From: a virus | Taxonomy: Duplodnaviria; Heunggongvirae; Uroviricota; Caudoviricetes | IMG/VR virus record: IMGVR_UViG_2740892489_000001 | Length of the DNA: 49,169 bases | Direction: 5' to 3' (one strand) | Part shown: positions 1 through 49,169 of the stretch, piece by piece | How positions within the stretch are numbered: position 1 is the first letter of the stretch | Layout of the letters: the number at the start of each line of letters is the position of its first letter | Made by a program: the position numbers and the translations under genes | The notes under the pieces: generated by a model | What the model was told of the DNA's origin: nothing | Seen by the model: only the letters and a program-made list of their open reading frames with translations | Databases searched by the model: none

Positions 1-1237
1 CTACGATAACCGCGCATTCAACATGGCTATCTGTTCGTCGTTCATGTCATCAATCCACATACCGTAAATTTCATACACCATCTGCGCAGTTTCATGCCCC
101 ATTTGGCTGGCTATAAATGCCGGGTTCGCTCCTGCCGTCAACAGCCAGCAGGCAAAAGTATGCCGCGTATGGTACGGATTACGGCGGCGAATACCAGCAC
201 GTTTTACTGCTGCATTCCACCTTGCCCCCAAACTGCTTACCGAGTAATAAGGTTTTTGTTTTCCGTTACACACCCTGGGCATGAAAACAAAATGCAGTTT
301 TTGCTTTTCGGTTCTGCCGTACTCCCGATGATAAAAGGTGATTTCGCTTTTGCGATGATGCCCGGTCAGTTTGTATTGCTCCTTCAGTGCTTCAAGAGCA
401 GGCTGCAGTAGTGTTACTGTTCGGATCCCGGCATTTGTTTTTGGGGGACCGAACATATCAAGTATCGTCAGGTTTCTTCTGACATTCACTATTCCCTTTT
501 CGAGATCCACATCCTCCCACGCCAGAGCTGCCAGTTCCCCGTGACGAAGTCCTGAGTAAACGGCAAATTTCCACAAGTTCTGGCTCTGTCCTTTTTCACT
601 TTCCATTAATGCATTGAATTCTGTTTTAGATAACGGATCAGGCTTTATTCTGTTTCGCTGTAATTTTTTTACTCCTTCAAATGGTTTAGTTGATATAAAT
701 CCCGACTGATACGCAAAACGCAACAGCGAACAGAGCAGGGCGATATAGTTATCAACTGTGCGCACGGTTCTTCCTTTTTTTGTTGGATCTTGGATTATCC
801 AGGTAAAGCGTTTCTCCATGCAGCAGTTCATTCCGGTAGTTTAAGATATCGCTATAACGAATATGTGATATCGGGGTACTTTCACAAATTATTATTCTGA
901 GTGTTTTTAATTGTGATTTCGTTTTCTTCATTGTGTTTGTTGTTAACTCTGTCTCTTTAATTTTTGTCCAGATATCACAAAGCTCTCCGAACGTTTTTAT
1001 GACTCTCGTTGTCACCATTTTTGCCCCAGTGCTGGACTGGGGAAAACGTCTTAAATACTCAAATTCACCGGAGTTTATTTCATGAACTATCAGCGATCTT
1101 AAATTTCCGGCCTTTTTAATATTACTGTTTGTAATCTCCCAGCCTTTTAATGTTTCCCGACATCGTTTTCCTCGAAACATGAACCAGATGCGAATGTATC
1201 TACCTCTAATCTCGACACCTGTTGGTAATTTAGACAT
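1..1237 (-). CDS. intR: Tyrosine integrase (IntR-like); frame broken at T7 run 775-781
   Basis: ORFs 752..1237 (N-terminal part) and 1..831 (C-terminal catalytic part) overlap in different frames and together give about 411 aa. Confidence 0.85.
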
Positions 1238-1238
1238 A

Positions 1239-1454
1239 TCATGAGTCTTTGATAAACTGATTTATCTTTGGATAGTTGTACCAGATAATCCCTCGTTTGC
1301 TGTCTGGCTTACCTAAAGGAGATACTCGTTTGAAGTGGAAGCCCTCCACCCAACAGTTCTGGCGGTATGCTTCAATTTGTCTGGCCCCCAGACCAGTGCG
1401 AAGCATCAGGCCGTATTCAACCATCCACTCTTCATTAAAGATTACTTGTGCCAT
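1239..1454 (-). CDS. Excisionase-like small protein
   Basis: 79-aa ORF directly upstream of int on the same strand; internal Met ([10 protein letters not shown]) taken as start. Confidence 0.55.
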
Positions 1455-1532
1455 CGCATCACCTCTGGCAGGCGCCAATGTTAGACTGAAATTGACGCCC
1501 GATGTTGATTATTAATAATCAGCTATGAAGTT

Positions 1533-1754
1533 TTAATTTGAATACAATGCAATTCTCGAGGACTGAAGTTTCTCGCAATTAAAATTTATCAGTTTTACTT
1601 TCTGCTCTCTGGAAACGCCTGCTTCTTTTTTACCTGAGAGCATTTTTTCGCATTCTGATTTCGTTAGTTTAGATTTTGAATATCTTGTCCAGTTAGTAGG
1701 AGTGCCACCTTCCTTTTCAATAGTGGCGGTAATTTTATACATGAACACCTCCAT
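1533..1754 (-). CDS. YdaC-like small prophage protein
   Basis: Internal Met MEVFMYKITATIEKEGG of the 93-aa ORF; position between xis and ralR as in Rac. Confidence 0.45.
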   Translation of the reverse strand: MEVFMYKITATIEKEGGTPTNWTRYSKSKLTKSECEKMLSGKKEAGVSREQKVKLINFNCEKLQSSRIALYSN

Positions 1755-1929
1755 TATTATTTCCAGTGGTTCGTTTATTCCATCTTTCGAGTGCTTCTTT
1801 TTCACTTCCACCATAACCGGTTCGGGATTCGCATCCGTTACACTTCGCTCGGTAATATCCTGAAATGGCTTTCACCGTTACTGATGGACAACCACAAAAT
1901 GGACATGGTTTAACATTGTCATATCTCAT
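1735..1929 (-). CDS. ralR: Restriction alleviation protein Lar/RalR-like
   Basis: MRYDNVKPCPFCGC...KCNGCESRTGYG Cys-rich motif, 64 aa, immediately upstream of recT. Confidence 0.65.
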   Translation of the reverse strand: MRYDNVKPCPFCGCPSVTVKAISGYYRAKCNGCESRTGYGGSEKEALERWNKRTTGNNNGGVHV

Positions 1930-1985
1930 AATTTTTCTCATAAAAAATATTTCAAGTTGGCGGTGCATTACACCGCCAGGCTGAA

Positions 1986-2795
1986 TTATTCCTCTGAATT
2001 ATCGATTACACTGTATTCCCCGGTTAATACAGAGGAATCTGCAGGATCGATTGTCAGTGGTTCCTTTTCATCCATTGATACTGCACGCTGGATCTCAATT
2101 GATACGGGCAGATATTTGAACAGGCGACGAATAGCCGTTTTCTTTGCCATTTCTTCCCAGTGAGTTACCCACGGCCCGTTATTACCAGCTTTACTCAGGC
2201 TGCGCACCAGCTCAATCTGTTTGCGCGTCATAACTTCAAACTGAGTACCTCCGTCTTTCAGTCTTGCGACAGCATAGACGTGGGTAACCGGGGCATCTTC
2301 GTTTTCTCCCGGGCGGTGTATTAACTTTTCATCAAGGCCAAATTCGAAGCTAAACTCGTCACCTTCACGGACAACACGGGCTGACAGGCTGGCGATTTGA
2401 CCAGAACGGCGAGCCAGATCAATCATGCCGCGATAGCCAATGATTAGCTGAACGTTCTTTTTACCGCTCTTTTCGTTTTTATTACCAAAAGGCAGTAAAT
2501 ATGCATGACCGAGGGCGCTACCTGGCTCAAGTCCGAGCTGTGAACACTGTACGATCGCACTGACAAAACTCATAGTGTCACAGTTTCCTAACGCCGGAAC
2601 TTTACGAATTTCTGTGGTGGCGATACGGATCATACGTTCAGCCGTCATATGGCGTGGAAGAGCTGCTGCCAGTTGCTCTTTCATTGATGGCTGGTTAATA
2701 AAACTAATCACGTCGCTATTTTTAACTGCTGCTGGTGCACGGTTTCCCTGAGTTTTTTGCAGATCGGCTTTTGCGATTGGTGGTTGCTTAGTCAT
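1986..2795 (-). CDS. recT: RecT single-strand annealing protein
   Basis: 269 aa from [14 protein letters not shown]; paired with recE. Confidence 0.9.
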
Positions 2796-5389
2796 TTGCA
2801 TATTCCTTAGCCCAGCGGGGCAGTGATAATGTCTTAATAGCTGGCCATTCATCGGTATTCAGGCAGTCAGACAGGGTTCGCAGATTGCGGTGATATTCCT
2901 GTTGACCTGCCAGTTTTGCTTCTTCGCCCATCATGAAAATTTCAACCGGATAACGTCCGCATTCAATAGTTGTGCTGGCAACCAGAAAAACGAAAGTTGG
3001 CTGCACTCCAAACTGTGCTTCATAACCGTCACTGTAGAATGCATCCTGAACGTGATAGCGGTAGTCGTAATAAGCGGTTTTGAATCGTTGAATATCCGCC
3101 GTAGTTTTCACGTCCATGATCCAGTGAAATTCAGGGATAATTTTGTCCGGACGGCACCGACACAAAATTCCTGTTTCAGGATCTTCCCAGTAAATTGATG
3201 ATTCAGCGTGTCCGGCGCTTTCAACAAGCCATTGCCCCAGCGGCAAAGCCATAACGCTTTGATACATGAGTTCAATTTTCCGGCCTTCTTCCGCAGTGAT
3301 AACCGTTTTTCCTGTGCTTGCGCATTCCATCAGAAACGCTTTCTCTTCTTCTTTTCCGGCGTTTGTACGGCGGTTAAATTCAGGTGCTACGATAAAGCGG
3401 TTACTGAATTCTTCCGGTTCAAGTACCCGGCAGTGGAAAGCAGTTCCTAAATCGAGCGTTTTTGTCTTTGTGGTGTCCACGGGGGCATTTTTACGCCACA
3501 AATATAGTGCCGGAGTATCAGCAATGTCATCGAGCTGAGACTTACTGATACCGGGACCCGCGTGGTAATTCTCATTCGAAATTCCGTAATAAATACCTGG
3601 CTCTATGTCTTCTACGATTACGGGATCTGCGACTTCGCCAGTTTCATCACTGCAATCGCGATGCGGATCGCTGCCAGCATTCTCATTGTGCGGATGTTCA
3701 GCGCCTTCCATTTCCTCCGGATCATTTTCCTTAGCTTCAACCTGACTCTCTTCATCGAATGTTTCCTGGTATGTTGCGTCGCCCATCACCGCACCACAGT
3801 CAGGGCAGTTATCCCCGCCAGTCTGGCCGCAGGCATTGCAGGCTATTTCCGGTTCCTGTTGCACTACTGGCTCAGGTTGATTCATATCTGGGCTGGTTTT
3901 TTCCGTTTCTGGCTGGTTCTGGTACACACAATCGCGAGTCTGGATCCCCTTTACCCATTTCGGATCGTTCGGGTCGCTAATTCCGTCAACAAATTCACCA
4001 CGTGATGCAGCAAGCAATTTATCGGCATCGACAGGATTTTTTGATGGAATGTTTTTCCGGGCTTCATGGAGTTCTGCCCGCAGTTCCTGATATTTCGCAT
4101 CAACAGAATTTACCTGTGACTGAGCATCCAGCGGCTGCGTGTCCTGATGATGTTCAGTTGCGTCCGGTTCCATTGTTTCAGCCTCTCCCTGTTCAACTGC
4201 CGTTGTTCCAGATGGTTGCGGTTTTTCTTCATCATCCTGTTTTCCTTCTTCTGTTACTCGCTGCGGCATCGGGGCAGAGGAGCGACCGCAGGCAATATCC
4301 ACGATTTCCGGATCAGGGTTGGCATGATCGGTTTCAGTCAGTACTTTGTTCAGATATTCAGTGACGTGCGCGGGGATGACCTCGATCCCAATTGGTGCTT
4401 CTTTTACGGACGCAACCACGATGGCGCGGGAATAATCCAGCCCGCCAGGCATGGTGATGAATTTGTCGCGGAAAACAGAAAAGGGCGGTTTATTTTCAGC
4501 GATAATTTCCTCAATGCGTTTAGCGTGTGCCGGATGAAGGTTATAGATGTCCAGATCCATTGAACGGGCCAGTACGCCAGTGGCTACGTCGCGCGCCAGT
4601 GACGTCAGATCGTGTACGAAACCTTCGCCGCGATCGGTGAGGTTTCCGCCGCCAGCATTAGCACCGGAAGCCGTGCGAGTGATGTGTGAAACACGATTAC
4701 CCTTCATCCACTCTTTTGTCAGCAGTCCTCGATCGGTGTAGTCAGCGTTCAGGTATGCTTCGAAAAAAGCAGTTATCAGTCCCAGGTTTGAATTACCAGG
4801 ATTAGGGAAAACTTTGTCAGTGTCACGAACCAGTTTGTGGAGTTCGCGAATTTCCAGCGGGTCGAGCAGGCTGGTTTTGTGGGAAACAGCCAGGGCAGTA
4901 ACAGCCGGTAGTTCTTCAGCCCGAGCAATGTGTAATGCCTGGAGTCCGTCGCGTGAAACGTGCGTTACCGGTTTTTCGCTGCCGTGTTGAGCAAGCCAAC
5001 GAATGGGCAGTTCCTGGCCAGAAATTGGGAGTAGCATATTCTCCTCAATCTCAGTCATGTCTTCGCCGTTGACGTTGGTATTGCCTTGATAGTGAGCGTT
5101 GTCTGGTGCTGCTCCCGGTTTTAGTTCCCATGTCATGGAGTCTTTGCTGAGTTGATAGCGTTCACTCCAGGTAAAATCGATCTCACCTTCAGCGGGCAGG
5201 TCATTAACGACAGGAAAATTCGTGGCAACAGCTTTAAAATAGCTGCTCAGTTTTTTACCTGACTTAACGATCAGGTAGTCCAGAGTGGCACAGGTCGATT
5301 CAAAATCGTTGCTTGCCCACAGGACGACGTCAGGTTCACCGGATGATTTTTTTCGCTTTCCGTAACAGGAAGAGTGGTTTTGTGCTCAT
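2788..5389 (-). CDS. recE: RecE exonuclease VIII; N-terminus displaced by frameshift at T7 run 5347-5353
   Basis: 782-aa ORF from [11 protein letters not shown] ending [13 protein letters not shown]; upstream 17-codon [14 protein letters not shown] fragment joins in frame if the run is one base shorter. Confidence 0.9.
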
Positions 5390-5490
5390 TGTTTTTTAAC
5401 CTCAACTCAGATTAAAATTCGTTTTGTTCAGTGAATGATCTTGCCGGATACACACTGTTCATAGCCTGCGCCATACGCAGGCTATTTCTT

Positions 5491-5767
5491 TCAGATTTCA
5501 CCTTTTAATTTCATTGCAATTAGAGTTGCCAGAAATTCGGCTTTTTTTTCTGCGGGCAGATTCTTTCCGATATGCACCAGGCACATTTTTTTTGACACCT
5601 TCATCAAGTGTTTTTACGTTGCCTGATGGACCATCGATATCAACCACAGTGAATGGGGTTTCTTTATTTTCTGTTTTAATTACGTAGCCAATGCGCTTTC
5701 CTTCCAGATTCACCTCGTGAACAATGTCATCGGTAGTTACAACAGTGGCTTCATAATTGGTAATCAT
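5491..5767 (-). CDS. racC: RacC-like protein; frame broken at T8 run 5586-5593
   Basis: MITNYEATVVTTDDIVHEVNLEGKRIGYVIK... N-terminus; expected C-terminus (MCLVHIGKNLPAEKK...) is in the adjacent frame. Confidence 0.6.
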
Positions 5768-5841
5768 GTTTTTCTCCTTAATTAAGGTTGAGCGAATACC
5801 TGCCATTTCTGGCATAAATTCAGTTTCGAATAGTCAATTAA

Positions 5842-5994
5842 TTAAAGTTCATGTGCCATCTGGTCTTTTTCGGCACAAGCTTCACTGCAATATTTTCTCG
5901 GTTCGTCTTTTGATAAAATCCCGTGCATGAAGTGAAGCATTCTTTCAATAGCTTTGCTTTCTTCAACGTCTTTTTTTGCAAAGGTGGTAAGCAC
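5842..5994 (-). CDS. YdaE-like small Cys-containing protein (GTG start assumed)
   Basis: Open frame ...ESKAIERMLHFMHGILSKDEPRKYCSEACAEKDQMAHEL between racC and kilR; start and frame uncertain. Confidence 0.3.
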   Translation of the reverse strand: MLTTFAKKDVEESKAIERMLHFMHGILSKDEPRKYCSEACAEKDQMAHEL

Positions 5995-6012
5995 ATTTTA
6001 TTTTCTTAGTCA

Positions 6013-6233
6013 TCACCATGACTCCGCCTTTACAGGTAAACCATCACGACCGAGGAAGACTTTAATCATGCGGTCAGTAATGCATGTTTTTGTGGTCAGG
6101 TTACGAATATATAGTTTTCGCTTTTTAATATTGTTTGCCGAGCAATATATGTCCGGCCTTCATGAAGAACATAATCGCCAGGAGTCACACACTGACGTGG
6201 TATTTCATCAGTTCCGAAGTGATGTGCAATCAT
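6013..6233 (-). CDS. kilR: KilR-like killing protein; frame appears broken near 6140
   Basis: [31 protein letters not shown] in one frame, ...[14 protein letters not shown] in the adjacent frame. Confidence 0.5.
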
Positions 6234-6675
6234 AATTATCTCCATTTTTACAAATGAACTTTGTTGATGCGGTGCCTGGTGCCTCCAGGTGACTGCAACC
6301 AGTTAACAATTACAGTCGGCTTTCCCACCCAAACCAATAAGGACTAACATGACTTTTAACTGTGCCACGTGCGCTTAGCCGCATTCACCGCATCACAAAA
6401 TTCACTTTAAAAAGGGCGGACATCAGCCGAACTTCAAGAAAAAAAACTGATGCCGCCAGGACTACACACAGCAATGTCGTTATTTACAACCGGAGGCGCA
6501 CTCCCACCATTTAAATTTAACAGACAAGACCGACTCTTTATGGATATCGGAAATGCGCCTTCGTGTTGTGCCCGGTTTTATTTCACCACCTCCGGGCTTC
6601 GGTGGTCTCGGCTATACCCCTACAGCGAGAGCTTGTGTTAACATTTCAATACCCTTACAGTTGAGAGTTATTGAT

Positions 6676-7164
6676 ATGTTGGATGTATTTACTCCATTGT
6701 TGAAACTTTTTGCTAACGAGCCACTCGAAAGACTTATGTATACGATTATCATTTTTGGTCTCACTCTCTGGCTGATACCGAAAGAGTTTACTGTCGCATT
6801 CAATGCTTATACTGAAATACCTTGGCTCTTTCAGATTATCGTTTTTGCCTTTTCTTTCGTGGTCGCCATTTCCTTCTCAAGATTGCGAGCACATATTCAA
6901 AAGCATTATTCATTACTACCAGAGCAACGAGTATTGCTTCGTTTATCTGAGAAAGAAATCGCTGTATTTAAAGATTTCCTTAAAACAGGAAATCTTATTA
7001 TCACTTCTCCTTGCCGTAACCCGGTTATGAAAAAATTAGAACGGAAGGGCATCATTCAACATCAGAGTGATAGCGCAAACTGTTCTTATTATCTCGTCAC
7101 CGAAAAATACTCCCATTTTATGAAGTTATTCTGGAACAGCAGGAGTAGACGTTTTAATCGTTAG
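6676..7164 (+). CDS. sieB: Superinfection exclusion protein B
   Basis: MLDVFTPLLKLFANEPLERLMYTIIIFGLTLWLIP..., hydrophobic N-terminus; ATG at 6676 inside the longer track ORF. Confidence 0.8.
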   Translation: MLDVFTPLLKLFANEPLERLMYTIIIFGLTLWLIPKEFTVAFNAYTEIPWLFQIIVFAFSFVVAISFSRLRAHIQKHYSLLPEQRVLLRLSEKEIAVFKDFLKTGNLIITSPCRNPVMKKLERKGIIQHQSDSANCSYYLVTEKYSHFMKLFWNSRSRRFNR

Positions 7165-7316
7165 CTTACTGTGTGCTTCTCCAACCATCGGCGCGCACCA
7201 GTTTCGGTTTTAAATGTTTTGCTTTTGGTATACGTCATGGCAGTGAACGTTCCATCCTGGTTGGGGAACACGCCGCACACCAGGGATTCGTTGTTGCCGA
7301 GGTCGATTTTTTGCAT
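7161..7316 (-). CDS. YdaF-like small protein (51 aa)
   Basis: Hand translation MQKIDLGNNESLVCGVFPNQDGTF...; below track length cut-off. Confidence 0.45.
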   Translation of the reverse strand: MQKIDLGNNESLVCGVFPNQDGTFTAMTYTKSKTFKTETGARRWLEKHTVS

Positions 7317-7326
7317 TTTGCGAATC

Positions 7327-7461
7327 TCACATCTTGTTGCTACGTATAGCGACTTCTGCCTGCCAGAGATCCCAGTCGTTGCTGCGTAAAGCCTGCACAG
7401 CCTGGTTGTAAGTGATACCGCAACAATCCATCAAATACTGAACTACTTCGTAATGCACCAT
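7327..7461 (-). CDS. YdaG-like small protein (44 aa)
   Basis: Hand translation MVHYEVVQYLMDCCGITYNQAVQALRSNDWDLWQAEVAIRSNKM. Confidence 0.45.
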   Translation of the reverse strand: MVHYEVVQYLMDCCGITYNQAVQALRSNDWDLWQAEVAIRSNKM

Positions 7462-7631
7462 CTTATCTATCCCCTTAACGCCGGGTGGCGGAACTAACTG
7501 CTGCACTGCAAAATTTGAATCCCGCCGTCATGTTCATACGCCTCGGGCTGGCTACTTAACCCCTGACCACTGCCTGGTAACTCGAAGTATTGCCCGGCGT
7601 TCTGTGGGGCGGGGTGGGTTGGTAGGTATAT

Positions 7632-7674
7632 AATGTACTTTGTGTTCATCATTGTAAAGTACTTTAAGTACATT
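7632..7674. promoter_or_regulatory. Left operator-like cluster of GTACT-core palindromic motifs
   Basis: AATGTACT, AAAGTACT and AAGTACATT within 43 bp downstream of racR; same motif recurs at 8195-8226. Confidence 0.35.
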
Positions 7675-7748
7675 TTATGTATAAAAAAATGAGACGGGAT
7701 AAAGTGAAGCACAAACCCGGAGGGGGACGCTACCGGATTTATGCTGGT

Positions 7749-8171
7749 TTAAGAGGCTTTTTTGTTTTTTTCTTTCGTGCTAACTCTTCGTAAATTGCAT
7801 TGTACTTCTGTTTTTTTCTCCTCAAGAGTTTTTAAAAGTTCATCTGTCTCACTGTCAGGGAGCTCGTCCAGAAGGTCAATGATGATTTTTTGTCTTGGAT
7901 TTAACTCCTGATAGAAACGTATCTGTCCACTTTCTTCTGTATCCTCTCCCAAAAGATAGGTTGGTGTTGTTCCAATGAGTGTTGCTAATTCCCTTAATTT
8001 CTCTCGGCGAGGAATTGTTTCACCATTAAACCATTTGCTAACCGCTTTTGGTGTTAATTTCATTCGACGGGCAATTTCTGCCTGCCTTCCATGTTGTTCA
8101 TAACCAGCGTTTTCACAGGCTAGCGCAAGCCTACTGGCGAACTCTTTACGCGCTTTATCTTCATGAACCAT
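7749..8171 (-). CDS. racR: Prophage repressor, XRE-type HTH (RacR-like)
   Basis: HTH-like segment AEIARRMKLTPKAVSKWFNGETIP; divergent from the Cro-like gene; C-terminus passes two A7 runs so the exact end is uncertain. Confidence 0.7.
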   Translation of the reverse strand: MVHEDKARKEFASRLALACENAGYEQHGRQAEIARRMKLTPKAVSKWFNGETIPRREKLRELATLIGTTPTYLLGEDTEESGQIRFYQELNPRQKIIIDLLDELPDSETDELLKTLEEKKTEVQCNLRRVSTKEKNKKAS

Positions 8172-8250
8172 AAGTTCAATGATATTCGCTCTTGAATGTA
8201 CTGTCAGTTCTGTTATAGCATGTACTCAAAGTTCACATTGTGAGGATGAT
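8172..8250. promoter_or_regulatory. Divergent promoter/operator region between repressor and Cro-like gene
   Basis: AATGTACT (8195-8202) and CATGTACT (8219-8226); possible -35 TTGAAT / -10 TATAGC for the rightward gene. Confidence 0.4.
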
Positions 8251-8505
8251 ATGAACCAGAAAACACTTGAAGATGTAATCAAAACTGTTCGCGTTTCTGT
8301 TGTGGCCGACGTTTGTGGTGTCAGCCAAAGAGCAATCTACAAATGGATGGATAACGGAAAATTGCCTCGCACAGAATATACCGGCGAAACAAATTACGCT
8401 GAAAAAATCGCTCATGCATCAAACGGATTATTTTCTGCCGATGCAATTTTAACTATTGGCAGAAATAAAACTACTACGAAAAAGCTGATGGGAGTTGATT
8501 CATGA
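8251..8505 (+). CDS. Cro/YdaS-like HTH protein
   Basis: MNQKTLEDVIKTVRVSVVADVCGVSQRAIYKWM HTH; GAGGA Shine-Dalgarno before ATG 8251. Confidence 0.6.
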   Translation: MNQKTLEDVIKTVRVSVVADVCGVSQRAIYKWMDNGKLPRTEYTGETNYAEKIAHASNGLFSADAILTIGRNKTTTKKLMGVDS

Positions 8506-8924
8506 AAATCAAGCATGAGCACATCGAATCAGTGTTGTTAGCCCTGGCAGCCGAAAAAGGGCAGGCGTGGGTCGCTAACGCAATTACTGAAGAATATCTG
8601 CACCAGGGGGGCGGCGAATTGCCCCTGGTACCAGGCAAGGACTGGAACAATCAGCAGAATATCTATCATCGTTGGTTGAAAGGTGAAACGAATGCGCAAA
8701 GGGAAAAAATTCAGAAACTGATCCCTGCGGTTCTGGCAATTCTTCCTCGCGAGCTGCGTCACCGACTCTGCATCTTCGATACCTTGGAACGCCGTGCATT
8801 ACTGGCGGCACAGGATGCACTGAGTACGGCAATTGATGCGCATGATGATGCAGTCCAGGCCGTTTACCGTAAAGCACATTTCAGCGGCGGCGGTTCTCCT
8901 AGCGATTCTGTCGTAGTGCATTGA
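8502..8924 (+). CDS. YdaT-like (CII-position) regulatory protein
   Basis: 140-aa ORF overlapping the upstream stop (ATGA); position as ydaT in Rac. Confidence 0.5.
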   Translation: MKIKHEHIESVLLALAAEKGQAWVANAITEEYLHQGGGELPLVPGKDWNNQQNIYHRWLKGETNAQREKIQKLIPAVLAILPRELRHRLCIFDTLERRALLAAQDALSTAIDAHDDAVQAVYRKAHFSGGGSPSDSVVVH

Positions 8925-9001
8925 TTGAAATTAATCGTACCGAACTGTTTTGTTCGGTATCAGTTAAATGTAACGCTGCGAGCGTTACAAGGTGAAAACA
9001 A

Positions 9002-9790
9002 ATGGCTTCAAACTGGATAAAGCTCGAAGTTATTACGCCGGATAAGCCGGAAATATTCAGGCTTGCTGAGATTCTGAATATTGATCCAGATGCCGCATTA
9101 GGGAAAGTCATTCGCTTCTGGGCATGGGCGGATCAACAAATGATAGACGGTAACGCAGAGTGTAACGCTCGAGGCGTTACAAAAAGTGCAATAGACCGTA
9201 TCACTTTTATGGCTGGTTTTGCTGATGCGTTAATTCAGGTTGGATGGCTGGTCGAAAGTGATGGAGTGCTTTCACTACCAAACTTTGAGCGTCATAACGG
9301 AAAAAGCTCGAAAAAACGGGCGGTTACAAACGAGAGAGTTACAAAAATACGCGAACTGAAGCGAAAAGGTAACGCTGCCAGCGTTACACAAACGGATCAA
9401 AAAGCGTTACCAGAGGAAGAGGAAGAGGAAGATATAAATACTGATCTCCCCCTAAATCCCCCTCGGCAAAAACGAGCGTCTAAACAATTCGAGCCGGAGG
9501 CCATTGCTCTGCCCGACTGGTTGCCAGAAACACTCTGGAATGAGTGGGTCCAGTTCAGGCAGGCATTGCGAAAACCGATTCGAACGGAGCAGGGCGCTAA
9601 CGGGGCGATACGGGAACTGGAAAAATTCCGCCAGCAGGGTTTTACCCCTGAGCAGGTGATTCGACACAGCATCGCCAATGAATACCAGGGCTTGTTCGCG
9701 CCGAAAAGTGTTCGGCCTGAGACGTTGCTCCGACAGGTTAACACTGTCTCGTTTCCGGACAGTGCGATCCCGCCAGGCTTCAGGGGGTAA
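9002..9790 (+). CDS. Replication initiation protein, O-like
   Basis: 262 aa with acidic linker EEEEEED; iteron-like repeats inside the coding region; followed by DnaC-like gene. Confidence 0.7.
   Translation: MASNWIKLEVITPDKPEIFRLAEILNIDPDAALGKVIRFWAWADQQMIDGNAECNARGVTKSAIDRITFMAGFADALIQVGWLVESDGVLSLPNFERHNGKSSKKRAVTNERVTKIRELKRKGNAASVTQTDQKALPEEEEEEDINTDLPLNPPRQKRASKQFEPEAIALPDWLPETLWNEWVQFRQALRKPIRTEQGANGAIRELEKFRQQGFTPEQVIRHSIANEYQGLFAPKSVRPETLLRQVNTVSFPDSAIPPGFRG
9149..9410. repeat. Iteron-like GTAACGC / GCGTTAC repeats (candidate ori)
   Basis: GTAACGC at 9150 and 9162, GCGTTAC at 9174 and 9404, palindrome GTAACGCTGCCAGCGTTAC at 9369-9387; similar palindrome at 8970-8988. Confidence 0.6.
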
Positions 9791-9796
9791 CTGACC

Positions 9797-10543
9797 ATGA
9801 AAAATATTGCGACAGGCGGCGTTCTGGAACGTATCCGCAGACTGGCCCCGCCACATGTAACCGCGCCATTCAGGACGGTGGCGGAGTGGCGCGAGTGGCA
9901 ACTTGCAGAAGGCCAGAAACGTTGCGAGGAGATCAATCGCCAGAATCGTCAGTTGCGGGTGGAAAAAATTCTGAATCGCTCCGGCATCCAGCCGTTGCAC
10001 CGCAAATGCTCGTTTTCGAATTACCAGGTGCAGAACGACGGCCAGCGATACGCGTTGAGCCAGGCGAAATCCATCGCCGATGAACTGATGGTCGGGTGTA
10101 CAAATTTTGCGTTTAGCGGAAAACCTGGTACCGGAAAAAACCATCTGGCGGCGGCTATCGGGAATCGCCTGCTGAAAAACGGTCAGACAGTGATTGTGGT
10201 TACCGTGGCTGATGTTATGAGTGCTCTACACGCCAGCTATGACGACGGGCAATCAGGCGAAAAATTTTTGCGGGAACTGTGCGAAGTGGATCTGCTGGTT
10301 CTTGATGAAATTGGCATTCAGCGCGAGACAAAAAACGAGCAGGTGGTACTGCACCAGATTGTTGATCGCCGGACAGCGTCGATCCGCAGCGTGGGGATGC
10401 TGACAAACCTGAACTATGAGGCCATGAAAACATTGCTCGGCGAGAGGATTATGGATCGGATGACCATGAACGGCGGGCGATGGGTGAATTTTAACTGGGA
10501 GAGCTGGCGCCCGAATGTTGGTCAGCCAGGAATTGAGAAGTAA
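9797..10543 (+). CDS. DnaC-like helicase loader ATPase
   Basis: Walker A GKPGTGKNHLAAAIG and Walker B LLVLDEIG. Confidence 0.85.
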   Translation: MKNIATGGVLERIRRLAPPHVTAPFRTVAEWREWQLAEGQKRCEEINRQNRQLRVEKILNRSGIQPLHRKCSFSNYQVQNDGQRYALSQAKSIADELMVGCTNFAFSGKPGTGKNHLAAAIGNRLLKNGQTVIVVTVADVMSALHASYDDGQSGEKFLRELCEVDLLVLDEIGIQRETKNEQVVLHQIVDRRTASIRSVGMLTNLNYEAMKTLLGERIMDRMTMNGGRWVNFNWESWRPNVGQPGIEK

Positions 10544-10565
10544 TTTTTACCGGGAGGAAATTTTA

Positions 10566-11291
10566 ATGGAGACCGTTTTTGACGCACTGAAAGCAATGGG
10601 AAAAGCCTCTTCCCAGGAAGTGGCAGCACGTCTGGGAATGACCCGGGATGAGGCGATTAACGAGCTGTGGAAACTGAAGCGTCGTGGGGAAGCTGATAAC
10701 AAGGGCCCGATGTGGTGGTTGACTCAAACCGACGAAAACGCATCTGTAGCACAGGCTTCTAAAGTGACAGCGCAAATGCTGATCGAGGCGATTGAACAGC
10801 ATGGCCCTAAAGCGGCTGATGAACTTGCACTGATATTCAGAATTACTTCCCGCAGGGTGAACTCATCGCTGGCTATGGCCATCAGCAAAGGTCGTCTGAT
10901 TCGCGTAAATCAGAACGGTAAATTTCGTTACTGCCTGCCGGACGGTAATTTACCAGCAGAGCCGAAAGTTGTATCGGTAGTGAAAACACCTGGTAAAGGC
11001 TTTCCTCAGCCAGCCGGTGTTGCGTTACCAGTACAGGAAGCGGCAACACAGGAAGAAATTAAAACAGATACTGTGGGGGACATTGTGCAGTCACTACCAT
11101 CGTTCACTGAAACGCGAGCCAATGACCTGATTATACCATCGCTGCAAATGGCAAACCGCGAACTGCGCCGGGCGAAAAGTTATGTCCAGAAGTGGGAGCG
11201 AGTCTGCGCCGCGCTGCGTGAGCTGAACAAGCACCAGGATATTGTCCGTCAGATTGTCGATTCCTCCAGTCGTATTGTGTCGGAAAAGTGA
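10566..11291 (+). CDS. Hypothetical protein with two winged-helix-like segments
   Basis: GGAGG Shine-Dalgarno 8 nt before ATG 10566; 241 aa. Confidence 0.5.
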   Translation: METVFDALKAMGKASSQEVAARLGMTRDEAINELWKLKRRGEADNKGPMWWLTQTDENASVAQASKVTAQMLIEAIEQHGPKAADELALIFRITSRRVNSSLAMAISKGRLIRVNQNGKFRYCLPDGNLPAEPKVVSVVKTPGKGFPQPAGVALPVQEAATQEEIKTDTVGDIVQSLPSFTETRANDLIIPSLQMANRELRRAKSYVQKWERVCAALRELNKHQDIVRQIVDSSSRIVSEK

Positions 11292-11307
11292 TTCTAGGGG
11301 AGGGCTT

Positions 11308-11731
11308 ATGGCAAAAGTATTAACACAGGAAGAGCGAGAAAAAAATTAAAGGGCAGATTGTTGATCTCGTACGCCAGAGTGAGCGAGAGACGTTACGACA
11401 ACTGGAAGCTAAAACAGGGGCAACCAGATATCTGATAAGTATTCTCGCCAAAGAGCTGGTTTCGAGTGGTTACGTATACAACTCTGGCTACGGGTTATTC
11501 CCGTCTGAGCAGGCACGTAAAGACTGGCAAAACGCCAGCAAAAAACTCTCGAGTGCAAAGTCGAAGGAACCGGTTATGGTTGATCCTGACCTTATCTGCT
11601 CGTTATCTGACGGAGAAATACGTCGTTACGACAGGCGTCATAATATAATTTGTAGTGAGTGCCGTAAAAGAGAAGTTATGCAGCGTGTACTGGCGTTTTA
11701 TCGGGGAAACTTTCAAGAGGTGCTGTTGTGA
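11308..11731 (+). CDS. Hypothetical protein; frame broken at A7 run 11339-11345
   Basis: ATG with GGGGAGGG Shine-Dalgarno; 13 codons then stop; removing one A gives a continuous 140-aa frame ending with CSLSDGE...CSEC. Confidence 0.4.
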
Positions 11732-11891
11732 GCCAAATTAATAATCGGAACTTGGTGAAGTGAAAGAGAAAGCATAACCCAAATCTGAATAATTAAATTC
11801 AGCACTGTGAATAAAATAGAGTCCTTAACCGGAGGAATTCCTGCACTCTCAAATCATCAGGAGGCCGCCCGAAAAGGCGGTGGAGATAATA

Positions 11892-12410
11892 ATGGAAATA
11901 ACTAAAGAACGATTATTGGAAATAGCAAATCTTAGTGATGGGGCATTAAGTGATGGGAGAATTATTTCTCCTGATGCTTATGAATCAGTTACAAGTATAG
12001 AAATAATAACGATGGCTAGGATGCTTCTTGCGCGATTCAAAAAAGAATATAAAAAACAGGTAGATAGCAATGCTAATATATATGATATTTTGGACGGTTG
12101 GGGAGCCTGGGCTGTAGCTGAAAATAGTTCTATTGATTGGCAGGAAATAGCTGATAAATATAAAAATGTTGTTCCTCATGGTAAAAAATCACGTCGTCAG
12201 TGCAGCAATGATGAAGGGGGTATAATTGATACCTGCATGTTGAGGCTTAAACAATATAAGATAGATGACTATGAGTTAATTATCGCTCATTTTGTTATGG
12301 GAGTTTCATTGCGTTGTTTAGCTAAGATAAACGAATGTTCAGATGGTAAAATAAGGAAAAAAATGCAAATGGCAATGGGATTTATTGCAGGTTGTATCTA
12401 TTACCGTTGA
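11892..12410 (+). CDS. Q-antiterminator-like protein (QuuD/Q-933W type) with N-terminal extension; AT-rich
   Basis: DGWGAWA...KSRRQC...IIDTCMLRLK...FVMGVSLRCL...CSDGKIRKKMQ resembles the Q family signature as recalled; GGAG 6 nt before ATG 11892. Confidence 0.55.
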   Translation: MEITKERLLEIANLSDGALSDGRIISPDAYESVTSIEIITMARMLLARFKKEYKKQVDSNANIYDILDGWGAWAVAENSSIDWQEIADKYKNVVPHGKKSRRQCSNDEGGIIDTCMLRLKQYKIDDYELIIAHFVMGVSLRCLAKINECSDGKIRKKMQMAMGFIAGCIYYR

Positions 12411-12416
12411 TTTTTT

Positions 12417-12437
12417 AAGGCGAGTTTCTCTCGCCTT
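12417..12437. other. Perfect 8-bp stem-loop between convergent genes (possible terminator)
   Basis: AAGGCGAG-TTTCT-CTCGCCTT, T6 on the 5' side only; not a canonical hairpin-plus-U-tract in either direction. Confidence 0.4.
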
Positions 12438-12440
12438 AAA

Positions 12441-13924
12441 TTAACTACAGTAACTATTGATTAAGTGAGAACTGAGCCAAGAGGTAATTGCATTCGTAGC
12501 ATGTTCATCAAGCATTGAGAATCCTAATATGATCATTATAAATGAAATCAGCAAAGTCAGAATCACAACGAATGTGGCTATAATCTGATAAGCTTTGTAT
12601 GCTTCTCTTAATGGTGTGACTGCAAGATTCTCATAGTCAGTATCATCAAGAAAACCATATAGTTTATCTCTCCAGACTAGCCTAGTATTATCAAGTATCT
12701 TAAAGTAATTTTTATTTATGAAGAGAGTTGTAACCTGAGATATAAAAATATATATAGATAACGCGAAGAACATATATGGGAATATGTTATTGGTTATATT
12801 AATCTTTGATGCGTCTAGCGCATATTTTATTGCAAATAGACTTATAACCAGAGCCAGATCTTTCCAAAGAGCGGATGTGATGTCTTTAGACTGACTTATT
12901 ATTTTTTGCGTGTCTTCAGCTAAGGTTTTCCTTAGATCGGACAGAGATTTAATAGTCTCTCTGCTGCTAGCGCGAATGTGGGCCTTATATAGTAATTTTG
13001 CTGACTCAAAGGCCATAGGGAGTTTTTTTTGGTAAACCCTCACAGAAGGATACATACTCTGGCCATTCTCGTGCTAACTCACTTGTGAAGAAAGTATGTT
13101 TGAGTTCAATCTCATTGCCCTCAATAAAGATCCAGTTTATTACAGTTTGTAAAACTGAATAGTCGGAAAGCAGAATGTCTGGATCTCCATAAATTAATTT
13201 TTTTGGTGGCTTTCCAGTTAAACAAATTGATTTCTTTTCATCTGCTAATAATTCATTAACGAGAGTGCGACAAAGCATATTGCAGGAAACTTGTAACCAT
13301 TTTTTGAAAAAGTTGTCCTCTGCCTCAGGCATTTTATAAAGTACCCAAGGAGCTATATCAGATGCAGGCATGAACTCACTAGAATAGAATTTAACGTAGC
13401 TCTGTAAATTGATTGAAGTTCGTACGGTTTCATTAGATTCAATTTTTTTCTGGAGCATGGTTCCATGGCTCAACAGAATATCCTAAAGTTTCAAATCCAT
13501 GTTTCAAACCGAGAATATTCACTTTATTGGTTATTGATACTAAATCATCATTGTGTAGAAAAACATTCCACCCTTCGAGCGTAAAAATATACCTGTTATT
13601 TTCGAATGCAATGCATTTTAGCGTAATGTTAAGTTTATCACCTTCACTGCATGACGATGGTTTTACTTCATCATTACAGTCATCTTTAACAGTAATTTCA
13701 ATCCAATTTGGTACGTTTTCGTAAACGTACTGCCAAAGAATGAGTGCATCTTTGTCCATTTTGGCAGAAATTAGAACGCGCGCAGAATCATTTTTTATTG
13801 ATTCTGATGCCAAAAATTCAGGGTCTTTCCTTGACGCCTGTATAGACTCATCGATTTTTTGAAGTATCGATGTCATCAGTAATAATCCTCGCAGTAGTAA
13901 CAATAATTTGTTTTCGCCCATCAT
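12441..13924 (-). CDS. Hypothetical protein with multi-pass membrane C-terminus; three track ORFs joined across homopolymer indels
   Basis: ORFs 13439..13924, 13006..13473 and 12441..13055 become one frame if T7 13443-13449 and T8 13023-13030 are each one base shorter; hydrophobic helices in last ~200 aa. Confidence 0.5.
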
Positions 13925-14907
13925 CTAAGTTTCTTATTTCTGGACGGTCATCTTCATTATAACTAATTACTACACTTTCTGCAGTTTCAATTTTTCGTCT
14001 TGGTGGTTTATGAATGCCATCTGCTTTTATAGTAAAGGATTCGCCTTCAATACCAGCATTTTTTGTTTGAGTTTTGAATGTGTTGAGAATTGGTGATTTT
14101 TCATCTAACGGCCCAAAAATGCTGGTCAATAACGGAGAAGCATCTTCAGGATTATATTCGAAATCAGCTCTGCTTAAAACTTCATATATTTTATTTACGC
14201 CGCTTTTTTGAATTGACTCTGGCAATAATTCTTTATGCCTTTTGAAGGTTATTTTCAGCGCATCAATAAGCTTATTGCAAAGTTCAATTTCAGAGTTGAC
14301 TCTTTTAACATTTAAGAAGCCTTTAAAATATCCTGAAATATTGGTTCTTTTACTCCTGTCTTTTACAATAACTTTCCCGCCTTTCCCACTTGGATCAAGT
14401 TGAATTAACGCTATTTTTTTGCATTGCCTCAGCTTTTTTTACGAAAGTTTCATGAAATCTTTCTAAAGTAGGCATTTGTTCTTCAGATAACTTTTCGTCA
14501 AGAACATAACGAACCACATCTTCATTATCGTATTTTATAATTGCATAGAATTTTTCCTTATCTGAAACCAATTCAAATAAGAAAAAGCATCCCATACTCG
14601 TGTTACCGCTAGAATGGTGTGACTGAAAATCACTGGCCAGTAGCTTCGATTGTTCTGTAAAACAATTAGCTTCAGCATCTGCTTTATCTCTAATGATACG
14701 CAGGATTCTTTCGGTATTTGAATTCTCCAGAAAAGTGAAAAGATTTCCTTTCAGTGAAGATTTGATACGTTCAAGAAAAAAATCCACATGCTGAACTGGT
14801 TTTATTTCTTTGAGAAGTGTCGGTGCTTCAAGATTCTTACCTACAACGTGAAAGATCATTTTATTAATGACTAAATTTTGTACGTCTTGTTCAGAAAGGA
14901 AACTCAT
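13848..14907 (-). CDS. NdpA/YejK-like (nucleoid-associated protein family) candidate; two track ORFs joined
   Basis: ORFs 14395..14907 and 13848..14225 fuse if T7 14414-14420 or 14434-14440 is one base shorter; motifs MIFHVV, GCFFLFELV...YAIIKYD, IQLDPSGKGGKVIVKDRSK recall the YejK family; GGAG before start. Confidence 0.45.
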
Positions 14908-14948
14908 CCTGACTCCATAATCAAGCAGATTAGAACTATGACTAGTCT

Positions 14949-14977
14949 AGTATATGCATCTTTTGGTGCGTACGCAA
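14949..14977 (-). promoter_or_regulatory. Candidate sigma70 promoter for the minus-strand island genes
   Basis: On minus strand TTGCGT-17 nt-TATACT, about 50 nt upstream of start 14907. Confidence 0.35.
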
Positions 14978-14999
14978 AAGTTCTTAAACTCAAAATGTT

Positions 15000-15236
15000 A
15001 TCGCGGATAGATCTTTGTAGAGTCAGTGATTGGCGCAGGTAGGTGGTAACAGCAGACAAATAGCTGCGGATACTTGAGGCTATCTGCCTCGGGCATGAAC
15101 ATCAAAGGCAGATAGAGAAAAGCCCCAGTTAACATTACGCATCCGGCAAGACGCTTAACATTAATCTGAGGCCAATTTCATGCTTTGCACATGTAGGTTA
15201 GCCTCTTACGTGCCGAAAGGCAAGGAGAAGCAGGCT
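15000..15236. promoter_or_regulatory. hok leader / putative sok antisense region
   Basis: Structured GC-rich leader typical of hok mRNAs upstream of the hok ATG. Confidence 0.4.
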
Positions 15237-15392
15237 ATGAAGCAGCAAAAGGCGATGTTAGTCGCCCTGATCGTCATCTGTTTAACCGTTATAGTGACGG
15301 TACTGGTAACGAGGAAAGACCTCTGCGAGGTACGAATCCGAACCGACCAGACGGAGGTCGCTGTCTTCACAGCTTACGAACTTGGGGAGTAA
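15237..15392 (+). CDS. hok: Hok/Gef-family type I toxin
   Basis: MKQQKAMLVALIVICLTVIVTVLVTRKDLCEVRIRTDQTEVAVFTAYELGE; in-frame upstream extension from 15180 (mok-like). Confidence 0.85.
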   Translation: MKQQKAMLVALIVICLTVIVTVLVTRKDLCEVRIRTDQTEVAVFTAYELGE

Positions 15393-15400
15393 GAGGACCG

Positions 15401-15418
15401 GCGGGGAGAAATCCCCGC
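15401..15418 (+). terminator. Stem-loop at hok 3' end
   Basis: GCGGGGA-GAAA-TCCCCGC immediately after hok stop. Confidence 0.45.
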
Positions 15419-15855
15419 AACCTCTGATGTATTATGCATCCTCAACGCAGCCACAGTTAACCTGATTGGCGGGTTTATTTCATCTGTAAATATATTTATA
15501 AAAATAATGCCCACGCACAGCATAAAACAAAAAGTATTACAGATAAAAAAGGAACGTAATGTGCAGATTTGTTGTTTTCCATATTTACTCACCTTAATAT
15601 GATTAACCCTGATAGGGTTGTTATTTCAGCGGTTTTCAAATGAGATATTATGGTGATCTGACAAATTTGCATAACATTAAAATTTAATTTGTTTAACCGC
15701 TTTTAATAATAAGCGTTGTTTGTATCCCAGCAATCTGTTGTTTGGTTTTTATTCCATTAAGGTGGGGGCTTTACACTGGAGCCAGTTTATTTATACTTCA
15801 TACGTCAGCCTGAACAACTGGCATCTGCTGCGCTGCGCCATCGAGAGATTGAGAA

Positions 15856-16455
15856 ATGGCGCATATACAACTGGTCAAACAAACCTCTTCCGGATTACTT
15901 CTCCCGGCGACGCCGGAGAGTTGTGATTTTCTGCATCAAATCAAAATAGGCGAGTGGATACACGCAGACTTTAAGCGTGTGCGTAACTACGCATTCCACA
16001 AGCGTTTTTTCAAACTCCTGCAACTGGGATTCGATTACTGGACTCCGGTCGGTGGGGCGATCACGCCTCGCGAACGAAAACTGCTGTCTGGTTTCGTTGA
16101 TTACCTGTGCGAATCAGTTGGTCGGGAACACACGCCAGCCCTGAGTGATGCCGCAGAGCAATATCTGAATACAGTTGCGACACGCAGAACCCGGGATACG
16201 GCATTGTTAAAGTCGTTTGAGGCTTTTCGCGAGTGGGTAACCATTCAGGCTGGATTTTACACCGAACATTTTTATCCGGACGGTAGCCATGGGCGTCGGG
16301 CGAAATCCATCGCTTTTGCGAATATGGACGAAACCGAGTTTCAGCAGGTTTATAAATCTGTTCTGAATGTGCTGTGGAACTGGATTCTGTTCCGTAAATT
16401 TTCCTCTCCGGAACAAGTCGAAAATGTGGCCGCGCAGCTGCTGGAGTTTGCGTAA
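15856..16455 (+). CDS. Nin-region phage protein (DUF1367-like by recollection)
   Basis: 199-aa ORF in the position of ydfU-type genes upstream of the late regulator. Confidence 0.45.
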   Translation: MAHIQLVKQTSSGLLLPATPESCDFLHQIKIGEWIHADFKRVRNYAFHKRFFKLLQLGFDYWTPVGGAITPRERKLLSGFVDYLCESVGREHTPALSDAAEQYLNTVATRRTRDTALLKSFEAFREWVTIQAGFYTEHFYPDGSHGRRAKSIAFANMDETEFQQVYKSVLNVLWNWILFRKFSSPEQVENVAAQLLEFA

Positions 16456-16745
16456 TGGTGGATTTACGTAAAGCGGCGCGGGGGCAGATGTGCACCGTCA
16501 GAATTCCTGGCTACTGCAATCACGATCCGGAAACGTCTGTGCTGGCGCATTACCGACTGGCGGGAACGTGCGGAACAGCGACAAAACCACACAATATGCA
16601 GGCGGCGATTGCCTGTAGCTCATGCCACGATCTAATCGACGGGCGGGTAAAAACCATCGATTACACCAAAGAAGAATTACGCCTGATGCATGCAGAAGGT
16701 GTTCTTCGCACACAAGAAATCTGGAGAAAGGAGGGATATTTATGA
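16455..16745 (+). CDS. YbcO-like Cys-rich protein (DUF1364 by recollection)
   Basis: CTVRIPGYCNHDPETSVLAHYRLAG...CSSCHD pattern, 96 aa. Confidence 0.5.
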   Translation: MVDLRKAARGQMCTVRIPGYCNHDPETSVLAHYRLAGTCGTATKPHNMQAAIACSSCHDLIDGRVKTIDYTKEELRLMHAEGVLRTQEIWRKEGYL

Positions 16746-16924
16746 TTTACCCAACGAATACAGGAAAAAGCGGAGAACACCTTCGTCTCACCACGCTGGA
16801 AAGTGTCTGGATTCAGGGAAAACTACGTATGTGGGGGCGCTGGTCGTATATTGGCGGCGGTAAGACGGGGAATATGTTCAACCAGTTGTTGGCCTCTAAA
16901 AAGCTGACAAAAAACGGCAATTAA
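16742..16924 (+). CDS. Hypothetical 60-aa protein
   Basis: GGAGGG Shine-Dalgarno before ATG 16742; overlaps upstream stop. Confidence 0.4.
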   Translation: MIYPTNTGKSGEHLRLTTLESVWIQGKLRMWGRWSYIGGGKTGNMFNQLLASKKLTKNGN

Positions 16925-16940
16925 CGAGGCGCTCCGGAGG

Positions 16941-17286
16941 ATGAAAAAAAGCAGGTCTGAACAAGTCTGAACTTGAGGCTTTTTTGCGGGATATGATTAA
17001 CGGTAAGCAAAAGAGCTGGCTGGCGCATTGTACTGATGCAGAGGCGTTATGTATTGATCGGGTCATAAGTGAGGTGCTGGCAGAGCATCCAGGATTGATT
17101 AGCGTCCTTCGGCAACGGTATGAGGGGCGGGGGATGACCAAACGCAAAATGGCTGAATTGCTAAATGATGCACACCCAGAGTGGTGTTTTAGCACATGCG
17201 AAAAGCGAATTGCTAATTGGTTGGCCGTTGCTGAGTATGCGCTATACATTCCCATGCGAGAATCATTCGCTCAAAAAACGGCTTGA
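16941..17286 (+). CDS. Hypothetical protein at the Q position upstream of the late region; frame broken at A7 run 16944-16950
   Basis: ATG 16941 with GGAGG Shine-Dalgarno gives 9 codons then stop; one fewer A yields a continuous 115-aa frame MKKAGLNKSELEAFLRDMINGK... Confidence 0.4.
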
Positions 17287-17532
17287 TTTTTTACGCATAA
17301 ACTGCTTCAATTTTGCTACGCTTCGCAAAGCTGTATCGCGAGGCGAATCAAGCGCAATTAAACTTTAATAGAACCCGCCATCGAGCGGGTTTTGTTGTTT
17401 CTGTGGTGTGATATCAGAAACGATATTTAATCATCGCCTTCAAAATAAATTTATTTATATGTTGTTGTATATATTTTAAGTGAAAGTGAATTATTCACAT
17501 AAAATAAAAACATATAAATAAATTTACATAAC

Positions 17533-17576
17533 TTGACGCAAACTGTTGTTGCGATTGGAATATTAAATCGTATCAT
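17533..17576 (+). promoter_or_regulatory. Candidate promoter upstream of tRNA genes
   Basis: TTGACG at 17533 after a very AT-rich upstream stretch (17440-17530); -10 element ambiguous. Confidence 0.3.
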
Positions 17577-17639
17577 CGAAAACGGTTCTGAGGGGGAACT
17601 CTTCTTTGAACGGTGATATCGCTCCCCTGAAGAACCAAT

Positions 17640-17715
<76 letters not shown>

Positions 17716-17718
17716 TAT

Positions 17719-17793
<75 letters not shown>

Positions 17794-18159
17794 GCATTTG
17801 AAACAAGCCTTATTGTATTACGGCACTGGCGTATTTTTTTTATTACGTGGGAGCAGGTTGTTTTGAAAAAGCATTCTGTTCTCTGGCTATGATTTGAGGC
17901 CGGGTGTAGCCTCAGTGCTGATTTTTTACGGCAGCAGAATGGTGCATTATCGGTGGAGATTTTGTATTTCCTGGCAGGGTCGGTGATGCATCATTCTGGT
18001 GTTGTAAATCGCACCACAGAGGCGCTCCTCAGTGCGAGGGTGGTTTAAAGAGTCGGTTTAGCGGGAAACCACAGTATCCATACAGCACGGAATACTTCGG
18101 GAGGCACCCGACGCCTCGGTTTAATAACAATTAAAAAATTCATCCCTTGCATTGACCAA

Positions 18160-18184
18160 CCGCCATATCTGGCGGTTTTTTTTT
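18160..18184 (+). terminator. Rho-independent terminator
   Basis: CCGCCA-TATC-TGGCGG followed by T9. Confidence 0.7.
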
Positions 18185-18574
18185 ATTCCTTTCTCAGGAC
18201 AAAAAAAAGACACGAGCATCCAGGAATACTCGTGGGACAACGTCCTTTAGATAGCAATTTGCGAGAGGGTGAAAAGTAGCGCGGTCGTCGGATTAAGACC
18301 GCGGGACAAAGTCCATGAAGAATAATAAGTATTGGCCCCCTTCTGGGGACATGTTCATACTACTAAGCTTCAGAAGTGGTTTAAATCATCAAATTAACCT
18401 TAATTTTCGATAAGTCTTATTTCATTTCTTTGCGCCACATCTGGCGCGCATCAAATAACGCCACGCAAAGGGCATCTGCGGATGCCGGTGCTTTTGACGG
18501 GGTGTTTTTTACGGGCCGCTGGTGGCCATTTTTTGTTTCCATTACACAGCGCCCGCATCTGCGAGGTGGGGGTT

Positions 18575-18790
18575 ATGAAATCCATGGATAAGTTAACAAC
18601 GGGTGTCGCCTATGGCACCTCCGCAAGCAGTGCTGGCTACTGGTTTTTACAGTTGCTCGATAGAGTAACTCCGTCACAGTGGGCTGCAATCGGTGTGCTG
18701 GGTAGTCTGGTTTTTGGCCTGCTGACGTACCTGACAAACCTTTATTTCAAGATTAAAGAAGATAAGCGCAAGGCTGCGAGAGGTGAATAA
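18575..18790 (+). CDS. Phage-21-type pinholin (S21-like), dual start MKSM
   Basis: [71 protein letters not shown], 71 aa. Confidence 0.85.
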
Positions 18791-19287
18791 TGCCTCCATC
18801 ATTACGAAAAGCCGTTGCTGCTGCTATTGGTGGCGGAGCAATTGCTATAGCATCAGTGTTAATCACTGGCTCAAGTGGTAACGATGGTCTGGAGGGTGTC
18901 AGCTACATACCATACAAAGATATTGTTGGTGTATGGACTGTATGTCACGGGCATACAGGAAAAGACATCATGCTCGGTAAAACGTATACCAAAGCAGAAT
19001 GCAAAGCACTCTTGAATAAAGACCTTGCCACTGTCGCCAGACAAATTAACCCGTACATCAAAGTCGATATACCGGAAACAACGCGCGGCGCTCTTTACTC
19101 ATTCGTTTACAACGTGGGTGCTGGCAATTTCAGAACATCGACGCTTCTTCGCAAAATAAACCAGGGCGATATCAAAGGCGCATGTGATCAGCTACGTCGC
19201 TGGACATATGCTGGCGGTAAGCAATGGAAAGGTCTCATGACTCGTCGTGAGATTGAGCGTGAAATCTGTTTGTGGGGTCAGCAATGA
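18790..19287 (+). CDS. Endolysin (lysozyme) with N-terminal signal-anchor-release segment
   Basis: Hydrophobic Gly/Ala-rich N-terminus then lysozyme-like region; start overlaps holin stop (TAATG). Confidence 0.85.
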
Positions 19288-19748
19288 ACAGAGTAACCGC
19301 GATTATCTCCGCTCTGGTTATCTGCATCATCGTCTGCCTGTCATGGGCTGTTAATCATTACCGTGATAACGCCATTACCTACAAAGCCCAGCGCGACAAA
19401 AATGCCAGAGAACTGAAGCTGGCGAACGCGGCAATTACTGACATGCAGATGCGTCAGCGTGATGTTGCTGCGCTCGATGCAAAATACACGAAGGAGTTAG
19501 CTGATGCGAAAGCTGAAAATGATGCTCTGCGTGATGATGTTGCCGCTGGTCGTCGTCGGTTGCACATCAAAGCAGTCTGTCAGTCAGTGCGTGAAGCCAC
19601 CACCGCCTCCGGCGTGGATAATGCAGCCTCCCCCCGACTGGCAGACACCGCTGAACGGGATTATTTCACCCTCCGGGAACGACTGGTAATGATGCAGGCC
19701 CAACTTGAAGGTGCTCAGCAATACATAACCGAACAGTGTTTAAAGTAA
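19284..19748 (+). CDS. Rz-like inner-membrane spanin subunit
   Basis: N-terminal TM helix then coiled-coil-like sequence; overlaps endolysin stop. Confidence 0.75.
19504..19689 (+). CDS. Rz1-like outer-membrane lipoprotein spanin subunit, embedded in Rz
   Basis: Lipobox LVVVGC, proline-rich [13 protein letters not shown], nested in the +1 frame of Rz. Confidence 0.7.
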
Positions 19749-19885
19749 AATCTTAACTACAATATGATTCATTTTGATGATTGTTTCATAAGGAACAGTG
19801 AAGTAAGATCTAAGATGAGTTAAATTTTATACAGTATAATCATAATATTGCAGCAAGGTGGTTATAATTGAAAGAATATTTAGAT

Positions 19886-21344
19886 ATGAATACATCTCAT
19901 GTAAGAGTTGTTACTCATATGTGTGGGTTCCTGGTTTGGCTCTATAGTCTTTCAATGTTGCCACCAATGGTTGTAGCATTGTTTTATAAAGAAAAAAGCC
20001 TGTTCGTTTTCTTTATAACTTTCGTTATATTTTTTTTGCATTGGTGGCGGAGCGTGGTATACAACTAAGAAATCTGGCATTCAATTACGTACCCGTGATG
20101 GGTTTATTATAATTGTAATGTTTTGGATTTTGTTTTCTGTTATTAGTGCATTCCCTTTATGGATTGACTCAGAACTTAATTTAACGTTCATTGATGCTCT
20201 GTTTGAAGGGGTTTCTGGAATAACAACAACAGGAGCAACTGTAATTGATGATGTTAGTTCATTACCTCGGGCATATTTGTACTATCGGTCACAGTTAAAT
20301 TTTATAGGTGGTTTAGGAGTTATTGTTCTGGCGGTTGCTGTATTGCCATTATTGGGTATTGGTGGTGCAAAGCTTTATCAGTCAGAAATGCCGGGGCCAT
20401 TTAAGGATGACAAACTCACTCCCCGCCTGGCCGATACGTCACGGACACTGTGGATAACTTATTCTTTATTAGGTATTGCTTGTATTGTCTGTTATAGACT
20501 TGCAGGAATGCCTTTGTTTGATGCTATTTGTCACGGGATTTCCACAGTTTCGCTTGGTGGTTTCTCAACTCATAGCGAGAGTATCGGATATTTTAATAAC
20601 TATTTGGTTGAGCTGGTGGCTGGTTCTTTTTCCCTGCTATCGGCTTTCAACTTCACTCTTTGGTATATTGTTATTAGCAGGAAAACGATAAAACCTTTAA
20701 TCAGAGATATTGAACTTCGTTTCTTTCTGTTAATAGCCTTAGGGGTGATCATTGTTACCTCTTTCCAGGTCTGGCATATAGGTATGTATGACTTGCATGG
20801 AAGTTTTATTCATTCGTTTTTTCTTGCCAGCTCCATGCTCACTGATAATGGTTTAGCTACGCAGGATTATGCAAACTGGCCCACGCACACGATAGTGTTT
20901 TTGCTGTTGTCAAGTTTCTTTGGGGGATGTATAGGTTCAACTTGTGGTGGAATTAAGTCACTTCGATTTCTTATACTTTTCAAACAAAGCAAACACGAGA
21001 TAAATCAGCTTTCTCATCCCAGAGCGTTGTTGAGTGTAAATGTAGGAGGGAAGATAGTTACAGATCGTGTAATGAGGTCTGTATGGAGTTTCTTTTTTCT
21101 TTATACTCTCTTCACGGTGTTTTTTATACTGGTGTTAAATGGTATGGGATATGATTTTCTTACATCATTTGCAACAGTGGCTGCATGTATTAATAATATG
21201 GGATTAGGTTTTGGGGCTACTGCATCGTCATTCGGAGTGCTTAATGACATTGCAAAATATTTAATGTGCATAGCTATGATTCTTGGTCGCCTTGAAATTT
21301 ATCCTGTTATTATATTGTTTTCAGGTTTTTTTTGGCGCTCCTAA
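19886..21344 (+). CDS. trkG: Trk potassium uptake membrane protein TrkG; frame broken at T8 run 20030-20037
   Basis: MNTSHVRVVTHMCGFLVWLYSL... N-terminus (ORF 19868..20068) and 408-aa ORF 20118..21344 join if the run is one base shorter. Confidence 0.85.
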
Positions 21345-21481
21345 TATATGGCTGATTTATAATTGTGAGTTTAATATTATATTGACTCACTCATTGATCC
21401 AATACCTAACTTTACCAGCAACACCTCCGCCCCCAGTAGCACTGGCTGCTGGGGTGCGTTTTATTCATAAAGCAAGGCTGT

Positions 21482-22270
21482 ATGAGCGAGAAATTAAAGA
21501 TAGTCTATCGCCCATTACAAGAATTGTCACCGTATGCGCACAACGCCAGGACGCACAGTACTGAGCAGGTGGCACAACTGGTAGAAAGTATTAAGCAATT
21601 CGGCTGGACTAATCCGGTGCTGATTGACGAAAAGGGCGAAATTATTGCGGGTCACGGTCGTGTTATGGCGGCTGAAATGCTCAAAATGGATTCTGTTCCG
21701 GTCATTGTTCTGTCTGGCCTGACGGATGAGCAGAAAAAGGCGTACCGCCTGGCAGATAATCGCCTACCGATGAATGCTGGCTGGGATGAAGATCTATTGC
21801 GGATGGAGCTGTCGGACCTAATCAATGCTGATTTTGATGTCTCCCTGACAGGCTTCGGCCCGACAGAAATTGATGAACTGTTGACGGATGTTTTGCCCGG
21901 TACAGGAAATAAGGAGGAGCCGTATACGACGAAAATTGATACGCCTGTTTATGAGCCGTCGGGCGGTAAACCGGATATCAGTGAACTGTACGACGATACG
22001 AAAACTCAGGAGCTGATCAGCCGGATACGTTCGGCGTCCCTTGATCCTGATATTGAGAAATTCCTCCTGTGTGCGGCAGAACGTCACACGGTGTTTAATT
22101 TCAGCAGAATTGCGGACTATTACGCTCATGCCCCCGCTGAAATTCAGTGCCTTTTCGAGGAGTCGGCGCTGGTGATCATTGATTATCAGCAGGCTATTGA
22201 AAATGGATTTGTCCGAATGACGCAGCGCATGGTGGCGATCATGCATAGCGGGGAGGAGGAATATGCGTGA
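21482..22270 (+). CDS. ParB-like nuclease domain protein (YnaK-like)
   Basis: N-terminal IVYRPLQELSPYAHNARTHS...GHGRVMAA resembles a ParB N-terminal domain. Confidence 0.6.
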   Translation: MSEKLKIVYRPLQELSPYAHNARTHSTEQVAQLVESIKQFGWTNPVLIDEKGEIIAGHGRVMAAEMLKMDSVPVIVLSGLTDEQKKAYRLADNRLPMNAGWDEDLLRMELSDLINADFDVSLTGFGPTEIDELLTDVLPGTGNKEEPYTTKIDTPVYEPSGGKPDISELYDDTKTQELISRIRSASLDPDIEKFLLCAAERHTVFNFSRIADYYAHAPAEIQCLFEESALVIIDYQQAIENGFVRMTQRMVAIMHSGEEEYA

Positions 22271-23196
22271 TGATTTTTGCGCCTTTATTCTGACTCACGG
22301 GCGACCGGACAAAGTTCTGACTTACCGGACGTTGCGTCGTGCTGGCTATACCGGGAAAATTTTTATCGTTGTTGATGATGAAGATAAGACACGGCATCAG
22401 TACATGGCTGAATTTGGTGAACAGGTGCTGGTATTTTCCAAAGCCGATATTGCCAGTCGTTTTGACGAAGCCGATAATTTTGGTGACCGCCGCTCAATTT
22501 TTTTACGCCCGTAATGCCTGTTTCGACCTGGCAAAACTGGTCGGGTGTAAATACTTCATTCAGCTCGATGATGATTATCACGAGTTCCAGTTTCGGGTGG
22601 ATCGCAACTATGACCAGGCCTATTTCCCGATAAGGAAACTGGATGCGATCCTTTCTGAAATGCTGGCGTATTACGAATCAATACCCGCGCTTTCCATCGC
22701 TATGTCGCAGGGCGGGGATTTTCTTGGTGACAATGGCGGCCATGCTTCGTGGGTGAAACGCAAGGCAATGAACAGCTTTATCTGTTCGGTTGATCGACCG
22801 TTCTCATTCATGGGGCGCATTAACGAGGATGTGAATACGTACACGAATCTCGGTCGCTGTGGTGAATTGTTTATGACGATCGGTGCTGTCCAGTTAGGGC
22901 AGAAACAGACGCAGAAAAACAGCGGCGGAATGACCGAGCTGTATCTGGATTCCGGAACCTACGTTAAAAGTTTTTACTCCGTCATGTATGCGCCGTCGTG
23001 CGTAAAAATCTCACTGATGGGTGCCAGCCATAAACGCATTCACCATCAGGTCACCTGGAACAACGCTGCAGTAAAAATCCTTCACGAAAAATACAGGAAG
23101 AAGACACCCTGCATATCAATGGGGGTGACAAATGATTCCGTATTCGAAAGTCGAGTCTCTGGCAGCGTGCCGGATGACTGCACAACAAATCGCTGA
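22263..23196 (+). CDS. Hypothetical protein, possibly glycosyltransferase-like; frame broken at T7 run 22498-22504
   Basis: ORF 22263..22514 (AFILTHGRPD...) continues into ORF 22339..23196 frame (FYARNACFD..., IQLDDDY) if one T is removed. Confidence 0.4.
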
Positions 23197-23383
23197 CGTT
23201 CTGGATGTTGATCTGAACCGACTGAAAGAAAATCGGGAAGCAATGACAGATTTTTATGCGGCCATCCGTAAGGGCAGAGCGAAAGGTGAAGCCGAGTTAC
23301 GAGCGGCATTGTTTAAGCTTGCCAGAAAAGGGGATGCCTTTGCTCTGCGCGAACTACTCAGGGTGGATAAAAATCAGGACTAA
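23132..23383 (+). CDS. Small hypothetical protein upstream of terminase
   Basis: 83-aa ORF; overlaps end of upstream gene; function unknown. Confidence 0.3.
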   Translation: MIPYSKVESLAACRMTAQQIADVLDVDLNRLKENREAMTDFYAAIRKGRAKGEAELRAALFKLARKGDAFALRELLRVDKNQD

Positions 23384-23386
23384 CTG

Positions 23387-24486
23387 ATGAGCAGACCGGA
23401 CTGGGGGGCGTTGCAGCAGGAGTATATTGCTGAATACACCCGCTCCGGTATATCTCCGGTGGCATGGTGTGAAGCAAGGGGACTGAACTACGCAACAGCC
23501 CGTCGTTACATCAAAAAAAACTCCGAAAAATGCGCAGAAAGAAAATGCGCAAAACTGCGCAAAAAAAGTGCGCGAAAAAAAAACTGCGCAGACTGCGCAA
23601 AGGCAGAACGGAAAATCTCAGAAAAAAAAAGGCTGTATCCGATGCACTCCTGATTGAGGGGGACACGGAAGAAATTTCGTTCTGCCCCGATGAATTCGGT
23701 ATTTCTGACCAGCAGGCAAAATTCGCCATGTTGGTTGCTCAGGGGAAAAAGCCGACAGAGGCATACCGACTGGCTGGTTATGAGGGGCAAGGTGCGACAG
23801 CTAACAGCAACGCCAGCCGTATGCTTAGAAATGCCAGGGTTTATCGTGCTATCAGCTACTTCCGCAATCAGTACCAGAAACGCTATACCGCAGACCTGGA
23901 TTTACTGGTGAGCCAGTTGATGGCCATTGTCCAGGCCGACCCCAATCAGTTGGCACAATTTCGCCGTGTTAACTGCCGTTATTGCTGGGGCGAGAATCAT
24001 CTCTACCAGTGGCGTGATATTGCAGAATTCGATAAGGCTGCGGCACAGGCCTCCAGAGATGGTAAACCCGAGCCGGAATATGGAGGCCTCGGCTTTGTTG
24101 ATAACGCCATACCCAATCCGGATTGCCCGAAGTGCTGCGGTGAGGGAACGGGACAGCTTTATATGGCTGATACCACACTGCTTGATGGGGATGCGCGGCA
24201 ATTATATGCAGGGTCAAAGCTCGGAAAATACGGTGTTGAGATCCTGCTGGAGGATAAGGCTGCCGCCCGGCGTGAATTGTTGCGTTTGCTTTCTGCTGGC
24301 GGGGCATTATGTGCAGATAAACGGCTACAGGAACTGGAAATTGAACGGCGCAGAATAGAAAACCAGAAGCTGCGCAAAGAGATCGAAACGGTGGAGGATA
24401 ATGAACATCCCCAGCCTGTGGCGATCAATATTAATGTGGTTGATGCCAGATTAAGGAGTGATGAAGATGATCTCTCCGACGCTTAA
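23387..24486 (+). CDS. Terminase small subunit; frame ambiguous through A-run repeat region 23513-23630
   Basis: N-terminal ORF 23387..23653 and ORF 23530..24486 (AKFAMLVAQGKKPTEAYRLAGY...ANSNASRMLRNARV) separated only by A8/A7/A9 runs. Confidence 0.6.
23513..23630. repeat. Array of six TGCGC(A/G) hexamers interleaved with A6-A9 tracts
   Basis: TGCGCA at 23531, 23546, 23556, 23585, 23594 and TGCGCG at 23569; A runs at 23513, 23561, 23575, 23622. Confidence 0.5.
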
Positions 24487-25768
24487 TGTGCCTCAGGCGC
24501 GATTTCTTTCAATGCCCCATAAATTTAAAGCCTATATTGCTGGTTTTGGCTCGGGCAAAACATGGGTTGGGTGTGGCGGCATATGCAAGGGGATTTGGGA
24601 GCATCCAGGTATAAATCAGGGATATTTTGCGCCAACGTATCCCCAAATTCGCGATATTTTTTACCCTACAGTGGAAGAAGTTGCTGCTGACTGGGGATTG
24701 AACGTAAAAATTAATGAGGGAAATAAAGAGGTTCACTTTTATTACGGACGCCAGTATCGGGGAACCACTATCTGCAGATCGATGGAGAAGCCACAAACGA
24801 TCGTCGGTTTCAAAATTGGTAATGCGCTGGTGGATGAACTGGATATTTTGCCGAAGGAAAAAGCCAGAACGGCGTGGCGCAAGATAATTGCGCGTATGCG
24901 TTATAAGATTGATGGACTTCGCAACGGTATTGACGTTACAACCACGCCGGAAGGATTCAAATTTGTCTACGAGCAGTTTGTTAAAGCCGTGCGTGAAAAA
25001 ACAGAGCTGGCCTCACTGTATGGTCTGGTGCAGGCATCTACTTTCGATAATGAAAAGAACCTGCCAGCAGATTACATTCCTTCACTTCTTGAATCATACC
25101 CTCCAGGGTTGATTAAAGCCTATCTTCTAGGACGGTTTACTAACCTGACAAGTGGTACTGTTTACCATCAGTTTGACCGGAAACTGAATAATTGCGAAGA
25201 AGTGGAGCAGCCAGGGGAGCCGATTTATATTGGGATGGATTTTAACGTTGGAAAGATGGCGGGAATCGTCCATGTGCTGCGTTTGGGGCTTCCATGTGCG
25301 GTAACTGAAATCATCAATGCCTACGATACGCCGGATATGATCCGCCTCATTAAAGAACGCTTCTGGCCGTATGACGGGCATGATTACCGGAAAGTGAGGG
25401 AGATTTATATTTATCCAGATGCTTCCGGAGATTCCAGAAAATCAAGTAACGCAAGTACGACGGATATAGCCCAGCTTAAGCAGGCAGGTTTTAACGTTGT
25501 GGTGAACAGCTCGAACCCGCCAGTAAAAGATCGCGTTAACTCAATGAATGCAATGTTCTGCAATGCCAATGGTGAGCGTCGCTATAAAGTTAATGTGAAG
25601 CGTTGTCCGGTATATGCCGAATCTCTGGAGCAACAGGTCTGGGATGATAAGGGGGAGCCTGATAAAAAATCTGGCAATGATCACCCGAATGATGCCGGAG
25701 GTTATTTCATCGTTAAGCAATTCCCTATTGTCAAACCGACCGGAAGAGTCACATCACTTCGGATTTAA
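24458..25768 (+). CDS. Terminase large subunit
   Basis: Walker A-like AGFGSGKTW near N-terminus; 436 aa. Confidence 0.85.
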   Translation: MMKMISPTLNVPQARFLSMPHKFKAYIAGFGSGKTWVGCGGICKGIWEHPGINQGYFAPTYPQIRDIFYPTVEEVAADWGLNVKINEGNKEVHFYYGRQYRGTTICRSMEKPQTIVGFKIGNALVDELDILPKEKARTAWRKIIARMRYKIDGLRNGIDVTTTPEGFKFVYEQFVKAVREKTELASLYGLVQASTFDNEKNLPADYIPSLLESYPPGLIKAYLLGRFTNLTSGTVYHQFDRKLNNCEEVEQPGEPIYIGMDFNVGKMAGIVHVLRLGLPCAVTEIINAYDTPDMIRLIKERFWPYDGHDYRKVREIYIYPDASGDSRKSSNASTTDIAQLKQAGFNVVVNSSNPPVKDRVNSMNAMFCNANGERRYKVNVKRCPVYAESLEQQVWDDKGEPDKKSGNDHPNDAGGYFIVKQFPIVKPTGRVTSLRI

Positions 25769-25770
25769 TT

Positions 25771-27178
25771 ATGGCTGATATATCAACACCCAACCTCGAC
25801 TATAACGATATGCTGGAGGCGTGGGATATTAACGACGCATTGATGGGCGGTACGCTTGAAATGCGCAGGCAGGGGGAAAATTATCTCCCCAAATGGCCTA
25901 ATGAAGATGAAGACGCTTATAAAAAAACGCCTGTCTGTGGCTACGCTACTTCCTGTGTATGAAGAAAGCATCAAACAAAATATTGGGCGCATATTTGCAG
26001 AGCCGACAGTATTGAGTGAGGAAACGCCGGAAAAAATCAGGGAATATGCAGAAAATATCGACATGGAGGGGAGCCGACTGGATGTGTGGGCGCAGCAATT
26101 TTTCAGTCTCGCATTTCAGTATGGTGTGGCACATGCGCTGGTGGACTATCCACGAACGGATATGAACGAGATTCGGACAAAAGCCGATGAAAACGCGGCC
26201 GGTGGTCGCCCGTACGTTACGATGCTGAATCCACGCCAGGTTATTGGATGGAAATCGAAAGTTGAAAAAGGGAAAGTTGTTCTCACTGATTTGCGTATAA
26301 AAGAGGTCATCATTATTGATGGTGATGATTTCGGGCAGAAGAAGGTGGAGCAGATCCGCCATATTATGCCCCGTCGAGTAGAAATTTATCGACGCAGCGA
26401 AGGTACTAATGGCGAATCTGTCTGGATGCTTCATGAGTCATGGAATACCAGCCGTGATGATATTCCTCTGGTAACACTGTATACGAAGAAAACAGGGTTT
26501 ATGCGTGGTACACCGCCATTGCTTAATCTTGGCTTGCTGAATATCAAGCACTGGCAAAGCCAGAGCGAGCAGGACAATATTCTTCATGTTGCCCGCGTTC
26601 CATTGCTGGTGGCCTACGGGCTGGACAGGAATGAAGAACTGACGGTTGGTGCATCCACCGCTACGATTTTTGAGGACAGAACAAAAAATGGCCTCGAATA
26701 TGTTGAACATAGTGGCGCAGCGATAGAATCTGGCGAAACATCACTTGAGAAGCTGGAAAATCAGATGCGTCATGCCGGCGCTAAACTTCTGCGGGCTGAA
26801 AATACATCCACCAAATCTGTTGATCAGACTAATGAAGAGCGGATGCAGGAACACTCGCCGCTTTATACAATGGCGAACTCCCTCGAAGATGCCCTCGATA
26901 ATATTCTCCAGATAATGGCGGAATGGAGCGGAGAGAGTTGCGGTGGCAATGTGGATGTGCGCACTGAACTGGATGTATCTGCCCAGGTGTTTGACTCATC
27001 CTCCGCGCTGGCTGTTCAGTCATTGCGTCAGGGCGGTGATATACGTCAGATTGATGCGGTTCGGGTGTTGCAGGCGTTGAAATTTATCGATCAGGATTCC
27101 CGTCCAGAGGAAGTGATCGATGAATTAAAAAATCAGAGTGTAATGCTGATGGAAATCAATGATGCAAACCGTGAATGA
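25771..27178 (+). CDS. Portal protein; frame broken at A7 run 25921-25927
   Basis: ORF 25771..25962 joins 440-aa ORF 25856..27178 in frame (…AYKKRLSVATLLPVYEES…) if one A is removed. Confidence 0.75.
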
Positions 27179-28274
27179 ACGGCTGCGTGATGAATCAATT
27201 GCTCATGCAGTCTGGATATCCCGCTATAGCACTGGTGTGGCTGCCAGAATGGTGAAAATACTGAATGACAGCGATGCGGAGCTTACAGCTCGCCTGCTGG
27301 TAGCACTGGACAGCCTCGATCCTGGTAGTTTTACCGTTACGCGCCTGGAGTCACTTCTGGCGAGTGTCAGAGAGGTTAACCGCGCTGCTATTAACAGCAT
27401 GTTTACCAGTCTCTCCGGAGAGCTGAACGAGCTGGCAATTTATGAGGCTGGTTATCAGTTAAGTCTGTTTGATTCTCTGCTACCTGATTTTGTTGCTGAT
27501 GTTCACCCTCTGGTTGGTATATCTTCTGATGCACTTTACGCCGCTGCAATGGCGCGACCATTCCAGGGACGACTGCTCAGTGAGTGGGCCTTGGATCTTG
27601 AGGCGGATCGGCTCAGACGCATAACAAATACGGTGCGTCAGGGTTTTTTGCTGGGGGATACCAATGAGCAGATCGCAAGAAAAATTCGGGGACATGTCAG
27701 CAAGGGATTTCAGGATGGTGCATTGCAGATGAGCCGGGCTAATGCGGCCAGCATTGCAAAAACAGCGGTTGGACATCTTGCTGCTACTGCCCGTGAGAGT
27801 TTTGCCAGCGCGAATAATGATTTGATTAAGGGTAAGCAATGGTTATCAACGCTTGATAATCGTACTACGCCACAATGTCGAATCAGGGATCGCCTCAAAT
27901 ATACGCTGGATAATAAACCTGTAGGTCACAGTGTGCCTTATTTGCATGGGCCGGGAAAAATTCATTTCTGCTGCCGCTCAACGGAAACGTTCATTCTGAA
28001 ATCAGCGAAGGAACTGGGTATTGATGTTCGTGATATTTCCCCGGCTGAGCGGGCCAGCATGGATGGCGTGGTGGCCGGAGATACAACCTACAGGGAATGG
28101 TTTTTGCGTCAGCCTTACACCAGACAAAAACAGATTGTGGGGGAAACCCGGGCAAAGCTGATTCGGGATGGCGGTATGTCGCCAGATGAATTTTACACCG
28201 ATAAAGGCGAATGGCTGACGCTGAAGCAACTCCGTGAGCGTGATGCACAGGTATTCAGAAAAGCAGGGATTTAA
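27159..28274 (+). CDS. Head morphogenesis protein (Mu F / SPP1 gp7-like)
   Basis: 371 aa immediately after portal, overlapping its end. Confidence 0.65.
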   Translation: MMQTVNERLRDESIAHAVWISRYSTGVAARMVKILNDSDAELTARLLVALDSLDPGSFTVTRLESLLASVREVNRAAINSMFTSLSGELNELAIYEAGYQLSLFDSLLPDFVADVHPLVGISSDALYAAAMARPFQGRLLSEWALDLEADRLRRITNTVRQGFLLGDTNEQIARKIRGHVSKGFQDGALQMSRANAASIAKTAVGHLAATARESFASANNDLIKGKQWLSTLDNRTTPQCRIRDRLKYTLDNKPVGHSVPYLHGPGKIHFCCRSTETFILKSAKELGIDVRDISPAERASMDGVVAGDTTYREWFLRQPYTRQKQIVGETRAKLIRDGGMSPDEFYTDKGEWLTLKQLRERDAQVFRKAGI

Positions 28275-28294
28275 ATAAATCATTTATTACAACA

Positions 28295-28318
28295 GGCTAC
28301 CTTCGGGTGGCCTTTTTT
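28295..28318 (+). terminator. Stem-loop plus T tract after head morphogenesis gene
   Basis: GGCTACC-TTCG-GGTGGCC followed by T6. Confidence 0.5.
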
Positions 28319-28378
28319 ATTGCTGCGATCCGGATGGTGAGCAGCGTAACTGTCGGAAGACTTAAACCAGGTACTAAT

Positions 28379-29143
28379 ATGAAACTGAAAACGGTCGAGA
28401 TTAACGGAAAACAATACGCAGAAATTGATACTGCTGGCCTGCCAGTTTATGTGCACGACGATGGTAAAGAAATCGGCTTCGATGCACCGCTGGCGATAAA
28501 AAAAATTACAGAGCTTAATGGCGAGGCAAAAAATCATCGCCTGGCTAAAGAAGCTGCAGAGGAAAAACTGGCTAAGTTTGCCGCTATCGAAGACCCGAAG
28601 AAGGCGATCGAGGCACTGGAAATGCTGTCAAAAATCGACCAGAAAAAGCTGATCGATGCGGGACAGGTTGACCAGGTTAAGGCAGAAATTACGAAAAATT
28701 TTCAGCAGCAATTAGATGAAGAAAAGCAACGCTCTCAGATGCTGGAGACGCAGCTTTACGATTCTATGATTGGCGGTAGTTTTGCGGGTTCAAAATATAT
28801 TGCCGATAAAATTGCGATCCCGGCAGATTTATTACAAGCCCGCTTCGGGCAGGCATTCAAAGTGGAAGAAGGGAAGATCGTTGCTTATGACGCTTCCGGC
28901 AACAAAATTTATTCCCGCGCGAAGCCTGGCGAACTGGCGCAGTTTGATGAGGCGCTGGAGTTCCTCGTCGAAAATTACCCTCAGAAAGACTACATCCTGA
29001 AAGCCAGTGGCAACAATGGCGGCGGCTCCCGTCCGACACAGCATGATGTTGGTCAGAAAACGATGAAACGCTCTGCTTTTGATGCACTGGATGTTGCAGG
29101 TAAGCAAAACGCATTGAAAGACGGTATCACAATTGTTGATTAA
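28379..29143 (+). CDS. Scaffolding protein candidate
   Basis: Charged, helical-looking 254-aa protein directly upstream of the major capsid gene. Confidence 0.5.
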   Translation: MKLKTVEINGKQYAEIDTAGLPVYVHDDGKEIGFDAPLAIKKITELNGEAKNHRLAKEAAEEKLAKFAAIEDPKKAIEALEMLSKIDQKKLIDAGQVDQVKAEITKNFQQQLDEEKQRSQMLETQLYDSMIGGSFAGSKYIADKIAIPADLLQARFGQAFKVEEGKIVAYDASGNKIYSRAKPGELAQFDEALEFLVENYPQKDYILKASGNNGGGSRPTQHDVGQKTMKRSAFDALDVAGKQNALKDGITIVD

Positions 29144-29241
29144 CACATTTGTCAGCTTCCGGATGGGAGCTGGTGTCAGGGCTGGATAGCTCATTACTCC
29201 ATCTATTCACAATTACGCAAATTTTTAAGGAATATTTAATT

Positions 29242-30381
29242 ATGGCTGGAAATACCCTGACCGGGTTGATCCCGACTATTTATACCGCCCTGGATATTGT
29301 ATCCCGTGAGCAGGTAGGTTTTATCCCTGCGGTAGCAAAAAACGCAAAAGCTGACGCCGCAGCAAAAGATCAGACGGTAACCGCGCCAGTTGCGCCTGAG
29401 GCGAAAACCGAAGATATCGTACCGGGGCCGTCAGCTCCGAATACCGGTGATCAAAATATTGGCACTGTTGATGTGAAAATTACTAAATCCAAAATGGCAC
29501 CGGTTAAATGGAATGGTGAAGAACAACTGGCTCTTGGCCCTTCAGGGACTTACAACACCATTCTGGCTGATCAGTTCAAGCAGGCTTTTCGCGCCCTTGC
29601 AAACGAGGTTGAGGCTGATCTTGGTGCGTTGTATTTCGGTGCTTCCCGCGCCGTGGGAACCGCAGGGACAACGCCGTTTGGTGTTAAAGATGATCTTTCT
29701 GATGCTGCTCTGGCTCGTCAGGTTCTGGAGGATAACGGCGCACCGACAACCGATCTGCAGATGGTGCTTGGCTCCACTGCCATTGCTAATTTGCGCGGAA
29801 AACAGTCTGTACTGTTTAAAGTGAATGAATCCGGCACTGAACAGCTACTGCGTGAGGGCGTGTTGGGGCGTCTGGAGGGATTCAATATTCACAGTTCGGC
29901 AGGTGTAAAACGAGCGCCAAAGGTTGCTGCAACTGGTTATCTCGTGAATGGCGAGAAAAAAGAAGGCGATGTTCTTATTTCCATTGATACTGGTTCGGGG
30001 AGTATTTCTGCAGGTCAGATTGTTACGTTCGCTGGCGATCCGAATCAGTATGTTGTGGCAGCAGCGACCAGCAATCTGATTACTCTTGCAGCGCCCGGAC
30101 TGCGTCAGGATCTGGCCGATGATACTGCAATCACAGTTGTTGGCTCCTTTACTGCAAATATGGCGTTTGATCGCAACGCGTTTCTGCTGGCATCCCGTAC
30201 TCCGGCAATGCCGGAAGGTGGCGATAATGCTGATGATGTAATGAATGTTACGGACCCGATTTCAGGGATTACGTTCCAGATTGCACTGTATCGTCAGTAT
30301 CGCCAGGTGCGCTATGAAGTTGGACTGGCATGGGGTGTTTCATCAGTGAAGCCGGCACATGGTTGTCTGATTCTTGGTTAA
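29242..30381 (+). CDS. Major capsid protein candidate
   Basis: 379 aa after scaffold, followed by a strong terminator; AAGGA Shine-Dalgarno before ATG 29242. Confidence 0.6.
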   Translation: MAGNTLTGLIPTIYTALDIVSREQVGFIPAVAKNAKADAAAKDQTVTAPVAPEAKTEDIVPGPSAPNTGDQNIGTVDVKITKSKMAPVKWNGEEQLALGPSGTYNTILADQFKQAFRALANEVEADLGALYFGASRAVGTAGTTPFGVKDDLSDAALARQVLEDNGAPTTDLQMVLGSTAIANLRGKQSVLFKVNESGTEQLLREGVLGRLEGFNIHSSAGVKRAPKVAATGYLVNGEKKEGDVLISIDTGSGSISAGQIVTFAGDPNQYVVAAATSNLITLAAPGLRQDLADDTAITVVGSFTANMAFDRNAFLLASRTPAMPEGGDNADDVMNVTDPISGITFQIALYRQYRQVRYEVGLAWGVSSVKPAHGCLILG

Positions 30382-30391
30382 ACATTCAAAC

Positions 30392-30411
30392 GGGGCTTCG
30401 GCCCCATTTTT
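30392..30411 (+). terminator. Rho-independent terminator after capsid gene
   Basis: GGGGC-TTCG-GCCCC followed by ATTTTT. Confidence 0.6.
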
Positions 30412-30423
30412 AATGGGGGGCAT

Positions 30424-30600
30424 ATGGCCGGATTAACTAAAGAGCAAAGAGCACAGCGTGAAGCCGCACAAAAAACGCAAATTGAGTTAGTGGTTATGGT
30501 GACCGATTATCAGATGTTTCCCGGCGCACCAACTATCGCTAATGTTCATCCTGATGAAGTTGACAACTGGAAGGCTATGGGCTGGAAAACTCAGGAGTAA
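30424..30600 (+). CDS. Small head-region protein (58 aa)
   Basis: Hand translation MAGLTKEQRAQREAAQKTQIELVV...; GGGGGG Shine-Dalgarno; below track cut-off. Confidence 0.35.
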   Translation: MAGLTKEQRAQREAAQKTQIELVVMVTDYQMFPGAPTIANVHPDEVDNWKAMGWKTQE

Positions 30601-30603
30601 CAC

Positions 30604-30999
30604 ATGATCACTTACGTGACCTGTGATGACGTTGATAATGCGTTTGGGAACGCCTGGACGAGTGAGAACGCTAAAAATAAAGCTGTTTTAATGGCTAATG
30701 CCTGGCTTAATGGCTTCAACCTGAAAATTAACCCATCCCGTATTCCGGAAGAGGTAAAACTTGCGGGAGCATATGCAGCCAGAATTGCCTCATTCGGTAA
30801 GTTGTTTCAGCAGAAAAATGATTCTGGCGTTGTTATCAGTAAAGCCGTGTCGGCTGACGGGGTCAGTGTATCGAAATCATTTTCTGAGTTGCCAGCAAAC
30901 AGCACTGCATTGCTTGAACCCGATTTACAGCTTGCGATAGCACTGCTGAAACCGTACGGACTTAGTCGCTCACAAGTCAGGGTTGTGAGGGGGGGATAA
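30604..30999 (+). CDS. Head-tail connector/adaptor protein candidate
   Basis: First of four tightly packed ~130-aa ORFs between capsid and major tail genes. Confidence 0.45.
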   Translation: MITYVTCDDVDNAFGNAWTSENAKNKAVLMANAWLNGFNLKINPSRIPEEVKLAGAYAARIASFGKLFQQKNDSGVVISKAVSADGVSVSKSFSELPANSTALLEPDLQLAIALLKPYGLSRSQVRVVRGG

Positions 31000-31382
31000 T
31001 GGGGCTTCGTGAAGAGATTCAGTCAGAGGTTGCCGCTGCTTTTGATGAGGATTTAGCGGACGCCGTGAGTGATTTTTCTGGTTCTTACGTTACGCACCGG
31101 CACTGGGATCCTGTGACGGAAACTGGCGGCGAATCCACCGAAATCTATACCGGGCGAGGCGTGTTGACACGTTATAAGCTGGGCAGAATTGATGGGATTA
31201 ATATTTTGCATGGTGACCTTAAATTAACCGCTCTGGTATGCGAGGTTACGGATAAACCAGCTGTCGACCATATTATTGAGATTTATGATCCTGTATCAAG
31301 GCAGTTACAACGATACGAGGTAATTACAGCAAGTGTAGATCCTTCCGCATCAGTTTACTCTATCCAGTTAAGGAGAGCGTAA
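30999..31382 (+). CDS. Head completion protein candidate
   Basis: Overlapping start/stop with neighbours; position. Confidence 0.4.
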   Translation: MGLREEIQSEVAAAFDEDLADAVSDFSGSYVTHRHWDPVTETGGESTEIYTGRGVLTRYKLGRIDGINILHGDLKLTALVCEVTDKPAVDHIIEIYDPVSRQLQRYEVITASVDPSASVYSIQLRRA

Positions 31383-31763
31383 ATGGCAAAGGCATGGGAT
31401 ATAGAACCGTCAATATTTGCCGGGATGATTGAGGAAGATGTAGGGCTGAAGATTCGCTACATCGCTATTCAGATTCTTACTGCTATTGATATTGCTGCTC
31501 CGGTTGATACCGGACGTTTCAGAAATAACAACCTGGTGTCGTTACAGCATCCCGATTTTGGTATATCTGATAACGTGGATCCGAACGGTACGATTGCTGT
31601 TCAGCGTGGGATCGGGGTTATTTCGAAAGCTGCAAATTACGGAGTTATTTATATCCAGAATAACCTTCCTTATGCAGAGGCTCTTGAAAACGGTCATTCA
31701 CAACAAGCGCCAACTGGCGTGTATGCCAACGCTTTTCATGGTGTTTTACAGGCTTACAAATGA
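31383..31763 (+). CDS. Tail completion/neck protein candidate
   Basis: Position in head-tail joining block. Confidence 0.4.
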   Translation: MAKAWDIEPSIFAGMIEEDVGLKIRYIAIQILTAIDIAAPVDTGRFRNNNLVSLQHPDFGISDNVDPNGTIAVQRGIGVISKAANYGVIYIQNNLPYAEALENGHSQQAPTGVYANAFHGVLQAYK

Positions 31764-32152
31764 CGTTTACTGAAATCAGAAATACGGTTATTTCCAGAAT
31801 GACGGCACAGACGATTATTGATGGAAAAGACGTATTGTATCCGAACGCGCCAACGTTCGATCCTTCCGGTAAGTTAATCTGGGCGCGGTTAAGTAATATT
31901 CCCGGGCAGGCTGGAGTTAATGAAATTGGCGCGGGGCCGATTGTTTATCGCACGGGGATAATCATTATTCAGTTATTTGTCCCCGCAGGTTCTGGTTCAA
32001 AACTCATTACTGAGACAGCCGATAAATTGCGGGAACTGTTTGAGTTTCAGGATGACGATCGTCTCAGTTACCAGGCTGTTTCCTCAATAGCCGTTGGCGA
32101 AAAGAATGGCTGGTTCCAGCTTAATCTTCAAATTCCATATCGCGCGCTCTAG
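31760..32152 (+). CDS. Tail terminator-like protein candidate
   Basis: Position directly upstream of the major tail gene. Confidence 0.4.
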   Translation: MTFTEIRNTVISRMTAQTIIDGKDVLYPNAPTFDPSGKLIWARLSNIPGQAGVNEIGAGPIVYRTGIIIIQLFVPAGSGSKLITETADKLRELFEFQDDDRLSYQAVSSIAVGEKNGWFQLNLQIPYRAL

Positions 32153-32178
32153 CGCAATTAATGACATAGGAGGCTCCT

Positions 32179-33144
32179 GTGAGTTCAGGTGCAAAGGTTA
32201 TCTCGGCATTTATCCGGGAGACGGTTGCAGGCACTACGCCAGCAAGTGGTGACTGGAGTTTATTAAAACGCACAAGCTGGGGAGTAAAACCCACCCAGAA
32301 TAAAGGCGAAAATAATGAGATTGGTGGCTCCCGGATGGCTCAGGGGGCGACGCCTGGCACTGTGGATGTCGGCGGTGATGTTGGTACCAAATTTCGCTGG
32401 GGTCAACATGATGATTTTCTTGCATCCTGTTTCGGCGCGGAATGGTCAGGCGATTCTCTGACAATGGGGAATGAGCGAATAACATTTTCTCTGGCGACCT
32501 ATGCGTCCGATGTCGGAATTGCCTCTGTCGTCAGAGGAGCGCAGGTTGGCTCATGGAAAATGCAGATCCCTAACGACGGCGATATTACAGCGACCGTAAC
32601 CTTTGCCGGACTGGACTGGGAATCAAAGGCCGATGATACGAATTTTATCAAAGGCGAACCTGTGGATAGTGCAGGAAAGCTACGTTATTCGTTTAAGGAG
32701 GTTTCAGCAGTAAGCCTGAATGGTGTTGCCGGAGGTAACGGTTTTTGTATCGACAGTTTTGATATTCAGTTCGATAACAAACTCCAGACACAGCGTTGTA
32801 TCGGGACTGGCTCGCCTTATGCAGGAGCAAATATTCCGACTACTTTTACACCGTCCGGTACGGTGACGCTTTCATGGTCTAAAGCCGCGTGGGAAATCTG
32901 GAGTAAAACACTGACTGGAGAAACAGTTCCGTTCAGCTTCACGCTTTCGAATGGAGAGGGGGCATACACTTTCAGTTTCCCGAAGGTTCAGGTGTCAGGT
33001 GAATGGCCTGATGGGGGTAATAGCGACATTATCCAGGTTCAATTGAGCATTACCGCAGCAGATGAAGCACCTACGATAACCAGAAAAAAAAAAAATTCCC
33101 CGGCTGCCGTGATCGCAAAAGCCAGTGCTGAGGCGATTAGTTGA
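32179..33144 (+). CDS. Major tail (tube) protein candidate; C-terminus passes an A12 run
   Basis: 321 aa directly upstream of the G/G-T chaperone pair and tape measure; A12 at 33084-33095 makes the true C-terminus uncertain. Confidence 0.55.
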   Translation: MSSGAKVISAFIRETVAGTTPASGDWSLLKRTSWGVKPTQNKGENNEIGGSRMAQGATPGTVDVGGDVGTKFRWGQHDDFLASCFGAEWSGDSLTMGNERITFSLATYASDVGIASVVRGAQVGSWKMQIPNDGDITATVTFAGLDWESKADDTNFIKGEPVDSAGKLRYSFKEVSAVSLNGVAGGNGFCIDSFDIQFDNKLQTQRCIGTGSPYAGANIPTTFTPSGTVTLSWSKAAWEIWSKTLTGETVPFSFTLSNGEGAYTFSFPKVQVSGEWPDGGNSDIIQVQLSITAADEAPTITRKKKNSPAAVIAKASAEAIS

Positions 33145-33192
33145 TTTTCCGTTATTCCTCCTGTGGTACTGCCCTACAGGGGGACGCATTGA

Positions 33193-33654
33193 ATGAGGTT
33201 ATGGATGTTTATTCTTAATCAGAAAATTATCATTGGTGGAGAACGCTGGTTTACGCCAATGAAGGACTTAAAACCTGTAGACGGGTTAAAACTGTTGGTG
33301 GCAAGCAGCGATAACGATCAGTATCGCTCCCGTAATGCATTAATCCGTCGCCACATTGAGAAAATGGATGCCAGTTTGCACGTCGGAACGAAGGAGTTTG
33401 ATATTTCAAAGGTTTCCGAGGTGGATTCTGTTGATGATTTACTCATTGATAATGCCGCTCGTTATCTGCTGAAAGACTGGAAAGGGGTTGGTGAACTGGT
33501 TAATGGTGTTGAGGTTGCACTGGAATATACGGCAGAACGAGGGATCGCGCTGCTTAAGCAGAATCCAGAGTTGTACTGGCAGATCCTTGCAGAAGCAGCC
33601 AGCATCGCCCAGGGTAAAGAGCAGCAGAAGCAGGATACGATAAAAAAGCCATAG
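33193..33654 (+). CDS. Tail assembly chaperone G
   Basis: Ends with slippery A-AAA-AAG and stop; upstream of tape measure. Confidence 0.6.
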   Translation: MRLWMFILNQKIIIGGERWFTPMKDLKPVDGLKLLVASSDNDQYRSRNALIRRHIEKMDASLHVGTKEFDISKVSEVDSVDDLLIDNAARYLLKDWKGVGELVNGVEVALEYTAERGIALLKQNPELYWQILAEAASIAQGKEQQKQDTIKKP

Positions 33655-33962
33655 CTGCCCAGCGGTGGTTATCGGAGTTCGGGGGAGAAAGGGGGGAAAA
33701 GGCAAGATGGAAGCGAGAAAAACTCAGGTTGCCACCGATACCGGAACCAGAAATAGACCCGGTGCTTAAGGAGTTGTTGTACGCCTATTCGGTAATATCC
33801 CGTGCCCGACGTTATGCTGGAATGGCTGGGGTGCCTTTGCCTTTATCTCTGACAGAGATAAATGAATATTTAGCCACTCATCCGGTATTGATTGAGCGCG
33901 ATGAATTTGAAGCAGTGATCTTTGCACTGGATGACCAGTATTTTCAGGAGCAGTGTGTGTAG
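33193..33962 (+). CDS. Tail assembly chaperone G-T fusion via programmed -1 frameshift
   Basis: -1 frame after heptamer 33642-33648 is open to 33962 and matches track ORF 33729..33962. Confidence 0.55.
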
Positions 33963-34127
33963 TTGTTAATTACGTACACTCTGTTACAGAGATGTGATGG
34001 TGTCTTTAATTAAATCGATGATGCTCCTGGAGAAAAGCATCGCGTGGCCTCGTAATCGCTATATCTACTATTATGTCGCCTGAAACCCACTTCGCGGTGG
34101 GTTTTTTGTTGTCAGGAGTTTTAATAA

Positions 34128-37100
34128 ATGGCAGAGCAAACCTCGCGTCTCGCAATAATTATTGATAGCACTGGAGCGAAAAATAATGCTGACAATCTGA
34201 CCTCCTCATTAGTCAAAATGACGCAGGCTGGGGAAACTGCTGCAAATAGCGCAGGGAAAGTGACTAAGGCAACAGAAGATGAGAAGAACGCGCTCGCAAA
34301 ATTAAAAGCAGCTATTGATCCAGTTGGTGCCGCAATTGATACTGTCGGTCGACGCTATTCTGAATTAAAGAAATTTTTCGATAAAGGGCTTATTGATAAA
34401 GAAGAATATGAATTTCTTGTCCGTAAACTTAATGAAACCACAGAGGAATTGAGCGGGGTTGCGCAAGCGCAGAGAGAAGCCGAGAAGGCCGGAAAACTTG
34501 CTGCCGCCCAGCAGGAAGCGCAGGCTCAGGCCTTTCAAAGAATGCTGGACAAGATCGACCCTCTGGCTGCGGCGCTAAGAAATCTTGAACAACAGCATGA
34601 TGAACTTAATGCTGCGTTTGCATCCGGGAAAATAAATGGTTCTCAGTTTGAGAATTATAGCCGAAAAATACAGGAAACACGGCGAGAGCTTACCGGAGAG
34701 GCTCAGGCAGAGCGAGAAGCAGCAAAAGCGCATGATGAACAGGTTGTTGCTTTGCAACGTCTGATTGCTCAACTTGATCCTGTCGGAACTGCTTTTAATC
34801 GTCTGGTAGAACAACAGAAACAGCTCAATGAAGCAAAAGCTAAGGGGATGCTTTCTCCTGAAATGTATGAGGAGCTTTCTGGAAAACTTCGTGCTATGCG
34901 GAGTGAGCTTGAGGTTACTCAATCACAATTAAGCAAAACCGGAATGTCGGCAAAACAAACGGCTTTTGCTATGCGCATGTTGCCTGCACAAATGACGGAT
35001 ATTGTTGTTGGGTTGTCCACTGGTCAGTCGCCATTTATGGTGTTAATGCAGCAGGGCGGCCAGCTAAAAGATATGTTCGGTGGGATTGGCCCGGCGATCA
35101 AAGGTGTAGGTTCTTATGTGCTGGGATTAATTAATCCTTTTACCCTGGCCGCAGCAGCCGTTGGGGTCTTAGGACTGGCTTACTATAAAGGCTCTCAGGA
35201 GCAGGACGAATTTAATAAATCTCTTATTCTTACCGGAAATCAGTTGGGGACAACCAGCGGGCAATTGGGCGATATAGCTCAACGTGCCGGGAATGCGGCT
35301 GATTCGACAACTGGTGCTGCGGCGGCAGTATTAAATCAGCTTGTGCGTTCGGGAAAGGTAGCGAGCAGTTCGCTGGAGCAAGTGACGACAGCGATAGTAA
35401 AAACGAGCGAAGTAACAGGAATATCAACCGAACAACTGGTTAATGACTTCAATGAAATTGCAAAGGATCCTGTCAGTGCCATATCAAAACTTAATGATCA
35501 GTACCATTTTCTGACACTTGCGACTTATAACCAGATTAAGGCGCTACAGGATGAAGGGAACCAGCAGGAGGCCGCCCGCATTGCGACAGAAGAATACTCA
35601 TCCTCAATGATCCAGCGCACCAACCAGATTAAAGAAAATCTTGGTTATCTTGAGACTGCATGGAAAGCTGTCGCAGACTCCGCAAAATGGGCATGGGATT
35701 CCATGCTGGATATTGGCCGTGAGGCCTCCCTTGATCAAAAAATCTCAGATGTTCTCCGTCAAATTGATGAAATAGAAAAAAATACCCGACCCGGAGTTTT
35801 CGGGTTAGGTGGCATTGGAGATGGCGGAGCTCAAAATAAAAGGCTGGCACGATTAAAGCAGCAATTGGGCGTACTTCAAGCAGAAAAAATTGCTCAGGAC
35901 GTACTAAATTCATCAATAAACGATTACAACAAGCGACAACAGGAAGGAATTGAACTCAGACAGAGAGCAGATGCCTTTTCAAAACAATATCAGACCCGGG
36001 AGCAGCAGAGAGCTAGTGAACTTGCAAAACTGGAAAAGCTAAAGAATCAGTATTCAAAGGAAGAATATAATAATCTTATCGCTCAAATAAATGAGCGTTA
36101 TAAAGATCCAAAGCAACCAAAGGCGAAAGGTTATTCTGATGATGCAGCCCAACGAATGATTGATCATCTGAATCAACAGAATGCGTTACTAAGTTCACAA
36201 GCTGAGTTGACCGTTAAATTAAGTTCCTCTGAACAGGAACTGGTTAAGTGGCGTCAGCGGATTGCCGACCTAGAGTCACGACCATCATCGAAATTAACCC
36301 AGGATCAGAAATCGCTTCTCTTACACCGGGAAGAAATAACCGCGTTGATGGAGAAAAATGTTGCGATTGAAAAGAATAACAGGCTAATCAAGGAATCCGC
36401 CGAAATAACAGCATGGCGTGATTCATTGCAGGCTTCGATTGATAATCGTCAGCAGGGGTATGATATTCAGATTGCTGGTTATGGGGTTGGCGATAAAAAT
36501 CAGCAACGCCAGCAGGAATTACTGCGGATTGAACATGGATATAACAATCAGCGTCTGCAACTTGAACGTGACTATGCAGATAAATCCCGTGGAATGTCAG
36601 ATCATGTTTTTCAAGAGAAAATGCAGGCTCTGAATGATGCTCTGGAACGGGAAAAAGAAATTGTCAGACAGAAAAACGAGCAGCTCGATATTCAGGCAGG
36701 AGACTGGGTTAGTGGTGCCTCCCAGGGATTCAATAACTGGCTGGATGACACTAAGGATATCAGTGAGCAGATAAAATCAACCACGACTCAGATGTTTGAT
36801 GGGATGACCGATGCGCTGGGTGATTTTGTCACGACAGGCAAGGCAAATTTTCGTTCTTTCGCTACTTCCGTGATTTCGGATCTTAGTCGAATGGCATTAA
36901 AGGCTTCAATTACTGGGATTTTCGACAGCATTAGTAACAGTTCTTCTGGGGGGATTTTAGGAACTATCGGGAGTGCTATTAGTAAATTTATTCCGAATGC
37001 AAAGGGCGGTATTTATGAGTCTCCGTCATTGAGCACGTATTCGAACGGTATTTATGATTCCCCGCAATTTTTTTGCTTTTTGCAAAAGGGGCTGGTGTTT

Positions 37101-37363
37101 TTGGTGAGGCTGGACCGGAAGCCATTATGCCATTAACACGAACTTCCGATGGTTCTCTTGGTGTCAGAGCTATTAATAGTAAAAGTGGTAATGGAGGCGG
37201 AGATATTACCTATGCCCCTGTATACCAAATCACTATTCAAAATGACGGCCAGAATGGAGAGATTGGCCCTCAGGCAATAAAAGCACTTATGGGGATGGTT
37301 GATCAGCGGGTGCAGGGCAATCTGTTAAATATGCGACGTGATGGGGGAATATTAAGTGGCTAA
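34128..37363 (+). CDS. Tail tape measure protein; frame broken at T7 run 37068-37074
   Basis: 1002-aa coiled-coil-rich ORF; C-terminal ORF 37073..37363 ([21 protein letters not shown]…) joins if the run is one base longer. Confidence 0.85.
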
Positions 37364-37695
37364 TACGGAAGAATTTCACTGGTTACCAGAGGATGGAATG
37401 AAAACAGAAAATAAACCATCGATAAAAACTGTAAGATTTGGCGATGGTTATGAGCAACGAAGTCCAAATGGACTTAATCATTCTCTGCGCGTTTTCACCT
37501 GTGATTTCAAAGTTGAGGCGAATGAACGTGATTCATTTGAAAAATTTTTAGCCCGGCATGAAGGCTATAAATCTTTTTTTTTGGCGCCCGCCGGGTATTA
37601 ACAGAAAAATCAGAGTGGTGTGTCGAACGTGGTCAGCGACAGAACATATCACCTATACCGATTTTTCGTGTCAGTTTGACGAAGTGGTGATCTGA
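37356..37695 (+). CDS. Minor tail protein M; frame broken at T9 run 37574-37582
   Basis: VRFGDGYEQRSPNGLN... matches lambda M; M-like C-terminus (…CQFDEVVI) is in frame with one fewer T. Confidence 0.75.
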
Positions 37696-38393
37696 TGCAG
37701 GACATACAACAGGAAACGCTGAATGAATGCATTCGTGCGGAGCAGTCGGCCAGCGTGGTGCTCTGGGAAATCGACCTGACCGAGGTAGGCGGGGATCGCT
37801 ACTTTTTCTGTAATGAGCAGAACGAAAAAGGTGAGTCTGTCACCTGGCAGAGTCGGCAGTATCAGGCCTATCCCATTCAGGGGAGTGGATTTGAGATGAA
37901 CGGCAAGGGCAGTGCTGCCCGTCCGACACTGACGGTCTCTAACCTGCACGGCATGATCACCGGGATGGCGGAAGATCTGCAGAGTCTGGTCGGCGGAACG
38001 GTGGTCCGGCGTAAGGTTTACGCCCGCTTTCTGGATGCGGTGAACTTCGTCAACGGAAACAGCGAAGCCGATCCGGAGCAGGAGGTGATCAGCCGCTGGC
38101 GCATCGAGCAGTGCAGCGAACTGAGCGCGGTCAGTGCCTCTTTTGTACTGTCCACGCCGACGGAAACGGACGGTGCCGTTTTTCCGGGACGTATCATGCT
38201 GGCCAACACCTGCACCTGGACCTATCGCGGTGATGAGTGCGGTTATCACGGTCCGGCGGTCGCGGATGAATATGATCAGCCGACGTCCGATATCACGAAG
38301 GATAAATGCAGCAAATGCCTGAGCGGCTGTAAGTTTCGCAATAACGTCGGCAACTTTGGCGGCTTCCTTTCCATTAACAAACTTTCGCAGTGA
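37695..38393 (+). CDS. Minor tail protein L
   Basis: 232 aa, C-terminal Cys cluster CSKCLSGCKFRNN; start overlaps M stop. Confidence 0.85.
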   Translation: MQDIQQETLNECIRAEQSASVVLWEIDLTEVGGDRYFFCNEQNEKGESVTWQSRQYQAYPIQGSGFEMNGKGSAARPTLTVSNLHGMITGMAEDLQSLVGGTVVRRKVYARFLDAVNFVNGNSEADPEQEVISRWRIEQCSELSAVSASFVLSTPTETDGAVFPGRIMLANTCTWTYRGDECGYHGPAVADEYDQPTSDITKDKCSKCLSGCKFRNNVGNFGGFLSINKLSQ

Positions 38394-39142
38394 ATCCCAT
38401 GACAGAGACAGAATCAGCGATTCTGGCGCACGCCCGGCGATGTGCGCCAGCGGAGTCGTGCGGCTTCGTGGTGAGAACACCGGAGGGGGAAAGATATTTT
38501 CCCTGCGTGAATATCTCCGGTGAGCCGGAGGAGTATTTCCGGATGTCGCCGGAGGACTGGCTGCGGGCAGAGATGCAGGGTGAGATTGTGGCGCTGGTCC
38601 ACAGCCACCCCGGTGGTCTGCCCTGGCTGAGTGAGACCGACCGGCGGCTGCAGGTGCAGAGTGATTTGCCGTGGTGGCTGGTTTGCCGGGGGGCGATTCA
38701 CAAGTTCCGCTGTGTGCCACATCTTTCCGGGCGGCGCTTTGAGCACGGGGTGACGGACTGTTACACGCTGTTCCGGGATGCTTACCATCTGGCGGGGATT
38801 GAGATGCCGGATTTTCATCGCGAGGATGACTGGTGGCGTCACGGTCAGAATCTCTATCTGGATAATCTGGAGGCCACAGGGCTGTATCAGGTGCCGTTGT
38901 CAGCGGCGCAGCCGGGCGATGTGCTGCTGTGCTGTTTTGGTTCATCGGTGCCGAATCATGCCGCCATTTACTGTGGTGACAGCGAGCTGCTGCACCATAT
39001 TCCTGAACAACTGAGCAAACGAGAGAGGTACACCGACAAATGGCAGCGACGCACACACTCCCTCTGGCGTCACCGGGCATGGCACGCATCTGCCTTTACG
39101 GGGATTTACAACGATTTGGCCGCCGCATCGACCTTCGAGTGA
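38390..39142 (+). CDS. Tail tip assembly protein K
   Basis: MTETESAILAHARRCAPAESCGFV...VHSHPGG metalloprotease-like and C-terminal Cys/His segment; 3' end overlaps I by about 100 nt. Confidence 0.8.
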   Translation: MNPMTETESAILAHARRCAPAESCGFVVRTPEGERYFPCVNISGEPEEYFRMSPEDWLRAEMQGEIVALVHSHPGGLPWLSETDRRLQVQSDLPWWLVCRGAIHKFRCVPHLSGRRFEHGVTDCYTLFRDAYHLAGIEMPDFHREDDWWRHGQNLYLDNLEATGLYQVPLSAAQPGDVLLCCFGSSVPNHAAIYCGDSELLHHIPEQLSKRERYTDKWQRRTHSLWRHRAWHASAFTGIYNDLAAASTFE

Positions 39143-39687
39143 AAACGGGGTCCGAAGCCATCCGGGCGCTGGCCATGCAGATCCCGGCGTTTCGTCAGAA
39201 ACTGAGCGACGGCTGGTACCAGGTACGCATTGCCGGGCGTGATGCCGGTGAAACCGAATTGTCTGCCCGTCTTAATGAGCCGCTGGCAAATGGTGCCGTG
39301 ATCCACATCGTGCCGCGTCTGGCGGGAGCTAAAAGTGGCGGTGTGTTTCAGGTGGTGCTGGGGGCGGCTCTGATTGCGGTGGCATGGTGGAACCCTGTGG
39401 GCTGGCTGGGTGCCGCGGCTGTATCGGGCATGTATGCGGCAGGGGCCAGTATGATCCTGGGCGGAGTGGCGCAGATGCTGGCACCGAAAGCCAGGACGCC
39501 CACGGCAGCAAGTACAGATAACGGCAAACAGAACACCTATTTCTCCTCACTGGATAACATGGTTGCCCAGGGCAATGTTCTGCCCGTTCTGTACGGTGAA
39601 ATGCGCGTGGGGTCGCGGGTGGTCTCTCAGGAGATCAGCACGGCAGACGAAGGGGATGGTGGTCAGGTTGTGGTGATTGGTCGCTGA
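39040..39687 (+). CDS. Tail tip assembly protein I
   Basis: MAATHTLPLASPGMARICLYGDLQRFGRRIDLRV...; Gly/Ala-rich hydrophobic centre. Confidence 0.85.
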   Translation: MAATHTLPLASPGMARICLYGDLQRFGRRIDLRVKTGSEAIRALAMQIPAFRQKLSDGWYQVRIAGRDAGETELSARLNEPLANGAVIHIVPRLAGAKSGGVFQVVLGAALIAVAWWNPVGWLGAAAVSGMYAAGASMILGGVAQMLAPKARTPTAASTDNGKQNTYFSSLDNMVAQGNVLPVLYGEMRVGSRVVSQEISTADEGDGGQVVVIGR

Positions 39688-39747
39688 TGCAAAACATTTT
39701 ATGTGAAACCGCCTGCGGGCGGTTTTGTCGTTTATGGAGCGTGATGA

Positions 39748-42700
39748 ATGGGTAAAGGCAGCAGTAAGGGGCATACCCCGCGCGAAGCGAAGGACAACCT
39801 GAAATCCACGCAGTTGCTGAGTGTGATTGATGCCATCAGTGAAGGGCCGATTGAAGGTCCGGTGGATGGATTAAAAAGCGTGCTGCTGAACAGTACGCCG
39901 GTGCTGGACAGTGAGGGGAATACCAACATCGTCGGTGTCACGGTGGTGTTCCGGGCTGGTGAGCAGGAGCAGACTCCGCCGGAGGGATTTGAATCCTCCG
40001 GCTCCGAGACGGTGCTGGGTACGGAAGTGAAATACGACACGCCGATCACCCGCACCATCACGTCGGCAAACATCGACCGACTGCGCTTTACCTTCGGTGT
40101 GCAGGCACTGGTGGAAACCACCTCAAAGGGGGACCGGAATCCGTCGGAAGTTCGCCTGCTGGTTCAGATACAACGTAACGGTGGCTGGGTGACGGAAAAA
40201 GACATCACCATTAAGGGCAAAACCACCTCGCAGTATCTGGCCTCGGTGGTGGTGGATAACCTGCCGCCGCGCCCGTTTAATATCCGGATGCGCAGAATGA
40301 CGCCGGACAGCACCACAGACCAGCTGCAGAACAAAACGCTCTGGTCGTCATACACCGAAATCATCGATGTGAAACAGTGCTACCCGAACACGGCACTGGT
40401 CGGCGTGCAGGTGGATTCGGAGCAGTTCGGCAGCCAGCAGGTGAGCCGTAATTATCATCTGCGCGGGCGCATTCTGCAGGTGCCGTCGAACTATAACCCG
40501 CAGACGCGGCAATACAGCGGTATCTGGGACGGAACGTTTAAGCCAGCATACAGCAACAACATGGCCTGGTGTCTGTGGGATATGCTGACCCATCCGCGCT
40601 ACGGCATGGGGAAACGTCTTGGTGCGGCGGATGTGGACAAATGGGCGCTGTATGTCATCGGCCAGCATTGCGATCAGTCGGTGCCGGACGGTTTTGGCGG
40701 CACGGAGCCGCGCATCACCTGTAATGCGTACCTGACCACACAGCGCAAGGCGTGGGATGTGCTCAGTGATTTCTGCTCTGCGATGCGCTGTATGCCGGTA
40801 TGGAACGGGCAGACGCTGACGTTCGTGCAGGACCGACCGTCGGATAAGGTGTGGACCTATAACCGCAGTAATGTGGTGATGCCGGATGATGGTGCGCCGT
40901 TCCGCTACAGCTTCAGCGCCCTGAAGGACCGCCATAATGCCGTTGAGGTGAACTGGATTGACCCGAATAACGGCTGGGAGACGGCGACAGAGCTTGTGGA
41001 GGACACGCAGTCCATTGCCCGTTACGGTCGTAACGTCACGAAGATGGATGCTTTTGGCTGTACCAGCCGGGGGCAGGCACACCGCGCCGGGCTGTGGCTG
41101 ATTAAAACAGAACTGCTGGAAACGCAGACCGTGGACTTCAGCGTGGGTGCCGAAGGGCTTCGCCATGTACCGGGCGATGTCATTGAAATCTGCGATGATG
41201 ACTATGCCGGTATCCGCACCGGCGGGCGCGTGCTGGCGGTAAACAGCCAGACCCGGACGCTGACGCTCGACCGTGAAATCACGCTGCCATCTTCCGGCAC
41301 CACGCTGATAAGCCTGGTTGACGGGCAGGGGAGTCCGGTCAGCGTGGAGGTTCAGTCCGTCACCGACGGCGTGAAGGTGAAAGTGAGCCGTGTTCCTGAC
41401 GGCGTTGCTGAATACAGCGTATGGGGGCTGAAGCTGCCGACGCTGCGCCAGCGCCTGTTCCGCTGCGTGAGTATCCGTGAGAACGACGACGGCACGTATG
41501 CCATCACCGCCGTGCAGCATGTACCGGAAAAAGAGGCCATCGTGGATAACGGGGCGCACTTTGACGGCGACCAGAGCGGCACGGTAAATGGTGTCACGCC
41601 GCCAGCGGTGCAGCACCTGACCGCAGAAGTCACCGCAGACAGCGGGGAATACCAGGTGCTGGCCCGCTGGGACACGCCGAAGGTGGTGAAGGGCGTGAGC
41701 TTCCTGCTTCGCCTGACCGTGGCAGCGGATGACGGCCGTGAGCGGCTGGTCAGCACGGCCCGGACGACGGAAACCACTTACCGCTTCACACAACTGGCTC
41801 TGGGGAACTACAGGCTGACAGTCCGGGCAGTAAATGCGTGGGGGCAGCAGGGCGATCCGGCGTCGGTATCGTTCCGGATTGCCGCACCGGCAGCGCCGTC
41901 GCGGATTGAGCTGACGCCGGGCTATTTTCAGATAACCGCCACGCCGCATCTTGCGGTTTATGACCCGACGGTACAGTTTGAGTTCTGGTTCTCGGAAAAA
42001 CGGATTGCGGATATCAGGCAGGTTGAAACCAGCGCGCGTTATCTTGGTACGGCACTGTACTGGATAGCCGCCAGTATCAATATCAAACCGGGCCATGATT
42101 ATTATTTTTACGTTCGCAGTGTGAACACCGTTGGCAAATCGGCATTCGTGGAGGCTGTCGGCCAGCCGAGTGATGATGCATCAGGCTATCTGGATTTTTT
42201 CAAAGGCGAGATAGGGAAAACCCATCTGGCTCAGGAGCTGTGGACGCAGATTGATAACGGTCAGCTTGCGCCTGACCTGGCTGAAATCAGGACGTCCATT
42301 ACGGATGTCAGCAATGAAATCACACAGACCGTCAATAAGAAACTGGAAGACCAGAGTGCAGCGATCCAGCAGATACAGAAGGTTCAGGTTGATACAAATA
42401 ATAATCTGAACAGCATGTGGGCTGTGAAGCTGCAACAGATGAAGGACGGACGCCTTTATATTGCGGGTATCGGTGCCGGTATTGAGAATACGCCAGCAGG
42501 AATGCAGAGTCAGGTGCTGCTGGCGGCAGACAGGATTGCGATGATTAATCCTGCGAATGGCAACACAAAACCGATGTTTGTTGGTCAGGGTGATCAGATA
42601 TTCATGAATGAAGTGTTCCTGAAGCGCCTGACGGCCCCCACCATTACCAGCGGCGGCAATCCTCCGGCCTTTTCCCTGACACCGGACGGAAAGCTGACCG

Positions 42701-43227
42701 CTAAAAATGCGGATATCAGTGGCAGTGTGAATGCGAACTCCGGGACGCTCAACAACGTTACGATAAATGAGAACTGTCAGATTAAAGGGAAACTGTCAGC
42801 CAACCAGATTGAAGGCGATATTGTCAAAACAGTGGGTAAGGCTTTCCCGCGGGACTCCCGGGCACCGGAGCGGTGGCCATCAGGAACCATTACCGTCAGG
42901 ATTTATGACGATCAGCCGTTTGACCGGCAGATTGTTATTCCGGCGGTGGCATTCAGCGGTGCTAAACATGAGAGAGAGCATACTGATATTTACTCCTCAT
43001 GCCGCCTGATAGTGAAGAAAAATGGTGCTGAAATTTATAACCGTACCGCGCTGGATAATACGCTGATTTACAGTGGTGTTATTGATATGCCAGCTGGTCA
43101 CGGCCACATGACGCTGGAGTTTTCGGTGTCAGCATGGCTGGTAAATGACTGGTATCCCACAGCAAGTATCAGCGATTTGCTGGTTGTGGTGATGAAGAAA
43201 GCCACCGCAGGCATCAGTATCAGCTGA
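39748..43227 (+). CDS. Host specificity / central tail fibre protein J
   Basis: 1159 aa, immediately after I. Confidence 0.9.
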
Positions 43228-43246
43228 ATTTTATAACCCATATACG

Positions 43247-43270
43247 GGCGCCAGAAATGGCGCCTTTTTT
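43247..43270 (+). terminator. Rho-independent terminator after J
   Basis: GGCGCC-AGAAAT-GGCGCC followed by T6. Confidence 0.6.
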
Positions 43271-43294
43271 ATTGCAGAAAAGCGAGAGGTAATT

Positions 43295-43893
43295 ATGCGT
43301 AAAGTTTGTGCAGCCATTTTGTCCGCAGCCATCTGTCTGGCCGTATCCGGTGCGCCTGCATGGGCGTCTGAGCAGCAGGCCACACTGAGCGCAGGGTATC
43401 TTCATGCCCGTACGAACGCTCCCGGCAGCGATAATCTGAACGGGATTAACGTGAAATACCGTTATGAGTTTACGGACACGCTGGGGCTGATTACGTCATT
43501 CAGTTATGCCAACGCTGAAGATGAGCAAAAACGCATTACAGCGATACCCGCTGGCATGAGGATTCCGTGCGTAATCGCTGGTTCAGCGTGATGGCGGGGC
43601 CGTCTGTGCGCGTGAATGAATGGTTCAGCGCGTATGCGATGGCGGGTATGGCTTACAGCCGTGTGTCGACTTTCTCCGGGGATTATATCCGCGTAACTGA
43701 CAACAAGGGGAAAACGCACGATGTGCTGACCGGAAGTGATGACGGTCGCCACAGCAACACGTCTCTGGCGTGGGGAGCTGGCGTGCAGTTTAACCTGACC
43801 GAATCGGTGGCCATTGATATTGCTTATGAAGGCTCCGGCAGTGGTGACTGGCGCACTGACGGTTTCATCGTGGGTGTCGGTTATAAATTCTGA
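43295..43893 (+). CDS. lom: Lom-family outer membrane protein; frame broken at A5 run 43527-43531
   Basis: Signal peptide MRKVCAAILSAAICLAVSGAPAWA; C-terminal ORF 43567..43893 (...SVMAGPSVRVNEWF...GVGYKF) joins with one extra A. Confidence 0.85.
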
Positions 43894-43920
43894 TTAGCCA
43901 GGTAACACAGTGTTATGACA

Positions 43921-43946
43921 GCCCGCCGGTTCAGGCGGGCTTTTTT
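43921..43946 (+). terminator. Rho-independent terminator after lom
   Basis: GCCCGCC-GGTTCAG-GCGGGC followed by T6. Confidence 0.65.
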
Positions 43947-43957
43947 GTGGGGTGAAT

Positions 43958-46900
43958 ATGGCAGTAAAGATTTCAGGTGTACTGAAAGACGGTGCAGGTA
44001 AACCGGTACAGAACTGCACAATCCAGCTGAAAGCAAAACGTAACAGCACCACGGTGGTGGTGAACACGCTGGCCTCAGAAAATCCGGATGAAGCCGGGCG
44101 TTACAGCATGGACGTTGAGTACGGGCAGTACAGCGTTATTCTGTTGGTGGAGGGATTCCCGCCGTCACATGCCGGGACCATCACCGTGTATGAAGATTCC
44201 CGACCCGGTACGCTGAATGATTTTCTCGGTGCCATGACGGAGGATGATGCCCGTCCTGAGGCACTGCGCCGTTTTGAACTGATGGTGGAAGAGGTGGCGC
44301 GTAACGCGTCCGCGGTGGCACAGAACACGGCAGCCGCGAAGAAGTCAGCCAGCGATGCCGGCACATCAGCCCGTGAGGCGGCAACCCATGCGACTGATGC
44401 TGCAGGCTCAGCACGCGCAGCCAGCACGTCAGCCGGACAGGCCGCTTCGTCGGCTCAGTCAGCGTCTTCCAGCGCAGGAACGGCATCAACAAAGGCCACT
44501 GAAGCATCGAAAAGTGCTGCTGCTGCAGAGTCCTCAAAAAGCGCGGCAGCTACCAGTGCCAGTGCCGCGAAAACGTCAGAAACGAATGCGGCAGCGTCAC
44601 AAAAATCTGCAGCCACTTCTGCATCCGCCGCGACCACGAAGGCGTCAGAAGCTGCCACCTCAGCCCGGGATGCGGCGGCCTCAAAAGAGGCAGCGAAATC
44701 ATCAGAAACGAACGCATCATCAAGCGCCAGTAGTGCCGCTTCCTCGGCAACGGCGGCAGGCAATTCCGCGAAGGCGGCAAAGACGTCTGAGACAAACGCC
44801 AGGTCTTCTGAAACGGCAGCGGGACAGAGCGCCTCGGCTGCGGCAGGCTCAAAAACAGCGGCTGCGTCGTCTGCCAGTGCCGCGTCAACAAGTGCCGGGC
44901 AGGCCTCAGCCAGTGCCACCGCCGCCGGAAAATCGGCAGAAAGTGCCGCATCGTCTGCTTCAACAGCCACAACGAAGGCTGGCGAAGCCACTGAACAGGC
45001 CAGCGCAGCAGCGAGGTCTGCTTCCGCAGCGAAGACATCCGAGACGAACGCGAAAGCGTCGGAAACCAGCGCAGAATCCTCAAAAACGGCTGCCGCATCG
45101 TCCGCCAGTTCGGCGGCGTCATCGGCATCATCGGCGTCTGCTTCAAAAGATGAGGCGACCAGACAGGCGTCAGCAGCGAAGGGCAGCGCCACGACGGCAT
45201 CCACGAAGGCGACAGAGGCAGCTGGCAGTGCGACGGCGGCAGCTCAGAGCAAAAGTACGGCGGAATCCGCGGCAACGCGCGCCGAGACAGCGGCAAAACG
45301 GGCAGAGGATATTGCATCCGCCGTGGCGCTTGAGGATGCGAGCACGACGAAAAAGGGGATAGTACAGCTCAGCAGTGCGACCAACAGTACGTCTGAAACG
45401 CTGGCGGCAACGCCAAAGGCAGTAAAAGCAGCCTATGACAATGCAGAGAAACGTCTGCAGAAAGACCAGAACGGTGCTGATATTCCCGACAAGGACCGCT
45501 TCCTGAGTAACATTAATGTTTACAGCAAAGGTGAAGTGGATCAGAAAAAGGGGATGCGATACGTTGTGGTAAATGCCCCGGCGGGTGTCCAGGAAGGTAA
45601 ATATTATCCGTTAGTGATAAAAAGGAATGACAGCCATCGGGCATCCCGCGTTGTCATTTCAACGCCAAGTCGCTCAGCTAATCACAGAATGAATAATTGT
45701 GAGTTTAATGGTTTTGTTTGCGCAGGCGGCTGGACGGACCGGGGTAGCTATGCCTGTGGTATGTTCTGGGCTTATTCAACATCGGAACGCGCTATTCATT
45801 CCATTCTGATGAGTAATAAAGGCGATACCGTAGACAGCGTATTCTATATAGAAGGTGGGGCATTTCCCGTAGAGGTCTTTTTAGAAGAAGGTCTCTCCGT
45901 TACTGCACCTGCTTCTGATTATATTGTTGCTGAAACGACTTATAAATTTGGCGCAACTGATCCTTATTCTGAATCAGTTGCGGTAAATTTAATTTTAGAT
46001 TTTAAACAAGGTAATGGATTTTATAGTTCGTATCCTGTTTTGAGTAAGTCAGACATTAGCGGGAATAAGATTTACGCTAATGATGAAGTTATTGTCCGTA
46101 GTCAGAACGCGTTAAGGATGATTGCAGGTGATTACGGTGTCATATGGCGAAATGATGGAGCAAATACTTACTTGCTCATGACTGATAAAGGCGACCAGTA
46201 CGGTGGCTGGAACGGTCTTCGACCATTTGCAGTAAATAACGCAACAGGTGAAGTGACGATCAATACACCACTTAATTCTCCTAAGGGGATTAAGGGAAAT
46301 TCTGATACAGCTACGAAACTTCAGACAGCAATAAAAATATCTGGTGTTTCGTTTGATGGTTCTACTGATATCACTTTAACCGCTGCGCATGTTGCTGCTT
46401 TTGCCAGAAGAGCAACGGATACGTATGCCGATGCGGATGGGGGCGTTCCATGGAATGCCGAATCAGGCGCTTACAATGTCACCCGCTCTGGCGACAGCTA
46501 TATTCTGGTTAACTTCTATACCGGAGTCGGAAGTTGCCGGACCTTGCAGATGAAGGCACATTACAGAAATGGAGGTCTGTTCTACCGTTCCTCAAGAGAT
46601 GGCTATGGTTTTGAGGAAGACTGGGCAGAAGTTTATACCTCGAAAAATCTTCCACCAGAAAGCTACCCAGTCGGCGCACCAATCCCGTGGCCATCAGATA
46701 CCGTTCCGTCTGGTTATGCCCTGATGCAGGGGCAGGCTTTTGACAAATCTGCATACCCGAAACTTGCAGCGGCTTATCCGTCAGGCGTGATCCCTGATAT
46801 GCGTGGCTGGACGATTAAGGGCAAACCTGCCAGTGGTCGGGCCGTATTGTCTCAGGAACAGGACGGCATTAAATCGCATACCCACAGCGCCAGCGCATCC

Positions 46901-47353
46901 AGTACGGATTTGGGGGCGAAAACCACATCGTCGTTTGATTACGGCACTAAATCCACGAATAACACTGGTGCGCATACCCATAGTTTAAGTGGCAGCACGA
47001 ATGCAGCTGGTAATCACAGCCATAGAGATGGCCGTCGATTTAACCCCAGTGTTTTTAAAGATACTTATCAATATGGTTATACAAGCTCAGGTCAAAATAC
47101 CTGGGGTGTACAAGGCTCAGTAGGTATGTCTACGGGGTGGTTAGCTAATACCAGTACAGATGGTAATCATAGCCACTCACTGTCCGGCACAGCAGCATCT
47201 GCAGGTGCACACGCGCATACTGTCGGTATTGGTGCTCATACGCACTCCGTTGCGATTGGTTCACATGGACACACCATCACCGTTAACGCTGCTGGTAACG
47301 CGGAAAACACCGTCAAAAACATCGCATTTAACTATATTGTGAGGCTTGCATAA
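43958..47353 (+). CDS. Side tail fibre protein (Stf-like)
   Basis: [28 protein letters not shown]-terminus, long Ala/Ser/Thr repeat region, His-rich C-terminus (HTHS, HSHS, HAHT). Confidence 0.85.
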
Positions 47354-47930
47354 TGGCATTCAGAATGAGTGAACAACCACGGACCATAAAAATTTATAAT
47401 CTGCTGGCCGGAACTAATGAATTTATTGGTGAAGGTGACGCATATATTCCGCCTCATACAGGTCTGCCAGCAAACAGTACCGATATTGCACCACCAGATA
47501 TTCCTGCTGGCTTTGTGGCTGTTTTCAACAGTGATGAGGCATCGTGGCATCTCGTTGAAGACCATCGGGGTAAAACGGTTTATGACGTAGCGTCAGGGGA
47601 CGAGTTATTTATTTCTGAACTCGGTCCGTTACCGGAAAATGTTACCTGGTTATCGCCGGAAGGGGAGTTTCAGAAGTGGAACGGCACAGCCTGGGTGAAG
47701 GATACGGAAGCAGAAAAAACTGTTCCGGATCCGGGAGGCGGAAGAAACAAAAAAACAACCTGATGCAGGTAGCCAGTGAGCATATTGCGCCGCTTCAGGA
47801 TGCTGCAGATCTGGAAATTGCAACGGAGGAAGAAATCTCGTTGCTGGAAGCATGGAAAAAGTATCGGGTATTGCTGAACCGTGTTGATACGTCAACTTCA
47901 CAGGATATTGAATGGCCAGCACTGCCGTAG
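47353..47930 (+). CDS. Tail fibre assembly protein (Tfa-like); frame broken at A6 47714-47719 and A7 47749-47755
   Basis: [37 protein letters not shown]... then C-terminal [21 protein letters not shown]... in ORF 47676..47930. Confidence 0.8.
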
Positions 47931-48028
47931 GGTAAAACATATAAATTCTATAATTAGATGTATCTTTCCATTTACGGCAAGGAAGGGGGCTTGGAAGACG
48001 TAAAGCATCTCACACCGAGATTATTTTT

Positions 48029-48619
48029 TTATATGTCAGGTGTCTGAAGTTTTGCTTTGGCTCTTAAAATGGTTTGCCGCGAGGTTTTGAATTCCCGGGC
48101 AATGGCACTTATACTTACACCTGACTTAATTCGTTCGAATACCACCTGTTTCTGTTCTTCATTTAACACAGGTGGTCGACCAAAACGTTTCCCTGCGCCG
48201 CGGGCTCTTACTATCCCGGAATGAGTGCGTTCAAGTAAAAGGTCTCGTTCAAATTCAGCGACTGCTGAAATTACTTGCATCATCATTTTTCCTGTTGGAC
48301 TGGTCAGGTCAATGCCCCCCAATGCTAAGCAATGCACTCTGATACCTGTTTCGGTCAGTTGTTCCACTGTTTTCCTGATATCCATTGCATTACAACCAAG
48401 GCGATCCAGTTTTGTCACAATCAATTGATCACCACATTTCAGGCGAGCAAGCAACCGGTTAAAACCAGGACGCTCACTGGTTGCTGCTGAGCCGCTAATG
48501 TGTTCTTCGATTATTTGCTGAGGTTTGATTTTAAAACCTGCACTTTCGATTTCCCGGCGTTGATTTTCGGTGGTCTGATCCAGCGTTGATATCCGACAGT
48601 AAGCAAAAATTCGAGACAT
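48029..48619 (-). CDS. pin: Serine recombinase, Pin/Gin/Hin-type DNA invertase
   Basis: [20 protein letters not shown] catalytic Ser motif and C-terminal HTH, 196 aa. Confidence 0.9.
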
Positions 48620-48935
48620 AGTGAGACTCTATACGAAATTGGTGTTCATATCATAATGCATCTCAGAAAATAATTATGATTATTTTTGTGCATATTTGTA
48701 TGTACACGTTCGAAAATAAACGAATGCGTATGCAACCCCGTAATTTTGGTGAGACCCAAAATCGATTTTGTGAAAAATGGCTTTAACTCGGTTTGTTTTT
48801 CGAGTTCCGGGCGGACTCAAGGAAGAAGAATAGTGTTGCGTGTTATTTTAACCAGATTTCAAGTTGTTTGGTCGTGGAAAAGTGGAGCAAAATGTTGTTA
48901 AAGTGGAAAAATGATAAAAAAGTAAGTTTATTATA

Positions 48936-49169
48936 TTACATTTTACCATTTAAATTTTGGTTGTCTTTAAGAACTGATATCGCTGTTTGTAATAATTCTT
49001 TGTTATCCAGCCATGATTTTTTCTTTATGTTTCCTTCAATGTAATCAAGCAATGTTCTGGTATTGATAGGTCTTCCCTGTTTTGCTACTTCCACTACAGC
49101 ATCCCCTAGGATAATTCTTACTTCAGGAAGCTGCGCAGGGAACCACTTTAGGGTGTCTTTTGATTTCAT
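48936..49169 (-). CDS. Small prophage protein (YnaE-like)
   Basis: 77-aa ORF whose ATG is the last three bases of the window. Confidence 0.45.
   Translation of the reverse strand: MKSKDTLKWFPAQLPEVRIILGDAVVEVAKQGRPINTRTLLDYIEGNIKKKSWLDNKELLQTAISVLKDNQNLNGKM

Follow-up and report, generated by a model that had tools for sequence, protein, structure and literature searches.

Independently assorting central and tip cassettes in an stfR-type side tail fibre gene from a Rac-like lambdoid Escherichia coli prophage

In a 49,169-nt stretch of viral DNA (IMG/VR record IMGVR_UViG_2740892489_000001; hereafter, the window), the open reading frame at 43958-47353 belongs to a Rac-like lambdoid prophage of E. 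coli and is a side tail fibre gene of the stfR type; its central and tip cassettes assort independently among related genes. We consider it highly probable (roughly 90%) that the gene encodes a modular, homotrimeric fibre whose cassettes have been exchanged independently of each other through conserved junctions. Side tail fibres govern the speed of adsorption and the strain range of lambdoid phages, and modular exchange among tail fibres is textbook knowledge. The gene itself is ordinary, being an already catalogued stfR allele, and the window contains no new kind of element.

Results

An intact stfR-type gene in a Rac-like context

The stf reading frame starts at an ATG at 43958, ends with a stop codon at 47351-47353 and encodes 1131 aa; the start codon of the RefSeq homologue WP_074161850.1 is the corresponding ATG. 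The gene order J (39748-43227), lom (43295-43893), stf and tfa is identical in K-12 Rac and in lambda, and lambda likewise has a hairpin after lom, which here lies 17 nt upstream of the stf start codon. The features of the locus are as follows.

43920..43941, + strand: terminator-like hairpin after lom (8-bp stem with 7 GC pairs, then a T-run)
43958..47353, + strand: stf (stfR-type side tail fibre) coding sequence, intact, 1131 aa
43958..44302, + strand: N-terminal anchor domain and linker (aa 1-115; PF08400, PDB 9e7m)
44303..45352, + strand: proximal shaft of 50 S-A-x-x-A-x-x heptads (aa 116-465; lag-7 autocorrelation)
45353..45502, + strand: hinge or junction motif ([24 protein letters not shown]...QNGADIPDK; conserved, matches Mu S)
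45503..46393, + strand: central low-GC3 cassette, allele A (aa 516-812; identity drop, GC3 0.343)
45536..46063, + strand: beta-sandwich module of unsolved structure (aa 527-702)
46058..46327, + strand: T4 gp34-type trimerisation domain (aa 701-790; PF21446 and gp34 structures in the PDB)
46391..46675, + strand: Mu-S-like beta domain (aa 812-906; PDB 8ju3)
46658..47353, + strand: T4 gp37-type collar, needle and tip (aa 901-1131; PDB 2xgf, seven HxH boxes)
46975..47185, + strand: tip cassette, allele 1, predicted receptor-binding head (identity drop; T4 gp37 alignment)
47353..47930, + strand: tfa, tfaR-type fibre assembly chaperone (Caudo_TAP split across two ORFs)
48029..48619, - strand: pinR-type serine invertase (Resolvase and HTH_7, 196 aa)

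All four features reported in the initial annotation, namely a lambda-like N-terminus, an Ala/Ser/Thr-rich region, an AT-rich segment and C-terminal HxH repeats, are real.

Two cassettes assort independently

Breakpoint analysis against related stf genes, the check that had been proposed for the suspected recombination, revealed stepwise changes in identity at the cassette edges. Against phage Kati and mEp332, identity falls from at least 97% to 47-73% and returns to at least 97%, with steps at ~45490 and ~46390; the stretch 45430-46660 cannot be aligned to mEp460 or lambda. A second drop, against phage Turner, mEp332 and lambda, lies over the tip patch at 46975-47185. The sharp breakpoints coincide with the low-GC3 segment and uphold the proposal of a mosaic gene. 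As far as sequence comparison can tell, stf is demonstrably a string of interchangeable modules in which the central cassette and the tip have been swapped by recombination.

The central cassette is 97-100% identical in Turner and PhiR30_1, 47-73% identical in Kati, mEp332 and K-12, and not alignable to mEp460 and lambda, whereas the tip patch is 100% identical in Kati and mEp460 and 27-50% identical in Turner, mEp332 and lambda. The result is a four-gamete pattern (window, A1; Turner, A2; Kati, B1; K-12 StfR, B2), which shows that the two cassettes assort independently. Their frequencies among 5426 E. coli genomes are unequal: the central cassette occurs in 157, the tip cassette in 1136 and the whole gene, as full-length matches of 98-99% identity, in 140. 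Uniform similarity to one parental stf, which had been named as an argument against mosaicism, is thus literally present in those 140 genomes; yet they carry copies of the same mosaic, and none represents a parent.

The StfR of K-12 Rac (b1372, 1120 aa) lies in the same context, J-lom-stf-tfa-pinR-ynaE, and is 84% identical overall at the amino acid level. The two proteins agree at 97% or more over the N-domain, the heptads, the hinge, the Mu-S-like domain, the collar and the C-terminus, but K-12 StfR has the other allele at both cassettes, with ~55-60% amino acid identity in the central one and an unrelated tip loop that is 11 aa shorter. Relative to the genome closest to the window, all 30 substitutions fall in the heptad region, with 0 across the other 4.2 kb compared; this clustering appears to be a signal of gene conversion, and we counted it for the explanation by cassette exchange.

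Frameshifts in the neighbouring genes

An alternative that we regard as unlikely is that the locus is a decaying remnant, in which real frameshifts in tfa, lom and int leave the intact stf without a functional fibre product in this strain. Alignment to intact tfaR genes places two +1 homopolymer insertions in the tfa of the window (47714 and 47749), lom has a -1 deletion and int is split; moreover, the Rac prophage of K-12 is itself defective. If the tfa frameshift were real, the fibre would be unable to fold. However, all four indels lie within A5-A7 or T6-T7 runs, and outside the heptads they are accompanied by zero substitutions over ~4.2 kb relative to a 99.4% identical relative. An indel-to-substitution ratio of this kind is typical of homopolymer sequencing error. 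The 3.4-kb stf frame is also intact, and the 99.4% relatives carry intact lom and tfaR. Sequencing error is the probable origin of the frameshifts in all three genes.

The N-terminal anchor and the heptad shaft

The similarity of the N-terminus to lambda Stf was borne out by a full-length match to the Pfam profile phage_tail_N (PF08400, prophage tail fibre N-terminal; aa 1-134, E=2.5e-71) and by a match of aa 1-94 to the solved N-domain of lambda Stf (PDB 9e7m, E=8e-51). In the structural study of Ur-lambda, this domain attaches the fibre to the tail-tip collar (PMC12617516).

The repeat region that follows (aa 116-465; 38% Ala, 24% Ser and 12% Thr) exists as initially described, although it spans 350 aa rather than the ~330 first estimated. 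It consists of 50 uninterrupted S-A-x-x-A-x-x heptads with zero register shifts, and position 5 is Ala in 47 of the 50. The lag-7 autocorrelation reaches z=9.5 against shuffled sequences, and all multiples of 7 up to 42 give z values of ~8-9. In the DNA of the Ala/Ser region, Tandem Repeats Finder detected no tandem array; the repeat exists at the level of protein heptads, encoded by degenerate 21-nt units. The equivalent region of lambda Stf (residues 102-393) has been modelled as a coiled coil (PMC12617516), and by analogy the heptads would form a trimeric coiled-coil shaft. Lambda lacks exactly 315 nt, equal to 15 heptads, at 44866-45180; the shaft encoded here would be thin, ~52 nm long and 15 heptads longer than that of lambda. 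Large ORFs within the heptad region (44355-45362 on the + strand; 44455-45204 and 44550-45317 on the - strand) were rejected as composition artefacts of the GCN/TCN-rich repeats, comparable to the historical orf206b of lambda.

The comparison with Ur-lambda Stf (774 aa; N-domain in PDB 9e7m/9mgh; PMC12617516) extends to 93% amino acid identity over anchor residues 1-94 and to a common heptad coiled coil, hinge motif, gp37-like collar and needle, C-terminal 60 aa and tfa partner. Lambda Stf differs in that the central cassette and the Mu-S-like domain are absent, the tip loop is a different one and there is an additional His box.

The central segment as an internal shaft cassette

The hinge matches residues 91-173 of the Mu tail fibre protein S (PDB 5yvq/8ju3), and all left breakpoints map to it, at ~45400-45500. 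It would therefore constitute, as judged from these breakpoints, a recombination anchor and the left boundary of the variable region. Engineered lambda Stf chimeras have been fused at the equivalent R393 (PMC11338833).

The second half of the central cassette is related to the C-terminal trimerisation region of T4 gp34: PF21446 matches aa 655-758 (E=3.6e-30, 105.3 bits against a gathering cutoff of 27), and aa 701-790 match gp34 residues 1034-1119 (PDB 4uxe/5nxf/9x3r; E ~1e-18; ~50% identity, with 5nxh as a further structure). The domain is 50-55% identical to gp34 of T-even phages; gp34, however, is a 1289-aa proximal half-fibre, whereas the window has a single copy of the domain embedded in a lambdoid side fibre. 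For the N-terminal half, a word-indexed homologue search retrieved only 23 proteins, mainly fragments with an identity of at least 40%, and hence a shallow alignment. The structure model of the whole cassette is poor (pLDDT 53), and each model represents a single chain of a trimeric fibre.

The initial annotation had proposed that the AT-rich segment itself (~45550-46330) is a recombined receptor-binding region, which would set the host range. We find this improbable. The module is internal in 131 protein clusters, and its C-terminal half corresponds to the trimerisation domain of gp34 in the proximal half-fibre of T4, a domain that makes no receptor contact. The gp37-type tip, whose contacts have been mapped in T4, lies 600 nt downstream and varies independently. 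A fibre encoded by a 113-kb E. coli phage-plasmid (NZ_JBWDPT010000001; WP_475695580.1, 1708 aa) is equally instructive. It is 93% identical to aa 208-899 of the window Stf, a stretch that comprises the late heptads, hinge, central cassette A (98% nucleotide-identical) and Mu-S-like domain, but its N-terminus is different. Distally, extra gp34-like repeats, a Peptidase_S74 intramolecular chaperone and a separate gp38 adhesin take the place of the gp37-type needle. The central module is followed there by ~800 more residues and, in addition, by the separate adhesin. On these matches, the AT-rich segment is best regarded as an internal, exchangeable shaft cassette built from a beta-sandwich and a gp34-type domain, and the predicted receptor-binding determinant is the second patch, which had not been singled out earlier.

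On the right, the Mu-S-like domain matches residues 322-415 of Mu S (PDB 8ju3, E=2e-20). Identity to Kati is back at 97% or more from ~46390, and the breakpoints of mEp460, lambda and the phage-plasmid lie at ~46655-46690, suggesting a conserved shaft domain that serves as the right-hand recombination anchor.

The gp37-type needle and the tip cassette

The distal part matches T4 gp37 (PDB 2xgf, E=1e-83), with a PF07484 collar at aa 906-953. The HxH repeats seen initially are seven boxes (aa 974, 1006, 1020, 1071, 1085, 1094 and 1103, starting at nt 46877, 46973, 47015, 47168, 47210, 47237 and 47264), each of which has an aligned partner among the seven of T4 gp37. The collar, the needle and the C-terminal [11 protein letters not shown] are likewise shared; gp37, for its part, belongs to the long fibre of a contractile tail, not to a siphophage side fibre as here. 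T4 gp37 has seven iron sites, and its tip residues have been mapped (PMC6957217); by analogy, the His boxes of Stf are predicted to bind iron.

Two GNHSH boxes border the tip core at 47015-47178 (aa 1020-1074). The patch aligns with T4 gp37 residues 932-965, which include the mapped LPS/OmpC contact residues, and by this homology 46975-47185 is the predicted receptor-binding determinant. Counterparts of the T4 contact residues themselves (I933-Y953) cannot be assigned, as the loop between His boxes 3 and 4 cannot be aligned residue for residue. Although the architecture is the same, the loop is 48 aa long as opposed to the shorter, unrelated 34 aa of T4, and its sequence is not conserved; OmpC/LPS specificity is therefore not transferable by homology.

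Base composition and the adjacent invertase

GC content falls to 0.335-0.445 at 45800-46300, and GC3 moves from 0.54 to 0.28 and back to 0.52 (best change-points 45770 and 46415; likelihood ratio reached by 0/200 permutations). The GC3 troughs of 0.34 and 0.31 match the positions of the central and tip cassettes. The abrupt AT-rich segment described initially is thus real as a GC3 drop, but its abruptness was overstated: the GC of the central cassette, 0.421, is unremarkable for the prophage, at the 18th percentile of the window (mean 0.471). The Ala/Ser region upstream has a GC of 0.627, with a GC2 of 0.794 and a GC3 of 0.546; because this richness is a codon-position-2 effect of Ala, Ser and Thr, the break is partly one of contrast, and the composition break taken alone, from which recombination had been argued, is a weak argument. 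The left change-point lies ~270 nt inside the left sequence breakpoint (~45500), so the boundaries of composition and recombination agree on the right side only.

These figures might be taken to mean that no recombination has occurred and that the step merely contrasts a GC-rich Ala/Ser stretch, whose GC3 equals that of its neighbours, with ordinary coding sequence of unexceptional GC. We give this reading very little credence, since GC3, which is largely independent of the amino acids, itself drops to 0.28, nucleotide identity to relatives steps at the cassette edges and all four allele combinations exist.

Least credible is a switch of the fibre C-terminus by PinR through site-specific inversion, as in the Mu G (Gin), P1 C (Cin) and e14 P (Pin) segments: a serine invertase adjoins the fibre genes here as in those systems (its gene follows tfa at a distance of 98 nt and runs on the other strand), and it has been proposed that invertases drove stf exchange in the distant past (PMC3945230). 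We rejected an invertible segment because the window contains neither a hix/gix-type crossover site (26-bp consensus, up to 3 mismatches) nor, on the two sides of any part of stf-tfa, inverted repeats of more than 20 nt; its ORFs, with a tfa-pinR gap of only 98 nt, include neither another fibre exon in the opposite orientation nor another copy of tfa. Mu, which has the hinge and the beta domain in common with the window Stf, carries the distal part of its fibre in the Gin-invertible G segment.

Discussion

Independent exchange of cassettes through conserved junctions, our preferred reading, implies the following picture. The N-terminal domain would dock a homotrimeric fibre, whose trimer geometry we infer, on the tail-tip collar. 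The heptad shaft would lead through the hinge to a distal rod comprising the beta-sandwich, the gp34-like trimerisation domain, the Mu-S-like domain and a gp37-like collar with an iron-stapled needle, the hairpin tip of which (aa ~1020-1074) would, by analogy with T4, contact the receptor. Folding of the distal part would require the Tfa chaperone encoded downstream. The heptad repeats, the GIVQLSS...QNGADIP hinge, the Mu-S-like domain and the GxHxH boxes may act as homology anchors at which co-resident or infecting phages exchange sequence, the central and tip cassettes being swapped separately, presumably by Red/RecA-type homologous exchange. Recombination between lambda and Rac stf has been measured at ~2e-6 and depends on Red-beta (PMC3945230). 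T4 g37/g38 and lambda stf/tfa have a common ancestry (PMC3157838), and the architecture and OmpC binding of Ur-lambda Stf have been described (PMC12617516).

The modular junctions of stf are already exploited for engineered delivery particles, such as lambda Stf chimeras fused at the hinge. As a natural case in which two cassettes assort independently, the window is a clean one, its junctions being mapped to the hinge (~45500), to ~46390 and to the His boxes (47015 and 47168).

Over its 164 nt, the tip core shares 96.3% nucleotide identity with the gp37 gene of P896, a virulent T-even phage, although the flanks and the rest of that gene are only 69% identical. Composition would favour a T-even origin of the exchanged sequence, whereas prevalence would favour the prophages. 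Given this contrast between core and flanks, we tentatively suggest, with the odds against it, that the two low-GC3 cassettes are fairly recent imports from AT-rich virulent phages, that prophages and T-even phages draw on a shared pool of tips exchanged at the GNHSH boxes, and that the mid-shaft beta-sandwich is perhaps a second, lateral glycan-binding site. A receptor-tip cassette that is nearly identical in temperate prophages, where it is carried by 21% of complete E. coli genomes, and in a virulent T-even phage is relevant to the idea that temperate and virulent phages have rarely exchanged sequence in recent times, as well as to host-range drift in therapeutic T-even phages.

Gene context and prevalence

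The side tail fibre gene, stf, is a single intact ORF encoding 1131 aa, from an ATG at 43958 to a stop codon at 47351-47353, and gene calls combined with a profile search place its region at the canonical end of a lambdoid late operon:

39748-43227, J
43295-43893, lom
43920-43941, terminator-like hairpin between lom and stf
43958-47353, + strand, stf
47353-47930, tfa
48029-48619, - strand (opposite to stf), pinR-type serine invertase
listed after the pinR-type invertase, ynaE-like gene

As an integrase is encoded at the left end of the window and the late operon finishes here, the window covers a whole Rac-like prophage. The cryptic prophage Rac of E. coli K-12 has matching sequence and the gene order lomR-stfR-tfaR-pinR-ynaE, and its StfR shares 84% amino acid identity with the window Stf. 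Full-length stf matches at 98-99.4% nucleotide identity were found in 140 of 5426 complete E. coli genomes, where the annotation reads 'prophage tail fiber N-terminal domain-containing protein' plus tfaR, and phage PhiR30_1 carries a match at 98.1%. Neither the gene nor its type is new, and its sequence is already catalogued in hundreds of genomes. Modular tail-fibre evolution has been textbook knowledge from the early 1990s on. The four-combination pattern, the shaft quantised in heptads, the widespread internal beta-sandwich of unsolved structure and a tip near-identical to that of a virulent T-even phage add useful detail but do not amount to discoveries.

In the closest phage record, that of PhiR30_1 (locus L001, PV340558, 5001-8394), stf is annotated as three CDS; alignment shows single-base deletions in the phage record, which is a frameshifted or mis-sequenced copy. 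An IS3-family insertion of ~1.26 kb interrupts an otherwise 99% identical stf in the E. coli genomes M24FEP, GF8, GF161, CDF6 and GF75 (genome matches H31, H38-H40 and H45).

Domain architecture and the heptad shaft

Profile matches and sequence matches to solved structures together gave a nearly complete domain map:

aa 1-94, lambda Stf anchor
aa 441-522, Mu fibre S residues 91-173, hinge [24 protein letters not shown]...QNGADIPDK
aa 701-790, T4 gp34 residues 1034-1119, PF21446 trimerisation domain
aa 812-906, Mu S residues 322-415
aa 901-1131, T4 gp37 collar, needle and tip

Both ends of the fibre agree with the initial annotation. The N-terminus, described there as lambda Stf-like, matches PF08400 over the full profile (E=2.5e-71) and, among solved structures, the N-domain of lambda Stf (9e7m, E=8e-51). 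The HxH motifs noted in the C-terminus number seven; in the alignment they pair one-to-one with the seven His boxes of the T4 gp37 needle (2xgf, E=1e-83), which coordinate seven iron ions in T4 (PMC6957217).

The reported Ala/Ser/Thr-rich repeat region was likewise recovered, at aa 116-465 (nt 44303-45352; 74% Ala+Ser+Thr). Rather than being loosely repetitive, it consists of 50 consecutive S-A-x-x-A-x-x heptads with zero register shifts, Ala at position 5 in 47 of the 50 repeats, and a lag-7 autocorrelation of z=9.5. A published model of Ur-lambda Stf makes the equivalent region (residues 102-393) a proximal trimeric coiled coil (PMC12617516). In lambda exactly 315 nt of the heptad region are missing, equal to 15 heptads, so shaft length varies by heptad units; from the usual coiled-coil rise per residue, the shaft would measure ~52 nm, compared with ~36 nm in lambda. 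All 30 substitutions relative to the closest genome (E. coli 13KWH46) fall within 44760-45388, in two patches, and none in the other 4.2 kb compared; this clustering suggests gene-conversion tracts among stf paralogues. Three alternative-frame ORFs of 249-335 aa within the heptad region (44355-45362, +; 44455-45204, -; 44550-45317, -) are most likely artefacts of stop-poor GCN/TCN codons, comparable to the historical 'orf206b' in lambda orf-401.

Mosaicism and cassette exchange

The proposal that stf is a recombined gene was substantiated by sliding-window identity in alignments with eight relatives, whose profiles are step-like at the breakpoints, and by the distribution of alleles. Identity to Kati and mEp332 is at least 97% up to ~45490, 47-73% up to ~46390 and at least 97% beyond, and 45430-46660 is unalignable with mEp460, PhiR68_2 and lambda. 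A second patch in the tip, 46975-47185, has 27-50% identity in Turner, mEp332 and lambda, and 100% in Kati and mEp460. It is only at this tip patch and at the central cassette (45503-46393, aa 516-812) that K-12 StfR and the window Stf differ. When the window's central and tip alleles are designated A and 1, all four combinations are found (window A1, Turner A2, Kati B1 and K-12 StfR B2), which demonstrates, by the four-gamete argument, recombination between the two cassettes. Frequencies among the 5426 genomes are also unequal: 140 for the full gene, 157 for cassette A and 1136 for tip 1.

Cassette A and its flanks also occur in the 1708-aa fibre of a 113-kb E. coli phage-plasmid (locus L009, NZ_JBWDPT010000001, 2465-8440), at 93% amino acid identity over aa 208-899 and 98% nucleotide identity over the cassette. 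That fibre differs in its N-terminus, and its distal part carries further gp34-like repeats and a Peptidase_S74 chaperone, followed by a separate gp38-type adhesin gene.

The AT-rich central segment of the initial annotation is real, with GC falling to 0.34-0.45 near 45800-46300, but its abruptness is partly a contrast effect, because the GC of 0.627 in the upstream Ala/Ser/Thr stretch is driven by codon position 2 (GC2 0.794, GC3 only 0.546); the segment's own GC of 0.421 lies at the 18th percentile and is unremarkable in a 47.1%-GC prophage. Synonymous composition does shift at the segment: GC3 passes from 0.54 to 0.28 to 0.52, the change-points fit best at 45770 and 46415, and 0 of 200 permutations reach this result. 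GC3 has troughs at both variable cassettes (0.34 and 0.31), as opposed to 0.50-0.58 in conserved parts.

Homologous exchange between lambda and Rac stfR/tfaR occurs at ~2e-6 per infection and is largely Red-beta dependent (PMC3945230); its substrates here would be the conserved junctions, namely the heptads, hinge, Mu S-like domain and His boxes. Engineered lambda-P2 Stf chimeras have been joined at the hinge (R393; PMC11338833). Site-specific inversion by the adjoining PinR is not supported, for want of crossover sites, inverted repeats or an alternative exon, and no crossover site, inverted repeat or invertible segment was recognisable anywhere in the window; the PinR-type invertase (48029-48619, -) is an orphan, as in K-12 Rac.

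Location of the specificity determinant

The AT-rich segment had been taken for the receptor-binding region, an assignment that we do not retain: in all contexts seen the central cassette occupies an internal position, and its C-terminal half is a proximal T4 half-fibre domain. The T4 gp37 chain descends the needle, makes up the tip and then runs back, with its LPS and OmpC contacts (I933-Y953) between His boxes three and four (PMC6957217). Exactly at the position of these contact residues is the tip patch core (aa 1020-1074), whose 48-residue loop, against 34 residues in T4, is unrelated in sequence. The internal position, the gp34-type C-terminal half and the equivalence to the T4 contact site together lead us to read the central cassette as a shaft or spacer module open to exchange, with specificity predicted to be set by the tip patch. 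That the beta-sandwich (aa 527-702) binds glycans in an accessory role is unlikely.

Sharing of the tip with a T-even phage

Two GNHSH boxes mark the exact edges of the tip core, 47015-47178, which is 96.3% identical (158/164 nt) to gp37 of P896, a virulent T-even phage of Gaprivervirus (locus L011, OL451225, 2501-2710), as against only 69% over 509 aligned nt of flanks. Among 50,697 phage records, the tip cassette was present only in seven lambdoid phages and P896. The sharing fits both an old proposal, in which crossovers in the distal fibre genes of T-even phages take place at conserved motifs (Tetart et al. 1998, cited in PMC3157838), and the fact, already known, that T4 g37/g38 and lambda stf/tfa descend from a common ancestor (PMC3157838). 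This degree of identity indicates a recent temperate-virulent exchange, much younger than the classical T4 g37/g38-lambda stf/tfa case, and such an exchange stands against the observation that no recent temperate-virulent mosaics are seen in coliphages outside stf (PMC3945230). Low GC3 suggests a T-even origin for the exchanged tip; prevalence suggests a prophage origin.

Frameshifts and state of the locus

Indel-only differences confined to homopolymers are typical of sequencing error. The lom ORF is split in two at 43526, where an A6 run is short by one A relative to the intact lom of close relatives; tfa contains +1 insertions at 47714 (A5 to A6) and 47749 (A6 to A7), and at 48024, in the spacer between tfa and pinR, a T6 run has become T7. 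Compared with a 99.4% identical relative, there are four single-base indels, all in homopolymers, and zero substitutions outside the heptad region. We therefore treat the broken lom and tfa as probable artefacts; the pattern points to homopolymer sequencing errors in the source assembly. Genuine decay of the prophage is unlikely; were the tfa frameshifts real, the fibre could not fold.

The integrase (1-1237, -) is also split into overlapping ORFs, an Arm-DNA-binding/SAM-like N-terminal part at 752-1237 and the catalytic domain at 1-831, probably by another frameshift. The window's most AT-rich part, ~11900-14900 (-; GC ~0.33), holds a chain of overlapping ORFs at 12441-14225 (-) with no Pfam match and, at 14395-14907, a weak match to the NA37 nucleoid protein; frameshifts may have broken up a single large accessory or moron gene here.

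Follow-up and report, generated by a model that had tools for sequence, protein, structure and literature searches.

The pinR gene beside stf and tfa in a Rac-type prophage is probably the resolvase gene of an internally deleted Tn3-family transposon

The pinR gene that lies beside the tail-fibre genes stf and tfa of a Rac-type lambdoid prophage is very probably the tnpR gene of a Tn3-family transposon that was inserted once, is internally deleted and is non-autonomous. This element spans positions 47985-48819 (approximately 835 bp) of the window, by which the whole analysed stretch of 49,169 nucleotides is meant, and is arranged in the order AGGAA, IRR, tnpR (pinR), res subsites III, II and I, approximately 45 bp of the tnpA 3' end, IRL and AGGAA. 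In the original prediction, the gene is described as an intact Pin invertase with no obvious invertible segment, which may act in trans or be a remnant. The observations behind this description are partly confirmed and its interpretation is partly supported: a remnant is present, but it appears to be that of a Tn3-family transposon without its transposase, not that of an inversion switch without its cassette. pinR and pinQ are long-standing genes of E. coli K-12, which are annotated as Pin-type invertases and are present in about half of complete E. coli genomes. Their position inside a Tn3-family fossil would explain why no invertible segment lies beside them. The biology is ordinary, being that of a transposon fossil in a prophage, and the value of the result lies in the corrected annotation of a widespread and well-known E. 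coli gene.

The window closes, at its 3' end, with the last of the late genes of a Rac-type lambdoid prophage, namely J at 39748-43227, lom at 43295-43893 (split into two ORFs), stf at 43952-47353 and the tail fibre assembly gene tfa at 47353-47930 on the plus strand (Pfam Caudo_TAP on both ORF halves). tfa adjoins the element and is located outside it. pinR is located at 48029-48619 on the minus strand and encodes a protein of 196 aa with the Pfam domains Resolvase and HTH_7. The distance between the tfa stop at 47930 and pinR is 98 bp, as was stated originally. On the other side of the element, a gene of the ydfK/ynaE type (48936-49169, minus strand, 77 aa), assigned from the RefSeq annotation of homologous loci, belongs to the flanking b-region of the prophage and also lies outside the element. 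The same gene order is found beside uspF-ompN, the attachment region of Rac, in more than 2000 complete E. coli genomes. tfa is not intact in the window, because single A insertions at 47714 and 47749, as compared with the 98.7% identical sequence CP086391, divide it into two ORFs. Each of the four indels relative to CP086391, at 43527, 47714, 47749 and 48024, alters the length of an A or T homopolymer by one base, and together they break both lom and tfa into two ORFs. These breaks look like the result of long-read homopolymer error rather than like real pseudogenes. The sole match in the Rfam scan is a full-length match to IS009 (RF02111) at 47696-47896 on the plus strand, wholly within the 3' half of tfa, with 210 bits against a gathering score of 117.

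The ends of the element are defined by two degenerate terminal inverted repeats and by a target-site duplication. The perfect 38-bp terminal repeats GGGGTCCGCTTGGAAAACGGAAAATATCCCACGCTAAG of an intact plasmid element were used as a reference for the inverted repeats. The repeat on the tnpR side, IRR, is located at 47985-48019 on the plus strand, directly after the pinR stop codon, and matches the reference at 27 of 38 positions. The repeat on the tnpA side, IRL, is located at 48781-48819 on the minus strand (reverse complement TGAGTCCGCCCGGAACTCGAAAAACAAACCGAGTTAAAG), matches at 25 of 38 positions and has the correct inward orientation. No other position of the window, on either strand, matches the reference as well as IRR, whose score of 41 exceeds the 36 that 2000 shuffled sequences reach at most, and the score of IRL taken alone only equals the best score of the shuffled sequences. 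The pentamer AGGAA is present at 47980-47984, where it abuts the outer GGGG of IRR, and at 48820-48824, where it abuts the tip of IRL. Both copies are perfect and are positioned exactly at the tips of the repeats, and a duplication of 5 bp is typical of the Tn3 family.

The intact plasmid element is a transposon of E. coli IncF plasmids, for example p2RM9088 (NZ_CP042297.1, 29.5-33.3 kb). It resembles the element of the window in its TnpR, which is 84% identical to PinR, in its DNA, which is 82% identical over tnpR, res II/III and the inverted repeat, and in the family of its 38-bp inverted repeats, which start with GGGG, the geometry of its res with the motif TGTMCGAAA and its divergent layout. 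The element of the window differs from it in that tnpA is deleted, the inverted repeats and res are decayed, Arg71 is replaced by Cys and the location is chromosomal and prophage-borne. In the blastn comparison, the similarity between the window (47989-48699) and the plasmid transposon (82% over 713 bp) stops at the terminus of the transposon and never enters tnpA. When the plasmid transposon is used as the query, approximately 2900 E. coli records, including those of K-12 strains, match its res-tnpR-IR portion only and never tnpA. What is left of tnpA is a stretch of approximately 45 bp inward of IRL (48733-48780, minus strand); its counterpart in the alignment is the part of the intact element next to IRL, where the tnpA gene has its 3' end. 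The transposase gene of roughly 3 kb is missing between this stretch and res site I, and no TnpA homology is detected by tblastn in the window or in the other prophage copies. Judged from its sequence, the element is a deleted, non-autonomous derivative and not a complete member of the Tn3 family. Tn5403 is only a candidate name for the plasmid transposon, for which a match to a Klebsiella plasmid and a literature search gave no confirmation. Annotation pipelines label the resolvase beside Tn5403 "pinR" (PMC13253593), which provides a lead. Such "pinR" labels on plasmid resolvases, which are really TnpR, are a warning for annotators. In the library that was searched, no paper that links pinR or pinQ to Tn3 was found.

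The element recurs, as 834 bp with identical flanks, in the Rac prophage of K-12 (NC_000913, 1433041-1433874), in Qin-type copies, in Shigella and in phage HannyBb, which suggests a single ancestral insertion. We infer this insertion from the inverted repeats and the target duplication, because an empty site, in which the flanks are joined via a single AGGAA, is not found in 5426 E. coli genomes, the phage collection, or viral or metagenome contigs.

PinR of the window is 100% identical to E. coli K-12 PinR (b1374). "Pin invertase" is the name of this protein, not a demonstrated property of it, and its identity to PinE is only 38%. Similar identities (35-39%) are obtained with the Din-type invertases of the phages P1, D6, HK225 and P88. 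Din invertases are about 60-70% identical among themselves. PinR is predicted not to be an invertase of the Gin/Hin/Cin/Pin type. Its best sequence match in the PDB is Gin with 105 bits, as compared with 83 bits for gamma-delta resolvase, and no NCBIfam family reaches its cut-off. Relatives with identities of 57-93% are found by a scan with one genome per species and by a protein search. Resolvases encoded divergently to full-length Tn3-family transposases in Shewanella and other genera share 60-78% identity with PinR. The transposase beside the Shewanella relative (L013) consists of Pfam DUF4158 and DDE_Tnp_Tn3, and DUF4158 N-termini are encoded beside a PinR relative at two further loci (L016 and L019). 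In the complete IR-tnpA-res-tnpR-IR element of the E. coli IncF plasmids, the neighbour of tnpR is annotated in RefSeq as "Tn3 family transposase". By descent, pinR would be the gene of a transposon cointegrate resolvase and not that of a tail-fibre invertase.

The Din invertases (PinE of the e14 P segment, Gin of the Mu G segment, Cin of the P1 C segment, and Hin) resemble PinR in that they are small serine recombinases with Resolvase and HTH_7 domains and are encoded beside tail-fibre genes. These similarities raise the question of whether pinR is the invertase left behind by a decayed tail-fibre switch, like the Mu G or e14 P segment, that has lost its cassette and its crossover sites. The position of pinR beside stf/tfa, its historical name "pin" and the higher PDB score of Gin are consistent with such an origin. 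However, in the Din systems two inverted 26-bp crossover sites with the core AAACC-NN-GGTTT flank a segment by the gene, and the pinR locus is without them. The pinR locus also differs from the Din systems in its low protein identity, the absence of an inverted cassette, the opposite orientation of the gene relative to the fibre genes and the recognition helix; pinR points towards tfa, whereas pinE points away from its segment. The clade of PinR has a res array, whereas Din invertases have single crossover sites.

The absence of an inverted alternative tail-fibre cassette, which had been reported before, holds for both strands of the 49-kb window, in which tblastn with the Stf C-terminus and Tfa detects only the genes themselves. 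Long inverted repeats are not present in 43000-49169. The inverted pairs around stf/tfa/pin are only short and of low identity, and one AT-rich 16-nt pair that flanks pinR (48020-35 and 48659-74, 81%) is judged to be due to chance. A search of the whole genome for gix/cix-like sites was suggested in the original prediction. AAACCNNGGTTT with at most one mismatch gives 2 matches against 1.8 expected, neither of them near stf/tfa/pin, and the full 26-mer Din-type crossover site with at most 3 mismatches gives 0 matches, whereas the pix sites of e14, which served as a positive control, are recovered. Paired crossover sites that flank the C-terminal part of stf and tfa, which would have spoken against the absence of an invertible segment, are not found, and no remnants of crossover sites are present in stf or after tfa.

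Two small motifs that had been pointed out exist, but are accounted for otherwise. The weak crossover-like sequence CACCGAGATTATTTTTTT is located at 48013-48030, not near 47980-48000, and overlaps the pinR stop codon; it consists of the inner end of IRR, at the start of CACCGAG, and this stop codon, and is not a crossover site. The palindrome AATTTTGGTGAGACCCAAAATCG upstream of pinR is located at 48742-48764, within what is left of the tnpA 3' end and 9 bp past res site I. It is kept in all E. coli copies. As hairpins, both motifs are unremarkable (z between -0.5 and -1.7), and a role of either as a terminator or RNA structure was rejected, because the hairpins are not significant.

The similarity of phage HannyBb (L003) to the window covers 47819-49169 and begins 112 bp before the tfa stop, and the tail-fibre genes of this phage are unrelated. 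A recombination breakpoint apparently lies inside tfa, so that HannyBb keeps a 3' stub of tfa beside the element. The presence of the element beside unrelated tail-fibre genes indicates that its link to stf/tfa is positional, not functional. Together with the location of the gene between transposon inverted repeats and target duplications and with the DNA identity to the plasmid transposon, this arrangement already contradicts the derivation of pinR from a Din-type switch, which is extremely improbable. If pinR belongs to a Tn3-family fossil instead, it adjoins stf/tfa by an accident of the insertion site, and consequently an invertible segment is neither expected nor found.

The res array of the element was compared with those of seven relatives, in which half-sites of the form TGTMCGAAA occur at fixed positions within 120 bp upstream of the gene: site I at -115/-98 (9+8+9 bp), site II at -75/-52 (9+14+9 bp) and site III at -34/-21. 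Such an array, from which tnpA and tnpR diverge, is the classic form of a res with three subsites. The res of the window aligns with it column for column and has a half-site at each of the six positions, but decay has affected five of these. Subsite III (48630-48651, minus strand) contains the sole near-consensus half-site, its right half TATACGAAA at 48630-48638, which scores 12.4 of a maximum of 15.2 bits with the position weight matrix, and its other half scores 0.2 bits. Subsite II (48661-48692, minus strand) consists of the halves TGCACAAAA and TCTCAGAAA, separated by a spacer of 14 bp, with scores of 4.9 and 2.6 bits. Subsite I (48707-48732, minus strand), which is the crossover site in the functional relatives (9+8+9 bp), contains 6 mismatches in 18 half-site positions and scores 1.9 and 7.4 bits. 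At the same half-site positions, intact transposons score 12-15 bits. A promoter-like sequence, TGTACA-16-AATAAT, runs on the minus strand from 48706 to 48679, where it overlaps the left half of site II and reaches the edge of site I. A second res or a site-I-like sequence is not found elsewhere in the window, and single half-sites occur across the window at chance frequency only. In Erwinia oleae (L017, 1271-2649), two PinR-like tnpR genes in head-to-head order are separated by two complete res arrays placed back to back, and tnpA is absent from their vicinity; such an arrangement is unusual for Tn3-family resolvases.

The claim that the invertase is intact holds for the ORF, which is an uninterrupted serine-recombinase frame of 196 aa, but not for the active site, in which one of the six most critical residues is substituted. 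In HMMER alignments to solved structures, the residue that corresponds to Cys76 of PinR is Arg71 in gamma-delta/Tn3 resolvase and is likewise Arg in Gin. The critical residues considered were Y6, R8, S10, D36, R68 and R71 of Tn3 resolvase. PinR has Y7, R9, S11 and R73; E39, which is typical of its clade, replaces D36; and Cys76 replaces R71. The codon of Ser11 is located at 48587-48589 and that of Cys76 at 48392-48394 (ACA on the plus strand). Cys76 is present in every PinR/PinQ copy examined from E. coli, Shigella and phage. Among the 120 homologues listed (77-100% identity), the position of Arg71 is occupied by Arg in 112 and by Cys in 5, and the motif is unmatched in 3. A cluster of 374 member sequences from E. 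coli (P0009), 85% identical to PinR, also has Cys at this position (LDRLGCNPMDIS). Substitution of R71 of Tn3 resolvase by Ala or Lys results in no detectable recombination and in cleavage that is about 1000-fold slower, although the R71 mutants are described as "not inert" (PMC2794168). The recognition helix of PinR, SRQTILRA, is common to PinR and to active relatives with TGTMCGAAA sites and is unlike the Din helix. PinR probably folds and binds TGTMCGAAA-type DNA, because its helix-turn-helix is conserved with those of active relatives. In contrast, the recombination module looks inactive in cis, and inversion in cis is not expected, because res is present in a single copy, site I is badly degraded and Cys occupies the position of the catalytic Arg71.

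Action in trans has been claimed in print for a protein identical to PinR of the window. According to Kirigo et al. (2025, NAR; PMC12529663), the e14 P segment is inverted by PinQ/PinR, whereby StfE2 is created and the adsorption of T2 is blocked. T2 resistance is reported there as a phenotype of PinQ, and PinR, with 99% identity, is treated as equivalent. By this account, PinR/PinQ would directly invert the e14 P segment in trans, and the gene would be kept in Rac-type prophages as the controller of an anti-phage switch. K-12 PinR (b1374, Rac) and PinQ (Qin) do not differ structurally from the element of the window; what differs is their interpretation, as a TnpR fossil or as an invertase that acts on e14. 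The published data in favour of inversion are that overproduction of PinQ increases the inverted fraction from 30% to 88%, that the P segment is inverted in T2 survivors, that the effect of PinQ is abolished in delta-stfP, delta-stfE and delta-e14 strains, and that pinQ/pinR transcripts increase 14-fold upon T2 infection (PMC12529663), and the complete identity of the window protein to K-12 PinR makes them applicable to it. However, in Table S4 of the same paper the inverted fraction is 1.5% in the delta-pinE strain despite the presence of pinQ and pinR, as compared with 22% in the delta-pinQ strain and 30% in the wild type (PMC12529663), which indicates that PinE carries out the inversion at native levels. 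The inverted fraction is 49% upon overproduction of PinE (PMC12529663), approximately the half-and-half distribution that we expect for a freely reversible switch, and we take the 88% obtained with PinQ as a sign of selection or of an indirect route. Neither an in vitro assay nor a mutant of the catalytic serine was found in the main text of PMC12529663.

The properties of PinR fit direct inversion of the P segment poorly as well. Its helix is of the TnpR type, the pix sites do not resemble TGTMCGAAA, no TGTMCGAAA half-sites are detected at the e14 pix sites or flanking the P segment, and Cys replaces the catalytic Arg71. In addition, the full e14 P segment is rare, being present in 284 of 5426 E. 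coli genomes, as compared with 2753 that contain pinR with res. PinR is unlikely to catalyse inversion at Din-type pix sites directly, and the account in which it controls an anti-phage switch in this way is improbable as a whole. With the catalytic arginine missing, there are concrete grounds for re-examining whether the e14 P segment is inverted by PinQ/PinR themselves, as was claimed in 2025.

A still-functional resolvase, which recombines its own res with that of another copy in Rac or Qin, in dimers of a replicating phage or in a related plasmid transposon, is a further candidate. The intact ORF, the conserved helix-turn-helix and the retained three-subsite geometry are in agreement with it, as are the presence of at least two pinR copies in many genomes, which occupy up to 6 places per genome, and of related intact transposons on E. 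coli plasmids. Nevertheless, the scores of both site I halves are very low and the equivalent of Arg71 is lost; the Rac and Qin copies are stably kept approximately 200 kb apart in many genomes (for example at L006 and L012); and Kirigo et al., who probed E. coli genomes with Rac and Qin sequences, detected inversions in e14 only (PMC12529663). An active resolvase is considered quite improbable, more so than direct inversion of the P segment.

The reading of pinR as the tnpR of a transposon fossil leads to the following probable history. A Tn3-family element would have been inserted once, 54 bp downstream of tfa, in the b-region of an ancestral lambdoid phage. Its transposase would have been lost by internal deletion, the inverted repeats and res would have decayed, and the element would have travelled with the b-region module through Rac-type and Qin-type prophages and viable phages. 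At most, PinR may autoregulate its gene via the near-consensus half-site of site III, or act on related res sites on plasmids. A more far-reaching proposal, which we regard as speculative and rather unlikely, is that PinR/PinQ is a domesticated, catalytically crippled TnpR, which lambdoid phages maintain in over half of the E. coli genomes as a factor that binds DNA and does not recombine it, either as a repressor or dominant-negative subunit on incoming Tn5403-like res or as an indirect modulator of PinE switching. If it is correct, indirect modulation of PinE-driven switching of the P segment would explain the T2 phenotype without catalysis by PinQ. The fossil may also be compared with the TIMEs, Tn3-derived inverted-repeat miniature elements, which likewise have Tn3-type inverted repeats without a transposase and can in principle be mobilised only in trans (PMC4133298). 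The element of the window differs from the TIMEs in that it keeps tnpR and res, and its inverted repeats look too degenerate for mobilisation.

More than 2700 genomes retain an uninterrupted pinR ORF with 99-100% identity, and PinR is equally conserved (99-100% identity) in 11 viable lambdoid phages. dN/dS relative to the plasmid tnpR is 0.15, a value that has little bearing on present-day constraint, because the prophage lineage is not separable in it. The nearly perfect conservation of the ORF and this ratio are compatible with a retained function, and also with a recent spread of the module. pinR does decay in some lineages: the second-locus pinR/pinQ copies of Shigella flexneri (L023) and E. 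coli ECGI0523 (L024), at 8001-8590, are riddled with frameshifts and stop codons. Three short contigs of metagenome-assembled genomes labelled Alistipes, Draconibacterium and Caldithrix (L005, L008 and L009) encode PinR with 99-100% identity and contain the upstream palindrome of E. coli; they are probably mis-binned E. coli or phage DNA.
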